Assembly (NCBI GenBank): GCA_963666275.2
Contig: CAXXOA010000002.1
Span: forward strand, 768,001-832,000
Reading direction: 5' to 3'
DNA: 64,000 nt
Origin: Oceanispirochaeta sp.
GTDB taxonomy: Bacteria; Spirochaetota; Spirochaetia; DSM-2461
Shown: in pieces, positions 1-64,000 of the stretch
Layout: every line of letters starts with the position of its first letter
Position numbering within the stretch: position 1 is the first letter of the stretch
The notes under the pieces: generated by a model
The model's database searches: none
What the model was told of the DNA's origin: nothing
What the model saw: the letters and a program-made list of their open reading frames with translations, nothing else
Program-made: the position numbers and the translations under genes

Positions 1-2
1 TG

Positions 3-209
3 GATGCGGCCAGAAAGAATCTTGTGAACCGACCGGGTGAGAGTATTCTGTCTGTCTGTTTCGCCTGCGGATTCAATTCGAAATCCAATTTCAACAGAGT
101 CTTTATGGACAGTGTGGGAATGACGCCTACTGAGTTTCGGAATCGGAACAGCAGACAGAAAAGGAGCCTTAAACCGGCAGACACTGTCCCTGAACAGGGA
201 AAAATATGA
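3..209 (+). CDS. AraC-family transcriptional regulator, C-terminal fragment (cut by window start)
   Basis: SILSVCFACGFNSKSNFNRVF...GMTPTEFR is the AraC second HTH signature; frame is open to the window edge. Confidence 0.85.
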   Translation, partial: DAARKNLVNRPGESILSVCFACGFNSKSNFNRVFMDSVGMTPTEFRNRNSRQKRSLKPADTVPEQGKI

Positions 210-249
210 TTCTTTCTGAAACAATATTTCAGCATATGATAGGAAGAGT

Positions 250-360
250 ATGAATAAAAGAGAACTTACGTATCAGCAGACCTTTGATGGCATCCGGAAG
301 GCAATGGATGATATTGTTGCCGAAAGCGGATTTGATAAACTCACAATCCGGGATCTCTAA
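250..360 (+). pseudogene. TetR-family regulator N-terminal remnant (36 aa)
   Basis: Manual translation MNKRELTYQQTFDGIRKAMDDIVAESGFDKLTIRDL* resembles TetR helices 1-2 and stops inside the HTH; AGGAAG upstream. Confidence 0.55.
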
Positions 361-413
361 AAAGTTCTGTATTTTACAGCCTCGAATGGTTTGTCCTGCA
401 GACCTGGGACGGG

Positions 414-476
414 GATGTCCCTCCCAATACAATTGTAGGGAGTATCCCTGCCAGAATCATCAAATCCAATGAATAG
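414..476 (+). pseudogene. Hexapeptide-repeat O-acetyltransferase C-terminal remnant
   Basis: Manual translation DVPPNTIVGSIPARIIKSNE* matches the DVPxxxxVxGxPAxxIK tail of maltose/galactoside acetyltransferases; rest of gene absent. Confidence 0.5.
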
Positions 477-526
477 GGTTCAGGTCTCTTACTCCTCTTA
501 CTTCATGGAGGAACGGCTTCTCTGTC

Positions 527-562
527 ATAGGAAATACCGATAAGGATATCAGTATTTTTGAT
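527..562 (+). promoter_or_regulatory. Tandem LysR-type T-N11-A boxes upstream of flavoprotein gene
   Basis: ATAG-N7-CGAT (527-541) and ATCA-N7-TGAT (548-562); a LysR gene follows the flavoprotein. Confidence 0.5.
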
Positions 563-635
563 TTCCCTAAGTAAAATTATATCGATACAATATTATCTAA
601 AAATATTTTATCGTTTGAAGGGAGTCTAAAAATAT

Positions 636-2270
636 ATGAGCAAAGAACAGTCCTCCGGTATTTCCCGAAGAGATTTTCTGAAAGGTACTGCTGCCGGAGT
701 TGTAGGTATAGCCGGCGCCAGTGTTATCAGTTCCTGCAGTTTCGGCAGCAAAGGAGCAGTTGCTTCCGCAGATGGAGCTTCCGCTGCAGCCCCCCGTGAA
801 AGTCTGATGCCTAAAGTCTCAAAGACCATCAAAGCGGATGTGGTCGTTCTGGGATCCGGCGGGTGCGGAAGTGCTGCCGCCACAAGAGCTGCTCAGCTGG
901 GAATGAAAACCGTCCTTATTGAAAAAAACTCAGTATACGGCGGAACAACCATGTTTACCGAAGGCCTCTTTGCCGTAGGGTCTCACTGGCAGAAAGAGGC
1001 GGGGGTCGACTACACCGTGGGAGAAGTATTCTCCAAAGCCATGGATTACCATCACTGGCTGGCCGACGGGGCTCTGAACCACGCTTTCTTTGATGCCTCT
1101 GCCGCCAACCTGGACTGGATGGAGTCGGTGGGCATCAAATTCCGCGCCGTCAGCACCATGGGGGTCGCCCTGACAACCTGGCACCTCTATGAAGTGGAAG
1201 AGGGACAGCTGAGCGGTACAAAATACGTACAGCAGTGGCAGAATGCTGTGGAGAAGAGCGGCGCCACCATCATGATGAATACTCCCGGCCGGGAGCTGGT
1301 TATGAAAGACGGAAAGGTCGCCGGAATCATAGCGGAGCAGGAAGACGGCAGCTATCTCTATATTGAAGCCCCCGTTGCCATTCTGGCTACAGGAGGATAC
1401 GCCGACAGTCCCGAGATGATCAATGAGCTGTGTGATTTCAGTGCAGACCGTGTTGAGGCAACCGGGATCAAAGGCCGGGACGGAGATGGTATCCGTATGG
1501 CTCAGAGTGCGGGGAGTACCTTTGCCAAATCCCCCGGGACCCTTGTCTTCTACGGTGGTACCATGAGGGGAATGCCCTACGGAACCCAGCTCTACTGTGC
1601 AGCTGCTTTCCAGCCCTTTTTCTGGGTGAATGAGAAGGGAGAACGATTTGCCAACGAAGAGCTGGCGGAACAGAACTTTACCCATTCGGGAAATGTTCAG
1701 GCCATGCAGAAAAAAGTTTACAGTATCCTGACGAAAAAGCAGATGGATATGCTGGCCTACGAAGGCTGCGTTTTCGGCTGCGGTGAATACATTGCCCGGG
1801 GAAGCAAGCTGACCAATCTCTATAAGGAGCTGGATGACTGGACATCCGCGGGAAAAGGCAGTGTCTATACTGCTGATTCTCTGGATGAGCTGGCGGGAAA
1901 GATCTCTGTAGACAGCGGAACGCTGAAAGATACTGTGGAGCGGTTTAATGGATTCTGCAGCAGCAGGCAGGATCTGGATTATGCCAAGAACCCGGATTAC
2001 CTCTATCCTCTGGAGGACGGTCCCTACTATGCTTTTGAGCTGGTTGCGGGAATTTTCGCTTCCGCAGGGGGGGTGAAAATTGATACAGCCAGCAGTGTCA
2101 TCAACGAACAGGGTCATGCCATTCCCGGTCTGTATGCGGGAGGTTGTGAAACCGGTGGGCTTTACGGTGATACCTACGACGTAGGTGTTTGTGCCGGTTC
2201 CTGCCAGGGCTTTGCCGTCCATACCGGTAAAGTGGCTGCAGAAAGTGCCCGGAAGTACCTGAAGGCTTGA
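636..2270 (+). CDS. Tat-exported FAD-dependent oxidoreductase (flavocytochrome c/fumarate reductase flavoprotein superfamily), probable lipoprotein
   Basis: SRRDFLK twin-arginine motif, Cys after hydrophobic stretch (VISSC), VVVLGSGGCG FAD motif, ATGGY, GDGIRMA, IPGLYAGG. Confidence 0.85.
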   Translation: MSKEQSSGISRRDFLKGTAAGVVGIAGASVISSCSFGSKGAVASADGASAAAPRESLMPKVSKTIKADVVVLGSGGCGSAAATRAAQLGMKTVLIEKNSVYGGTTMFTEGLFAVGSHWQKEAGVDYTVGEVFSKAMDYHHWLADGALNHAFFDASAANLDWMESVGIKFRAVSTMGVALTTWHLYEVEEGQLSGTKYVQQWQNAVEKSGATIMMNTPGRELVMKDGKVAGIIAEQEDGSYLYIEAPVAILATGGYADSPEMINELCDFSADRVEATGIKGRDGDGIRMAQSAGSTFAKSPGTLVFYGGTMRGMPYGTQLYCAAAFQPFFWVNEKGERFANEELAEQNFTHSGNVQAMQKKVYSILTKKQMDMLAYEGCVFGCGEYIARGSKLTNLYKELDDWTSAGKGSVYTADSLDELAGKISVDSGTLKDTVERFNGFCSSRQDLDYAKNPDYLYPLEDGPYYAFELVAGIFASAGGVKIDTASSVINEQGHAIPGLYAGGCETGGLYGDTYDVGVCAGSCQGFAVHTGKVAAESARKYLKA

Positions 2271-2317
2271 TTGACAAGGCCTTGTTATAATTAAAATAAT
2301 AGCGGAGAGGTAAAGAT

Positions 2318-3214
2318 ATGGATTTCAGCAAAATACAGTGTTTCCTCTCCGCTGCCAATACACTGAACTTTTCCCGGACAGCAGAGGAACTGTATCTCAC
2401 TCAGCCTACCATTACAGCTAAAATCAACTCGCTGGAAGAGGAGCTGAATGTAAAACTCTTCAACAGGAACAGGCACTCTATGACTCTTACCCCGGAGGGG
2501 GAGTATCTCTACCGGGAATTCTCCTATCTGTTCAATTATTACCAGAATATAAAGCAGAACCTGGCCCAGATGACCTCGTCAAACAATTCGGTGATCCGCC
2601 TGGGATACCATGGTCCCGTAGGCTGGGGATCCGTTCATGACAAAATCAAAGAATACCGGGCTCTCCACCCGGATACGACTTTTGAAATTCACATCGACGG
2701 CTGGGGACCTCTGAAGACGGCTCTTTTAAATCGGATCGTGGATGTCATATTTATTGAACAGGAGGAGATCGGGGATTCTCCCCGGCTGGAGAGTCTCTCT
2801 CTGGGAAGGGGGCTGTCGGCAGTTGCTCTGAGCAGGGAGCATCCTCTGGCAGGTCGGAGAAAGGTGAAAGTCTCCGAACTGGCCGATGACGTGGTCATTA
2901 TGGTGGACAACACCTATCATCCCAGGAGTGTTTCAGCCATTCACAAAAGGATGCAGGCTTCCGGTGTGAATATGCGGAGAGTCCTGTTTGTCAAACGTCC
3001 GGAAAATGCCCTGGGAATGACAGCCAGCGGCCAGGGTATTACCTATCTGCCCAGAACCTTTAAAGTGAAAAATGACCCGAACATCGCCTATGTGGATGTG
3101 GACAGCCCGGAGATGTATCTGGATTACGCCCTGGCCTGGTTGAAAGAGTCGGAAAATCCCAATGTAAAGCGGTTCTGCGACTTTGTGAAAGAGAATCCCT
3201 GGCCCCTGGCGTAA
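2318..3214 (+). CDS. LysR-family transcriptional regulator
   Basis: LNFSRTAEELYLTQPTIT...LEEELNVKLFNR HTH; 298 aa. Confidence 0.92.
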   Translation: MDFSKIQCFLSAANTLNFSRTAEELYLTQPTITAKINSLEEELNVKLFNRNRHSMTLTPEGEYLYREFSYLFNYYQNIKQNLAQMTSSNNSVIRLGYHGPVGWGSVHDKIKEYRALHPDTTFEIHIDGWGPLKTALLNRIVDVIFIEQEEIGDSPRLESLSLGRGLSAVALSREHPLAGRRKVKVSELADDVVIMVDNTYHPRSVSAIHKRMQASGVNMRRVLFVKRPENALGMTASGQGITYLPRTFKVKNDPNIAYVDVDSPEMYLDYALAWLKESENPNVKRFCDFVKENPWPLA

Positions 3215-3531
3215 GCTTGAAATCTGACTATTTCAGGAAGAATAATGGGATTTAAAAAATACAATTCTGTATTTTCTGTCGGATATGCTTTCTATGGGTA
3301 AATTTTTTTTCTCTTCCAATAACAGGCGGATGTCTACGGATGGAATAAATCCGGAAAACGTAAGCCTAACTGCTGAAAATACTTAATGAACAGGGATTTT
3401 TACAGGTTACAGTTAAGCCCGTTTTTCATTTGTCCGATGCGGGATCCTCTAATGCAAACATTTTCTTTGCTACTTGAATAAAAAGGCAGGGATACTACAA
3501 TTGAAGGAATAATACAGATAGGAGAACGATT

Positions 3532-4542
3532 ATGAAAAAAGTAGTAGTACTTGCCATGTTTCTGGCCCTTTCAGCCGCTGTTTTTGCCGGTGGATCCCAG
3601 GAATCTGATTCCGGTGAATCCGGAGGAGCATCCGATCTTAAAATGGTTCTGATCCTGCCGGGACCGATCAATGATCAGAGCTGGAATGCCACAAACTATA
3701 GCGGACTTGTTGCAACCAATGAAGAGTTGGGTACCAATATGGAGTACATCGAAAATGTACAGGCCAGTGATTATGAATCCACTTTCAGAAATTATGCTGA
3801 ACGCGGTTACGATCTGATCATGGCTGCGGGAACTCAGTTTGATGAGGCTGCCAATAAAGTTGCTCCTTCCTTTCCTGAAACCACATTTTGTGTTGTAAAC
3901 GGTATGGTCTCTTCCGGACCCAATGTGGCTCCTATTTTCCCCAAAGAATATGAAGCCAGTTACATTGCCGGTGTTATGGCGGCCTATGTCACTGAAAGCG
4001 GAAAAATTGCCACTGTCGGCGGTTTCCCCAATAAGGCTATGGTGGATCTTCTGGATGTCTATGAAGCCACAGCCGCTTCCTATGCCGCAGAGAAAGGTAT
4101 TGACGTGAGTGCTGTCAGAGCCTATGCCAACTCCTGGAGTGACGTGGCCCTGGGAAAACAGATGGCTGAAACAATGATCGATAACGGAGCGGATGTACTT
4201 TTCTTCTATGCCAATCAGGTTGGACTTGGTGCCATACAGGCAGCCAAGGAGAAGGGAGCTAAATTCATCGGTTTTTCAAGCAATCAGAATGATATAGCTC
4301 CTGAGACAGTCGTTGCCAGTGTGGGATTTGACTTTCAGGTTTTCTATAAATGGGCTGTTGCCAAATACCTGGACGGATCCCTGGAGGGAAAAGTTCATAT
4401 GGCCGGTCTGAAAGAAGGACTTTTTGTCCCCTATTACACCGAAAATATTGATCCTGCGGTTAAGAAAGCTGTAGAAGAAGCCACCGCAGCAGCCATAGCC
4501 GGAGATGTTGATTTCGAATCTATGTTCTCTGGAGATTACTGA
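3532..4542 (+). CDS. BMP-family ABC substrate-binding protein (nucleoside/purine type)
   Basis: Signal peptide; GPINDQSWN, GADV, KFIG motifs; upstream of a CUT2-type ATPase and permeases. Confidence 0.88.
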   Translation: MKKVVVLAMFLALSAAVFAGGSQESDSGESGGASDLKMVLILPGPINDQSWNATNYSGLVATNEELGTNMEYIENVQASDYESTFRNYAERGYDLIMAAGTQFDEAANKVAPSFPETTFCVVNGMVSSGPNVAPIFPKEYEASYIAGVMAAYVTESGKIATVGGFPNKAMVDLLDVYEATAASYAAEKGIDVSAVRAYANSWSDVALGKQMAETMIDNGADVLFFYANQVGLGAIQAAKEKGAKFIGFSSNQNDIAPETVVASVGFDFQVFYKWAVAKYLDGSLEGKVHMAGLKEGLFVPYYTENIDPAVKKAVEEATAAAIAGDVDFESMFSGDY

Positions 4543-4587
4543 TATCTGAATCCTCATTGAGGATTTTCCTTATCTTTTTTTCAGTTA

Positions 4588-4634
4588 AAACTCTTCCCGC
4601 TGTCCTGAGGGGCTCCGGGAGGAGTTTATTTTTT
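4588..4634 (+). terminator. Intra-operon hairpin / rho-independent terminator after BMP gene
   Basis: aaactcttcccg...cgggaggagttt followed by a T-tract. Confidence 0.55.
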
Positions 4635-4689
4635 GAATATCTAAATAATATACGGTTCGCCGTTATACAATGTCCTTCTGGAGGACTGA

Positions 4690-6198
4690 ATGCCACTAGT
4701 TGAGTTTAAAAATATCAGTAAGTACTTTACCAAGGTTATTGCCAACGATGATATCTCATTTTCCATCAACAAAGGAGAAATCCTTGCTCTTCTGGGAGAA
4801 AATGGGGCTGGCAAGAGTACTATCATGAAAATTTTGTACGGCCTGTATCAGGCGGAGAAGGGCGAGATCCTGATTGACGGAACCCCCCGCCGGATCAAAT
4901 CTCCCCAGGATGCCATGAAAATGGGCATCGGGATGATTCAGCAGCATTTCTCTCTTATCCCGGTTCATACAGTTCTGGAGAATATTATTCTCGGAAATGA
5001 GAAAGGGTATCTGAATGCCGGAAAACTTTCTGCCAAAGTAAAAGCTCTGACAGAAAAGTATAATTTCAATATAGAACCTGATTCCTATATAAGGGATCTC
5101 CCTGTGGGAGTTCAGCAGAAAGTTGAGATCCTCAAAGCTCTCTATCAGGATGTGGAACTCCTGATTATGGATGAACCTACGGCAGTCCTGACTCCCCAGG
5201 AGTCGATGCAGCTGATGGATTTTGTGAAGAGTTTTAAAGAGAGAGGACATTCGGTTGTCTTCATTACCCATAAACTTCAGGAAGTTATGCACGTAGCCGA
5301 CAGAATTGTGGTTATGCGCAGCGGAAAGGTCGTGGGGGATATTCCCCGCCAGGAAACCACGGAAAAAGAACTCTCCCGCCTGATGATCGGAAAAGATCTC
5401 CCGCCCATCTCCATGACCGAACGGGAGAGAAGTGAGACTGTCCTTGAGGTCAATAACCTTTCGGTGAAAGGGAAGCAGGGGCATTTTGCTCTGAAAAACG
5501 TTTCCTTCTCAATCGAAAAGGGAGAGATCCTGGGCATTGCCGGCGTCAGCGGTAACGGACAGCAGGAACTGGGAGAGACTCTCAGCGGACTGTTTGAAGT
5601 AGAGGAGGGCGAGATCCTTCTGAACGGTGCCCAGATAAACGATCAGTCCGTAAGAGAGAGGATCGATAACGGTATAGGCTATGTTCATGCCGACCGCCAT
5701 AGCGCAGGGCTTGTATTGGATATGAGCCTGGGAGAAAATCTCCTTTTAAAGAGCAGTTTCAGCAAAGAGTGGGCAAATCACGGTGTTATCAGGCAGAAGA
5801 AACTGGAATCCCATGCCCGGGACATCATCAGAGATTATTCTGTGAAAGCTTCGGGGTCCGAGAATCTCATGAAAGGACTTTCCGGTGGAAATCAGCAGAA
5901 AGTTGTTCTGGGACGGGAAGTTTCCATAGGTACAAAGGTTCTTATATTTGATCAGCCGACCCGGGGACTGGACCTGGGGGCAATTGAATATGTTCATAGA
6001 ACCATACTGGCAGAAAGGGATAAGGGAAAAAGCATCCTGCTTATCTCCACAGAACTCTCCGAGATCTTTGCCCTTTCCGACCGCATCGGCGTTCTCTATG
6101 ACGGAGAGCTGATTGATGTTCTTGATAAGAAAGATGCCACAGTGGAACAAATCGGAATGCTCATGGCCGGTATCAGGGAGGAATCAGATGAAACATAA
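4690..6198 (+). CDS. ABC transporter ATP-binding protein (tandem NBD, nucleoside/sugar type)
   Basis: GENGAGKST Walker A, LIMDEPT, LSGGNQQK. Confidence 0.93.
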   Translation: MPLVEFKNISKYFTKVIANDDISFSINKGEILALLGENGAGKSTIMKILYGLYQAEKGEILIDGTPRRIKSPQDAMKMGIGMIQQHFSLIPVHTVLENIILGNEKGYLNAGKLSAKVKALTEKYNFNIEPDSYIRDLPVGVQQKVEILKALYQDVELLIMDEPTAVLTPQESMQLMDFVKSFKERGHSVVFITHKLQEVMHVADRIVVMRSGKVVGDIPRQETTEKELSRLMIGKDLPPISMTERERSETVLEVNNLSVKGKQGHFALKNVSFSIEKGEILGIAGVSGNGQQELGETLSGLFEVEEGEILLNGAQINDQSVRERIDNGIGYVHADRHSAGLVLDMSLGENLLLKSSFSKEWANHGVIRQKKLESHARDIIRDYSVKASGSENLMKGLSGGNQQKVVLGREVSIGTKVLIFDQPTRGLDLGAIEYVHRTILAERDKGKSILLISTELSEIFALSDRIGVLYDGELIDVLDKKDATVEQIGMLMAGIREESDET

Positions 6199-7252
6199 TG
6201 CAAAAGATCTTATAATCTCAACCGCCCTATCCATCCTGGCAGGGCTGTTTGTCAGCGGGCTATTGATGCTTTTCCTGGATAAGAATCCCCTCATCGTCTA
6301 CGGAAAGCTTTTCTCATTTCTTTTCCGGGACGGCTACACTTTTGCGGAAATCTTTGTCAAAGCGACGCCGCTGATATTTACAGCCCTGGCTTTTGCTTTT
6401 TGCTTCAAAGCCAGCCTGTTCAATATAGGCGCTCAGGGACAGTTCTATATGGGGTCTCTTGCCGCTCTGGCAACATCCCTGGGCCTGGGAACATCTCTGC
6501 CTTCCTTTCTCGCCCTTCCTCTGATCTTTCTGGCGGCCCTGGCTGCCGGCGGGGTTTGGGGGGCCATGGTGGGAGTCTTCAAAGCCCGGTTCAAGGCGAA
6601 CGAATTCCTTGTCAGTATGATGTCTGTCTATATCGCCCTGGCTTTTATGAATTACCTCTTAAGGACTGTCCTGATTGAAGCAAAGCACGAGTATCCCCAG
6701 TCTGATCCTATTCAGGCGGGGCACTTTATCCCTGTCCTTGTCAAAGGAACCCGTCTTCACGGCGGATTCCTCCTTGCCGTTGTGATTGCTGTGCTCTGCT
6801 GGTTCCTTCTCTATAAAACCACTGTGGGATACAGAATCCGGGTTGTGGGAATGAATCCTGTGGCGGCTTCCTTTGCCGGGATAAACTCCGCCCGGATCAG
6901 TGTGTTCGCCTTTTTTATCAGCGGCGCTCTGGCCGGTCTGGCCGGGTTTACAGAGGTGAACGGAGTCCAGCATATGCTGGTTCAGGGATTCAATCCGACA
7001 ATCGGTTCGGAGGGGATCGGAATCGCCATTCTGGCAAATGCCAATCCCATCGGCATCATCTTCGGCTCTCTCCTTTTCGGAGCCCTTAAAGTCGGCGGTT
7101 CCATTCTGGGGCAGACCTCGGGAATTCCATCCAGTATTATCGAGCTGATGGAAGGCTTTGTAATGATTTTTGTCATCCTCTCCTATTATCTGAGGAAAAA
7201 AATCGAACAGAGACGAAATATTAAAAACCTGCTTGCAAAGGAAAGTGTATGA
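6188..7252 (+). CDS. ABC transporter permease (BPD_transp_2)
   Basis: FNIGAQGQ motif, hydrophobic; start moved to ATG 6188 overlapping the ATPase end. Confidence 0.88.
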   Translation: MKHNAKDLIISTALSILAGLFVSGLLMLFLDKNPLIVYGKLFSFLFRDGYTFAEIFVKATPLIFTALAFAFCFKASLFNIGAQGQFYMGSLAALATSLGLGTSLPSFLALPLIFLAALAAGGVWGAMVGVFKARFKANEFLVSMMSVYIALAFMNYLLRTVLIEAKHEYPQSDPIQAGHFIPVLVKGTRLHGGFLLAVVIAVLCWFLLYKTTVGYRIRVVGMNPVAASFAGINSARISVFAFFISGALAGLAGFTEVNGVQHMLVQGFNPTIGSEGIGIAILANANPIGIIFGSLLFGALKVGGSILGQTSGIPSSIIELMEGFVMIFVILSYYLRKKIEQRRNIKNLLAKESV

Positions 7253-8160
7253 TCAATATTTTAACCAGAGCCATCCTTATGAGCACTCCTCTCCTGATTG
7301 GAGCCACCGCGGAAGTTTTTGCAGAGCGGACAGGTGTGATGATCATTGCCATTGAAGGGATTTTTCTGCTGGGAGCCTGGGGGGGATTCGTCGGTGTGTT
7401 TCTGACCCAGAGTTACTTTTTCGGACTCCTCCTGGCCATGGTGCTGGGACTGCTTGCCGCCTCTCTCTACGGATACATCACCATCTATCTGAAACAGCAT
7501 CAGATCGTAACGGGGACCGCTCTGAATATCCTAATTGCCGGTCTGGTCGCATTCTTCCATAGAGTGATTTTCGGAGTCCCCCTCCTGCCGCTGACGATCG
7601 ATCCTCTGCCGGCTCTGCCGATCCCGCTGCTTCACTCCATTCCTGTGATTGGGCGGGTGTTTTTTAATCAGAGTATTCTGACCTATTTTGCTTTTATCAT
7701 TGCCCCTCTGGGATACTTTATCCTTTTCAGAACCTCTCTGGGACTTGTTATCCGGTCGGCCGGTGAGAATCCTGAAGCGGTGGATGTGGCAGGTATGAAA
7801 GTGGAAACCGTCCGGTTCAGAACGACAATGGTGGCCGGTGTGCTGGGGGCCGTCGCGGGGAGTTTCTATTCGATTGTCTATCTGGGAATGTTTACAGATA
7901 CAATCATAGGAGGGAGAGGCTGGATTGCCTTTGCCATCTGTTTCCTTGGAAACTGGAACCCCCTGGGGGCCATGGTGGGGGCCTTTATCTTCGGGATTGC
8001 CGAAGCAGTTGCCATCTATATGCAGTCCTCCGGACAGATGGCCCTTCCCAACGAACTTTTTATTGCCCTTCCCTATATACTGACCATCATTCTGACTCTG
8101 GCCAGAAAGAACTTCAATGTACCGGCCAAGCTGGGTGTGCCGTATATCAAGGGGAACTGA
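7249..8160 (+). CDS. ABC transporter permease (BPD_transp_2)
   Basis: ERTGV..IAIEG, GENPEA, GRGWIA motifs; ATGA overlap with previous gene. Confidence 0.9.
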   Translation: MINILTRAILMSTPLLIGATAEVFAERTGVMIIAIEGIFLLGAWGGFVGVFLTQSYFFGLLLAMVLGLLAASLYGYITIYLKQHQIVTGTALNILIAGLVAFFHRVIFGVPLLPLTIDPLPALPIPLLHSIPVIGRVFFNQSILTYFAFIIAPLGYFILFRTSLGLVIRSAGENPEAVDVAGMKVETVRFRTTMVAGVLGAVAGSFYSIVYLGMFTDTIIGGRGWIAFAICFLGNWNPLGAMVGAFIFGIAEAVAIYMQSSGQMALPNELFIALPYILTIILTLARKNFNVPAKLGVPYIKGN

Positions 8161-8226
8161 TCCCCATGATAAGGGAAATTCAGATAATAAAGGTCTGGTT
8201 GTTTTAACCGGGCCTTTCCTGTCAGC

Positions 8227-9417
8227 TCAGATGCTGTCTACTATCTTCCTGGGGAGTTTTTTCACCTTTGCCCGGCGTTTCTTCCGTTCGGGAATCATGC
8301 TCCTCATAGACTCAAGCCTGCCGAAGCACAGCAGCCTGTCATGGGCATGGAGCTTTCTGGTTTCCCTGGGGTTGGGGATGACTTCCGTGTCCCTGTGAAG
8401 GGTCAGAACGGTAATGTCCTGCTCCCTTAATCCCGATTCAGAGAGAGTTTTGCCTACCAGATGGCTGTCCTCTTTGACAAGAAGTTCCGCCACTCCGTAC
8501 CCGGTACTGATGGTCAGTCTCTGCCTCACATCCAGTTCGGGAAAGTCTACCTGGTTGGCAACATAATCGATAATGGACCCCGCAATATCCAGGCCGGTGG
8601 CTCTTTCAATCCCCTCCAGTCCGGGGGAGGAGTTCACTTCCATCACGAGGGGCCCGTCTTTGCCTTCCAGCATATCCACACCGGCTACCCGCAGGCCCAT
8701 AATCTGGGCGGCCCGGACGGCTGTCTGTTCATAAAGAGGGGAGAGCTCTATGGCTTCCACGGTACCCCCCCTGTGAACATTGGACCGGAACTCATCTCCG
8801 ACAGCACTGCGCCGCATGGCTCCCACAACCCTGTCTCCCACAACAAGAGCCCGGATATCCCTGCCTTTGCTTTCGGAAACAAACTGCTGAATCAGAACAT
8901 TCTGCTGGGTGCTCTGAAGGGTTTCTATGATGGCTTCGGCAATTTTCATTTCCGGTGCCAGGATCACACCGATGCCCTGGGTTCCCTCCAGAAGCTTTAT
9001 AACGACGGGGGCACCTCCCACTCTGTTGATGGCGGAAATCACATCCTTCTGGTTCCTCACAAAGGTGGTGGCGGGAATTCCTATATCGTGACGGGAGAGG
9101 ATCTGTGTGGCCCTGAGTTTATCCCGGGAGTTGCTGATGCCGTTGGACGTGTTGGGAGTATACACATCCATCTGTTCGAACTGTCTGACCACAGCTGTTC
9201 CGAAATAGGTGATAGATGCCCCGATCCGGGGGATCACCGCATCATAGTCCGACAGGGGTTTCCCTTTAAACTGAAGGTCGGGAAGGTCTCCCGAAAGATC
9301 GATCGCAAAGCGCAGGGTATCCAGGACCTTGCAGTTATGTCCTCTGTCGAGGGCTGCCATTTTCAATCTCTGCGTACTATAGGAACGGGGTGACCGTGAA
9401 AGTATTGCCAGTTTCAA
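8227..9417 (-). CDS. rimK: RimK-family alpha-L-glutamate ligase with C-terminal TrkA-C (RCK_C) domain
   Basis: DAVIPRIG, SRDKLR, KLLEGTQGIGV, FRSNVHRGG, EVNSSPGLEG; extra tail LVGKTLSESGLR..ITVLTLHR..VIPNP; TTG start. Confidence 0.88.
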   Translation of the reverse strand: MKLAILSRSPRSYSTQRLKMAALDRGHNCKVLDTLRFAIDLSGDLPDLQFKGKPLSDYDAVIPRIGASITYFGTAVVRQFEQMDVYTPNTSNGISNSRDKLRATQILSRHDIGIPATTFVRNQKDVISAINRVGGAPVVIKLLEGTQGIGVILAPEMKIAEAIIETLQSTQQNVLIQQFVSESKGRDIRALVVGDRVVGAMRRSAVGDEFRSNVHRGGTVEAIELSPLYEQTAVRAAQIMGLRVAGVDMLEGKDGPLVMEVNSSPGLEGIERATGLDIAGSIIDYVANQVDFPELDVRQRLTISTGYGVAELLVKEDSHLVGKTLSESGLREQDITVLTLHRDTEVIPNPRETRKLHAHDRLLCFGRLESMRSMIPERKKRRAKVKKLPRKIVDSI

Positions 9418-9475
9418 AGTTTTATTACCTCCGTAATAAATAAATCATAAAAATCTGCTCCAGATTCCGGAGACT

Positions 9476-9958
9476 CTATTTCTGCAGGGCCTTGTTTCTG
9501 TTTCGTATTTCTGGCCCCGGTTTTATTCCCAGATAGGACTTACCCGGAATGACTATGAAGTTTTTCCTCATCGCGGCTCTGCCCAGAAGCATCCTGAAGC
9601 CCATGGAGGATCTGTTTGTCAGGGTCAGTTCCACCGGAAAGGTATGTCCTGCCAGCTGAATTCTGGCCATAATGACAGGCCGGCGCTGCAGACATCCTGA
9701 GGAACTTTTCACGTTTCTGAAGTCTTTGACCGGAGCGGTGACAGACATGCTGTCTTTCAGGGATTTCTGCCAGGGGTAGACATTGAATCTGACCCAGGGA
9801 ACAGAATCCTTTTCAAAATACTCTATCTCTCCTACATGGAGGGAGGAGGTTCTGGCACCTGTATCAACCTTGACCTTTAAAAACTCTACATCCCAATCGG
9901 GAAAGGATATCCACTCCCGCCATCCGATGGGAGTCAGTTTCGAATAATCCTTCTTCAT
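9476..9958 (-). CDS. rimB: RimK-associated retropepsin-like protease (RimB / 'ATP-dependent Zn protease' family)
   Basis: IGWREW, KVDTGARTSSLH, LTNRSSMGFRMLLGR; GGAGG before ATG 9958. Confidence 0.82.
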   Translation of the reverse strand: MKKDYSKLTPIGWREWISFPDWDVEFLKVKVDTGARTSSLHVGEIEYFEKDSVPWVRFNVYPWQKSLKDSMSVTAPVKDFRNVKSSSGCLQRRPVIMARIQLAGHTFPVELTLTNRSSMGFRMLLGRAAMRKNFIVIPGKSYLGIKPGPEIRNRNKALQK

Positions 9959-10165
9959 ATTTCTGTATCCTCCATGGAATTGGAAGTGAGGCAACTATAG
10001 TGATTTCCCGGAATTGTGTATATCTGGAGAGGGACAAAAAGTCGTTTTTTTTTAAAGAAAAATCTATCAGAAAAACGGGGAGTCTTCCGGTTGAAGCGAA
10101 CAGATCCTCTGTTCTCTGCGGGCCGGTCATTGTTTCTGGCCCATCCAGAGGTCTGTGCAGCCGAA

Positions 10166-10864
10166 TCATCCCTCAAACAGTAATGAAACAACCTGCTGGA
10201 ACTCTTCCGGACAGGGCGCTTCCACGGTTATCTCTCCGCCGGTTTCGGGATGGGGAAAGCTGATTCGCCCGGCATGAAGAAGGAGCCTCCTGTTTCCGCA
10301 ATAGTCGGCGAGGATCGTATTATGCCTCAGATCTCCGTGGGCCGTATCGCCCCCGATCGGGTGGCCTATCCTGGCCAGGTGACGCCGCAGCTGATGGTAC
10401 CTTCCGGTGACAGGTTCTGCTTCCACCAGGGAGTACCGGGACGTGGGAAAGCGGTTGTTCCCTACAGGTATCTCTCCCTGTTTCAGGGGGACATACCGGC
10501 TGAGCGCCTCCTGTTCCTCCTTGTTCACTTTGGAGACTTTTCCCTGATAGTACTTCTGCAGAGGGACGGCGATTTCTCCGGGTTCGGAGATCCAGCCCCT
10601 GACAACGGCCTGGTAGTATTTGTGAATTTCTCCCTGCTGAAAGCTTTCACAGAGCTTGCGGGCGGTTTCGCTGTCGTTGGCACAGATGAGGGCTCCCGAG
10701 GCGGGACGGTCCAGCCTGTGTACCGGGGAGGGGGGATCCTCATACATTTCCCGCAGACGGTCCACCACTGAATCTTCATCTGAGGACAGGACTGTTTTAT
10801 GGATAATCAGCCCCGAGGGTTTGTTGATGACCGTAATCCACCGGTCTCTGAAAAGGATATCCAT
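10166..10864 (-). CDS. truC: RluA-family pseudouridine synthase, TruC-like
   Basis: INKPSGL, VHRLDRPASG (catalytic Asp), TGRYHQLRRHL..IGHPIGGD..HG. Confidence 0.75.
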   Translation of the reverse strand: MDILFRDRWITVINKPSGLIIHKTVLSSDEDSVVDRLREMYEDPPSPVHRLDRPASGALICANDSETARKLCESFQQGEIHKYYQAVVRGWISEPGEIAVPLQKYYQGKVSKVNKEEQEALSRYVPLKQGEIPVGNNRFPTSRYSLVEAEPVTGRYHQLRRHLARIGHPIGGDTAHGDLRHNTILADYCGNRRLLLHAGRISFPHPETGGEITVEAPCPEEFQQVVSLLFEG

Positions 10865-10866
10865 TC

Positions 10867-12021
10867 CTAGCACAGCTGCCGTTTTATGAATTCTTTGCGC
10901 TTTCTTTTCTCTTCATACATTTTATCGTCGGCTTCCTTTATTGCCATGGCATAATTGTCGTACCTTTCCGGTGAATATACGGCATAACCGCAGCTGCAGA
11001 CAATGGTATAGGGGGTAATTCCCTTACTGTTGAATCGGGAGAGTCTGTCTCTTATCCGCCCGATCACAAGCTCAGCGCTTTCCTCTCCTGCGCTGTCCAG
11101 TGCAATCAGGAATTCATCTCCCGCAAAGCGGGATACCTGATCTCTTGTCTTTACGGAATTCTTCAGGATATGGGAAAAATGGATCAGCGCCTGATCTCCC
11201 GCTTCATGGCCGAACCTGTCATTGATCTGCTTGAAATCATCCAGGTCTATCATAATCAGGGTAAAGGGAGCCCTGTTTTTTCCGGATGAAGCGGTTCTGA
11301 AAAGGAGCCACTCTTCTATCTGCTTTCTGTTGTTCAGTCCCGTAAGGGGATCACAGGTTAAGCTGCTGAGTTCCAGAAAGATATACACAGAGACAACGGC
11401 CAGAGCCACGCTGTTCCAGACAAGGAGGGTACTGCGGGTTGTTATCTGCAGGACCGCCCCGGTCAGGGGCAGGCCAGTAAACAGGATAACCGCCAGAAAA
11501 ATATCCCTGTCTATTTTCTGCCTGCTCCTGATGATGAGAAATACAGGGGCCAGAATGATAAAGAACAGATAGGATGTGAAACCGATGACTCCGGTGAAGT
11601 TGGATGTGTAAACATTCTCTGCGGTGATCCTGTAGATCCAGCCGGTAGAGAGGTTCACTGTCAGGAGAAGGACCCCCAGTAAGAGGAACAGGCTGTAATA
11701 CCCCAGTTTTCTCAGCCGTTCGGGAGATCGGAATATCTTAATATCTATATAAATGAGCCAGCTTATCGGGACAAGCAGATTGGAAAGATAAAAGATATAT
11801 TTAAAGATGATATGAAGACGGCGGTAACCTGCCTCCGGGGCGCTTTCAAAGTACCAGCTCAGAATTTCCAGTGAGAGCAGCAGTAATGTGGAAAGGCATA
11901 AACGGAGAAACCACTGATTGGACAGGGATAAATGCTGGCGGCGGTAAAACATATTCAGGCTCAATATGGCCAGTAAGGCTATAAAGAGATAATGGGCTGT
12001 GAAAACATACTGATGGTACAT
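10867..12021 (-). CDS. Multi-TM membrane diguanylate cyclase (AGDEF variant)
   Basis: About 7 TM segments then DPLTGLNNR, DLDDFKQINDRFGHEAGD, RFAGDEF. Confidence 0.88.
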   Translation of the reverse strand: MYHQYVFTAHYLFIALLAILSLNMFYRRQHLSLSNQWFLRLCLSTLLLLSLEILSWYFESAPEAGYRRLHIIFKYIFYLSNLLVPISWLIYIDIKIFRSPERLRKLGYYSLFLLLGVLLLTVNLSTGWIYRITAENVYTSNFTGVIGFTSYLFFIILAPVFLIIRSRQKIDRDIFLAVILFTGLPLTGAVLQITTRSTLLVWNSVALAVVSVYIFLELSSLTCDPLTGLNNRKQIEEWLLFRTASSGKNRAPFTLIMIDLDDFKQINDRFGHEAGDQALIHFSHILKNSVKTRDQVSRFAGDEFLIALDSAGEESAELVIGRIRDRLSRFNSKGITPYTIVCSCGYAVYSPERYDNYAMAIKEADDKMYEEKRKRKEFIKRQLC

Positions 12022-12135
12022 ATCGGTCTTTTTAATTTTTCTTCAATGTCATTTTTTAAAAATGGTTTATGTCATGAAGCTCATCATAGTTCAGGAACCT
12101 CCCGCCGTCAACAAACCATCCCGTTCTCCCGGAAA

Positions 12136-13521
12136 TCATTTTATCTCTATCGGCTCATTCTCTTCCGGGATTTCTGTTGTAAATCCCAGACTCCTGAGAT
12201 GATTTGAGAAATTCGTGATTGTTTTCTCTTCTCCGTGAACCAGAAATACCTTACGGGGTTTCGGGCTGAATTCCTGGAGCCAATCGGTCAGGCCGTTTTT
12301 ATCGGCATGGGCTGAAAAGCTTCCGATCCTCTGAATTTCAGCCTTCACTTCAAAGATCCTTCCCATCATCCGGATTTCACGGGCTCCGTCCAGAAGCACC
12401 CGCCCCAGACTCCCCGGGGCCTGATAGCCCACGAACAGAACGGTATTGTTCGGGTTGTCTATGCCGTGACGGATATGATGACGAATCCTGCCGGCCGTAC
12501 ACATGCCGCTCCCGGCTATGACTATCGCCGGATCATCGGATTTGCTTATCTCCCTGGAATCCTCTGTTTCGGGGGTGCATTTCAGATGCGGAAAAGAGAA
12601 AGGTTTATCCTTCCGGGCTCTCGCCTCAGCGTCATACAGCTCTGAGTGGTTTTTAAAAACTTCTGTTATCTTAATGGCCAGTGGGCTGTCCATATAGATG
12701 GGGACCGCGGGAAAATCGGGATTCTCCCTTTGAAGATCACTCAGTGTGTAGAGAAGTTCCTGGGTCCTTTCCAGAGCAAAGCTGGGAATAAATACCTTTC
12801 CTCCCCGTTTTATTGTTTTTACTATGACATCCAGCATCTGAGTGCCCCGGGGAAGCCGGGTATCATGGAGACGATCACCGTATGTGGATTCAATAAAAAT
12901 ATAGTCGGCCTGCTCTATGGGCGTGGGGTCTTCAATGATAGGGACATTTTTCTGGCCCAGATCTCCGGAGAAAACAATTTTTTTCTGGAAGGTATTTTCC
13001 GTAATAAAGAGCTCTACGATGGACGATCCGATCACATGACCTGCGTCCTGAAGAACAAATTCCAGGTTCTTTCCCGGAGAAAACGGACTCTTGTAGGGCA
13101 GGGGATACAGCAGGGGGCCTACTTTTTCCGCATCTTCCAGAGTATAGAGAGGATCCCTGGGCGGCAGCCCCTTGCGGACTCTCCGCTTGTTTTCATGTTC
13201 CGTATCCTTTTCCTGTATGAACGCCGCATCCGAGAGCATGATCGGAACCAGTTCCGCTGTGGCGGGACTGGCGTAGATCCTTCCTGAAAACCCCTGCTTC
13301 ACCAGTTTGGGGAGGAGGCCGCAGTGATCTATGTGGCCATGGGTGAGGATCATGAAATCCAGAGTTTTCGGATCAAAATCAAAGGGCGTGTAATTTTTCC
13401 GGGCCAGTTCTTTCCCGCCCTGGAACATACCGCAGTCAATCAGAAAGTGAAAATCCTCCGTTTCGATCCTGTGGCAGGAGCCAGTGACTACCTGCGCTGC
13501 TCCATGACTGGTTATGTGCAT
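12136..13521 (-). CDS. MBL-fold beta-CASP ribonuclease
   Basis: VTGSCH, THGHIDH, AGHVIGS, FSGDLG, ESTYG, GSGMCTAGRI, FSAHAD. Confidence 0.9.
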   Translation of the reverse strand: MHITSHGAAQVVTGSCHRIETEDFHFLIDCGMFQGGKELARKNYTPFDFDPKTLDFMILTHGHIDHCGLLPKLVKQGFSGRIYASPATAELVPIMLSDAAFIQEKDTEHENKRRVRKGLPPRDPLYTLEDAEKVGPLLYPLPYKSPFSPGKNLEFVLQDAGHVIGSSIVELFITENTFQKKIVFSGDLGQKNVPIIEDPTPIEQADYIFIESTYGDRLHDTRLPRGTQMLDVIVKTIKRGGKVFIPSFALERTQELLYTLSDLQRENPDFPAVPIYMDSPLAIKITEVFKNHSELYDAEARARKDKPFSFPHLKCTPETEDSREISKSDDPAIVIAGSGMCTAGRIRHHIRHGIDNPNNTVLFVGYQAPGSLGRVLLDGAREIRMMGRIFEVKAEIQRIGSFSAHADKNGLTDWLQEFSPKPRKVFLVHGEEKTITNFSNHLRSLGFTTEIPEENEPIEIK

Positions 13522-13730
13522 ACAATATCCTCCCGTCAGGACAAAGTATATTCCCTATCCCAGGGGGTTACCAACAATTCTTTTCCTTTGGTTTCTTCTG
13601 TTTTTCCGCTGGAATATACCTGCTTCAGAGCTGATGCTGTTACCGTAACAGAGGGCAGCACTATTTTTTTTCTGAAAAAAAAATGTTCTTATATAATAAT
13701 TTACTTCACAACAGTGTTTAGGAGCTGAAT

Positions 13731-15598
13731 ATGAAATTGCGTACCCGAATGACCCTTTTACTGATCCTTCCCGTTGTTATGGGACTTGCCCTTATGGGCT
13801 CTGTCATTGGTATTTTCGTTGCCCGGTCCAATCAGGCCAACTTTCTCGGTATGGCCGAGTTAACCGCAAAAGCCCGGGCGGCAGAGGTCGAACGATGGAT
13901 TCAGGGGCGGCTTCTTGAAATAGAGAGAACCGTTTCCGATCCCGCTGTCAGGAGCGGAGATATTGATCTTATGGGAGAGTATCTGTTGCAAAGGCATGAC
14001 AATCTGCCTTCTGATGTTGCTTTTGAATTCTGTGCCGACCTGAACGGTGACTATATAACATCTGCCGGGGGAAGCGGCAATATTTCCGCCAGATCCTATT
14101 TTCAGGAGATCCTTGCCGGCGCTGATGTTGCCGTTTCGGAAGGACTTGTCTCAAAATCCACAGGATTGAATATGACCTACATTGCTGTTCCCATCAAAGA
14201 CGATAAGGGAGAGCTTATAGGAGTGGGTGCCTCTGCAGTGAGTCTGGAAACGCTTTCAGAAATTGTCAGCATATCCATTTCGGAGACAGCTATGGTGCTA
14301 TTATGGATAGCCATATGATCCTCATCGCTCACCCGGATACACAGTACCTTATGACTCTGGACCTGTCTGATCCCGATGCCGTCGGATTCCATGGACTCGG
14401 ACCGGGGATCGAGAAGATCAGAGAAGGGGAAGCAGGATTTCAGAAGTACACGGATCAGAACGGCGTGGAAAAGTTCATGGTATTTTCCCCTGTAAAGAAT
14501 ACAGGAGGATGGACCATGATGATGGTTATCCCTTCGGCTCAGATCAATGAATCCGCCGCCCGGGTGATCTTTCTCATTCTCACCATATCCCTGACTCTGC
14601 TGGTCCTTCTCACGGTGATAATTCTCTATTCCATCACAAAAATCGTGGGGCCTGTAAAACTGATCTCGGACCTGTCATTGCTCCTTTCAAAAGGGAGGAT
14701 TGAGCTTGACGATACAAGTCAGGAGAGCCTTGAAAAGGCATCCTTATACAGGGATGAAATCGGAGATGCCGCCCGGGGGATCCGTTCCCTGGTCGATGCT
14801 TTAAACCGGATTGCCCGCTCCATCAGTGCTTCCACAATGGAAGTGGAAAACAGTTCAAAAAGTGTCAATCAATCCAGTCAGGCTCTTGCCCAGGGTGCTT
14901 CTGAGCAGGCGGCCAGTGCGGAAGAGGTTTCGGCAACTATTGAGGAGATCAGCTCTTCCATCAAGCAGAGTGCGGAGAATGCTTCGGTAACGGAAAAAAT
15001 TGCCCTGAGCGCCAGAGAGTACGCCAGGGACGGTTCGGAATCCGTACTCAGTTCTGTCGAAGCTATGAAAGAAGTGGCTTCAAAAATAGGGGTCATTGAG
15101 GAAATCGCCAGACAGACGAATCTTCTGGCCTTAAATGCCGCCATCGAAGCGGCCCGGGCCGGAGAAGCGGGAAAAGGATTTGCCGTGGTTGCCAGCGAAG
15201 TCCGCAAGCTGGCGGAAAACAGTCAGAAAGCGGCTGCGGAAATTGTAACGATCTCTGCCCGGAGTGTAAGCACAGCAGATGATGCGGGACAGAAAATCTC
15301 AAGTGTACTGCCGGATATTGAAAAAACCTCCGAGCTGGTGCAGGAGATCAGCTCCGCATCAAAAGAGCAGAGTTCCGGAATCGAACAGATCACCGCTGCC
15401 ATTGATCAGCTGGACCGGGTTATTCAGGGGAATGCCAGTTCCAGCGAGGAACTGGCTTCCATGGCAGAGGAGCTTTCCGGTCAGGCCCGGATTCTGAGGG
15501 AAGCGGTTTCCTTTTTTAAACTCAGTGATAGGCAGAGCAGCGGAATCACCAGAGAACTGGAAGCGCTCTCATCAGATGACGGGGAAGGTTCCCTGTAG
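13731..15598 (+). pseudogene. Methyl-accepting chemotaxis protein (dCache-HAMP-MA) split by a 1-nt frameshift near 14270
   Basis: ORF 13731-14318 (TM1 + first part of Cache) and -1 frame ORF ending 15598 (rest of Cache, TM2, [21 protein letters not shown]) join into about 622 aa; could be a sequencing error. Confidence 0.75.
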
Positions 15599-15674
15599 CC
15601 CCGGGATTCCCCCCCCCTCCGGGGGGAGCTTTCCCGGATTTACTACCAGTGAGAATCCATCCTATTATGGGGGA

Positions 15675-16958
15675 ATGAAAAAAATGCGTTTTATCCTCCC
15701 TGTTTTTCTCCTGGTTCTGCTGCTCCTCTCCTTTTCTGGTATAGGCCGGAACGGGGCACAGGCAGAAAGCGGAAATTCAGATATTTGGATCATTACGGAT
15801 ATCCATTATCTTTCTGACAAACTTCGGGATCAGGGCCCTGTTTTTACAGGGTTCATCCAGTCGGGAGATGGAAAGAATATCCTCCGGATAGATGCCATAC
15901 TCTCGGGTTTTTACGCATCCGTGGAAAAGAACAGGCCCGCTGCTCTCCTTGTCACAGGAGACCTGACCTTTAACGGCGAGAAACAGAGCCACAGAGACCT
16001 GGCTAAATGGTTTCGTAAAATCGAGTCCCTGGGAACCCGGGTCTATGTGATCCCCGGAAACCATGACATCAACAATCCCTGGGCAAGGAAGATCACAGAG
16101 GACGAGATCCAGCAGGTTCCCGGAGTTTCTCCGGAAGAGTTCGCCCGTATCTACAGAAACTTCGGATATAAAAATGCCCTCTCCTATGATCCGGCTTCCC
16201 TGAGCTATCTGATAGAACCGGTCCCTGGTTTTCTTGTTTTTATGCTCGATTCCTGCCGGTATGACAGAAATCTGGCCTACGGTGTTCCCGTCGGCAGCGG
16301 AGCGATCTCCTCTGAAACCAGGGAGTGGATAACTGAAAGAGTCAGAGATCCGGAACTGCAGGGGAAAAACGCAGCGGTTGCCATGCATCACACCCTTCTG
16401 GAGCATAACCCCATGGTGAGTGACGGGTTTACTGTGAACGACAGTGAAAATTTGCAGGATTTTTTCTCCACCCTGGGGCTCAGGACCTTTCTGAGCGGAC
16501 ATATTCATATTCAGGATATCATTCACAGGGAGAGGGCTGACGGGAGAATTCTGGATATTACAACCAATGCCCTGTCTGTGTATCCCCATAACTACGGGGT
16601 TCTATCTCTGTCCCGGAAAAATCCCGAGTATACCGCTGTCAGCCTGTCTGATTCGCCGGAGCACATAGAGCAGGATGTCCTGCCCTCTCTCAGGTCCTTT
16701 TTCATTCAGAGTTCCGATCAGATGGTCCGGAAAACTCTGGATGCCGGGCTCTATTCAGCTGATGAAATAGACAGGATGTCAGAATTTCTCTCCCTGGCAA
16801 ATCTCAATTTTTTTGCAGGACGCGAGGATCCCCACAGGATAAATCCCGAAACCCTGGAACTTTTCAGAAGAGACGGCAGTTCATTCCTGAGGGGGTACCT
16901 GGAAAGTATTCTCAGGGATCTTCCTCCGGGGGATCAATCGGAACCTCTGGAGTTGTAA
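15675..16958 (+). CDS. Exported calcineurin-like metallophosphoesterase
   Basis: Signal peptide; TDIH, TGDLT, PGNHD, MHH, SGHIH motifs. Confidence 0.85.
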   Translation: MKKMRFILPVFLLVLLLLSFSGIGRNGAQAESGNSDIWIITDIHYLSDKLRDQGPVFTGFIQSGDGKNILRIDAILSGFYASVEKNRPAALLVTGDLTFNGEKQSHRDLAKWFRKIESLGTRVYVIPGNHDINNPWARKITEDEIQQVPGVSPEEFARIYRNFGYKNALSYDPASLSYLIEPVPGFLVFMLDSCRYDRNLAYGVPVGSGAISSETREWITERVRDPELQGKNAAVAMHHTLLEHNPMVSDGFTVNDSENLQDFFSTLGLRTFLSGHIHIQDIIHRERADGRILDITTNALSVYPHNYGVLSLSRKNPEYTAVSLSDSPEHIEQDVLPSLRSFFIQSSDQMVRKTLDAGLYSADEIDRMSEFLSLANLNFFAGREDPHRINPETLELFRRDGSSFLRGYLESILRDLPPGDQSEPLEL

Positions 16959-16989
16959 AGGGGGAACCTTCAGTCTTACGGGAAAGCTG

Positions 16990-18018
16990 CTATATCTGAA
17001 CTTTATTCAGACCTGTACAAGACCCTCCGGACCGCAGTTCATGGGGGAGTACCCTGCTTAAACCGGAGGAGCCTGAAAAATCAGTTTCTCTGGAATCAAT
17101 GAAATCCAGAAGGGTTTCGATGGTCATAGAAGCTATCCTGTCCAGGGGCTGACTTATCGTAGCCAGGTCCGGTTCGATAAAACCTCCCAGATCAATGCCG
17201 TCATAGCCCATCACATCAATCTCCCGGCCGACTTTCCGCCCTGAATCCGCAATGGCTCTGTAGCCTCCCACAGCCATTTCATCACTCACATAGAATGCTG
17301 CCGTGATTTCAGGACTCCCGGTGAGGAGTTTTTCTGTCACATCCTTTCCCGATTGGAAGGAAAATGATCCGGGCAGAACATAATCAGAGTTGAAAGTCAG
17401 TCCTGCTGCCTCCAGGGCTCTCCTGTAGCCCTGAATCTGAGGATCCGAGCCGGCATCATTGATGGCATCTCCGCAGATGAATCCGATTTTTTCATGACCC
17501 AGGGATATCAGATGGGAAATTCCGTCATAAACCGCCTGTTCCGCATCTATGTGATAGGACGGCCATTTCAGTTCGGGGATATGTATGGCACATTGGACAA
17601 CCGGAGTTGTACTGGCATTGAGATAGGAGTTGATCCTGTCCGAATAGGATTCATGACAGAGGATCAGACCATCCACTTCTTTCTGTTTCAGAAGATTCAG
17701 GTAACTGATTTCCGATGTATCGTCATCTTTGATATGGCAGACAATAACCTTGTAGCCTTCCTTTTCCAGGATCGATTCAAGGATGTAGAAAAGTTTCTGA
17801 TGAAAACTGACAGAGACTTTCGGTAAAATCAGACCGATCAGATTTGTTTTCTGAAGGACCATGCTCCTGGCCATCTGATTGGGGACATAGCTCTCCTGCT
17901 CAATTGCCTTCCGCACTTTTTCCTCGAGTTCGGGGCTCACAGGTTTTGTTCCATTCAGGACGCGGGAAACTGTGGAAATCGAAACACCGGCTATCCGGGC
18001 TATGTCTTTTATACCCAT
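16990..18018 (-). CDS. LacI-family transcriptional regulator
   Basis: IKDIARIAGVSISTVSRVLN, YVPN..ARS hinge. Confidence 0.93.
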   Translation of the reverse strand: MGIKDIARIAGVSISTVSRVLNGTKPVSPELEEKVRKAIEQESYVPNQMARSMVLQKTNLIGLILPKVSVSFHQKLFYILESILEKEGYKVIVCHIKDDDTSEISYLNLLKQKEVDGLILCHESYSDRINSYLNASTTPVVQCAIHIPELKWPSYHIDAEQAVYDGISHLISLGHEKIGFICGDAINDAGSDPQIQGYRRALEAAGLTFNSDYVLPGSFSFQSGKDVTEKLLTGSPEITAAFYVSDEMAVGGYRAIADSGRKVGREIDVMGYDGIDLGGFIEPDLATISQPLDRIASMTIETLLDFIDSRETDFSGSSGLSRVLPHELRSGGSCTGLNKVQI

Positions 18019-18071
18019 ATCTGCATTCTAAAGTATCTTCCCCGGGTTATTCAATAAAAAATCAATCTTTT

Positions 18072-18115
18072 AGGAAAAGGTTTTCCTTGACGGGAAAACC
18101 TTTTCCCGCTAGAGT
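18072..18115 (+). promoter_or_regulatory. Sigma70 promoter (TTGACG-N17-TAGAGT) with two LacI-type operators
   Basis: GGAAAAGGTTTTCC immediately before -35 and GGAAAACCTTTTCC in the spacer; -35 at 18087-18092, -10 at 18110-18115. Confidence 0.75.
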
Positions 18116-18143
18116 GGAATTAAACTCAAAGAAAGGAGCTAAT

Positions 18144-19430
18144 ATGAAAAAAATCATTGGTCTCTCTCTGGCTCTGCTGCTTCTTCCCTGTTTCATAATG
18201 GCAGGCGGAAATCAGGAGATGGAAAAATCAGGAGATGAAACAGTTACTCTCGTTGTCTGGGATCAGTTCTACAGAGGTGCGGAAAATTCCATAATGGAAC
18301 AGATTATTGAAGAGTTTGAAGCACAGCATCCCGGAGTGGTTATTCAAAGGGAAGCAAAAACCCTTGATGATCTGAAACTTGTCCTCCAGATGAATGTACA
18401 GTCGGGAACCGGTCCTGATATTATGCAGCTGAATCAGGGTGAAGCGGATATGGGCTCCTTTGTCAAATCAGACCTTCTGGCGAATCTGACTGACGTGGCT
18501 GTGGCCAAAGGCTGGGAAGATCGGCTTACCAAAGCGAATCTGACTTCCATGGGTTACGGCGGAGAGTACTACGGCGTTTCCGTCACAGGTGAAGTTGTGG
18601 GGTTCTTCTATAACAAAGAGCTTTTCAAAGAGCTGAATCTTTCTATACCGGCAACATTCGAAGAGTTGGAAGCCCTTCTGGCAAAAGTAAAATCCGCCGG
18701 TTATGTTCCCATCAATTTCGGAAACCTCGACGGATGGACAGGTATTCATGAATGGTCTTCCATCCAGCATGTCATGACAACCCGATCTGAGCTGGATCAG
18801 ATGATGAGCGGTAAATCCGGCTCCTTCTGGACCGTTGATGCCAATAAGAAATCTGCAGCCAAACTTCAGGAGTGGGTGAACAAAGGGTATTTCACCAAGG
18901 ACTTTTCCGCTATCGGCTACGATGATTCGGCCAATGTGTTCTATCAGGGAAAATCCGCCCTCATGCTGACAGGAAACTGGCTCCAGGGAGAGATTGATAA
19001 CAATGCCCCCTTCGAAGCAGGTTTCTTCCTTCTTCCGGCTCCCTCTTCAATACCGGGAAACCTGAAAGCTGTCGGAGGTCCGGGGATCCCCTTTGTTATC
19101 AATAAAGATACGGATAACCTCGATCTGGCTGTTGAATTCCTTGATCTTCTGACACAGGAAAAAACAGCTGTACTCTGGGCTGAAAATGCCATGCTTCCCG
19201 CACTCCCCATCTCTGAAAAGGCTGTCCCTGGTGCCACAGATCTGTTCCGTGACATCCTGAACAGCTATGAGAAAGTCAACAGCAATAACGGTATCGGGTA
19301 TTTCATCGACTGGATCACTCCGTCTTTCTATGACACAAGTTCGTCTGCAGTACAGACTCTCATGTCCGGAGATTCCACTCCGGAAGAGTTTGTTAAGGCC
19401 CTTCAGGAAGACTACAACAGCTATCACTGA
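18144..19430 (+). CDS. Sugar ABC transporter substrate-binding protein (CUT1)
   Basis: AAGGAG RBS, signal peptide, FEAQHPGV, GPDI, FFYNKELF..L..P.TFEEL. Confidence 0.88.
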   Translation: MKKIIGLSLALLLLPCFIMAGGNQEMEKSGDETVTLVVWDQFYRGAENSIMEQIIEEFEAQHPGVVIQREAKTLDDLKLVLQMNVQSGTGPDIMQLNQGEADMGSFVKSDLLANLTDVAVAKGWEDRLTKANLTSMGYGGEYYGVSVTGEVVGFFYNKELFKELNLSIPATFEELEALLAKVKSAGYVPINFGNLDGWTGIHEWSSIQHVMTTRSELDQMMSGKSGSFWTVDANKKSAAKLQEWVNKGYFTKDFSAIGYDDSANVFYQGKSALMLTGNWLQGEIDNNAPFEAGFFLLPAPSSIPGNLKAVGGPGIPFVINKDTDNLDLAVEFLDLLTQEKTAVLWAENAMLPALPISEKAVPGATDLFRDILNSYEKVNSNNGIGYFIDWITPSFYDTSSSAVQTLMSGDSTPEEFVKALQEDYNSYH

Positions 19431-19524
19431 TTCTCACAATAAAACACAGGGGGGCTGAAATCCGGTCCTCCTGACAATCATAAGCCTTTTTTGAATCTGA
19501 ACAGACAGGGCGGAGTAAAAATAC

Positions 19525-20436
19525 ATGAAGAAAATTCTAATCATCGGACCGGTCTTTTGCGATCTCCTGCTGGATGGGTTTCAAAGGGTTCCCTCTCCGG
19601 GAGAAGAAGAGTATCTCAACAATATCGGGACATCCATTGGCGGTGTCGCGATTACGGCTATGGCTCTGAATCAGCTGGGTATACCTACAGAGCTGGTTAC
19701 ATCACTGGGAGATGATCTTTTCGGCAGATATATACTGGAAGATCTCAGATCAAAAGAAATCGGTACAAATTATATTACAGTTGAGAAGGGTAACAGGAGT
19801 AATCTCACTGTTATTTTTCCATTTGAAAAGGATCGGTCTTTTCTGACTCAGATGATGGACCAGGACTGTAGGACCAGGACTATTTTAGAGGGGCTCCACA
19901 GAATCAATCTTGATGAGTTTTCCCACATACATATTACCTTTCCCCTTTTAAAAGAGAAAGAATACAAAGAACTTGTTTCCAGGGCTTCGGATAAAGGTCT
20001 CTCTATTTCTGCAGATCTCGGTTTTGATGATGCTAAAGCCTGGGATGATTCGGACTATATGCTGCTGAAAATCCTTGATTACTTTCTGCCCAATGATAAG
20101 GAAACTTTCCTTATTACGGGAGAGAAAGATGTCGAGAAAGCAATCCGCATCTTAACACAGTGGGTAAAGACACCCCTTGTAACACTGGGGCGGAACGGTG
20201 TCCTCCTTATTAATGAAAATGACGAAATCTGCCGGATTCCGGCTATAGATATTCCGGTTATCAATACTACCGGAGCAGGAGATTCCTTTACTGCCGGATT
20301 CCTTTACGGAAGACTGAATAAGGAGCCCCTCGAAACATCCGCTTTAAAGGGAGTCATTTGCGGTTCTCTGACTGCCGGGGCGCATGAATCCGTATCGGGT
20401 CAGATCAGTTTAAAGGAAATCAGAGAATATATTTAG
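19525..20436 (+). CDS. PfkB-family carbohydrate kinase
   Basis: GGVAI..A, LGDDLFG, PNDKE, NTTGAGDSF. Confidence 0.9.
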   Translation: MKKILIIGPVFCDLLLDGFQRVPSPGEEEYLNNIGTSIGGVAITAMALNQLGIPTELVTSLGDDLFGRYILEDLRSKEIGTNYITVEKGNRSNLTVIFPFEKDRSFLTQMMDQDCRTRTILEGLHRINLDEFSHIHITFPLLKEKEYKELVSRASDKGLSISADLGFDDAKAWDDSDYMLLKILDYFLPNDKETFLITGEKDVEKAIRILTQWVKTPLVTLGRNGVLLINENDEICRIPAIDIPVINTTGAGDSFTAGFLYGRLNKEPLETSALKGVICGSLTAGAHESVSGQISLKEIREYI

Positions 20437-20464
20437 AAAAAAACCTTGTTCAAGGAGTCAGAGA

Positions 20465-21808
20465 ATGAAACTGGGAATTATCGGCGGAGGGAGTGTCCGG
20501 ACGCCGCTTTTAATTAAAAATCTACTGGAAAGGAATGATCCGGAACTGACCGAGATCGGCATATTTGATACGGATCATGAGAAGGTCAGACTTATCAGAC
20601 CTGTTCTGGATGAGATTGCCTCCCGCCTGGGCAGCCGGAAGCAGATTACAATCTGTGAAACCTTTGAAGAAATGGCTCATGGTGTGGATTATGTTTTTTC
20701 AAGCTTTCGTCAGGGAGGCGATGCCGGTAGAATCTTTGATGAATCTCTGGCCGAATCCCTGGGGATGCTGGGGCAGGAGACCGTGGGCGCCGGGGGAGCT
20801 TCTATGGCTCTGAGAACTCTGCCCGCTGCTATGGAGTATGCGGAATCCCTGAATCGGATCTCTCCGGATGCCTGGCTGATTAATTTTACAAATCCTTCGG
20901 GAATCCTTACGGAGGCTCTCCTGAATTACAGCAGTCATAAAAAGATTATAGGTATCTGTGATGCTCCCATTGTGATTAAAAATATGGCTGCCCGGTATTT
21001 GAAATGTCCGGTAGGGGAGATTGATTTCAAGAGCTTCGGACTGAATCATCTCGGCTGGGTCTATGAAATAAGGAGGAATGGTAAATCTGTTCTTGAACAG
21101 CTGGTGGAAGAAGCCGAGGAATTTGTTAAAACCGAGCCTCTGTATACAAATATGGTGGACCATATAAAGGAGACCGGACTGATTCCTAATGAATACCTCC
21201 TTTTCTACCTCCATTCGGAAGAAATAAGAAAAAAGTATGCTGAAAAATCCTATAAAAGGAGCCAGTTCATTGCAGATATAAATGAAGATTTTTTTAAGAA
21301 TCTCAGAAACCGGGGAACAGATTCGGCTATCACTGTCTATGAAAATTATCTGACCAGGAGAGAGAGTTCCTATATGGCCGTAGAGTCGGGAAATCCCCGG
21401 AAGGAAGAAAAAATTGATATTTTCGCCCTGAAAGACAAATTCGGTTACGACGATGTGGCTATTGCCGTGATGGATTCTCTCCGCGGCAAGGGGGATATAA
21501 CTCTTCCGGTCAATAGAAAAAATGACAGCTGTTCCTATCTGGAGAGAGATGATATTGTCGAGGTAGATACCCGTATCTGCAAAGATGGATTCAAACCGGG
21601 CTTTGATGTTCCGGAGCTTCCCGCATTCTGCCGTCAGCTGATTCTCTCGGTAAAATCCTACGAACGGGATCTGGTCAGGGGATACTTCGAGAAGGATGCG
21701 GACCGTATTGTGAAGGCTCTGGGCCGGAATCCTCTCATACCGGAGGAGAAGGCTGAAGCTCTGTTTAAAGCCGTTTTGAAGAACCACAATATGAAGGGGT
21801 TCCTTTAA
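20465..21808 (+). CDS. Family 4 glycosyl hydrolase (6-phospho-beta-glucosidase-like)
   Basis: IIGGGS, GQETVGAGG, NFTNPSG, GICD, GLNHL. Confidence 0.88.
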   Translation: MKLGIIGGGSVRTPLLIKNLLERNDPELTEIGIFDTDHEKVRLIRPVLDEIASRLGSRKQITICETFEEMAHGVDYVFSSFRQGGDAGRIFDESLAESLGMLGQETVGAGGASMALRTLPAAMEYAESLNRISPDAWLINFTNPSGILTEALLNYSSHKKIIGICDAPIVIKNMAARYLKCPVGEIDFKSFGLNHLGWVYEIRRNGKSVLEQLVEEAEEFVKTEPLYTNMVDHIKETGLIPNEYLLFYLHSEEIRKKYAEKSYKRSQFIADINEDFFKNLRNRGTDSAITVYENYLTRRESSYMAVESGNPRKEEKIDIFALKDKFGYDDVAIAVMDSLRGKGDITLPVNRKNDSCSYLERDDIVEVDTRICKDGFKPGFDVPELPAFCRQLILSVKSYERDLVRGYFEKDADRIVKALGRNPLIPEEKAEALFKAVLKNHNMKGFL

Positions 21809-22701
21809 TGAAAAAAAAGTACCGATCCCTCTATGAACGTCCCATGGGAGGGCTTCTCTATCTGATTCCGGGGATTGCGGTTTACTTCCTTTTCTTTATC
21901 TTCCCTGTTATCCGATCCCTGCTTTCCAGTTTTTATCAGTATGAGACCATGTTCCGCCGGTCTTTTTCCGGTCTGGAAAACTACATACTCGTTCTGAAGG
22001 ATTCAAAATTCTGGATTTCCCTCTCCCACAACGGGATCCTTATCCTCTTCATGATGCTTCTGCCGGGGATCGCCGGTCTGCTCCTGGCAACTCTGTTCGA
22101 ACTGGGAAAGCCGAAATTCGGAAAAGTCTTTGAAGTCAGCTGTTTCGCTCCCCAGATCCTTTCTCTGGTTGTGGTCGGCGTCATATGGAAGTGGATATAC
22201 AATCCTGTCTTCGGAATCCTCAATCATTTCCTCACGATTCTGGGACTGGAGAGCCTGACCCGTCCCTGGCTGGGGGATGCCTCCACAGCTCTTGCGGCCG
22301 TGGGATTCACAGGGACCTGGGTCAATTACGGTTTTGCCATGGTCATTTTTATGGCGGGATATAAAAAGATCCCCCGATCCCTTTTTGAATCCGCCTCCCT
22401 GGACGGTGCGGGATTCTGGCGGCAGTTCTATTCGATTTCTCTTCCGTCCCTGGCCGGGGAGTCGGCGGTGGTTTTTACCTATCTGTATATTCAGTCTCTC
22501 AAAACTTTTGATCTGAGTTATATCATGACAAAAGGTGGGCCCGGAGATTCCACCTCGGTCCTCTCTCTCTATATTTTTAAAAATGCCTTTCAATACAACA
22601 GGATGGGATACTCTGCGGCTCTGGCTATACTACTGCTTATCTGTATCACCATCGGATCCACTCTCATCGGGTATCTGACAGGGAGGGACAGCGATGAATA
22701 G
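21808..22701 (+). CDS. Carbohydrate ABC transporter permease
   Basis: GLENY, ESASLDGA EAA loop, MTKGGP. Confidence 0.92.
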   Translation: MKKKYRSLYERPMGGLLYLIPGIAVYFLFFIFPVIRSLLSSFYQYETMFRRSFSGLENYILVLKDSKFWISLSHNGILILFMMLLPGIAGLLLATLFELGKPKFGKVFEVSCFAPQILSLVVVGVIWKWIYNPVFGILNHFLTILGLESLTRPWLGDASTALAAVGFTGTWVNYGFAMVIFMAGYKKIPRSLFESASLDGAGFWRQFYSISLPSLAGESAVVFTYLYIQSLKTFDLSYIMTKGGPGDSTSVLSLYIFKNAFQYNRMGYSAALAILLLICITIGSTLIGYLTGRDSDE

Positions 22702-23524
22702 CAGACAGACAGTTTATAAAATTTTCACCTATGCCGTGCTTGTGCTGGTCTTACTTATGGCCGTCACACCCCTTTTTTTTACCTGGTTCACCGCATTCAA
22801 GGCAAAATCAGAATTGATCACCAATATCTTCGGACTCCCCCGGAGCTGGGAGTGGGGCAACATAGGCAGAGCCTGGAACCAGGGGCATTTCGGTACCTAT
22901 TACAGGAACTCTCTTATTGTTGTCTTCCCTGTCATTTTTCTTTCCCTGTTTTTATCCCTTCTGAATGCCTATGGTTTTGTCCATTTCCGGATCCCCGGTA
23001 AAAAAATTCTTTTCCAGATTTTCCTGCTGGGCCTGGCTGTTCCCATGGAAGTTGTCATGATCCAGCAGTACTTCCATATGCAGAATCTCGGGCTTCTCAA
23101 CACAAGAACCGGGCTTATACTGGCACAGGTGGCCATGTCCCTTCCTTTCGGGACCTTTTTCCTTTCCGCCAGTATGAAAACACTCCCCCGGGCAGTGATC
23201 GAATCTGCCGAAGTGGACGGGGCTTCTCCAATGCGGATCCTGTGGCAGATCCTCATGCCCCTGCTCATGCCCTCTCTCGTGGCGGCGTCTATCTTCTTTT
23301 TCATCTGGACCTGGAACGAATTCCTTCTGGCCCTGGTTCTGATCGGTGTGGAAAAGTTGAGAACCCTTCCTCTGGGGATGGCCTATTTTCAGGGCAAATA
23401 CGTGGGAGATATTCCTCTTATGGCCATGGGAGCCACTCTGATGACCGTCCCTGTGCTGGCGTTTTACGTGGCACTGCAGCGGTATTTTATCTCCGGTATC
23501 ATCGCCGGATCTGTTAAAGAGTAA
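22694..23524 (+). CDS. Carbohydrate ABC transporter permease
   Basis: ESAEVDGA EAA loop, WNEF, GSVKE end. Confidence 0.92.
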   Translation: MNSRQTVYKIFTYAVLVLVLLMAVTPLFFTWFTAFKAKSELITNIFGLPRSWEWGNIGRAWNQGHFGTYYRNSLIVVFPVIFLSLFLSLLNAYGFVHFRIPGKKILFQIFLLGLAVPMEVVMIQQYFHMQNLGLLNTRTGLILAQVAMSLPFGTFFLSASMKTLPRAVIESAEVDGASPMRILWQILMPLLMPSLVAASIFFFIWTWNEFLLALVLIGVEKLRTLPLGMAYFQGKYVGDIPLMAMGATLMTVPVLAFYVALQRYFISGIIAGSVKE

Positions 23525-23534
23525 GGAGAGTCTA

Positions 23535-24548
23535 TTGAATCTGCAGAATCCATCCTATGCTGACTTCAGCCTGTGCCGGGAAATGCTTCAGACTCCGGAA
23601 ATCATCGCATCATTCGATTCCCGGGCAGCGGAACAGTTCCATCCCGGAAAAACTGGCAGAGTTCTGATCACAGGCGAGGGCAGCAGCCGGATCTTCCCGG
23701 CAAAGAATGCCATCCATTACAATCTGAAACGGGGCAGTTCCACAATATTTACCGCCGGTTCCTATCTTGCCAGGGAGTATGATCTGAAAGACTCAGCTGT
23801 TTTCGGCAGCACCAATTCAGGCAGCACAAAAGAGCTTGCGGCCCTGATCGATACTTTCGGGAAGGGAACAGGAACTCCCGATTCGTTTACTCTGGTCACA
23901 GCCAATGGGGATTCCCCCCTTTTGAAGGAAGCGGACTCCCGTTACATTCTGGGCTGCGGCCAGGAGAAGGCTGTCGCCGCCACGAAGAGCGTGGTGGAAC
24001 AGGCTCTGTTTTTTCACAGCTATGCGGCTTTGGGAAACCGAGAGGACATGACGGGCCTGTCCGCCCTGGCAGGCAGCTTCGCATCCGTACTGGAGCAAAC
24101 AGTACCCCGGGGGATCGCTGAAACCATCGCCCGGTCGGGGCGTCTCTATTTCGCCGGAAAAAATGATGGAGCCGCAGAAGAATTGACTCTGAAAACCAAT
24201 GAAATTGTCAGAAAGCCTTCCGCCTTTCTGGAAGGCACCTATCTGCTTCATGGCATTGAAGAAATTCTGGGAAAAGAGGATGTCATTGTCATTCTGGATC
24301 CCTATCCCGAAGAGTATGAAAAGATCCGGCAGTGCATTACAGAAGCCACTGGGGCTTCGGTCGTAGCTGTCTCTTCCCGGCAGACCCCGTTTCCCACCAT
24401 CCAGATTCCATCTCTGGAGGGGTATGACTCCTACCTCCATCTGGCGGCGGGATGGAATCTTCTTGTGGACGCCGGATTACTCCTGGGGATTGATCTGGAT
24501 ACTCCCTCCAGAGCTAGAAAAGTCGGCAATGGCATAGCCGCCATTTAA
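23535..24548 (+). CDS. Tandem SIS-domain sugar-phosphate isomerase/deaminase (GlmS isomerase half, no glutaminase domain)
   Basis: EMLQTP, TGEGSS, STNSGST, EKAVAATKS, ELTLKTNE, LHG; TTG start after AGGAG. Confidence 0.75.
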   Translation: MNLQNPSYADFSLCREMLQTPEIIASFDSRAAEQFHPGKTGRVLITGEGSSRIFPAKNAIHYNLKRGSSTIFTAGSYLAREYDLKDSAVFGSTNSGSTKELAALIDTFGKGTGTPDSFTLVTANGDSPLLKEADSRYILGCGQEKAVAATKSVVEQALFFHSYAALGNREDMTGLSALAGSFASVLEQTVPRGIAETIARSGRLYFAGKNDGAAEELTLKTNEIVRKPSAFLEGTYLLHGIEEILGKEDVIVILDPYPEEYEKIRQCITEATGASVVAVSSRQTPFPTIQIPSLEGYDSYLHLAAGWNLLVDAGLLLGIDLDTPSRARKVGNGIAAI

Positions 24549-24551
24549 GTC

Positions 24552-25568
24552 CTAGCTTTTCCGATCCTCCCGCCCATCAGCGTAGCGGGCAAAGCGGATA
24601 GCTTCGGGGGAGTGAACCGGTTCTCTTGTAGGCCAGGGCCAACCGCCGAACTGGGTGGCCCTGTAGTCGGAAATGGCCTGGTTGATCTCTTCGTCGGTGT
24701 TCATCACAAAGGGGCCGTACTGAGCCACAGGCTCTCCTATGGGTTTGCCCTGAAGCAGGAGCAGACGGCTTGTCTTCTCTCCGTTTGTCAGCTTCAGGGA
24801 AGAATCTCCCGGGACATCGAACGAGTGATTTTCCTGTATTTCTGTGTCATGGGCCTTGAGGCCGCCTCCCTCGTAGTAGTAGAGGGTTCTTCTGCTTTCA
24901 GATACTCCTTCCGGGAGAGTCCAGACAGCATGGGGGGCCAGGGTTATTATCCAGATGGCAACGTGGTTCTCCGGATTCTTTGCCCAGGAGTCAGGTGCCG
25001 GTGGAGGGGCTGTTTCTCCCCTGAGATTACCCGCAATGATCCGGACGGAAATCTCCCGGCCATCCTCGTCCTCTTCCTTACGTATGGGAATATCCTCAGA
25101 CCACAGCATGGTGTAGTGGGGATCGGCAAACTTATCCTTTGCAGGCAGATTCAGCCATACCTGAAAAAGGTGGAGTGTATTGGGTTTGTCCCGGTGGACA
25201 CAGGGAAACATTTCCGAGTGCTGAAGACCGCTGCCGGCTGTCATCCACTGGACATCTCCTTCCCCGTATCGCCCTGCGGCTCCGTGAGAATCCGAGTGAT
25301 CCACATAGCCTTCCAGAACGATGGTGACAGTCTCGAATCCCCTGTGGGGGTGCTCGGGAAATCCGGGGACCCTTTCGCCATGGTACATCCGCCAGCCGTC
25401 TTTCAGTGTAAAGTCCTGGCCGATATGCCTTCCCGCCAGAGAGGCGTCCGGACCCTGATGATCATTTCCCTCCGGGTAATGATCGTAGTGGTGGGCACAG
25501 AAAAGAAAAGGATCCTGTGTTACCCAGTGAAAACCCAGGCTTTGAATGTTACTGACAACTTCCTTCAT
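24552..25568 (-). CDS. Pirin-family protein
   Basis: HPHRGFETVT, H.DS.G, WMTAGSGLQHSE, QVWLNLP, GPFVMN. Confidence 0.92.
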   Translation of the reverse strand: MKEVVSNIQSLGFHWVTQDPFLFCAHHYDHYPEGNDHQGPDASLAGRHIGQDFTLKDGWRMYHGERVPGFPEHPHRGFETVTIVLEGYVDHSDSHGAAGRYGEGDVQWMTAGSGLQHSEMFPCVHRDKPNTLHLFQVWLNLPAKDKFADPHYTMLWSEDIPIRKEEDEDGREISVRIIAGNLRGETAPPPAPDSWAKNPENHVAIWIITLAPHAVWTLPEGVSESRRTLYYYEGGGLKAHDTEIQENHSFDVPGDSSLKLTNGEKTSRLLLLQGKPIGEPVAQYGPFVMNTDEEINQAISDYRATQFGGWPWPTREPVHSPEAIRFARYADGREDRKS

Positions 25569-25706
25569 AACGGCGACTCCCTGCTTTTTAAAAGGTATGT
25601 TCCTAAAATCATAGGGGATTCCTATCTATTTTGAAAGCAGGTTACTCTGATTTGCCGGATATATGGAAATCATTCCGGTTTTGTAATAATATATCTCCAT
25701 AAAAAA

Positions 25707-27473
25707 ATGCAGCTATCGATTGAAAAATTCTTTAAATATCTGGCTATTGCAGGCTTTATCATCCCTTTTGCCATCATCAGTCTCATCATTACTGGTATGT
25801 ACAAGAACCGTCTTGTGGATCAGCAGATTGACAAACAGGTCAGGGTGAATGAATCTCTTAAAAAAACGGTCCTTGATGAGCAGGTCCGAGACTGTGAGTC
25901 AGTGCTGCTCAAGTACACAGAGGATCTGGATGTTCTGTCGGAGGAACAGCTGCAGGATATTATCCCCATCCTCAAAGGGGAGTGGAATATCCTCAGAGTT
26001 CTGCTGCCCGCCAATGCGGTTTTTTCTTTAATCCGGGGGGGCCTCAGGTATGAGATTTCTTCTTCCGGTACAGATTCTGTCCTCTTTGATCAGCAGATCC
26101 CCTATATTTCCGGCACGGACTTTCCGGACGACCGGGTCAGCTGGAGTATTCCCTATCAGTCAATTTATACAAGGGAAATTATCCTTACGGCTGTGGTCCC
26201 CCTTAAGTCTCCCGAACCGTCCCTTCTGGCTCTGGACATCCCCATGAAGGAGTTTGTTTCCCGTTTTAAAGAGGAAACGGAACAGAAAGGGGAGAAGTTT
26301 CTGGTCCTCCTGAGCGGGGATGAGGTGATCAATCTCAATCGGAAGCTGAATGAGCCTGTGGAGTACAGCTCTCTCTATGACTGGGAGCTGCTTCTGGATA
26401 AAAAGAACTCGGTTCACCAGATAGGACTTCTCGGTAAAAGATACTATATTCTCACAACCTATCTGGAATCCATGGATTTCTATCTGGCCTCCCTTATTCC
26501 CTACAGGATTGTACTTCTTGAAATTATTCCCGCCATGGCAGTGAACGGGATCATTCTGATTCTGTCATTTATTCTTATTTACTGGGGCATCAAGAAAGTC
26601 ACCGGAAGGATCAGCAGCAATGTCCGCCTGATGAATGATTATATGGCAGCTATTGAACGCGGGAATTATCAGATCCGAAACTGCACCACTGAGGTTACCG
26701 AATTTCTTACTCTCAACAGGAGCCTCAACAGTCTGGTGGAAACCCTGGCCTCGAATATTACAGACCTGGAAAAGGGCAACCGGGAGCTGGCCGATCAGAC
26801 CGAGCTGAAAACCATACTGCTTCATATGATCAGTCATAACGCATCCACACCGGTGACGATCCTGCTGAATACAGCCTATGAAAAGCTGGAAGACGAGGAT
26901 AACGAGGAGATCCGGCAGATGTATATTGCCGCGGGTAATCTGCGGACACTGATGGAGAATATTATGGTTCTTCTGAAGCTTGAGGAGGGATTCTCAGGGC
27001 TCCAGGAGGAGATCATTAATCTGAACGATCTGACCCGGGATGTCTGTCAGATGTACGAACCTCTGCTGGCGAGAAAGGATCTGGCATTCGACCTGGATTT
27101 ACCTGATCTCTTCTGGAAGGGGAACTATTTTCTCGGAAAAGTCCTCCTCGAAAACCTGATAGAGAATGCTCTGAAATACTCTTTTCATGGAGGGACTGTC
27201 AGCATCTGTTGTGAGAACACCGGTGAGGAAGTCAGGTGGACCATTTTTGATAACGGCCCGGGGTTCAGCCGGGAAGACAGAAAAATGGCGTTTACCCGTT
27301 TTAAAACCCTTTCCGCCCGTCCTACCGGAGGAGAGTCCTCCAGCGGTATCGGTCTGTTCCTTGTAAAGCAGATAATGCTCCGCTGCGGCGGGAATATCCG
27401 GATCCTTCCGGAAGAGGATCATTCCGGAGGAGCGATTGAGCTTCTGTTTCCCGGGGCTTACGCGGAGACCTGA
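25707..27473 (+). CDS. Membrane sensor histidine kinase (2 TM, HAMP, HisKA, HATPase)
   Basis: ISHNASTP H-box, NLIENALKYS, DNGPG, GIGL. Confidence 0.85.
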   Translation: MQLSIEKFFKYLAIAGFIIPFAIISLIITGMYKNRLVDQQIDKQVRVNESLKKTVLDEQVRDCESVLLKYTEDLDVLSEEQLQDIIPILKGEWNILRVLLPANAVFSLIRGGLRYEISSSGTDSVLFDQQIPYISGTDFPDDRVSWSIPYQSIYTREIILTAVVPLKSPEPSLLALDIPMKEFVSRFKEETEQKGEKFLVLLSGDEVINLNRKLNEPVEYSSLYDWELLLDKKNSVHQIGLLGKRYYILTTYLESMDFYLASLIPYRIVLLEIIPAMAVNGIILILSFILIYWGIKKVTGRISSNVRLMNDYMAAIERGNYQIRNCTTEVTEFLTLNRSLNSLVETLASNITDLEKGNRELADQTELKTILLHMISHNASTPVTILLNTAYEKLEDEDNEEIRQMYIAAGNLRTLMENIMVLLKLEEGFSGLQEEIINLNDLTRDVCQMYEPLLARKDLAFDLDLPDLFWKGNYFLGKVLLENLIENALKYSFHGGTVSICCENTGEEVRWTIFDNGPGFSREDRKMAFTRFKTLSARPTGGESSSGIGLFLVKQIMLRCGGNIRILPEEDHSGGAIELLFPGAYAET

Positions 27474-28330
27474 CGTTTCCCTGAGATTCGCAGGAATAAC
27501 CAGAGAACAATATTCAAAAGAATAATCCCCAGGGTCAGCAGGGTTTTGATCAACCATATCCCCCTGAAGTCCAGAACCAGAAAGCTGTCCAGATAATCTA
27601 CCTTTTTTACAGTCCTGGCCCTGCCGGGCTGAAGTGTGCTGAGGTTATAGCCTTCGGTTCCTTTCTGAAGAAGGCCGAAGTAATCATAAATATTGAGTTC
27701 CCCGATTTTACTCTGGTCCGGATGCAGGATCGTTTCTCCCCGGAAATTGACAAGGAAAGCTGTCTGAAGTCTCCCATGAGAGTATTGCTTCAGAATCTGC
27801 GAGACCTCTTCGTAGGGGACAAGGTACCCCAGGACTCCGATGAGATTTCCCGGGGAGCTGTATACTTTCTGATTGTAGTAGATGTAGAGTTTCCCCTTGA
27901 GGGAGTCATAAAAGAGTTCATAATCCTCGTTTTTGTCAGAGCTGATAAAGTTATAGTACCAGCTGTCTCTGGGATTTTCGGGGCTCATCTTTACTTCTGT
28001 TCCCGCAGACTGGTAGACAATTTCTGACTGGGATGAGGCAAAATCCAGGGCATCGCATCCTGTTCGTATGGCAAGATCTTCCAGATAGGCATCCAGGTTC
28101 TGTCTGACCCGGGGAGATTCAATCCAGTCAGATAAAAACCGGGCATTTATTTTCTGTTCTTCCATAGACTGAATGGGAGCCATAATTGTATTGAGTTCCT
28201 GTTCCACCCTGGTAATGATTCCATTGGAGATTCTATTATAAAACCAGAAGTGATACAGTGTATTTATCAGAAGCAGAAAGAGAAGAGACGAGAGAATTGT
28301 TGTACTTAGTATGACTTTTTTACTATCCAT
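27458..28330 (-). CDS. Cache-like sensor-domain membrane protein without cytoplasmic output
   Basis: N- and C-terminal TM, RDSWYY, GNLIGVLG, FLVN..GETILHPD typical of dCache; only a short tail. Confidence 0.65.
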   Translation of the reverse strand: MDSKKVILSTTILSSLLFLLLINTLYHFWFYNRISNGIITRVEQELNTIMAPIQSMEEQKINARFLSDWIESPRVRQNLDAYLEDLAIRTGCDALDFASSQSEIVYQSAGTEVKMSPENPRDSWYYNFISSDKNEDYELFYDSLKGKLYIYYNQKVYSSPGNLIGVLGYLVPYEEVSQILKQYSHGRLQTAFLVNFRGETILHPDQSKIGELNIYDYFGLLQKGTEGYNLSTLQPGRARTVKKVDYLDSFLVLDFRGIWLIKTLLTLGIILLNIVLWLFLRISGKRQVSA

Positions 28331-28393
28331 TGCAACTTGAATTTATAGCTTCTTCCGAAAATTGGCAACTATGGATAGATAAATACTGATAAG

Positions 28394-28416
28394 ATACCCC
28401 CTGATGGGGGTATTTT
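28394..28416. other. Perfect hairpin in divergent intergenic region
   Basis: ataccccc-tgat-gggggtat followed by Ts. Confidence 0.4.
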
Positions 28417-28514
28417 GTTAATTATTCTCAGAAAACTGGATAGCCTGGAAAGAAAATTTAAAAATTAAGGTTTTTTTAATCCTGCTGTGAAAAGCTTGGC
28501 AGGGAAGGAAAAAA

Positions 28515-29207
28515 ATGAGTTTAAATGTTCTAATCGCTGAGGACCTTGAGTATCTGCGGAGTTATGTCTCAAAAATACTGCAGAAAGAAGGCTACCGGAC
28601 TCTGGAAGCTTCCTCAGGAGAAGCCTGTCTGAAAATACTGGGAGAAAACAGTATTGACCTTATCCTTCTGGACTTGAACCTGGGTGATATGGATGGACGG
28701 GACATCATCAGGATTCTCAGAAGGCAGTACAACGATATCCCCATCATGGTGGTTTCCAATTTCACCGAGATCGACATAAAGGTGAAAGCCTTTGATCTGG
28801 GATGTGATGACTATCTGACAAAACCATTTTATAAAAAAGAACTCCTGGCAAGGATCCGACGCCTTTGCGCCAGAACCTCTCCGGCAGCAGAGAGTAAACC
28901 GGCTGTGAAAAAACTTGAACTGGGCCCCTTTCTTGTGGATTATGCCAATTTCAGGGTTTTTAAAAATGGATCTGAAATTCATATGAACAGGAAACTTCTC
29001 GATCTCTTTACCTATTTTGTTTCCCATCCGGAGCAGGTCCTGACAAGAGAGTTGATTCTTGACAATATATGGAAGGGCCAGGACTTCCCATCAGAAAACT
29101 CTCTGACAGTCCATATTCATATGCTCCGGGATCTCATTGAAGACGATCCGAAAAAACCTGTGTATCTGAAAACAAAACGAGGAGCCGGATACATCTTCAA
29201 GGTCTAA
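28515..29207 (+). CDS. OmpR/PhoB-family response regulator
   Basis: LIAED, LILLDL, GCDDYLTKPF, winged helix ending KTKRGAGY. Confidence 0.92.
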   Translation: MSLNVLIAEDLEYLRSYVSKILQKEGYRTLEASSGEACLKILGENSIDLILLDLNLGDMDGRDIIRILRRQYNDIPIMVVSNFTEIDIKVKAFDLGCDDYLTKPFYKKELLARIRRLCARTSPAAESKPAVKKLELGPFLVDYANFRVFKNGSEIHMNRKLLDLFTYFVSHPEQVLTRELILDNIWKGQDFPSENSLTVHIHMLRDLIEDDPKKPVYLKTKRGAGYIFKV

Positions 29208-29215
29208 GGGCTTTT

Positions 29216-30097
29216 TTAAAAATCAAAGAGTCTGTAGTTCAGGGCATCGGCCATATCGATCTTTTCGGACTGCTGCAGATGGTCCTCGAATATCTCCGTT
29301 TTCTGCACCGTGCCTCCCGACGAATCGATCACAAAAAAAGCGTTCTTGGGATACTTCTTCTTGATTTCAATCAGTGTGGCTGTGATCTCTTCGATATTGG
29401 CCGGGTCGTCGTCGCTGACGCCGAAGCGGTGATGGGGGCTGTAGCCGTACTTCTGAAAGGCCTTTTCCACCGACCGGTGGAGGGCCTCTTTTTTCAGTAT
29501 GGAAATGGGCGTGTTCAGTTCGGGGTCTCCCAGGTCCCGTCTGACTCTGGGGTTCGAGACGGGATAGATTGTCAGCAGGTTGGGTTTCCGGAGGAGGAAG
29601 CCCTTACGGTAGAACAGGTTCATAGCCCGTTTTATCGTTGCCGGCTGATGCCCCCGGGCGGTGATGATCGAAACAGGCCTGCCGTTCAGGACGGCATAGA
29701 AAAAGTGGTTCCAGCTGGGGCCGTGCCACTCCCATTCGGGCTTTTCCAGAGCCTTTTCCAGATCAATCTCAATGTACTGACGGCGTTTCTTTCCCCGGAC
29801 CCAGAGGGGATACTTTTTATCCCGGAAGTTCCGGTAGGATCCCACCGAATCGTCCCTGTTGACGTAATAGTCCGCGTATTTACCGCTTCTCCCGATGGTT
29901 CTGGTGTTCTGAGCCAGTTCGGCCGAGCTGATTTCTATCTCCTGATGGGTTTCCTTATGAAACAGAAGGATTTTTGTTCCCACAATGGCGATATTGTCAT
30001 CCAGGTCAAAAAAATAGAAACTGCGCCCGCCGTGACGGGCATTTCTGTCTTCCTTGTAGGGGAGCCACTGGGCAAGGGGCAGCTGCTTCTGGGGCAT
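29216..30097 (-). CDS. HAD-superfamily protein of unknown specificity
   Basis: FFDLDDN (motif I), ITARG (II), K (III), GVSDDD (IV); TGATG coupling to surE. Confidence 0.6.
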   Translation of the reverse strand: MPQKQLPLAQWLPYKEDRNARHGGRSFYFFDLDDNIAIVGTKILLFHKETHQEIEISSAELAQNTRTIGRSGKYADYYVNRDDSVGSYRNFRDKKYPLWVRGKKRRQYIEIDLEKALEKPEWEWHGPSWNHFFYAVLNGRPVSIITARGHQPATIKRAMNLFYRKGFLLRKPNLLTIYPVSNPRVRRDLGDPELNTPISILKKEALHRSVEKAFQKYGYSPHHRFGVSDDDPANIEEITATLIEIKKKYPKNAFFVIDSSGGTVQKTEIFEDHLQQSEKIDMADALNYRLFDF

Positions 30098-30825
30098 CAG
30101 AGTCTCTCTTTCAGAAGGTTCATATACTGATAGTCCGTACGGTTGATCTGTATGGGAGTTATGGAGACATAGCCGTTTTCCCAGGCCCAGACATCTGTTT
30201 CGGGCAGGTTTTCCGTTTTATTCCAGTTCCCCCTCGCCCAGATCAGGCCGTCTTCCTCAATAAATTCATGATTAAAGGGACGCAGCCCCATCTCTGTAAT
30301 TTTAATCCCCTTCAGCTCTTTAAACTCTTTCTGGGGAAAGTTGATATTGATCACCCTTTCCCTGTCCAGAATATCCGCCGCAAGAACCTTGCGGATAATC
30401 TCCTTCAGGTGGGGTCTGGCGCTGTCCAGACCCGCAAAGTCGGCGGAAACAGCAATGGAGGGAACGCCGCAGATAATCCCTTCGGAGGCTCCGGCCAGGG
30501 TTCCCGAGTAGATGATATCTGTTCCCACGTTGGGACCGTCATTGATTCCCGAAACCACAAGATCCACAGGGAGGTTCAGTCCGTACAGGGCGAATTTCAC
30601 ACAGTCCGCCGGTTTGGCCTCCAGGCTCCAGGCATCCATGGAGTCAAAGAGCTCCTTCCGGTGGTGCACTCTGAAAGGTTCATGGATCGTAATGCCGTGA
30701 CCGATAGCGCTCTGCTGAGTGTGAGGCGCCACAACAGAGACCTTACCGAAGTCTCTCATTGTTTCGGCCAGAACTTTTATTCCGGGAGCTTCGATCCCGT
30801 CGTCGTTTACAAGGAGTATATTCAT
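30097..30825 (-). CDS. surE: 5'/3'-nucleotidase SurE
   Basis: ILLVNDDGI.APGI, VVSGIN.G.N.G.D..YSGT, SITP. Confidence 0.93.
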   Translation of the reverse strand: MNILLVNDDGIEAPGIKVLAETMRDFGKVSVVAPHTQQSAIGHGITIHEPFRVHHRKELFDSMDAWSLEAKPADCVKFALYGLNLPVDLVVSGINDGPNVGTDIIYSGTLAGASEGIICGVPSIAVSADFAGLDSARPHLKEIIRKVLAADILDRERVININFPQKEFKELKGIKITEMGLRPFNHEFIEEDGLIWARGNWNKTENLPETDVWAWENGYVSITPIQINRTDYQYMNLLKERL

Positions 30826-30831
30826 GAAAAG

Positions 30832-31632
30832 TTAAACCAGTCCTTTTCTGATCCTGCTTGAGATCATATCAATAATCGTAACTGTCACTACCAGGACCAT
30901 TACAATGATCATGGCCCGGGGCCAGGCCCTTGTCCGGATGGCGAAGATCAGAGGGGCTCCGATCCCCCCGGCTCCGACCAGCCCCAGAGTGGATGCCGCT
31001 CTCATATTGATTTCAAAACGGTAGAGCGTGTAGGAGATCAGTTCGGGGCTGACCTGAGGCAGGACGGCCCGGAAAAGGACTTCCATGCTGGAACCGCCGC
31101 AGGATTCCAGAGCTTCTTTAACCCCCATATCCATGCTTTCGATGGCTTCGCTGAAGAGTTTTCCCAGCATACCGATCGAGTGTATTCCCAGAGCCAGGAT
31201 ACCCGCGGGGGCACCGGGGCCCACAACGCTGATAAAGATCAGAGCCAGAATGAGTTCGGGAAATGTCCGGATCATGGTAATGATGAACTTTCCCGCCAGA
31301 GAGGCTTTGCGGCCCACTATGTTCTGGCTGGCCAGCAGGGCAAAGGGGATGGAGATCACAGCGGAAACAAAAGTACCGCTGATGGCAATGGCTATGGTTT
31401 CGATAATCGCATAGGGAAGGCCGTCGATGGTCATATTGGCCATATAGCCCATGTCAGGATGGACGATCCCCTGGAGAAGAGAAGAAATAGTTCCTTCTGC
31501 TGTGGCCATGACTCCCTTGTAGGGAATGCCCAGCATTCCCCAAAGGATCAGAACCGCCAGGCCGCCGTAGTTGACTACCCGGTAGATTATCTGACCGGCC
31601 GATATATTTTTCTTTACAATGATATTTTCCAT
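30832..31632 (-). CDS. phnE: Phosphate/phosphonate ABC permease PhnE
   Basis: RTFPEL, GKLFSEAIE, YRFEINMR...LGLVGAGGIG. Confidence 0.9.
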   Translation of the reverse strand: MENIIVKKNISAGQIIYRVVNYGGLAVLILWGMLGIPYKGVMATAEGTISSLLQGIVHPDMGYMANMTIDGLPYAIIETIAIAISGTFVSAVISIPFALLASQNIVGRKASLAGKFIITMIRTFPELILALIFISVVGPGAPAGILALGIHSIGMLGKLFSEAIESMDMGVKEALESCGGSSMEVLFRAVLPQVSPELISYTLYRFEINMRAASTLGLVGAGGIGAPLIFAIRTRAWPRAMIIVMVLVVTVTIIDMISSRIRKGLV

Positions 31633-32414
31633 TAAACCAACCTTTTTCTGATATGGGAGCTCACCAGATCTATGACCAGAACCACCGCAAAGGAGATCAC
31701 TATGATCACACCGACCCTGTCAAAGTTCCGCCAGGCCAGGTTGTGTTCGAAGGTCTGGCCGATTCCTCCGGCTCCGACGTATCCCAGCACCGCGGCTGCC
31801 CGCACATTCACTTCAAACCCGTAGAGGGTATAGGACATGAACTGGGGCAGGATCTGGGGCATTATGGCGTATCGCAGGATATTGGGCTTGTCCGCACCCA
31901 GGGACATGAGGGCTTCCACCTGTCCGTAATCGATCGCTTCTATAGATTCGTAGGTCAGTTTGGAGATAAGGCCGAAGGTAAAGATCGACAGGGCGATGAC
32001 CCCGCTGAAAGGGCCTATCCCGAAAACCGCAACAAACAGAGAGGCCAGTACCATGGCCGGGATGGTTCTGAAGATATTGAGAACCAGACGGAGGGGCTTG
32101 CTGATCCAGGGATTCTGCAGGAAATTGCCCGCGGCAAAAACCGCAACGGGAAGGGCGATGAGAGCTCCCCAGAAGGTTCCCACAATGGCCATCCGGATGG
32201 TTTCCAGAAGGGGGGTCACCACTTTGACAGAATAGGACCAGTCGGGGGGAAAGAACATCCTGTTCAGGAGCCTTTTTCCCTTATTGAAATTCTGTATCAC
32301 TTCCACCGGGTTGAAACCGGCAAAAACCGCGCTTCCCACAATGAGAGCCACCACCAGAAGGATAATGGAATTTCGTCTCAGATGATTGGCTTTGGGAACA
32401 ATGATTTTATCCAT
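31632..32414 (-). CDS. phnE: Phosphate/phosphonate ABC permease PhnE
   Basis: FPPDW, RTIP, FEVNVR...LGYVGAGGIG. Confidence 0.9.
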   Translation of the reverse strand: MDKIIVPKANHLRRNSIILLVVALIVGSAVFAGFNPVEVIQNFNKGKRLLNRMFFPPDWSYSVKVVTPLLETIRMAIVGTFWGALIALPVAVFAAGNFLQNPWISKPLRLVLNIFRTIPAMVLASLFVAVFGIGPFSGVIALSIFTFGLISKLTYESIEAIDYGQVEALMSLGADKPNILRYAIMPQILPQFMSYTLYGFEVNVRAAAVLGYVGAGGIGQTFEHNLAWRNFDRVGVIIVISFAVVLVIDLVSSHIRKRLV

Positions 32415-33193
32415 TATTCGTCTCCCAGCATCTCGTCCTGATGTATCGCTCTGCCGTACACCTTTTCCAGATCATTCAGAAAGGTCTTCTTGTCAATGTC
32501 TTTTATCTTCACATCATAGACAATCCGCCCCTCTTTCACTCCTACAACCCGACTGGCATAGTTCAGGGCCAGGTCGACATGATGAAGGTTCGCTATGGTG
32601 GTAATGCCGTCTTCGGTATTTATTTTTTTCAGATAGTCCATAACCTGGATTGTGGTGATCGGGTCCAGAGACGCCACCGGTTCATCCGCCAGCATCAGCC
32701 GGGGTTCCTGGGCCAGGGCTCTGGCAATAGCCACCCTCTGCTGCTGTCCCCCCGAAAGTTCACTGGCCCGGCTGTGTACCTTTTCCAGGATATCCACTCT
32801 CTGGAGAGCCCTGTAGGCAATCTGTTTGTCCTCTTCTGGGAAAAGACCCAGTATGGTTTTCCAGGTGGGATGGTAGGCCACCCTTCCGGAGAGCACATTG
32901 GTCAGTACAGAAGCCCTTTTGACAATATTGAACCCCTGGAAGATCATACCGATCTGTCGTCTTATATGGCGCAGTTCTTTTCCCCGGGCAGTGGTTACTT
33001 CGGCCCCGTCAAAGGAGACCTTTCCCGATGTGGCAGGAATGAGCTGGTTAATCAAACGCAGTAAAGTGGACTTACCCGCTCCGGACAGACCGATGACCGC
33101 AACGAACTCCCCTTCTTCGATCTTCAGATTTATATCATTCAGGGCTTTTGTCCCGTTGGGATAGACCTTACTGACTCCGGTAAACTCAATCAT
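32414..33193 (-). CDS. phnC: Phosphate/phosphonate ABC ATPase PhnC
   Basis: [38 protein letters not shown]. Confidence 0.92.
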
Positions 33194-33286
33194 TTTTGAC
33201 TCCTGTCATAATTGTACTTGCATATTATTAAGTAAACTCCGTAAAATTATAGCAGATTTTGTTAAAGTTTATATAGTAAGGAGAGT

Positions 33287-34213
33287 TTGATGAAAAAAAG
33301 CTTGTTTCTCATGGCTGCTGTTGCCCTGATTATGTCCTCTTTTGTATTTGCCGGAGGGAGTCAGGAATCTGACGTGAATCCGGATGTTCTGGAAGTTCAG
33401 CTGATTCCTTCCCGTGATGCGACCTACCTGGATGCCCAGAGACTTCCTCTGCAGGAGCTTCTGTCTGCCGAAATGGGGATGGACGTGAATGTGACTGTAG
33501 CAACAGACTACAATGCCCTGATCGAAGCCATGGCTTCCGAACAGGTTCATGTGGGACTTCTTGCCACCACTGCCTACGTACTGGCTGCCGATGAAGGCGC
33601 TGCAGAAGCAATCCTGAAATCTCTCCGCTATGATGTGGATGACAACGGACAGCTGATGAAAGATAAACCTATGGTTTCCGGCTATAAATCCCAGCTGATT
33701 GCCGACAAAGACAGCGGTATCGAATCCGTGGCAGACCTGAAAGGCAAAAAAGTGGCAATTTCCTCTTTTACATCCACTTCAGGATTTGTATGGCCCGCCA
33801 ACCTGCTGGCAGACAATGGAATCGATCCCGAATCGGATGTGGACTGGATCAATGCGGGTGGACATGACAATGCGGTTCTGGCTGTTTTCAACGGCGAAGC
33901 CGATGCGGCTTTTACTTTCAAAGATGCCAGAAACCTCTTTGAAAAAGAGTCTTTCTACGGTGATCTGATGGACAAGGTTGTTCTTGTTACCAATACCAGC
34001 CTGATTCCCAATGATACGATCTCTGTAATTCCCAACCTCAACGAAGACCTGAAAGAGAAAGTCAAAAAGGCCTTTATCGCCATCAGTAAAGATCCCAAAG
34101 GACTGGAAATCATCCGGGGTATCTACAACCATGAAGGATATGCGGAAGCCCAGGATTCCGATTATGATGAAGTAAGAGTCTATCTCGAAAGAAAGAATGA
34201 GTGGGATTTCTGA
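33287..34213 (+). CDS. phnD: Phosphate/phosphite/phosphonate-binding protein PhnD
   Basis: DYNALIEAM, TSTSGF..P, GGHD, IPND; divergent from phnC. Confidence 0.88.
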   Translation: MMKKSLFLMAAVALIMSSFVFAGGSQESDVNPDVLEVQLIPSRDATYLDAQRLPLQELLSAEMGMDVNVTVATDYNALIEAMASEQVHVGLLATTAYVLAADEGAAEAILKSLRYDVDDNGQLMKDKPMVSGYKSQLIADKDSGIESVADLKGKKVAISSFTSTSGFVWPANLLADNGIDPESDVDWINAGGHDNAVLAVFNGEADAAFTFKDARNLFEKESFYGDLMDKVVLVTNTSLIPNDTISVIPNLNEDLKEKVKKAFIAISKDPKGLEIIRGIYNHEGYAEAQDSDYDEVRVYLERKNEWDF

Positions 34214-34242
34214 TATAAGAGGAAAACTCTGATTGTTTTGAG

Positions 34243-34275
34243 AGGGAGAGTCCTGAGGGATTCTCCCTTTTTTTT
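34243..34275 (+). terminator. Rho-independent terminator after phnD
   Basis: agggagagtcc-tgag-ggattctccct then a long T-tract. Confidence 0.8.
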
Positions 34276-35354
34276 TATTCAAGAATATTCCCGAGGTCCA
34301 TTTCCTCCAGAATCTCCCGGGTTTTGACAGGCCTTCCTTCATGGAGTGATTTATCCACAGCCAGCAGACAGGCCACAGTTACCAGCCCCTCCTTCAGATC
34401 CGGTTTAGGAGTCACCCCCTGGTGCAGGCAGCGGGCAAAGTACTCGATATAGTTCTGATACTCCCCCGCATGATGGCTGATGCCGTTGAACCGGAAATAG
34501 TAGGCCTCTTTTTTATAATGGGTAATTACAGGATCCTTTCCCTCGAGATGTTCCGCGTAGCGCAGTTCGTGGTAGTCCGCCTGGGACGAGCCTTTCTCTC
34601 CTCTGATGATGCAGCTCATGGCGCTGTCTCTCTGTTCCGGAGGGAGGGGGCAGGAGTAGGTGCCCGAGATCCTTGCAGTCCGTCCCCGGGAGGTTTTCAG
34701 AATGATATGAATAATGTCATGGTGTTTCAGGTCAAAGGAGGCACCGTTGGAACTGAGGTCTCCGTAGGCCATCACTTCTTCAATATCCTCCATATACCAG
34801 CGGATCAGATCCAGGGGATGACTGATCCCGCCGAAAAGCCATTTGAAGCCGTCGCTTCTTGTCCATGGTTTTTCAAGGAACCAGCGGTGATCGTCGTTGT
34901 AATAGGCTTCCATTGTGCAGATCTCACCCAGATTTCCCGCTTCGTAGGATTCCCTCTGTTTTATCATGGATTCGAAAAATCGGGAGGACTGACCCACCAT
35001 GACATGCTTTTTATGTGTCTCCGAAGCTGTGAGAATCTGACGGGCCTCCCCCAGATCCGTAAGGAGAGGTTTGGTACAGATCACATGTTTGCCTGCTTCC
35101 AGGGCCATGATGATATGACGGGCATGCAGAAAATCCGGAGTATAGATTCCTACCGCATCTATGTCGGGATCATTCAGAATATCCTCATAGCTGGTGGTAT
35201 AGCCCTCCAGAGAAAAAAGGCTCTGTATCTCTCTGCAGAGTTCCTCATTCAGATCGCATATCATTCTGACATCCCATAGTTCGCTGTTGACCGCTGCAGA
35301 GATGATGCTCCTTCCTTCTCCCAGTCCCAGAACTCCCAGTTTCAGTTTTTCCAT
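34275..35354 (-). CDS. Gfo/Idh/MocA oxidoreductase
   Basis: LGVLGLG, DAVGIYTPD..H, GKHVICTKP; GGAG before ATG 35354. Confidence 0.85.
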   Translation of the reverse strand: MEKLKLGVLGLGEGRSIISAAVNSELWDVRMICDLNEELCREIQSLFSLEGYTTSYEDILNDPDIDAVGIYTPDFLHARHIIMALEAGKHVICTKPLLTDLGEARQILTASETHKKHVMVGQSSRFFESMIKQRESYEAGNLGEICTMEAYYNDDHRWFLEKPWTRSDGFKWLFGGISHPLDLIRWYMEDIEEVMAYGDLSSNGASFDLKHHDIIHIILKTSRGRTARISGTYSCPLPPEQRDSAMSCIIRGEKGSSQADYHELRYAEHLEGKDPVITHYKKEAYYFRFNGISHHAGEYQNYIEYFARCLHQGVTPKPDLKEGLVTVACLLAVDKSLHEGRPVKTREILEEMDLGNILE

Positions 35355-35436
35355 TTGCAGGTCTCCTTCTGTAGTTCTCATAATAGGGCGGAAATGTCCG
35401 GGTATCTTTGCAGAATATGCTTTATAGTTATCATAT

Positions 35437-36285
35437 ATGGCTATTCGTTATGAGTCCCTGGCTCTTCCGGAGAGGGCCGACGGGACCTTGTGGAAGTTTT
35501 CGGAATTCAAAGAGGCGAAAATTTACAAACCTCATAATCACAGGGAACTGGAACTGAATCTGGTTCTGGAAGGTAAGGGAAGCTACATTGTCGGGGGAGT
35601 CAGATACTCTCTTGAAAAGGGATCCCTTCTCTGGCTCTTTCCCGATCAGCGCCATGGGATCGTGCATTTTTCAGAGGACTTTGAGATGTGGATAGCCGTT
35701 TTCAGGCCCGGCTTTCTCAGGGCTCTCTGGGGAGAGGAGTCCCATCTTCTCCTCTCCTCCGATCCCGGATCAGTTTTTGTCAAAACCCTGAACTCACCGG
35801 TACTGGATAAACTGAATGCCCTGTACGCCCAGGTGGACAGGGAAAAGGGAGACCCGGCGCTCTACAGGGCGGGACTGGGGTATCTTCTTCTGCGTTCCTG
35901 GAAAGTTTACCGTGAGTCCGGTGAGCATCCCGAATCGGTGAATCTCCATCCGGCGGTCGCCCGGATGGTTCAGCTCCTGGGAGCATCGCCGGAGCAGGAG
36001 AATCTCTCCCGTCTGGCAGAAAAGGCGGGGCTGAGCTACTCCAGGCTCTCCCGGCTTTTTCTGCGGCAGACAGGGAAGAGCCTGATCAGTTACAGAGACA
36101 GCCTGCGGGTGGAGAAGTTCTGCGAAGTCTACCGGGGCAGCCCCCACAGAACTATCCTGGACTGTGCCCTGGAAGCGGGATTCGGAAGCTACGCCCAATT
36201 CTACAGGGTGTTCAGGAAACACACAGGACAGAATCCCGGATCTTTTCCATTTGACAGGGATGAGAATTTGTTTAATCTGCCATAA
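35437..36285 (+). CDS. AraC-family regulator (cupin + HTH), divergent from oxidoreductase
   Basis: HNHRELE cupin; ALEAGFGSYAQFYRVF. Confidence 0.9.
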   Translation: MAIRYESLALPERADGTLWKFSEFKEAKIYKPHNHRELELNLVLEGKGSYIVGGVRYSLEKGSLLWLFPDQRHGIVHFSEDFEMWIAVFRPGFLRALWGEESHLLLSSDPGSVFVKTLNSPVLDKLNALYAQVDREKGDPALYRAGLGYLLLRSWKVYRESGEHPESVNLHPAVARMVQLLGASPEQENLSRLAEKAGLSYSRLSRLFLRQTGKSLISYRDSLRVEKFCEVYRGSPHRTILDCALEAGFGSYAQFYRVFRKHTGQNPGSFPFDRDENLFNLP

Positions 36286-36326
36286 CCCTGTAAGATGGAG
36301 AAAAAATACAGGAGCTTTTTGACGAT

Positions 36327-36995
36327 ATGCCCTTTGGAACACACTTGATAGAATCCCGGTCTCTGATGGAAATTAAACGGTACCAGAACAAATACTGCTT
36401 TAAAAAACGGTCTGTAGCGGAACATATGTGGTCTGTGGCCAAGATTGCCGAAGGTCTGGCTATCTGGGAGAGTAAAAAGTTCAAAAACAAGGTCGATATG
36501 GCTATGGTTCTCCAGAAAGCCATCAACCACGATATGATCGAACAGTGCACTGGGGATATCCTGGGGCCCACCAAAAAAAAGACCATGGCCATGAGAGAGG
36601 CTATTGAAGAGATCGAAGAGATGGCCTTCAGGGAAGAGATCGAAAAAGAACTGCCCAAATCCTGGCGGAGTCAGTTCCAGTCCTATATCCTGAATCCCAA
36701 GACCGATGATGTGGAGGGGCAGATCCTCCGGGCGGCGGATATCATCGATACCATGATCGAATCCATTGAGGAGATCAAGCTGGGAAATGATATCTTCAGA
36801 GGGGTTCTGCTGGAAAGTTCAAAGTCCCTGATAGAGGTGGATCTCACCAGTGTGAAGTATTTTATCAAATATGCCATCACCGACTTTGATATTGATATTA
36901 AAGAGTACTTCGGTCCTGAACTCTATGCGTTCCGTGAGACTCTGGAGTTCGATCCTGCCGTTTTTGAGGCCAACCTGGATATCCGGTTTGAATAA
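36327..36995 (+). CDS. HD-domain 5'-deoxynucleotidase (YfbR-like)
   Basis: RY...SVAEH, NHD..E..TGDI..PTK, AAD. Confidence 0.8.
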   Translation: MPFGTHLIESRSLMEIKRYQNKYCFKKRSVAEHMWSVAKIAEGLAIWESKKFKNKVDMAMVLQKAINHDMIEQCTGDILGPTKKKTMAMREAIEEIEEMAFREEIEKELPKSWRSQFQSYILNPKTDDVEGQILRAADIIDTMIESIEEIKLGNDIFRGVLLESSKSLIEVDLTSVKYFIKYAITDFDIDIKEYFGPELYAFRETLEFDPAVFEANLDIRFE

Positions 36996-37000
36996 TAAAA

Positions 37001-37036
37001 GAGAGGGCGTTCCCATTGAACGCTCCTCTCCCTTTT
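37001..37036. terminator. Probable bidirectional terminator between convergent genes
   Basis: A-tract, gagagggcgttc-ccatt-gaacgctcctctc, T-tract. Confidence 0.65.
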
Positions 37037-37134
37037 ATTCCCTCTCCTCCGCCTTCGGACTCCTTACAGGAACCTTTGAGGAGAGGATGGATTTCTTTTT
37101 ATCACAGAGGTTTCTCTGAAATTGTCAGCAATCC

Positions 37135-37926
37135 CTACATATACATGGTCCGCCAGAATTTATAGTTCTCCTTTTCGATGGTGTTTAAATCCGGGATGGG
37201 AAAGAAACGGGTCCCCTTCTGGGAGGCGAATATAAAACCATGGCGGATAATAGCATAGGAGAAGGCATCCAGCCGGCTCTCCAGGGCTATCCCCTTGTTG
37301 TGTTTATCAGAATATTTCTGCAACTCATAGAACCCGTCTCTCAGCGTGGAGGGATGAATATTTTTCACAGGGCTGGGAGTGAAGGGGTTGTGTTCAAACT
37401 CATCCACAAAGCTGAGAAGGTCTATCTCAATCTGGGTATAGAACTGTTTGGGAGCGGACTTTGACTGGGCCGGATCGGTTATGTAGCGGCCGAAGGTGGG
37501 AAAGTCGTATTCCGACAGAACCATCATCCTCAAGGGGGATATTTCCGCATACAGCCGGATCTTCTCCTTTTCGTGATTTGCTCTGAGCTCCCGGGATTCC
37601 AGGCCCAGACAGTAACCTTCCTGTGTGACCAGATAGAGCTTCTGTATGGATGAGAAGTTCACATGTTCCAGAACCCTGTATGACTTGATGAATTTGGTGG
37701 CTTTGGGCCTTCCGTCTTCATGAGGGATGAGCTGGCTGTAGGCTTCTTCAATGGGAAAATACTCATTCCGGAAATCCGGATCGATCTCGGCAAAGATGAC
37801 CTTTCCGCTGTAGTGACGGCTTGAGCCGCAGGTATAATGCTTGGCAAACATCTCGGGATTGAGATGGCTGCAGATAAGAGCATTGTTCGGATAGAGCGTC
37901 ATATAAAGGTGTGTTTGGTACGGCAT
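37135..37926 (-). CDS. Hypothetical soluble protein, 2 nt downstream of hppA
   Basis: 263-aa ORF with protein-like composition and operonic spacing; no motif recognised. Confidence 0.7.
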   Translation of the reverse strand: MPYQTHLYMTLYPNNALICSHLNPEMFAKHYTCGSSRHYSGKVIFAEIDPDFRNEYFPIEEAYSQLIPHEDGRPKATKFIKSYRVLEHVNFSSIQKLYLVTQEGYCLGLESRELRANHEKEKIRLYAEISPLRMMVLSEYDFPTFGRYITDPAQSKSAPKQFYTQIEIDLLSFVDEFEHNPFTPSPVKNIHPSTLRDGFYELQKYSDKHNKGIALESRLDAFSYAIIRHGFIFASQKGTRFFPIPDLNTIEKENYKFWRTMYM

Positions 37927-37928
37927 AA

Positions 37929-40004
37929 TTAAATCCCCCAGTATGTTTTTAAGATCGGTGCGATAACAAGTGAAACCACTGCCATTAGCTTTATGAGAAT
38001 ATTCAGACTCGGGCCGGCTGTATCCTTGAAAGGATCTCCCACCGTATCTCCCACAACCGCTGCTTTATGGGCATCACTCCCTTTGCCATGATTGTCTCCG
38101 GTTTCTATCATTTTTTTGGCATTGTCCCATGCGCCTCCCGAATTGGCCATGAAAATGGCCAGGACCACGCCGCTGGCTGTGACACCGATCAGGACTCCCA
38201 TAAGCATCTGGATCCCTCCCAGGAATCCCACAAGAAGAGGGGTGATGATCGATATGACTCCCGGCAGAATCATCTTTTTCAGAGCCGAACTGGTGGAGAT
38301 GTCGACACATTTCTTGTAGTCCGGTTCCTCCTCTTCCAGGAGAATGCCGGGTTTTTCCCGAAACTGCCTCCTGACCTCTTCGATCATGGCGAAAGCGGCA
38401 TCCCCTATGGCATTCATTGCCATGGAGGAGAAGAGATAGGGGATTACGGCCCCCAGCAGCAGGCCGGCAATGACAGACACATCCAGCAGCTGAATGGACT
38501 CCAGAGGGAGCCCCACCTGTTTCTGGAAGGCTGAGAAGAGAATCACCGAGGTGAGGGCTGCGGAACCGATGGCAAAACCTTTTCCGATCGCCGCTGTGGT
38601 ATTTCCCACGGCATCCAGTTCGTCGGTGACTTTCCTGACAGCCGGAGGAAACTCGCTCATTTCCGCCAGGCCTCCCGCATTATCCGCAATGGGCCCGTAG
38701 GCATCCACGGCAAGCTGAATCCCCAGGGTCATCAACATCCCCAGAGCCGCAATGGCCACTCCATAGAGTCCTGCCAGAAAATTTCCAAGCATTATCGCAA
38801 TGATGATGACCACGATGGGAAGGAAGCTGGAGGCCATTCCCACACCCATCCCGGTGATCAGAGTTGTGGCTGGTCCGGTATCACAGGCTTTGACTATCTT
38901 CAGGACCGGTCTGGTACCTGTTCCGGTGTAGTATTCTGTCAGAAGTCCCAGGCTGATTCCCGCCGCCATTCCCAGGACGGCGGAGATGAAGATATTGATG
39001 TACCCTGATCCCGGGATGCTTTCGTTTCCGAAAAACAGGAAGGAGGCTACGAATGTGAAGACCGCCGAGATGGCTGCGGCGGTAAATGTCCCTGTATTCA
39101 GGGCTTTCTGGGGACTTTTTCCTTTTTTAATTCTCACAAAGCGGATTCCCAGAAGGCTCGCCAGTACCCCCAGAGAGGCCAGGACCAGGGGGAATACTGC
39201 CAGGCGGAATCTGATCTCCGAACTTCCCAGTGACGCAGCACCCAGGATCATGGCCCCGACAATGGAACCCACATAGGATTCAAAAAGGTCAGCGCCCATT
39301 CCGGCTACATCTCCCACATTGTCTCCCACGTTGTCTGCTATTGTCGCAGGGTTCCTGTGATCATCCTCGGGAATCCCTGCTTCCACTTTTCCCACCAGAT
39401 CGGCCCCCACGTCGGCGGCCTTGGTGAAAATCCCTCCGCCTACCCGGGCGAAAAGGGCCATGGAGCTTGCTCCCAGACTGAATCCTGATACAATCTGAAG
39501 GATCTTTTCCGAAAAGAGTTCAATCGTAAAATTCAGAGTCATACGGGCGGTGAGCAGTATGATAAAAATGCCCAGCATCGCAAGGCCCACCACGGACATA
39601 CCCATAATGCTGCCGCCTGTGAAACTTACCTTCAGGGCCTTTGTTATGCCCTCCTGAGCCGCGTGGGTGGTGCGGCTGTTGGCCGCAGTTGCCACTTTCA
39701 TACCAATAAAACCGGCCAGAGCGCTGGCTCCGGCACCCAGGACAAAGCTCAACGCCTGGAAACGCAGTATTCCGCGGTTTGAAACAGCAAGGAATACGGC
39801 GACGATCACGACGAAGGGAAGCAGCACAGAGAACTCTCTGCGCAGAAAAGCCATGGCCCCGTCCGAAACATATCCGCTGATCCTTTTCAGCTTTTCGCTC
39901 TCCACGGGCTGTCTGAATATCCAGCGTGTCCGGTTCATGGCATACCACAAGGCTAGTCCTGCTCCTGTCAGCAGGGCTGCCAGTCCAATATTCACCAATA
40001 ACAT
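37929..40004 (-). CDS. hppA: Membrane-integral cation-translocating pyrophosphatase (K+-dependent type, probably Na+-pumping)
   Basis: [45 protein letters not shown]. Confidence 0.93.
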
Positions 40005-40198
40005 AGAATCTCCTTTTCCTGGAAGCCTCCGATGCCCTGCTCACCGGTGGATCCCTCTGTGTGAATAAAATTTACTGAGTTACTATAGTAACTCCGAAAT
40101 TCCAGGGAAACAAGTTTTTTGTCGAATATGTTCTATGAAATTGATTTTTCTCTTCTTTTTCAGCTCCTATCCGCCCTTTGAGGAGCCAGAGGATAGGG

Positions 40199-40897
40199 TT
40201 AATGCACTGTCATCATGGCCCGCCAGCGGTCGTACTCTGTGTCCAGGGGAAGATTCAGGTTGTTTCTGAAAGAATCCAGCGAGGGATCGTTAAAGCGTAT
40301 GAAGGGGTTTACTTTCAGTTCATCCGCCAGGGCTGTTACAACATGGTCACGGGAGTAGCGTCGGTTGTATTCCTCTGCAAAGGGATTTCCAGGATCAATT
40401 TCCCGAACTACCCCGAGAGAGTATTTGACAAGATCGTGACCGGCGTAGATACGGCTTTCTCCGGGGAGTTCTGTCAGTTTTTTCAGAGACTCAAAGTAGA
40501 TCTCGTACTCTCCGGTATAGCAGTTGCCCACGGTACCATTGAACAGGGTATCTCCTGTAATCAGCACATCTCTCCAGGAGAAGACAAGGGAGTCCATTGT
40601 GTGGCCCGGGGTGGGGAGAATGATGATCTCTTCGTCTGCCAGGGTGAGTGCGGACATCTTTATCAGTTCCTTAGCAGGTATAAAATCCGCTGAGCTCAGG
40701 TCCAGGAGGGCCCTGTTTCCTTCGGTATGGTCATCATGGCCATGGGTATTGGTTACAACTTTCAGAGTCAGTTTCCTTTCTGACAGGAAATCGCTTATTT
40801 CCCGGACCGCTCCTCCGTCAATGACGATCGCCTCGGAATCTTTCCACAGAAGATAGGCCAGGTTGCCTTTTCCGTAGCGGAACTGGTTTATATGCAT
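40199..40897 (-). CDS. gloB: Hydroxyacylglutathione hydrolase-like MBL protein (glyoxalase II)
   Basis: THGHDDH, TPGHT, TGDTLF, AGH, ELKVNPF. Confidence 0.7.
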   Translation of the reverse strand: MHINQFRYGKGNLAYLLWKDSEAIVIDGGAVREISDFLSERKLTLKVVTNTHGHDDHTEGNRALLDLSSADFIPAKELIKMSALTLADEEIIILPTPGHTMDSLVFSWRDVLITGDTLFNGTVGNCYTGEYEIYFESLKKLTELPGESRIYAGHDLVKYSLGVVREIDPGNPFAEEYNRRYSRDHVVTALADELKVNPFIRFNDPSLDSFRNNLNLPLDTEYDRWRAMMTVH

Positions 40898-40973
40898 TGT
40901 TTTCTCCTTTTTTTATCTAAAACAGTGAACCTCTTTATGGTTTTGTTTGAATTAGATTATCTGAAACTGTAAT

Positions 40974-41801
40974 ATGTATTATATGAAAAAATCTTCGAAT
41001 CTGCTCACAGTCCTACCCCGCAGGGGAATAACTATAATCAGCGGCTACAGAAAAAACGGGATCGACTCTTATGTGGCCCTCTATGAACTCAATACTGATG
41101 ATTCTGTATCCGTGACCTTTCCCAAAGGACACAGTTTCTCGCCCGGTCAGCCGGTCACTCTTCATTTAGATAACAGAACAGGCGTTTCCGAGTACGATGT
41201 GGATCTGAGAGTCTACAGGCTCTCTTACAAAGGAACAGTTTTTCAGGGAGATGACAAGGTTTTAACTGTGCATCCCGATGAGTATATGGTCTACTATTCC
41301 AATGGCTGTGTGCTTGAGTACAGAGCGCCCGGATTTACCTATGATACCCTGAAAAGGGAACAGGAGCTCCCCGAATCGCCAATCACCATGGATGACCTTG
41401 TCTGGGATGAAAAGGAATACGGGAATAAGCTCGGGGTTCTGGTTACAAAACTGCCCAGCAGGCCTCATTCCTCGCTGATGGCGTTCCTTTCGAATACTCA
41501 GGATGATATATTTCTCATCACCTTCAGGAGTAAGCTCAAGTCCAGAGCCCTTCATGCTGATAACCGCTGCTGTTTCGCCATTGATCACAGGGCTGAATTT
41601 GTTTTTGATAAAGCCTATGAATGGAACTACACAGTGTTAGAAGCAGAAGCCTACGGCATTTCCAGGGATAATCCCGTTTTCAAAGAGATTCAGTTCCATT
41701 TTGTTCAGAAGAACCCCTGGGAATCCACATTCTTTCTGAGCCCTGAAATTGAGATGTATCATCTCAGGCCGCAGCATATACTTCTTCCCGATACAATGTA
41801 A
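40974..41801 (+). CDS. Hypothetical protein with pyridoxamine 5'-phosphate oxidase-like (split barrel) C-terminal domain
   Basis: GVLVT...PHSSLMAF...IFLIT...K...L..DNR pattern. Confidence 0.5.
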   Translation: MYYMKKSSNLLTVLPRRGITIISGYRKNGIDSYVALYELNTDDSVSVTFPKGHSFSPGQPVTLHLDNRTGVSEYDVDLRVYRLSYKGTVFQGDDKVLTVHPDEYMVYYSNGCVLEYRAPGFTYDTLKREQELPESPITMDDLVWDEKEYGNKLGVLVTKLPSRPHSSLMAFLSNTQDDIFLITFRSKLKSRALHADNRCCFAIDHRAEFVFDKAYEWNYTVLEAEAYGISRDNPVFKEIQFHFVQKNPWESTFFLSPEIEMYHLRPQHILLPDTM

Positions 41802-41811
41802 GGATTCACAT

Positions 41812-42999
41812 ATGAATATTTCACTGAAAGACTATTTTATCTCTCTCTCTTCTCTACTGGATTTTCTCGAAATGGAGCTCCATTCCCACCCAACCAACCA
41901 CTGTAAGAGGGTGGGCCTGATGGCTCTCCGGCTGGGCAGGATCGTCGGTTTCTCAGAGAGTGAACTTGTGGCTCTGGGGGCTCTTTCTCTTCTGCATGAT
42001 CTGGGGGCCTCTCAGGCATTCCTGATTCAGAAAATGGAGAAACAGAAGCATCCGGATGTGGAAATATTTCCCGATCACTGCCAGGCGGGAGCACACCTGA
42101 TAAAGGGAATTCCGTTTCTGTCAGTCATGTCCGATGTGATCCTCTATCATCATGAACGGTATGACGGAAAGGGATTTTATAAAAAATCAGACAATATCCC
42201 GCCCATGTCCAGGATCATTACCCTGTCGGACCGGATCGACATGGAGATCTACAACAAGAAAAAGAGCCTGGGAGAGACCGTGGATCTGATCCGGAAAGAA
42301 ACCGGCCACTCCTTCGCTCCGGAAATAGCCGAAGCGGGGCTGGAGCTTATGGGCCAGTGCAATATAGAAGCCCTTCTTTCGGATGAGACGATCTCCGATA
42401 CCCTCAGGGATATCTTTCCCGCCTTTGATATTGAGGCGAACGAGCAGGATGTTCTGGATATGACCGCTGCCTTTTCTACCATAGTGGATGCCAAATCGCC
42501 TTTTACAAGGAATCATTCCTCCAGCCTTGCCGATAAAGTTGTCGCCATGTGCGGGTATTACAATTTTGATCATGAGAAGACCTTCAGAATGCATATAGCC
42601 GCCAACCTTCATGACATCGGGAAGCTCTCTGTTCCCAATAGGATCCTGGATAAAAACGGTAAACTGACGCCCGAGGAATTTGCGGTTATCAGAATGCACA
42701 CAGCCTATACCAGACAGGCTCTGTCCCAGATCTCCGGATGGGAGGATATTACCGACTGGGCGTCGGACCACCATGAAAAGCTGAACGGCAAAGGCTATCC
42801 CCTGGGAAAAACTGCGGATGAACTGCCCTTCGAGTCCCGTCTGATGGCCTGCCTGGATATCTATCAGGCTCTCACAGAGGACCGTCCCTACAAAGAAGGT
42901 TTTTCCAGAGAAAAGTCATTTGCCATCCTGGACGAATGTGTGGAAAGGGGCGAAATTGACGGTACCATTGTCAACGACATGAAAGAGTTCTTCGGCTGA
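41812..42999 (+). CDS. Tandem HD / HD-GYP phosphohydrolase (putative c-di-GMP phosphodiesterase)
   Basis: HDLG..HHERYDGKGF and HDIGK..HHEKLNGKGYP, DRPYK. Confidence 0.85.
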   Translation: MNISLKDYFISLSSLLDFLEMELHSHPTNHCKRVGLMALRLGRIVGFSESELVALGALSLLHDLGASQAFLIQKMEKQKHPDVEIFPDHCQAGAHLIKGIPFLSVMSDVILYHHERYDGKGFYKKSDNIPPMSRIITLSDRIDMEIYNKKKSLGETVDLIRKETGHSFAPEIAEAGLELMGQCNIEALLSDETISDTLRDIFPAFDIEANEQDVLDMTAAFSTIVDAKSPFTRNHSSSLADKVVAMCGYYNFDHEKTFRMHIAANLHDIGKLSVPNRILDKNGKLTPEEFAVIRMHTAYTRQALSQISGWEDITDWASDHHEKLNGKGYPLGKTADELPFESRLMACLDIYQALTEDRPYKEGFSREKSFAILDECVERGEIDGTIVNDMKEFFG

Positions 43000-43051
43000 T
43001 TTACCCCGGAATCCCGCTTTTTCTGAGACTTCCCGGAGGGGCACTGACAAA

Positions 43052-44260
43052 ATGAATGAACAGCAGGGAGGGATCATACCCTCGGTTTTAACAGAGACAC
43101 AGAACGATGAGATCCTCTCTTTCGCGGCGGAACTTGTGAGATGTTCCGGAGAGTCGGGAAAGGAGAGGAACTGCGCCGAAGCTGTCCGCCGGAAGATGGA
43201 GGATCTGGGATATGACCAGGTCCTGACAGACGAGTACGGGTCGGTCCTCGGGGTCCTGAGAGGATCCGGGAGCGGGCCGACCCTGCTCTTTGACGGCCAT
43301 ACCGATGTGGTCCCCGTAAGGGAGCCGGACAAATGGACCCATGATCCCTATGGAGGAGAAGTCTCTGAAGGGAGGCTCTGGGGGCGGGGCAGTACCGATA
43401 TGAAGGGGGCCCTGGCCGCCATGGTCTGCGCTCCGGCTTTTATGGATCGGAGGGATTTTTCAGGAACCATCCTTGTCAGCGCATCCGTGGCGGAAGAGAT
43501 GCTGATCGGAACGGCTCTGGACCATGTCCTTCAGAACCATCCTGCCGATGCTGTGGTTATAGGAGAACCCACGGGACTGAAACTGGGGAATGCGGAAAAA
43601 GGAAGGGCCAGTCTGGAGATGATCTGTCATGGGACCGTCGCCCACAGCAGCCGCCCCGACCTGGGGGACAATGCGATCTACCGCATGATGGAGGCTGCCC
43701 GGAGGATCCGTTCCCTTCCCCGGCGTTCCCATCCTGTTCTGGGGGAAGAGGTGATCGAACTTGTGGAACTCTCCTCTCTTCCTGCACCGGGGAACGGTTC
43801 CATTCCCGGACGGTGCCGGGCTCTCTGGGAGTGCCGTCTCCTGCCGGGGGAATCGGAAGAGGAGTTTCTACTCAGATGGCATCAGGCCCTGGAAGGTGTG
43901 GGCAGAACAGAGCTCCGAATTGCCGAATACAGCATAGACGCCTATACGGGGCATACCATGAAAATGCAAGACTTTCTTCCCGGCTGGACCGGTGATGAAG
44001 AAAGCAGAGGGCTGCTCTCCCTGGCGGCTGATGCTCTCAGGGCTGCCGGGAGGGGTGTTGAGTATTATGCGGCTCCCTACGGCTGTAATGCTCTTGTCAG
44101 CGCGGCCCGGCGGAAAATTCCCACTGTGATCCTGGGACCAGGGGATATTTCTGCTGCCCACAAGCCCGATGAATCTCTTCTGATTCAGGAGCTTCAGGAT
44201 GCCGCTGCGGTCTACAGCACCCTCAGCCGTAATCTAATGCGGCTGAGGACTGTAAGCTGA
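43052..44260 (+). CDS. M20-family metallo-hydrolase (ArgE/DapE/YgeY-like)
   Basis: DGHTDVV, GRGSTDMKG, EE, GEP, GPG...AH..DE. Confidence 0.87.
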   Translation: MNEQQGGIIPSVLTETQNDEILSFAAELVRCSGESGKERNCAEAVRRKMEDLGYDQVLTDEYGSVLGVLRGSGSGPTLLFDGHTDVVPVREPDKWTHDPYGGEVSEGRLWGRGSTDMKGALAAMVCAPAFMDRRDFSGTILVSASVAEEMLIGTALDHVLQNHPADAVVIGEPTGLKLGNAEKGRASLEMICHGTVAHSSRPDLGDNAIYRMMEAARRIRSLPRRSHPVLGEEVIELVELSSLPAPGNGSIPGRCRALWECRLLPGESEEEFLLRWHQALEGVGRTELRIAEYSIDAYTGHTMKMQDFLPGWTGDEESRGLLSLAADALRAAGRGVEYYAAPYGCNALVSAARRKIPTVILGPGDISAAHKPDESLLIQELQDAAAVYSTLSRNLMRLRTVS

Positions 44261-44276
44261 AATTCTGTTTCTTTAA

Positions 44277-45011
44277 TTAATGGATAATCCGTTTCAGGAA
44301 CATTTTTGTTCTGTCGTGGGAAGGATTCGAGAAGATCACTTCAGGTGACCCCTCTTCAATGATCATCCCTTCGTCCATAAAAATTACCCGGTCTGCCACA
44401 TCCCTGGCAAACTGCATTTCATGGGTCACCACAATCATGGTCATCCCTTCATCGGCCAGGTCTTTCATGACGTCCAGAACCTCTCCGACCAGTTCGGGGT
44501 CCAGGGCAGATGTGGGCTCATCAAAAAGGAGTATGTCCGGCTTCATTGCCAGGGAGCGCGCAATGGCGACTCTCTGCTGCTGACCGCCGGAAAGCTGTTT
44601 GGGGTAGACATCCCGTTTATCCGAAAGTCCTATCCTTTTCAGCAGGGATTCCGCCAGGACGACGGCTTCCTTTTTGGGAACCTTGCGGACATGGACGGGG
44701 CCTTCAATGATATTCTCCAGAACCGTTTTGTGAGGGAACAGATTGAATCTCTGAAATACCATCCCCACGTCCATCCTCAGGCGGGTCAGTTTTGTCTGGG
44801 AATTGATCTCTTCGTTTTTGAAGAACACCTCGCCATGATCGATGCTTTCCAGCCTGTTGATGCATCGGAGAATTGTACTTTTCCCTGAGCCGCTGGGGCC
44901 GAGGATCACAATCTTTTCTCCCTTTTCCAGGCTGAAGCTGATACCTTTGAGGACCTCAAGGTCTCCGAAGCTTTTATGTATATTTACAAGTGTTAATATT
45001 TTATCCGACAT
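44277..45011 (-). CDS. Polar amino acid ABC ATPase
   Basis: [28 protein letters not shown]. Confidence 0.93.
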
Positions 45012-45668
45012 TTAACTCTCTGTTTCCAGTCTCTGTTCCACATAGCGGGATAGTACCATCAGTGCCGAGCACATGATGAGATACAGAAATGCGACCACCG
45101 TGTAGACTTCAAAACTTCTGAATGTGGCATAGATGATCTGGTTTCCCGCCCGCATCAGCTCTGTTATGGTCACCAGGGACGCAATGGATGAATTTTTCAA
45201 AGTGATAATAAACTGATTGAGCAGCGAGGGCACAATAATTCGTATCACCTGTGGGGCGATGATCCGAATCATCGCTTTGGGGTAACTCATACCAAGGCTC
45301 TCGGCGGCTTCCATCTGTCCGCTGTCAATGGCAATGATGCCCGAACGGATGATCTCGGCGATATAGGCTCCCGTATTCAGTCCGATACCCAGAATACCTG
45401 CGGCCATGCTGGAGAGTTCTATCCCCAGCTGAGGCAGACCGAAGTAGAGGATAAAAAGCTGCACAAGCAAAGGGGTCCCGCGGACTACCCAGATATAGGA
45501 TATGCTGAAGGCCCGCAGGATTCTTATGGATGATATCCGGAACATTGCCAGAATTATTCCGACAAGCATTCCCAGTATCAGGGCTGCAATGGATATTTCA
45601 AGAGTCACCACGCAGCCCATGAGCAGATTGGGGATCCTGTTGATTATGATTGAATAATCAAGTGTCAT
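45012..45668 (-). CDS. Polar amino acid ABC permease
   Basis: RGTPLLVQ, AYIAEIIRSGI, GQMEAA. Confidence 0.93.
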   Translation of the reverse strand: MTLDYSIIINRIPNLLMGCVVTLEISIAALILGMLVGIILAMFRISSIRILRAFSISYIWVVRGTPLLVQLFILYFGLPQLGIELSSMAAGILGIGLNTGAYIAEIIRSGIIAIDSGQMEAAESLGMSYPKAMIRIIAPQVIRIIVPSLLNQFIITLKNSSIASLVTITELMRAGNQIIYATFRSFEVYTVVAFLYLIMCSALMVLSRYVEQRLETES

Positions 45669-45705
45669 GTTCAGTTGTTTCCCTTATATTCCGCTGTGAC
45701 TTTCC

Positions 45706-46497
45706 TCATTCTCCGACAATCCATTTCTGATAGAGATCGTCCATGGTTCCGTCGGCTTCAAACTCAGCCAGGCATTCGTTTATGAAGGCCAGAAGCTCCG
45801 CATCCCCATCCTGTACGGCAATACCCAGTTCGGCGGAAGTAAAAGGTTCTCCCACAATTTTCAGGCCGTCAGTGGTTTTGTTGAACTCCAGCTGGTTCAG
45901 AAGGTCATTGACTGCTGCATCGATTCTGCCTGTCTGCAGGTCGAGCATGTAGTCTACAGTTTCGTTATAGGAAACGATCTCGAAATCCGCGCCGTTATCG
46001 AGCAGGTCCTGCAGAACCGCTTCGGAGGTGGCACCCATTTTGGCTCCCACTCTCAGGCCTGTCAGGTCATCGGTGGAAAGGATCGAGTCATTGGCGGCAG
46101 GAACAACAAGGACCATACCGGTTTTCATATAGGGAGTGGCAAAGTCAACGACTTCTTCCCGGGCGGGTTTGATGTACATGGCTGCACAGACCACATCCGC
46201 TTTTCCCGACTGAAGAGTAGGGATCAGTGAGGTAAAGTCCATATCGACAACTTCCAGTTCCACACCCAGTTTATCAGCCATAAGACGCATCAGATCGATA
46301 TCGTATCCGGCCATTTCGTTTGTTTCTTCGTCGAGGAATTCAAAGGGTATATAGTTTCCCGTTGCCAGAACCAGCTTGCCGCTGGCTTTGATTTCATCCA
46401 GCCGTCCGCCCGCTGCAGCTTCTTCCTGTCCGCCGCTGGCGAAAACACCTGTCATAGCCAGGCAAAGGGTGAGTAGAGTCATAACAATTTTCTTCAT
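45706..46497 (-). CDS. Polar amino acid ABC substrate-binding protein
   Basis: Signal peptide, PFEF, GYDID, LIPTLQSGKAD; AAGGAG upstream. Confidence 0.9.
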   Translation of the reverse strand: MKKIVMTLLTLCLAMTGVFASGGQEEAAAGGRLDEIKASGKLVLATGNYIPFEFLDEETNEMAGYDIDLMRLMADKLGVELEVVDMDFTSLIPTLQSGKADVVCAAMYIKPAREEVVDFATPYMKTGMVLVVPAANDSILSTDDLTGLRVGAKMGATSEAVLQDLLDNGADFEIVSYNETVDYMLDLQTGRIDAAVNDLLNQLEFNKTTDGLKIVGEPFTSAELGIAVQDGDAELLAFINECLAEFEADGTMDDLYQKWIVGE

Positions 46498-46544
46498 AGT
46501 CTTCTTTTTCTCCTTGGATCTATAAATCATACCCAACTCTATAA

Positions 46545-46560
46545 GGCAATTACTGTGCCA
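46545..46560 (-). promoter_or_regulatory. Sigma54 (-24/-12) promoter candidate for amino acid ABC operon
   Basis: Minus strand TGGCAC-AGTAA-TTGCC, GG-N10-GC spacing, about 48 nt before start. Confidence 0.65.
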
Positions 46561-46671
46561 ATGAGATTGAACTGGCTCTCAGGGAGAAAAAACACAGGGA
46601 ATCCCACTAAAAGGTAATCGTATACAATTGTAATGTACTAAAATGTAAGAATAGGATCCCCCGGATCAATG

Positions 46672-48282
46672 CTACTCCAGGCTGTTGTCGGCCAGATGCC
46701 ATCCGTCAACATTCTCCACCACGCTGATTTCCACAACATTGCTGGCTTTCTTCAGAACCTGGCTGCACTCTTCGCTCAGATTGAGGAGGTGCAGATTCGT
46801 TCCGTTTTCCGCGTACTTCTCGGTGACAAAATTCAGAGCTTCAATGGCAGAGTGGTCGTATATGGTTGACCGGGAAAAATCAATGATCACATCTTTCGGG
46901 TCCTCCTGAAAGGCAAAGAGTCTTTTGAAAAGGTTGGCTGAGCCGAAAAAGAGGGCTCCTTCCAGTCTGTAAACCTTATAGCCGCTTTCGTCTTCAGAAA
47001 CGGACACTGTTATATTGGTTCCCTTTTTCCAGGCGAAAACCAGAGCAGATACAATCAGGCCCGCCAGGACTGCCACAGCAAGGTTTTCCAGGATCGTAAT
47101 GACTGTCACAATGATAATGATGAGGGCATCGGATTTGGGAATCTGATGGATGATCCTGAAGGTCGCCCACTCAAAGGTTCCTATGACCACCATAAACATA
47201 ACCCCCACCAGAGCCGCCAGGGGGATCGATTCAATCAGCCTGGAACCGAACAGGACAAACAGGATCAGTGACAGACCGGCCACAAACTGACTGAACCGGG
47301 TCCTTCCGCCGGCCCGGACATTGATCATGCTCTGCCCGATCATGGCACAGCCTCCCATGCCGCCGAAAAAGCCGTTGATGATATTGGACACACCCTGGCC
47401 GATACACTCCCTGTTGCTCTTTCCTCTTGTTTCTGTCACTTCGTCCACAAGCATAAGGGTCATAAGAGATTCAATGAGTCCCACCGATGCGGCTATCACA
47501 GAATAGGGAAAGATAATCCTGATGGTCTGCCAGGAAAACAGTCCTTCGGGAATGGCGAAACGGGGCAGGCCGGCTGCCAGAGTTGTTTTTGAAGGATCAA
47601 GAGTCTGGACAAAGTCGATTACAGTTCTGACGTGAATTCCCGCTTTTCCCAGAAGAAGAGACAGAAGGGACACGACTATGATTCCCGTCAGGGTTGCCGG
47701 GACGGCTTTTGTCAGTCGGGGAAGGAAGTGACTGATGAGCATGGTGATTCCGATCAGAACCAGCATGGTCAGAAGGGGAACTCCTTTCATAAGCACATGG
47801 TGTCCCCCCTGAAGAGTGTAAAACATCTCCAGCTGGGATTTCAGAATGATCAGAGCCAGTCCATTCACAAAGCCCAGCATCACCGGATGGGGAACCAGAC
47901 GGATGAATTTTCCCAGTTTAAGGACTCCCACGGCTATCTGAATCAGACCCATTAAAATGACCGCGGCGAAAAGGTAGGCCAGGGCTCCCTCCATGCCGAC
48001 TTTTTCTGTCTGATCAATCACAAGGGGTGCAAAGATCACCGCTACCGCACCTGTCGCACCGGAAATCATACCCGGGCGTCCACCGAAAAGAGCTGTTCCC
48101 ACTCCCATCATAAAGGCCGCGTAGAGACCGATGATCGGATCGATCCTGGCGACGAAAGCAAAGGCGATCGCTTCGGGTACTAGGGCGAGGGCGACAGTGA
48201 GTCCTGAGAGAAAGTCATTTTTCAGGGAGACCTGTTTCTCAATGGAAAGTTTAAAAATTTTATTACGGGCGAATTGGCTCAT
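46672..48282 (-). CDS. SulP/SLC26-family anion transporter with STAS domain
   Basis: ALVPEAIAFA, GRPGMISGATGA, GGCAMIGQS, GALFFGS. Confidence 0.92.
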   Translation of the reverse strand: MSQFARNKIFKLSIEKQVSLKNDFLSGLTVALALVPEAIAFAFVARIDPIIGLYAAFMMGVGTALFGGRPGMISGATGAVAVIFAPLVIDQTEKVGMEGALAYLFAAVILMGLIQIAVGVLKLGKFIRLVPHPVMLGFVNGLALIILKSQLEMFYTLQGGHHVLMKGVPLLTMLVLIGITMLISHFLPRLTKAVPATLTGIIVVSLLSLLLGKAGIHVRTVIDFVQTLDPSKTTLAAGLPRFAIPEGLFSWQTIRIIFPYSVIAASVGLIESLMTLMLVDEVTETRGKSNRECIGQGVSNIINGFFGGMGGCAMIGQSMINVRAGGRTRFSQFVAGLSLILFVLFGSRLIESIPLAALVGVMFMVVIGTFEWATFRIIHQIPKSDALIIIIVTVITILENLAVAVLAGLIVSALVFAWKKGTNITVSVSEDESGYKVYRLEGALFFGSANLFKRLFAFQEDPKDVIIDFSRSTIYDHSAIEALNFVTEKYAENGTNLHLLNLSEECSQVLKKASNVVEISVVENVDGWHLADNSLE

Positions 48283-48405
48283 TTATTCTCCTGAGTGAGT
48301 ATTGCGCTGATAGTGAGGATAGTATGGATAAATCAGAGGGTTTCTTCGTTTTACAGACGAGAAGGCTACCAACAGAATGCCATGGGATCATCAACGGGGT
48401 TCCCT

Positions 48406-48433
48406 ATCATACAGTTAGAGACGATTATGTCAA
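48406..48433 (-). promoter_or_regulatory. Sigma70 promoter candidate for sulP
   Basis: Minus strand TTGACA-N16-TATGAT. Confidence 0.55.
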
Positions 48434-48645
48434 TTGGATTCTTTCCATTGTGCCTCGCCAATTTCCCGGTGAAGTGAGAAAAAGCAGGGAGTCGATGGAA
48501 AAATCCACCCTTAAGTAGATAAGATGATTTCCTCCCTCCAAAATGTAGCATTTTCTCTTTTAAAGGTTGAAAGCAGAAACATTTAGACCTTTTAAAATCC
48601 CTATACAAACGGGAATTCGTAAAAAAATAGCGGAGGACATTATGA

Positions 48646-48661
48646 TGGTACAATTTTTGCA
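48646..48661 (+). promoter_or_regulatory. Sigma54 (-24/-12) promoter candidate for amt-GGDEF gene
   Basis: TGGTAC-AATTT-TTGCA, GG-N10-GC spacing, 35 nt before ATG 48697. Confidence 0.65.
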
Positions 48662-48696
48662 TAATATAATCCTTATATCAAAGGAAATATCTCAAA

Positions 48697-50712
48697 ATGC
48701 AAAGTATACGGAATATGAGGTCTGCCCTTTTTAAGAAAAAAGGTTTCAGCTCCATCAAATCTGCCCTGCTCCCCGGTCTCATTCTGCTTCTGAACAGTTC
48801 TCTCGGTTCTCAGGATCTGAACAGTTTTGTTCAGGGGGGAAAGGTGATTACCGACATACTCTGGGTTCTTGTGGCGGCTATCCTTGTTTTCCTGATGCAG
48901 GCGGGGTTCATGGCACTGGAGACAGGGCTCTCGAGAGCAAAGAATTCCATCAATGTGGCCATAAAGAATATTACGGATTTTATATTTTCCATCGCTGCCT
49001 TCTGGTTTATCGGGTACGGACTGATGTTTGGAAAAACCCTTCATGGATTCCTGGGAATCAGTGATTTTTTTGTCGCTTTTGACGATGACAGCTGGAAAGC
49101 CACGTTTTTTGTATTTCAGGCGGTCTTTGTGGGTACGGCTGCTACCATTGATTCGGGGGTTATTGCGGAACGGGCCAAATTCAGTACCTATCTGATCATG
49201 TCGTTTATAACATCTGCTATTATTTATCCTGTTTTCGGACACTGGGCCTGGGGTGGTCTCTTTTATGAGACTCAGGCGGGATGGCTTCAGAATCTGGGAT
49301 TCCTTGATTTTGCGGGATCCAGCGTGGTCCACTCCATGGGAGGCTGGATCGGTCTTGCGGGCGCTATCATTATAGGTCCCCGAATCGGGAGGTTTGCCGC
49401 TGACGGGACCCCCCAGAAGATTCAGGGCCACAACATCGTTTTTGCCTATCTGGGAACTTTTATCCTGTTCTTCGGCTGGTTCGGTTTCAATGCCGGCAGT
49501 ACTCTGGGGGCGGATTTTTCTGTGGCCAATATTATTTCCAACACAATGATCTCCGCTTCCTTCGGAGGGATTGCCGCCATGTTCCTCAGTATGTTTTTCA
49601 GTAAAAGCAAACTCCCCGAACCGGAGATGATTATGAACGGTATTATCGGTGGTCTGGTTGCCATCACTGCGGGCTGTGCCTATGTTAAGTCCGTATCCGC
49701 ACTGGTGATCGGAGTGGCTTCCGGATTTGTTGTCTACTTCGGAACCCTTTTCCTGGAAAAGAAGGGAATCGATGATGTGGTTTCCGCTATTCCCGTTCAT
49801 GCCTTCTCCGGAGTCTGGGGAACCATTGCCACAGGGCTCTTTATCAGACCGGGGTTTCTGAAGGATTTCGGGATGTCCCGGTGGGAGCTGGTGGGTGTTC
49901 AGGTTCTAGGAGTTGCTGTCTGCTTTGTCTGGGGATTCGGCCTCTCTTTTCTGATTATGTCACTGATCAAGAAGTTTGTGCCTGTGAGAGTCTCGGCGGA
50001 ACACGAGAAGATCGGCCTGAATATCTCGGAACACGGCACCTGTTCCAGCATCCTCGAATTATCCAACTCCATGAGAAAGGTGATCGAGGACACAAGGATT
50101 GGAAGCGCCAGGAAACTGGAAACAGAAATAGGAACGGAAATAGGCGATCTGACCAACTACTTCAATGTAATGATCGATAAACTGAAAGAGAAAGAGGAAA
50201 CGGCGGAAAAAGCTCTGGAGTCACTGAGATTTATTTCCATCACTGACGGTCTGACCAAAATCTATAACCGGAAATATATCACAGATGCCGTGGATAAAGA
50301 GCTCAGCCGTGCCAGCCGGTATGATCACAGTGTTTCCATTGTCCTTTTCGATATTGATTTTTTTAAAAGCGTTAACGACAGCTACGGCCATCAGATCGGA
50401 GATCTTGTCCTTGTGAAAACGGCAGAAATCATTCGTGAAAACCTGAGGGAAACGGATCTTATCGGACGCTACGGAGGAGAGGAATTCCTTATCATTCTCC
50501 CTGAAACGGATTTGAAATCCGCTTATGAACTGGCTGACCGTTTAAGGGAGAACGTCTCGCAGATAGCATGGGAATTTGATGTCCAGAGGAAAATAACCAT
50601 TAGCGGAGGAGTCGTGGAAAATCTGGGAGAGAGTTCTCTTAAAATGATCGGCCGGGCGGATGAGCTTCTCTACGTGGCAAAAGACAAAGGCCGGAACCGG
50701 ATCGAAAAATGA
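48697..50712 (+). CDS. amt: Ammonium transporter (Amt) fused to a diguanylate cyclase
   Basis: FLMQAGF..LE.G, HWAWGG, DFAGSSVVH, GWFGFNAGS, DD...AIPVH; helical linker; DGLT, DIDFFK.VND.YGH..GD, RETD...RYGGEEF; one continuous frame. Confidence 0.92.
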   Translation: MQSIRNMRSALFKKKGFSSIKSALLPGLILLLNSSLGSQDLNSFVQGGKVITDILWVLVAAILVFLMQAGFMALETGLSRAKNSINVAIKNITDFIFSIAAFWFIGYGLMFGKTLHGFLGISDFFVAFDDDSWKATFFVFQAVFVGTAATIDSGVIAERAKFSTYLIMSFITSAIIYPVFGHWAWGGLFYETQAGWLQNLGFLDFAGSSVVHSMGGWIGLAGAIIIGPRIGRFAADGTPQKIQGHNIVFAYLGTFILFFGWFGFNAGSTLGADFSVANIISNTMISASFGGIAAMFLSMFFSKSKLPEPEMIMNGIIGGLVAITAGCAYVKSVSALVIGVASGFVVYFGTLFLEKKGIDDVVSAIPVHAFSGVWGTIATGLFIRPGFLKDFGMSRWELVGVQVLGVAVCFVWGFGLSFLIMSLIKKFVPVRVSAEHEKIGLNISEHGTCSSILELSNSMRKVIEDTRIGSARKLETEIGTEIGDLTNYFNVMIDKLKEKEETAEKALESLRFISITDGLTKIYNRKYITDAVDKELSRASRYDHSVSIVLFDIDFFKSVNDSYGHQIGDLVLVKTAEIIRENLRETDLIGRYGGEEFLIILPETDLKSAYELADRLRENVSQIAWEFDVQRKITISGGVVENLGESSLKMIGRADELLYVAKDKGRNRIEK

Positions 50713-50863
50713 CGGCTTCCCGCTTCTGGTCTTTTTTACTGGAATCTGTTCTGCGGTCTGAATCAATTGTCACGGTCCATATTTTCAATTGGATAAAATT
50801 GTGTATCATAGTCTTCAGGTCTGTATTCTCATTTGGAACATACAGGCTTTTGGAGGTATCCCC

Positions 50864-51865
50864 ATGGCGGTTGATCAGGATAATAACAGGAATCTTTCAT
50901 ATCCGGAGAGTATGTTTTCGCCGCCCTGGTATCTGAAGGGCCCTATGGTGCAAACCCTTCTGAACAGTGCCAGATTCCGGAACAGGGGGATCACAGCCTT
51001 TGATACCGCCAGTGTAGAAACAATCGTTGATGCCGGAGAGGGTGTGCGTCTGCAGGGGTTCCTGGCGGAACAGAGCGGGAGAGCACCAGCCGGGCTGGTC
51101 ATCCTCTTTCACGGATGGGAGGGCAGTGAGAAGTCTGCGTATATGGTCAGTACGGGACGCTACTTCTATGAAGAGGGATTCAACGTTTTCCGCCTGAATA
51201 TGAGGGATCACGGAAACAGTCACCATCTGAATGACGGATTTTTCCTGGGGACACTTATAGGGGAAGCCTATGAGGCTGTCAAAGAGATCATAAGACGGTT
51301 TTCCCCGGGGATGAAGGCCTCTCTGGCCGGGTTCTCCATGGGAGCCAACTTCTGTATCCGGGTGGCAAAAAAGGCCTCCGAGGAAGGTTACACAGGACTG
51401 CACCATGTGTTTGCTGTCAATCCTCCGGTGGATCCTCTGGATTCAACCCGCAGAGTCGATGAGGTCGTTTTCATCCGTCAGTACTTTCTGAAAAAGTGGA
51501 AGGAATCCCTTCATAGAAAGCAGACCCTTTTTCCCGAAAAGTATGATTTTCGTTCTGTTCTGGCCATGGACCGGTGCATCCCCATGACCGAGTCCCTTCT
51601 GGAACAGTATACGTCCTACTCCTCTCTGGAGGACTATTTCGGAAGATACACTCTCAAAGAGGGATTCCTTGAAGATATAACCATCCCTTTTACTCTGCTG
51701 ACCTCCCGGGATGATCCGATTATTCCCTATGAGGACATTGCCTCGGCCAGGATGAGTCCGGCAGTCAATTTCCTGCTTCAGTCCAGAGGAGGCCATTGCG
51801 GCTATATAGCTAACCATCGCCTGGAATCCTGGTATCTTCCTTCCATGCTCCGGGCTTTCTCATGA
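50864..51865 (+). CDS. YheT-like alpha/beta hydrolase
   Basis: HGWEGS, GFSMG nucleophile elbow, DDP, GGHCG; GGAGG before ATG 50864. Confidence 0.85.
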
Positions 51866-54800
51866 CAGCATTTCAGTGATTTCTGTACTGGAAAAAAGAT
51901 CTTCCATATCTGTCAGAGCCTGCTCAAAATCGTAGTTTTCTACGGAATTGACAAATTTCTTGAATTTGGGGTTCCGCTGAAATCTGCCCGAACAGCACTC
52001 CTTCATTTCGGAAAGCAGGTTAAGAGCTTCCGTATCATTCTCTTCAAGCAGCCTTTTCAGTCTGTCTACTTTCTCCGCTGATACCGAAGTTTCCAGGGAT
52101 TCGGATTCTTTTGGAACGGTCAGGGGCAGAGAGCCTTTCTTATCCTTCAGGTTCTGAATCAGGAAAGACAGCGCCGAGTTCAGGGTCTCCCTTCTGAGAG
52201 ACTGCTCCTTGTCCGGGGCATCCTCTCTCACCGCTTTCTCCAGTTCCGCTGCCAGATTCCGAATTTCACCGGCCCCTATATTTCCGGCAGAGCCCTTCAG
52301 TGAGTGGAGGAGCCGCTCCGCATCTTCGGGAGATGTCTCCAGAGTTGAGAGATACTGCCTTTTGAAATCCTCATACATGTCGGCAAATTTCAGAAGAAGC
52401 TTTGCGTAAAGATTCTGGTTCCCCTTGAGCAGATTGAGTCCTACGGCAATATCAAGACCCGGGATTTCCGGAAAGGCTTTCTCCCCGCCGGACTTGAGAT
52501 CCTGCGATTCCGTAAGTTCCGGCTGGATCGTGGCATCGATCCATTTGGACAGAACTCTATAGAGTTCCTCCGGGTTGACAGGTTTGCCTATATGATCATT
52601 CATTCCGGCTTTGAGGGATTTCTCCCTGTCTCCAGACATCACATTAGCTGTCATGGCAATGATCGGGAGGTTCCGGAACCGTTCCTCCCGGCGGATTCTC
52701 CGCGTGGCTTCATAGCCGTCCATCACCGGAAGCTGACAATCCATAAGCACCGCATGAAATGAATCTGTTTCAAGCATTTCCAGAGCCTGCTGCCCGTTTT
52801 CGGCAAGGGAGACTTCGATCCCGTAATTATCAAGCAGCTCAATGGCCACCTCCTGGTTGATCGGATTGTCTTCTACCAGAAGGACCTTTGAACCCTCCAT
52901 AATAACCTGTCTCTGATACCGGGCTTTGCTTCTGCTGATCCTGTCACTGGGATTGATATAATGGCCTGACAGACTCAGGATCGAGTTGAGAAGGGAAGAG
53001 GGCATTATCGGTTTGGCCAGGTATTCTACAATACAGGACAGCTCCTGTCCGGCCTGCAGCAGGTCATCACTGCCATAGGCGGTCGTCATGATGATCCCTG
53101 GTTTGGGGTTTATGTTTGTTTCGTTTTCTATCCGGCCGGCCAGTTCAAAACCATCGCTGCCGTCGAGATTCCAATCCAGTAAAATGAGGTCGAACTCTTT
53201 ATCCCGGGCATTTTGAATTTTATCCAGTGCCTCTTCAGATCTGGTGACACTGTCGTAATCAAAACCGAAAGAGTTCAGCATTTCAGAGAGTATGGCAAGG
53301 GTTGAGGGGTTATCATCGACTAGAAGGATTTTCAGATCTTTTGCATCGGTAAAATCCGGATACCGCAGTTCCTCTGAGCTCTGAACCTGCAAATCCACAG
53401 TAAAATGGAAGGTACTGCCTTTTCCCTTTTCACTGCTGACCCAGATCTCACCGCCCATCAGCTCAGCCAACTCTCTCGATATGGCAAGACCCAGTCCGGT
53501 TCCTCCGTATTTTCTGGTGGTAGAACTGTCGGCCTGGGAAAACTCTTTGAACAGCTTTGACTGCTGCTCCTCTGTCATGCCTATACCCGTGTCCTCCACC
53601 CAGAAATGGAATCTGCTCTTTCCATTTTTCCCATCAATCTGTCTGACCCCGACGATGATTTCTCCCTGTTCTGTAAATTTCGCCGCATTATTTGTCAGGT
53701 TTAGCAGGATCTGTTCCAGCCTTAGAGGATCCCCTACCAGAGCTGTGGGGGTTTCCACCAGGAAATCAAAAACCAGCTCCAGTCCCGCTTCTTCTACTCT
53801 GTAGCTGAGGATATTGGCCAGGTTTTCAAATACATCTTCCAGATAGAAATCAATTTCCTCCATCTCTATCTTTCCGGCCTCAATTTTCGAGAAATCCAGG
53901 ATGTCATTGAGAATCCCAAGCAGGTTTTCCGCTGCTTTGTGCACCTTGGAAACATAGCCTTTCTGCTTCTTATTCAGTCCCGACTGCATGGCCAGGTGAC
54001 TCAGACCGATTATGGCGTTCATGGGTGTTCTGATCTCGTGAGACATGTTTGCCAGGAAGTCTGATTTGATCCTTGCTGCTTCTTCTGCCGCTTCCTTTGC
54101 AAGAGCCAGTTCTCTGTCCGCTTTCTTTCTTTCAGTTATGTCCTCTACCAGCCCGTCGATAGTCAGTATATTCCCGTTATCGTCTCTCACTGGATGGTTT
54201 GACACTAGAAGCGTTTTTTCTATCCCCTCAGGATGGCGGAAGCGCATTTCAAACTGCATAAAGTTTTTTTCAGGTTCATCAAAGAAGGATTTAACAATCC
54301 TACGTCCTACCTCGATATCCTCGGGATGCCAGTTTATATTCTCCACCCAAGTGCGGCCTATTAGGTCTGCCGGATCAATCCCCATGATCGATTTGAAGCC
54401 TTCACTGCCGAAAAGAAATGTTCCATCACTGTCATGGCTGTATATAAGGAAATTCTCTCCCAGCTCTTCTATAAGCTGTTTATATTTTTTTCGGCTCTGC
54501 TCCAGTTCCTGTTCCATGGATTTCCGGTCTGTAATATCCACATTCCAGCCGGCAAAGGCTGGTTTTCCTTCATACTCAAAGGGGAATATGGATATCAGCA
54601 TATCTCTAGGTTCTCCTCCTACCTGAACTTTGGCTTCATAATTGGAACAGTACCCGTACTTCTCCAGCTGCTGTTTCAGATTCCTGTCATCCTCCGGTTT
54701 CAGATATTTGCTTCCATCGGAATCTCCGATCTGAAAACCGATTTTCTGCATCTCCGAATTCACATATTTAACTTCATTTTCCGTCATGATCATGACGCCG

Positions 54801-56656
54801 ATCGGATTGGTATCCAGAATATGGGCCAGGTTTTCCTTCTCTTTTCTTATTGTTTCCTGGTATTCCAGTTCTCTGGTAATGTCCTGCATGACCGCAACAA
54901 TATAGGTTTCCCCATCCAGTACTGTGAGGTTTACGGCAATCTCAATGGATACGGGAATATTGCCTTTTCTCAAAGCGGTAATTTTAAAGCGTTTTCCCAG
55001 GTAGTCCGGAACATCTCCCCGGCGCAATTCCATAAGAGATTCTTCCAAATTTGTTCTGAAAGGTTCCTCCAGGAGCTGTTTCAGATTTTTCCCGATGATT
55101 TCTTCTGAGCGGTACTGGAAAATCTCTTCTGCCGAAGGGCTGAAAAAGGTAATAATTCCCCTGTCAGTTGTAACAAGAATTCCATTCATCGCCGTATTGA
55201 TTATGGACTGGAGCCTATTGGTTCTCTCTTCCACCTTGAGTTCCAGTTCTTCCCGGGCTTTTTCAAGCTCTAAACGGGCGCTCTCCATTTCTGTAATATC
55301 CGTAAAGGTTTCAAGGACAAACTCCTTGCCATCCTTTTCGATCCTGTTGACCGAACGCATGACGGGAATCTGTATGCCTTCTTTTGTGATGACACGGTTC
55401 TTGAGCGCCCGGTTCTGACCCACTGAAGCCTGCAGACAGGAACTGTCATCGAGGGGGCACAGCATCCCCCGGCAGGGGTTGCCTATGATCTCCTCCGGGG
55501 TTCTGCCCAGAAGGGCCAGGGCGTGTTTGTTGATGGTTTCCACTTTGCGGGTTTCCGAATCCACCAGGAAGACTCCCGTGGGAATGGAATCAATCAGGTT
55601 GGACAGGAATTTCTCATTCTCCGCCAGTTCTCTTTGAGACTTCTCAATGGAATCTATCATTGTGTTGATTCTGTGGCTGAGCTTGCTAATCTCATCGGAG
55701 CCGGGAATCTCAGTCCTTAAACTGCTCTCTTTTTTGAAGGTAATCCTGTCTACCTGTCGGGAGAGGGTCTCCATCCGTCCCAGTATATGCCTGGAGATAA
55801 ATAGAAAGGCCGGGAAGCTGAGGGCAAGAAGTATCGCAATGACACTTATGTTGTACTGTTTATTGACTCTTCTGTTGGACATCTCTTTTGATCTGTCCAG
55901 GGATATCTCCATGACAAAAAACCGGGAATCCGTTAAATCCCGATAGGGCACTGTGGCCAGGAGGTTTTCGTGGTGCGGTCTGGAGATAACGGGGAATTCC
56001 AGTTTGAAATCTACCGGAAGTTCGTTCTTCTCTCTCCCATAAATCCTGACGGGAAATCCGAGGATCTCCGAATACCCGTCCAGAGCTGCCGGGGAGAGGC
56101 GCTGGATAAAATACATCCATCCCACCGGCTCTGAGGTTTCGTCATTATTCAGAATGGGCCTGGCTACGGCCAGTCCTGTTTCTGAGGGACTTATCTGTAT
56201 AAAACCGCTTATGATGCCGGGATCCGATTCCGTTCGGGGAGGTATTCTGTCAAGCTCTCCCAGTATGGACTGAAGGATCTCCGGGGAAGGGGCGCCATCG
56301 GCATTGGAAGCTGCGGCATGGACGATCTTTCCTTGCATATCCTTTATCACGATGGCTGCAAGGGACACCCGGGAAAAAAAGTCCAGCTTCAGGTTTGTTG
56401 AAATATAGTCGGGATCACCATTCTGGACATATTCATATGTTTCATCCCAGCTGGAATAATCCTGCAGGAGAAAATCGAGCTGATTGAACAGGAAGTTCAG
56501 GAAGCTTTCTGCCCGTTCAATCTGATGGTTCAGCTCCTGTTCCTGTATTCTGTTCTGCTGGTTCACAATGAGGAGGCCTGAGGATAGGTACAATCCTACA
56601 GCAAGAGAGAAGACCGCCGAGAGAAATACAATTGTTGAGATAATTCTGATCTTCAA
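51860..56656 (-). CDS. Hybrid sensor histidine kinase (CHASE4-HAMP-4xPAS-HisKA-HATPase-2xREC-HPt)
   Basis: DYSSWDETY (CHASE4), [21 protein letters not shown], two receivers, HSLKGSAG. Confidence 0.92.
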
Positions 56657-56657
56657 G

Positions 56658-57698
56658 TTATTTCTCCGTTTGATCCGGATGCTGCAGGTAGATCTCTCTG
56701 ATCTTATCCAGGTTTTCCAGAAAAATGTCTGTCAGAACCGGATCGAAATGGAGGCCTCTTTCCTCTTTTATATATTCCACTGCTTCTTCAATGGGCCAGG
56801 CCCTTTTATAGGGACGTTCACTTGTCAGGGCATCAAAAACATCTGCCAGGGCCGTGATCCTGCCTATGATCGGAATCTCCTCCCCCTTCAGTTTTCCCGG
56901 ATACCCTGTTCCGTCCCATCTCTCATGATGGGTCAGGGCGGCTGTTTTCGCAGCCTGTAATAGGGTATTCTCATGGTCTCCGATAATCCTGGCGCCGAAT
57001 TCGGCATGCTGCTGCATGATCTCTGCTTCCTCCACGGTCAGGCGGCCCGGTTTGAGAAGGATTCTGTCCTGTATGCCGATTTTGCCAATGTCATGCATAG
57101 GCGTGGCATTGAGGATCATCTCCGCCTCCACCTGATCCATTCCGATGCCTTCGGCCAGGATCCGGCAGTACTGGCTCATCCTGATAACATGCATCCCTGT
57201 TTCGTTATCCCTGAATTCCGCCGCACGGCCCAGCCGTCTGATGATTTCCAGCCGGCTTGAGTTCAGCTCTCTGGTCCTCTCCAAGACCTGTTTCTCCAGG
57301 AGCCTTTTCTGATCAAAGAGATCCAGGTGGGTTTTCACCCGGGACAGGACTATCGGAGGGCTGACGGGTTTTGTGATGTAGTCGGCGGCCCCCAGTTCAA
57401 ACCCCAGGGTTTCATCATCCACTTCTCCCAGGGCAGTTATGAAAATGACAGGAATGTTCCTGCTCCGGGGATCCGCCTTCAGCTGGCGGCAAACATCATA
57501 GCCGTCGGTACCGGGCATCATTATATCCAGGAGGATTAGATCCGGAGTGTCCGAGATGGCTATTTTCAGGGCTCTCTGTCCGTTGTTGGCGGCTTTTACC
57601 TTGTATGTATCCGACAGGATACTGGACAGGAGTGTTATGTTGTCCGGCATGTCGTCTACCACAAGAACTGTCTGCCGGGAATCTTTGCTGTTTTTCAT
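56658..57698 (-). CDS. RpfG-like response regulator (REC + HD-GYP)
   Basis: [32 protein letters not shown]. Confidence 0.92.
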
Positions 57699-57948
57699 CC
57701 GGTCATGATATAAGATAGATTTCCGATCCTCAATAATTACCTGCCGGGAGGGGCTTATTTTTATAGAGATTTTCCTTGAGCCCGATTCCCTGACAATCTT
57801 GACCCGTAAGAGATTTCTGACATACACTCAGAACGGTATCTAAAAAACCATTCATACTTAGCTTTTCCGTTTCCGGGCTTTCCTTTGTCTGTCCAGATCG
57901 GGATGAAATCCTGCATTGTTCAGGTCTTTATCGGAGGTCTTAAACGGC

Positions 57949-59124
57949 ATGATCCAATACCCTTTTACCGCCATTGTCGGCCAGGAAGCCATGAAGACGG
58001 CTCTCATTCTTCATGCCATCGACCCTTCCATCGGAGGAGTCCTGATCCGGGGCCATAAGGGAACAGCCAAAAGCACGGCCGTCCGGGCTCTGGCAGAGCT
58101 TCTTCCCCCTCTCCGGGTGGTAGAGGGCTGTCCTTTTCACTGCAATCCTGATGCCCGATCCCTGATTCATGAGGACTGCCGGAACAGGGTAGAAGCCGGA
58201 GAAACTCTGAAAGCTGCTGAAATTGAAGTTCCTCTTGTAGAGCTTCCTCTGGGGGCCACAGAAGACAGGCTGGTAGGATCCCTCCATATGGAAAGGGCTA
58301 TCCAGGCGGGAGAGAGGGTTTTCGAACCGGGTCTCCTGGCGGCCGCTCACAGGGGAATCCTCTATGTGGACGAAGTGAACCTTCTGGACGATCACCTGGT
58401 GGATCTTCTTCTTGATACTGCCGCCTCGGGAATCAACCGGGTGGAAAGGGAAGGCATATCCCGGGTTCATCAGTCTGATTTTATCCTGATCGGCACAATG
58501 AATCCCGAAGAAGGGGAACTGAGACCCCAGTTCCTTGACAGATTCGGCCTCTGTATCAGCGTGACAGGAGAGTCAGATATTAAAAAGAGAAGCGAACTTA
58601 TAAGACGCCGCCTTGCCTTTGAAAAGAATCCGGTACTGTTTGCAGAGTCCTGGGTCGAAACCCAGGAAGCCCTGCGGAAGCAGATTGCCGATGCCCAGGC
58701 CCGATTGCCGCAGATCATAGTTCCCGATGAAGTCCTGGATTCGGCCTCCTCTCTGGCTGTTAAAGTGGGAGCTCAGGGGCACAGGGCGGAAATCACCATT
58801 ATAAAAGTTGCCTCAGCCATCGCGGCCTTTATGGACCGGTCTACCATTTCCCACGGAGATGTTATGCAGGCCGCTGCCATGGCTCTGCCTCACCGGCTGG
58901 ACCGTTATATTGAAATGGGAGAGACCGAACTCCCGAAAGAGCTGACCGATGCTCTGGTTGAAGTCTTCGGAGAACTGCCCTTTCTCTCCAGAGAAGAGGA
59001 GCAGGATGAAGATGACAAGTTCCTGCTCTACGATCCAGACGAGGACCTTTTTCCCGGTAACTTCGCCGGGGGAATGCCCGTTTTTGCCTACCTAAAAAAA
59101 AAGCATCCAACATTGTCCTTCTAG
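57949..59124 (+). CDS. chlI: ChlI/BchI-like AAA+ chelatase subunit (0-frame product, 391 aa)
   Basis: [58 protein letters not shown]; acidic tail; GGAGG RBS. Confidence 0.9.
59094..59103 (+). other. Slippery A9 run (A AAA AAA AAG), candidate programmed -1 frameshift / transcriptional slippage site
   Basis: Lies inside the 59061-59124 overlap of the 0 and -1 open frames. Confidence 0.75.
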
Positions 59125-59894
59125 GGGATGAAATCCCTCTGAAGATCTCTCTGGACGAGCACCGGGTTCTGCCGGGGCGGAAACAGACCCGTCCTTCCCG
59201 CAGGGGACGGCATGTGGCCTCTGTCAAAGTCAGGGAGGGAGAACAGATTGGAGAACTGGATCCTCTGGCCACCTGTCTGGCTGCGGCCGTAAACAGGAGC
59301 GGATCGGGGGAACAGAAGGGTTTTCAGGGTATCTCGCACCGGGACCTGCGGCAGCGTCTGCGGGTTCAGCCTGTCAAAAAAACAATCCTCTTTCTGGTGG
59401 ATTCCTCCGATTCCATGCTTGTGGAAGAGCAGATCAAGCTTGCCAAGGGGGCTGTCCTGGGTCTTCTTACCCAGGCCTATCAGAAGCGCTATCGGGTGGG
59501 AGTCGTTGTGTTTCATGACTGGGAGGCAAAAGTTATTCTGCCTCCCACCACAAGCATTGCCCGGGCCCGTCATGAACTGCAGGCTGTGGTGACCGGAGGC
59601 GGAACCCCTCTGGCCCATGGTCTGGAAACGGTTCTCCAGACTGTCAAAACCGAGCGGGTCCGCCATCCCAATGATCAGCAGCAGATGATCCTCATCACCG
59701 ACGGCAGGCCGTCGGTCGCCCTTCGCCCGTCTGCCAATATCCGGGACGAGGTCCTGACTCTGGCGGATAAATTCCCCGCCCGGAACATCCCCTCTATTGT
59801 ACTTTCAACTGCAGAACCGGGCACTCTCCTCCGTGAGATAGCACTCCATCTGAAAGCCCCTTTAAGAAAGCTCCGGGATGTCATTCATGCATAA
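59100..59894 (+). CDS. chlD: ChlD-like C-terminal half with VWA/MIDAS domain, in -1 frame (fusion about 648 aa)
   Basis: -1 frame reads KASNIVLLG...RRGRHV...[10 protein letters not shown]...[10 protein letters not shown]...[10 protein letters not shown]...LITDG. Confidence 0.82.
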
Positions 59895-60064
59895 GAGCGG
59901 AACACACAGGAACCGTCACCAGGCCGGAGATTCCGGCAGGGGGCCGGATAATCTGATTTTTTTCTTTGATTTTTGCATTTTCCCTTCGGATCTCTTAAGA
60001 TTTTCAATAGTCATAAAGTTAATAACACGCTTATTACATTTTTAAATCTATCAAAGGAACGAAT

Positions 60065-62020
60065 ATGAATTTCTCAGTCAGGGCTAAACAGATAACCGGT
60101 TTTGTCGGTACTTCTCTGATCATTATTACAAGTCTGGGTCTGATCTCCTATTTTAATGCTCAAAGGGCTCTTAAAGCGGAAGTGGAACACAGGCTGATTA
60201 CAGAGGCGGAACAGCTTGCTGTCGGGTTTGATAACTGGATTACCAGCCAGTTCCTGGAAATCTCAGCTATTGTCAGATATCTGGAGATCGATTATTCATC
60301 CGAGATGTTTGACGCCTTGGCTGAAGAAGCCCTGCGTCTGGGGTATAACTCCATTTCTCCGGTTGACGGGGATGGAATTCTGCATCTGGTTTCAGGTGCC
60401 CAGGTGGATCTGAACAGCAGGGACTATATCCAAAAGGTCTTCAAAGAGAAAATCCCTGTGATTTCTGATCCAGTTTTCAGTGCTGTAGAAGGAGAAGAGG
60501 ATCTTCTTACGGTTCTTATTGCAGTCCCGATCTTTCGCGAAGGACATATGACCGGGGTTATGGTGGGCCAGAGGAAAGCAGAATTTCTAAGTGAATTCCT
60601 CCAGACCGTAGACAACGGGGAGGGCTCCTCCAACTATATTATTTCCAGGGATCCCTGGCCGATCGCCCATACCAATCCGCAGATGGTCAGGGACAAAACC
60701 GATGCGACCGTGCTTGAGAAGGATAATCCCCGATTTACAGGTCTGGCTGATATTATCCATAGGATGATGAAGGGAGAAGAGGGAATCGATGCCTACGGCC
60801 GGGGTAGAAACCAGGTCTATGCGGCCTATACTCCCATTGGTGACTTCGGCTGGGATGTGGCTATCAATATCCCCCGGAAAACTGCTCTTGCCTCTCTGGA
60901 CCGCTTCAAGATTCAGATGCTTATGATCGGAATATTCTGGATCGTCTTCGGGGTAGTCATCGGGATTGCTTTGGGAAATACTTTTTCACGGCCCATTAAA
61001 ATCCTTTCGGAAAAACTCAAAATACTGGCATCGGGAGATCTTTCCATCTCTGTGGATGATAAGCTGGTGGCAAGGTCCGATGAGATCGGCCTTCTGGCGG
61101 GGTCTCTCCGGGATATGTCATCCAATTTTAAGAACGTTGTCAGCCAGGTAATTGCCGCCTCTTCCAATATCGCCCAGAGCAGTATGCAGGTGAATGAATC
61201 CAGCCAGATGCTTTCCAGCGGATCTAGTGAACAGGCCGCCAATGCCGAGGAAGTCTCAAGCTCCATGGAGCAGATGAATGCGAATATCTCCCAGAATGCT
61301 GACAACTCGAACATGACAGAAAAAATTGCTTCCAAAGCCGCTGTTGATGCCAAACAGAGCGGGGATTCTGTCAAGGAAGCTCTGGAAGCGATGAACCAGA
61401 TTGCCGAAAAAATTTCCATTATTGAGGAGATCGCCAGAAATACCAATCTTCTGGCATTGAATGCCGCTATTGAGGCGGCCCGGGCGGGTGAGCATGGCAA
61501 AGGCTTTGCCGTGGTGGCTGCGGAGGTCAGAAAGCTGGCAGAGCAGAGTCAGAAAGCGGCCGGTGAGATCACAGAACTGGCATCCAATACGGTCCGCCTT
61601 TCTCAGGGGTCGGGAGATCAGCTGGCCAGGGTTGTTCCTGATATTGAAAAAACAGCCGACCTGATCAAAGAGATCAGTGCCTCCAGCAGTGAACAGCAGG
61701 CGGGAGTCGAGCAGATTACGACGGCCATTCAGCAGCTTGATCAGACCATACAGAGCAATGCGTCTTCTTCGGAGGAACTGGCGGCGACATCGCAAAATCT
61801 GGCTGCCCAGGCGGAAGATCTTAAAACTCTGATGGCCTATTTCAAGCTGGGAAACTCTCCCCGGGAGACTAAAAAAAGGACAGAAGTCAAACAGCTCCCT
61901 CCCGGTCCAGCCAGGGCTCCGGTCAGACCCCGGATGCTGCCGTCCTCAGAGCCTGTTTCGGATTCAGAACCGCCTCGTCCGGACAAAAGGGAAGAAACCG
62001 ATGATTTTGAAGAGTTCTGA
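60065..62020 (+). CDS. Methyl-accepting chemotaxis protein (dCache-HAMP-MA)
   Basis: 2 [46 protein letters not shown]. Confidence 0.93.
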
Positions 62021-62146
62021 CAGATCTGATCTGCCGCCGGAGAGCTTATGAAGGTTTCATCAGATCGAATCTATATAGAATTTTCCGATTCACCGGGCAA
62101 AATGTGGGGTTGGAACAGCGGAACTTTTTGATTACCCTATATTCTA

Positions 62147-62190
62147 TTTCGCCGCATCCGGATCCTGACAGATTGCGGATGCGGCGGAAA
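62147..62190. repeat. GC-rich inverted repeat (terminator or REP-like)
   Basis: gccgcatccg (62151-62160) / cggatgcggc (62176-62185), extended by tttc/gaaa. Confidence 0.55.
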
Positions 62191-62267
62191 TTCCTTCTTC
62201 TTCAAAAAACTTATATAAAATTTCAGATTATTCCTGTCCCTCCTGAAAAAAGGTTATATTATATAAA

Positions 62268-62327
62268 TTAGCTAAGACTATCTCTTGACCCGAAATATTA
62301 ATGCTGATAAACTTTAGGTGAATCAGA
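62268..62327 (+). promoter_or_regulatory. feoAB promoter (TTGACC-N17-TAAACT, extended -10) with possible DtxR-type boxes
   Basis: -35 at 62285-62290, TGn-TAAACT at 62305-62313; TTAG-N6-CTAT at 62268-62281. Confidence 0.5.
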
Positions 62328-62354
62328 TCAATACTATCCCTGGGAGGACAGATT

Positions 62355-62609
62355 ATGAAGCTTGTTGATTGCACGGTTGATAAAACTTATAACATTGCTA
62401 CGATCAATACGTTTGATACGGGGATGAAGGATTTTCTTTTTTCTCTGGGTTGCTATCCCGGTGAGAATATCACCCTCATATCCCAGCTGTCATCCAATTA
62501 TGTTATCAACGTTAAAGATGCCCGCTACAGTATTGATAGAAACCTCGCTTCCGCCATTGAAGTGCAGGAAATGGATAATCAGAACTCTCTGAAAGAGAGT
62601 GTTGTCTGA
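62355..62609 (+). CDS. feoA: Ferrous iron transport protein A
   Basis: FLFSLG.YPGE.I, YSIDRNLA..IEV; GGAGG RBS; directly upstream of feoB. Confidence 0.88.
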   Translation: MKLVDCTVDKTYNIATINTFDTGMKDFLFSLGCYPGENITLISQLSSNYVINVKDARYSIDRNLASAIEVQEMDNQNSLKESVV

Positions 62610-62722
62610 TTTTTTTTACCCCGTAACTTAGGAGAGCATAACAATATTCATCTATAATAATTATGGCTGAATCTGCAGTGCCTCCTGTATATATGACTCA
62701 ATAGTAATTGAAGGAGAGATAG

Positions 62723-64000
62723 ATGAAGATTGCTTTAGCAGGTAATCCGAACAGCGGCAAAACAACGTTGTTCAATGCCATTACAGGGAAAATTGAACAT
62801 GTGGGGAACTGGGCCGGTGTCACAGTTGATAAAAAAGAAGGGCTTGTTAAGGCTTCCCTGAATCCCGGAAAGGAGCCGGTCACAGTTGTTGACCTGCCGG
62901 GAGCCTACTCCATGTCCCCCTACACAAACGAAGAATCCATCACCAGGGATTTTGTGCAGAACGAATCTCCCGATGTCATTATTAATATAGTTGATGCTGC
63001 CAATATGAGCAGAAGCCTCTTTTTTACCACCCAGCTGATGGAGCTGGGGATTCCGGTTGTGATTGCTCTCAACAAGAGCGATCTTGTGAGAAAACAGGGC
63101 ACTGTGATCGACACCCTGCTATTGAGTGAATCCCTCAGTGCTCCTGTTGTTGAAACAGTGGCTGTGAACAGTGCGGATAAAGGACTCCTGAGTCTGCTTG
63201 AAGCTGCCGCCCTTGTATACGGTGAAAAGAAAAAACAGATTCCTCTTCCTGTCCGGGGCGCTGGAAATGCCTCCACCAGGGAAGAAATGGAAGAGGTGGA
63301 CAAAAAGAGGTTCCACCTTGTAAAGAAAATTGTAGAGCAGGTAGAGCGGAGAAAACTGGACTCTTCAAAACAGTCTCTTCAGGATAGAGCCGACAAGATC
63401 GTAGCCAGTAAATGGCTGGGACTTCCTATTTTCGCCCTTATTATCTGGCTTGTTTTTTCAATCTCCCAGTCCTGGGTCGGCCCCTGGATGGCTGATCTTC
63501 TGGTGGGCTGGATCGATGGTTTCTACGGCCTTGTGGAATCGGTCATACCCGAGTCGACCAATGCTGTACTCAGATCTCTCCTTCTCGATGGTATCATCGG
63601 CGGCGTCGGAGCAGTGGTGGGATTCCTTCCCCTTATCATGGTGCTCTTCTTTATGCTGGCTCTTCTGGAAGATTCCGGATATATGGCCCGGGTTGCCGTG
63701 ATCATGGACGGATACTTTAAAAAGATCGGTCTTTCGGGAAAGTCCATCATTCCGATGATTGTGGCAACAGGTTGTGCCATTCCGGGAATTATGGCGACAA
63801 GAACTATCAAGAATGAACGCCAGCGCCGGACAACAGCCATGCTTTCTCCCTTTATGCCCTGTGGTGCTAAACTGCCTATCATTGCGCTTTTTGCCGGTGT
63901 TTTCTTCAATGACAACGCCTGGGTGGGAACATCCATGTATTTTCTGGCTATCGCAGTCATTATCCTCAGTGGCCTTGTTATCCGTGCTATTACCGGAGAC
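62723..64000 (+). CDS. feoB: Ferrous iron transport protein B (cut by window end; not in ORF track)
   Basis: Manual translation MKIALAGNPNSGKTTLFNAITG..EHVGNWAGVTV, DLPGAYS, NKSD, LEDSGYMAR, GCAIP, PFMPCGAKL. Confidence 0.93.
   Translation, partial: MKIALAGNPNSGKTTLFNAITGKIEHVGNWAGVTVDKKEGLVKASLNPGKEPVTVVDLPGAYSMSPYTNEESITRDFVQNESPDVIINIVDAANMSRSLFFTTQLMELGIPVVIALNKSDLVRKQGTVIDTLLLSESLSAPVVETVAVNSADKGLLSLLEAAALVYGEKKKQIPLPVRGAGNASTREEMEEVDKKRFHLVKKIVEQVERRKLDSSKQSLQDRADKIVASKWLGLPIFALIIWLVFSISQSWVGPWMADLLVGWIDGFYGLVESVIPESTNAVLRSLLLDGIIGGVGAVVGFLPLIMVLFFMLALLEDSGYMARVAVIMDGYFKKIGLSGKSIIPMIVATGCAIPGIMATRTIKNERQRRTTAMLSPFMPCGAKLPIIALFAGVFFNDNAWVGTSMYFLAIAVIILSGLVIRAITGD

Follow-up and report, generated by a model that had tools for sequence, protein, structure and literature searches.

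A chlI/chlD-type gene of Oceanispirochaeta split at a nine-A run is probably recoded into the two subunits of a non-chelating AAA+/VWA motor

Introduction

The class I chelatase motors BchI/ChlI-BchD/ChlD and CobS-CobT (1g8p, 8osg) combine a Clade-7-type AAA+ fold with a MIDAS VWA adaptor, and two preprints on CobST describe a hexamer ring that engages the VWA subunit (bioRxiv 10.64898/2026.07.21.739949, 10.64898/2026.10.09.757910). Recoding in this gene family is already published, as the first-pass annotation of the locus studied here had stated for prokaryotic chlD genes, and the published cases include a spirochaete without a large subunit (Antonov 2013, PMC3711429; Kuznetsov 2022, PMC9227772). 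In the 'Magnesium chelatase' cluster of Antonov 2013 two annotated ORFs are linked by a −1 frameshift at poly-A, and cassettes of the family are reported there to shift in E. coli at 63%, 40% and 10% with 11, 9 and 7 A, respectively. Kuznetsov 2022 places in 'stage 1' the fs-chlD genes of Spirochaeta thermophila DSM 6578 and Brevefilum fermentans, which are accompanied by no large subunit and whose function is stated there to be unknown. A further point of reference is dnaX of Thermus thermophilus, which according to Atkins 2016 (PMC5009743) has a run of nine bases, with stops close by in the other frames and two Lys tRNAs, and gives a long and a short subunit of one AAA+ machine.

Here we analysed a 64,000-nucleotide stretch of DNA from Oceanispirochaeta sp. 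(hereafter the window), in which a ChlI-like ORF is followed in another frame by a VWA ORF. Like the 'Magnesium chelatase' cluster and the 'stage 1' genes as these are described, the gene is a chlD split in the −1 direction at an A-rich site. With the 'stage 1' genes it also shares two predicted products and the lack of a large subunit in the searches made here, and the S. thermophila DSM 6578 protein P0130 ends in ...VPGAAAAGSLMFEFVKKKLTRWSTNR, the same motif as that of the window gene, so that both belong to one subfamily. The genera named for the cluster in Antonov 2013 (Pseudomonas, Delftia and methanococci) lie outside this subfamily. The window gene departs from the account in Kuznetsov 2022 (PMC9227772) in three respects: 'stage 1' by definition lacks B12 genes, whereas anaerobic B12 genes, CbiK among them, are clustered in the window's genome; downstream RNA structure is described there as usual, if not obligatory, whereas none is conserved here; and the fs-chlD event is read there as translational, whereas we favour polymerase slippage. 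It shares the listed features with T. thermophilus dnaX, but in dnaX frame 0 gives the long product and here it gives the short one, and slippage has been shown for dnaX whereas we infer it from sequence. The best explanation as a whole, to which we give a probability of roughly 0.55, is that slippage at the nine-A run, probably by the polymerase, yields two subunits of a motor that does not chelate.

Results

ORF1 (57949-59124, + strand) encodes, as judged from its translation, profile matches, AlphaFold2 and Foldseek, a short ChlI-like product of 391 aa with a calculated mass of 43.1 kDa. Residues ~4-320 form the AAA+ core, which is followed by a helix, an acidic linker and a conserved tail. 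The profile matches are TIGR02030, at 408 bits and thus under the curated NCBIfam cut-off of 467, and TIGR02442 at model positions 1-313. Several stretches of the AAA+ core are conserved in the subfamily alignment, which we take to be the Walker A, Walker B, sensor and arginine-finger motifs. The AlphaFold2 model of ORF1 has a mean pLDDT of 79.5, and its top Foldseek matches are BchI/ChlI, the best being BchI 1g8p (E 1.8e-33, 47% identity). The acidic linker (EEEQDEDD...DPDED, 58993-59046, +) is predicted to be disordered, with pLDDT <50 at residues 346-375; it lies 5' of the shift site and is therefore present in both products. A cysteine/histidine cluster, C-x3-C-x8-H-x2-C, is encoded at window positions 58129-58179 (residues 61-77); it is near-invariant in the subfamily, deleted in two members (L046, L047), and possibly a metal site.

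The slippery run of nine A (59094-59102, +) lies in CTA AAA AAA AAG, with CAT as the next codon, and contains both A_AAA_AAA and A_AAA_AAG in phase. Immediately before and across it the alignment reveals a peptide motif of the subfamily, x(F/V)PG(S/A/N)xA(A/G)GxxxFxxL-KKK (59044-59103, +). ORF1 stops 22 nt 3' of the run, and these 22 nt (59103-59124, +) are dual-coded, frame 0 reading HPTLSF* and frame −1 reading ASNIVLL. The −1 frame is open at 59061-59894 (+) and encodes a ChlD-type segment (TIGR02442 model positions 407-621) and a VWA domain, the C-terminal part of a predicted joined product of 648 aa and 71.4 kDa, a length inside the 500-800 aa range of fs-chlD. The VWA domain (59385-59747, +; PF13519/PF00092) has its MIDAS residues in DSSDS at 59400-59414, T at 59604 and D at 59700, and D-x-S-x-S, T and D are invariant in 15/15 aligned −1 products. 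The anatomy drawn in the first-pass annotation thus held on the sequence, from the AAA+ ORF, the linker just before the run and the open −1 frame to the intact MIDAS, as did the calculated lengths with and without a −1 shift. It had also proposed looking for a separate chlI; tblastn of the genome detected one chlI/chlD-like locus only, this one, and the second match was weak (E 9e-4 over 66 residues), so that a separate small-subunit gene was not found in the genome.

Runs of at least 9 A are rare on the coding strand of this genome, with 26 among 3277 ORFs of 300+ codons. Orthologues with 71-77% identity were present in 8 of 61 related genomes, and in all of them the run is A9, its phase is unchanged and the VWA domain is in the −1 frame. 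To extend the comparison we used a tail profile that matched 69 of 401 class genomes; the 50 that matched via the motif were taken and the 19 that matched via AAA+ helices only were left out, and together with three non-spirochaete loci these gave a set of 53 genes in 20 genus-level groups. Because the profile ended in two Lys it was biased to Lys codons, not to 9 A; counts over the 53 genes ignore kinship, and the members are not independent. A run was present at the same spot in 53/53, as A9 in 36, A10 in 16 and A11 in 1, at 13-17 codons after the PG of the motif and in codon phases 0, 1 and 2 in 30, 7 and 16 genes. All 52 split genes shift −1 at the run, none +1, and one gene is in frame; the −1 VWA frame is clean in 48/53 and has a further downstream break in four, which count against our explanation as decay or assembly error. 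A metagenome scan returned 80 general relatives, two with the motif, and both of these have A9 and a −1 frame.

The split is no miscall, and the gene has the anatomy of a recoding gene. That the break is a homopolymer miscall of A10 in an intact chlD, or that the gene is a pseudogene, has in our view a negligible probability: A-runs are error-prone and one member is in frame with A11, but the same break recurs in 52 of 53 independent assemblies and in three codon phases, all 16 close protein-database matches end in KKKHPxLxF at the same stop, purifying selection acts on both halves (see below), and Logan contigs of runs X1 and X2, perhaps of the source sample and none with 31 letters on both sides of the run, have no indel there. 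The Logan contigs break at window positions 59087-59117, a break explained by the occurrence of the surrounding 31-mer in other organisms of the same sample. The alignment of orthologues proposed earlier thus found both the A run and the break kept. The in-frame member, G713 (L190:4851-6836, − strand), encodes 661 aa with A11 and meets stops after 4 codons in the −1 and 12 codons in the +1 frame, so that it has either inverted polarity or a miscalled A10. It too scores below the curated cut-offs (622 < 779 for TIGR02442, 341 < 500 for TIGR02031), and its model has AAA+ and VWA domains joined by a loose linker, with a mean pLDDT of 85.2. Among 120 tail-profile matches listed, 113 are short and seven, with 655-677 aa, are in-frame fusions; in P0071, one of the seven, the two parts meet at FTYLKKK-IEDRYF, the predicted junction. 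G713 and the seven fusions may have the Thermus polarity.

In a FastTree phylogeny of 139 AAA+ domains, with SH-like support and long branches flagged, the window gene falls in a 17-row group (support 98) of 14 spirochaete and three deltaproteobacterial-type genes. Outside the spirochaetes, among 401 genomes of the phylum of G459, the motif was matched in G459 alone. The closest orthologue (L002, in G045, 77%; compare L003-L009) belongs to another family, whereas no strong match was obtained in 26 genomes that are of the same family as the window but of other genera. The distribution of the subfamily is patchy, and transfer is possible.

Selection was followed on both sides of the run in nine orthologues. 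Upstream of the run pN/pS is 0.23. It is 0.28 in the VWA part, which follows a GTG at 59214-59216 (+), the sole possible internal start ahead of the VWA domain in this genome. In the 22-nt overlap pS in the −1 frame drops to 0.17, against 0.67-0.76 elsewhere, as expected from dual coding. In the 30 codons from the ORF1 stop to the GTG, pN/pS is 0.33 in the −1 frame versus 1.3 and 2.1 in the other frames; as judged from these codons, the segment would be translatable only through a shift. These data bear on the simplest alternative, that there are two separate genes, the VWA part being translated alone from GTG 59214 with no fusion. The GTG in the window has Shine-Dalgarno-like pairing of −7.3 kcal/mol, and Antonov 2013 (PMC3711429) mentions internal initiation in some fs clusters, but the GTG is kept in only three of the nine orthologues, the −1 codons under selection lie upstream of it, the TIGR02442 match begins 15 residues ahead of it, in-frame fusions exist, and the presence of the run in 53/53 would be left unexplained. 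We therefore hold separate translation, which the first-pass annotation had named as an outcome that would overturn its reading, to be highly improbable, while the pairing allows that some initiation at the GTG may occur alongside. That this is a recoding gene, as had been proposed, is supported by the 53 of 53 runs and by selection on both frames, and we regard it as almost certain; an I-like and a D-like subunit would then likely both be made from it.

Whether the RNA polymerase or the ribosome slips at the run was judged from its length and surroundings. No run of fewer than 9 A occurs among the 53 genes. Synonymous use of AAG, or of one of the common Leu codons, would give a shorter run and still keep A_AAA_AAG, so that length is the feature retained: AAG accounts for 359 of 654 Lys codons in the subfamily genes, and A-ending Leu codons, which make up 5.4% of Leu codons in the genome, are nevertheless used in 15/15 phase-2 A9 genes. 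Stops follow closely in the other frames, within 14 codons in frame 0 in 52/53 and within 21 codons in frame +1 in 50/53. No structure was detected 3' or 5' of the runs (mean z −0.07; 2/53 below −2) and upstream anti-SD pairing occurred in one of 53 genes, in contrast to the E. coli dnaX type, which has an upstream SD and a downstream hairpin. The two downstream stems noted earlier are there as letters but are not conserved, the catcc/ggatg pair being whole in two of nine close orthologues and the ccgtcc/ggacgg pair in one of nine, and they fold no better than shuffles (z −0.57 and −0.08). No shared upstream regulatory element was seen over 300 nt in nine orthologues (37% mean column identity), and promoter and terminator scans remained at chance level. 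The genome carries a tRNA-Lys(CTT).

In Atkins 2016 (PMC5009743), nine A/T is given as a length of efficient polymerase slippage in vivo and a second Lys tRNA is named as the condition for slippage by the polymerase in dnaX of T. thermophilus; Koutmou 2015 reports that ribosome sliding in vitro gave little product at A9 or A10. Because of the run-length rule, the tRNA-Lys(CTT), the slippage length and the poor ribosome sliding at A9 or A10, we put the polymerase ahead of the ribosome, though by a modest margin. A homopolymer of at least nine independent of phase, one trait of transcriptional slippage, is seen in 53/53 and in all three phases; another trait, both directions among orthologues, by the rule in Antonov 2013 (PMC3711429), which takes a uniform −1 direction as ribosomal and expects both directions from transcriptional slippage, is not seen.

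The same two products could instead arise if the ribosome shifts by −1 on A_AAA_AAA or A_AAA_AAG, perhaps with the help of the nascent PGxxAGxxxFxxL-KKK peptide in the exit tunnel, a possibility that we take seriously but consider the less probable. The heptamer A_AAA_AAA is in phase and the frame-0 KKK is kept in 53/53, the direction is always −1, and the sources for this family, Kuznetsov 2022 (PMC9227772) and Atkins 2016 (PMC5009743), treat it as ribosomal where they discuss it. The motif is conserved as protein and not as RNA, its synonymous sites being free (pS 0.76), and its distance to the run is like that which Atkins 2016 (PMC5009743) describes for a nascent-peptide stimulator in fungal antizyme. 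Six of 31 split loci outside the subfamily also have A7 or A8 in exactly the phase that a ribosome requires: in these Chloroflexota genes (L071, L106, L130, L137, L082, L140) A7 occurs only in phase 2 (4/4) and A8 only in phase 1 (2/2). Against the ribosome stand the absence of shorter runs and of any lone A_AAA_AAG among the 53 genes, the lack of stem and SD, the tRNA-Lys(CTT), a motif-to-run spacing that varies by four codons, and the retention of the motif in the seven in-frame fusions, which need no shift for the long form and six of which have just KK. The in-phase A_AAA_AAG of the E. coli dnaX type is present in the window gene and in 23/53 and absent in 30/53. Since each run of at least nine contains an in-phase A_AAA_AAA and KKK is invariant, 'a run of nine or more' and 'KKK plus heptamer' would look the same by sequence. 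The mechanism of slippage may differ between lineages.

Two further observations concern chlD-type genes elsewhere. Methanobacterium ferruginis (L126:8960-9200) has two A8-G runs 30 nt apart in such a gene; the first −1 frame stops after ~14 codons and the VWA frame needs a second −1 shift, so that a double frameshift or an internal ATG start is possible. In Chloroflexota, two in-frame genes (L133:3130-3350, L110:4850-5100) still have A7 and A10 at the usual place.

The predicted short product carries a 50-residue acidic and motif-bearing tail that is absent from ordinary ChlI. P369, G370, A373, F379 and K385 are invariant in 26/26 aligned proteins, and residue frequencies of the motif were tabulated over 119 proteins. 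In the CobN-linked spirochaete and the Chloroflexota split genes the linker comes after the shift, whereas in this subfamily linker and motif come before it. The retention of the motif in the seven in-frame fusions, known as proteins alone, argues for a structural role rather than for a nascent-peptide stimulator. The tail is of low confidence in the single-chain models of ORF1 and G713. A three-chain prediction of tail peptide, AAA+ core and VWA scored 0.59, against 0.00 for the best of three controls and 0.00 when the AAA+ core was swapped, and its runs share at least 38% of contacts with a partner pLDDT of at least 48. In calibration, 116 of 157 solved pairs attained the docking mark, as did 2 of 215 mismatched ones, scores up to 0.60 being those of 18 of the 157 solved pairs and of both mismatches, and the three-chain job is unlike this calibration; the model thus weakly suggests that the tail peptide docks on the AAA+ core.

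We searched for the catalytic partner with PF02514 (CobN/ChlH). There was no match in this genome, which is 97% complete, and none in 52 of the 53 genomes of the subfamily, whose completeness, where given, is 68-100%, with the search control positive in 5/14; in the single subfamily genome with PF02514, separate chlI and chlD matches adjoin cobN on a different contig. The doubt about chelation raised in the first-pass annotation was therefore borne out. Its statement that CobN/ChlH and tetrapyrrole genes are missing from the window extends to the whole genome for PF02514 but not for tetrapyrrole genes, since two CbiK lie together with CbiD and methylases in an anaerobic B12 cluster ~1.2 Mb from the gene; the two cobalamin riboswitches of the genome are >1 Mb away from it. 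The closest orthologue's genome, G045 (97% complete), gave no match to GlutR_N, CobS, CbiK or CbiD, for each of which five genomes were tested. No tetrapyrrole gene was found among 77 scanned of 205 listed neighbours or at the 53 subfamily loci, and in neither of these sets, nor among 115 loci compared, does a neighbour recur across families, the exceptions being generic sensors and one probable YbaK-type neighbour within one family. Since its neighbours are not conserved, the gene appears to be a self-contained unit.

Around the gene, an ammonium-transporter-GGDEF fusion is encoded 7 kb upstream (window 48697-50712) and, by Pfam, also occurs in G004 and G002 (L032, L034), there at a distance of one or two genes upstream, a synteny of the genus only. 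Downstream by 2.5 kb are feoA and feoB (window 62355-64000), which were not seen beside orthologues. In G003 (L036:5598-7658) a second VWA protein of 686 aa is encoded 400 nt upstream of the orthologue.

The gene might still encode the motor of a true chelatase or dechelatase, if the catalytic partner has diverged beyond the reach of PF02514 or belongs to a different family. In fold and motifs it agrees with BchI/ChlI and ChlD, corrinoids are made and used by this genome, and related split genes of other spirochaetes adjoin cobN. However, PF02514 had no match in 52 of 53 genomes and the exception has separate chlI and chlD matches, cobalt insertion is already provided for here by CbiK, the gene is kept in G045 although none of the four tetrapyrrole families tested was matched there, and tetrapyrrole neighbours were not found; we therefore consider a true chelatase unlikely, and the gene very probably does not serve a CobN/ChlH chelatase.

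Discussion

By its sequence the gene is a member of fs-chlD that is predicted to work like a class I chelatase motor and falls outside the complete chelatases. It differs from the known motors in that no catalytic subunit was found, that both products share one intact AAA+ domain, and that the short product has the additional tail and scores under all curated cut-offs. The gene product is most likely a stand-alone AAA+/VWA remodelling motor. Unslipped mRNA would give the 391-aa I-like subunit, and addition of one A by the RNA polymerase at the A9 run would give the 648-aa D-like subunit. With both proteins made and the short form in excess, an ATP-driven ring would be formed, and the long form would contribute the MIDAS VWA adaptor, an arrangement known from class I chelatase motors. 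Because a catalytic subunit was not found, we propose that the motor inserts neither cobalt nor magnesium but would grip and remodel another client protein. MoxR/VWA pairs offer an analogy for a client protein as the target.

A more far-reaching picture, which we put forward tentatively and hold to be doubtful as a whole, is that a mostly spirochaete subfamily of ChlI/ChlD motors left chelation, that polymerase slippage sets the ratio of ring to adaptor, and that the PGxxAGxxxF tail, which both products would carry because the shift site lies behind the acidic linker and the motif, docks on and gates the AAA+ ring in the stead of ChlH/CobN, making a self-contained remodelling machine.

The subfamily bears on two questions of the literature, the role of ChlI plus ChlD without a large subunit (Kuznetsov 2022, PMC9227772) and the choice between ribosome and polymerase. 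The literature that we searched held no description of the motif, the run-length rule, slippage in the subfamily or the near-total absence of CobN/ChlH, although Antonov 2020 might already cover the motif or the mechanism. What is added here is the run-length signal (at least nine, in all phases, with neither stem nor SD), the tail as a tag, and the finding of no CobN/ChlH in 52 of 53 genomes. The subfamily provides a defined test set of 50 genomes with cultured members and an identifying sequence tag, and its natural in-frame fusions are usable for structure work. In annotations such a gene appears as two, a 'ChlI' and a truncated VWA gene, a split that can falsely suggest that an organism synthesizes chlorophyll or makes B12 aerobically.
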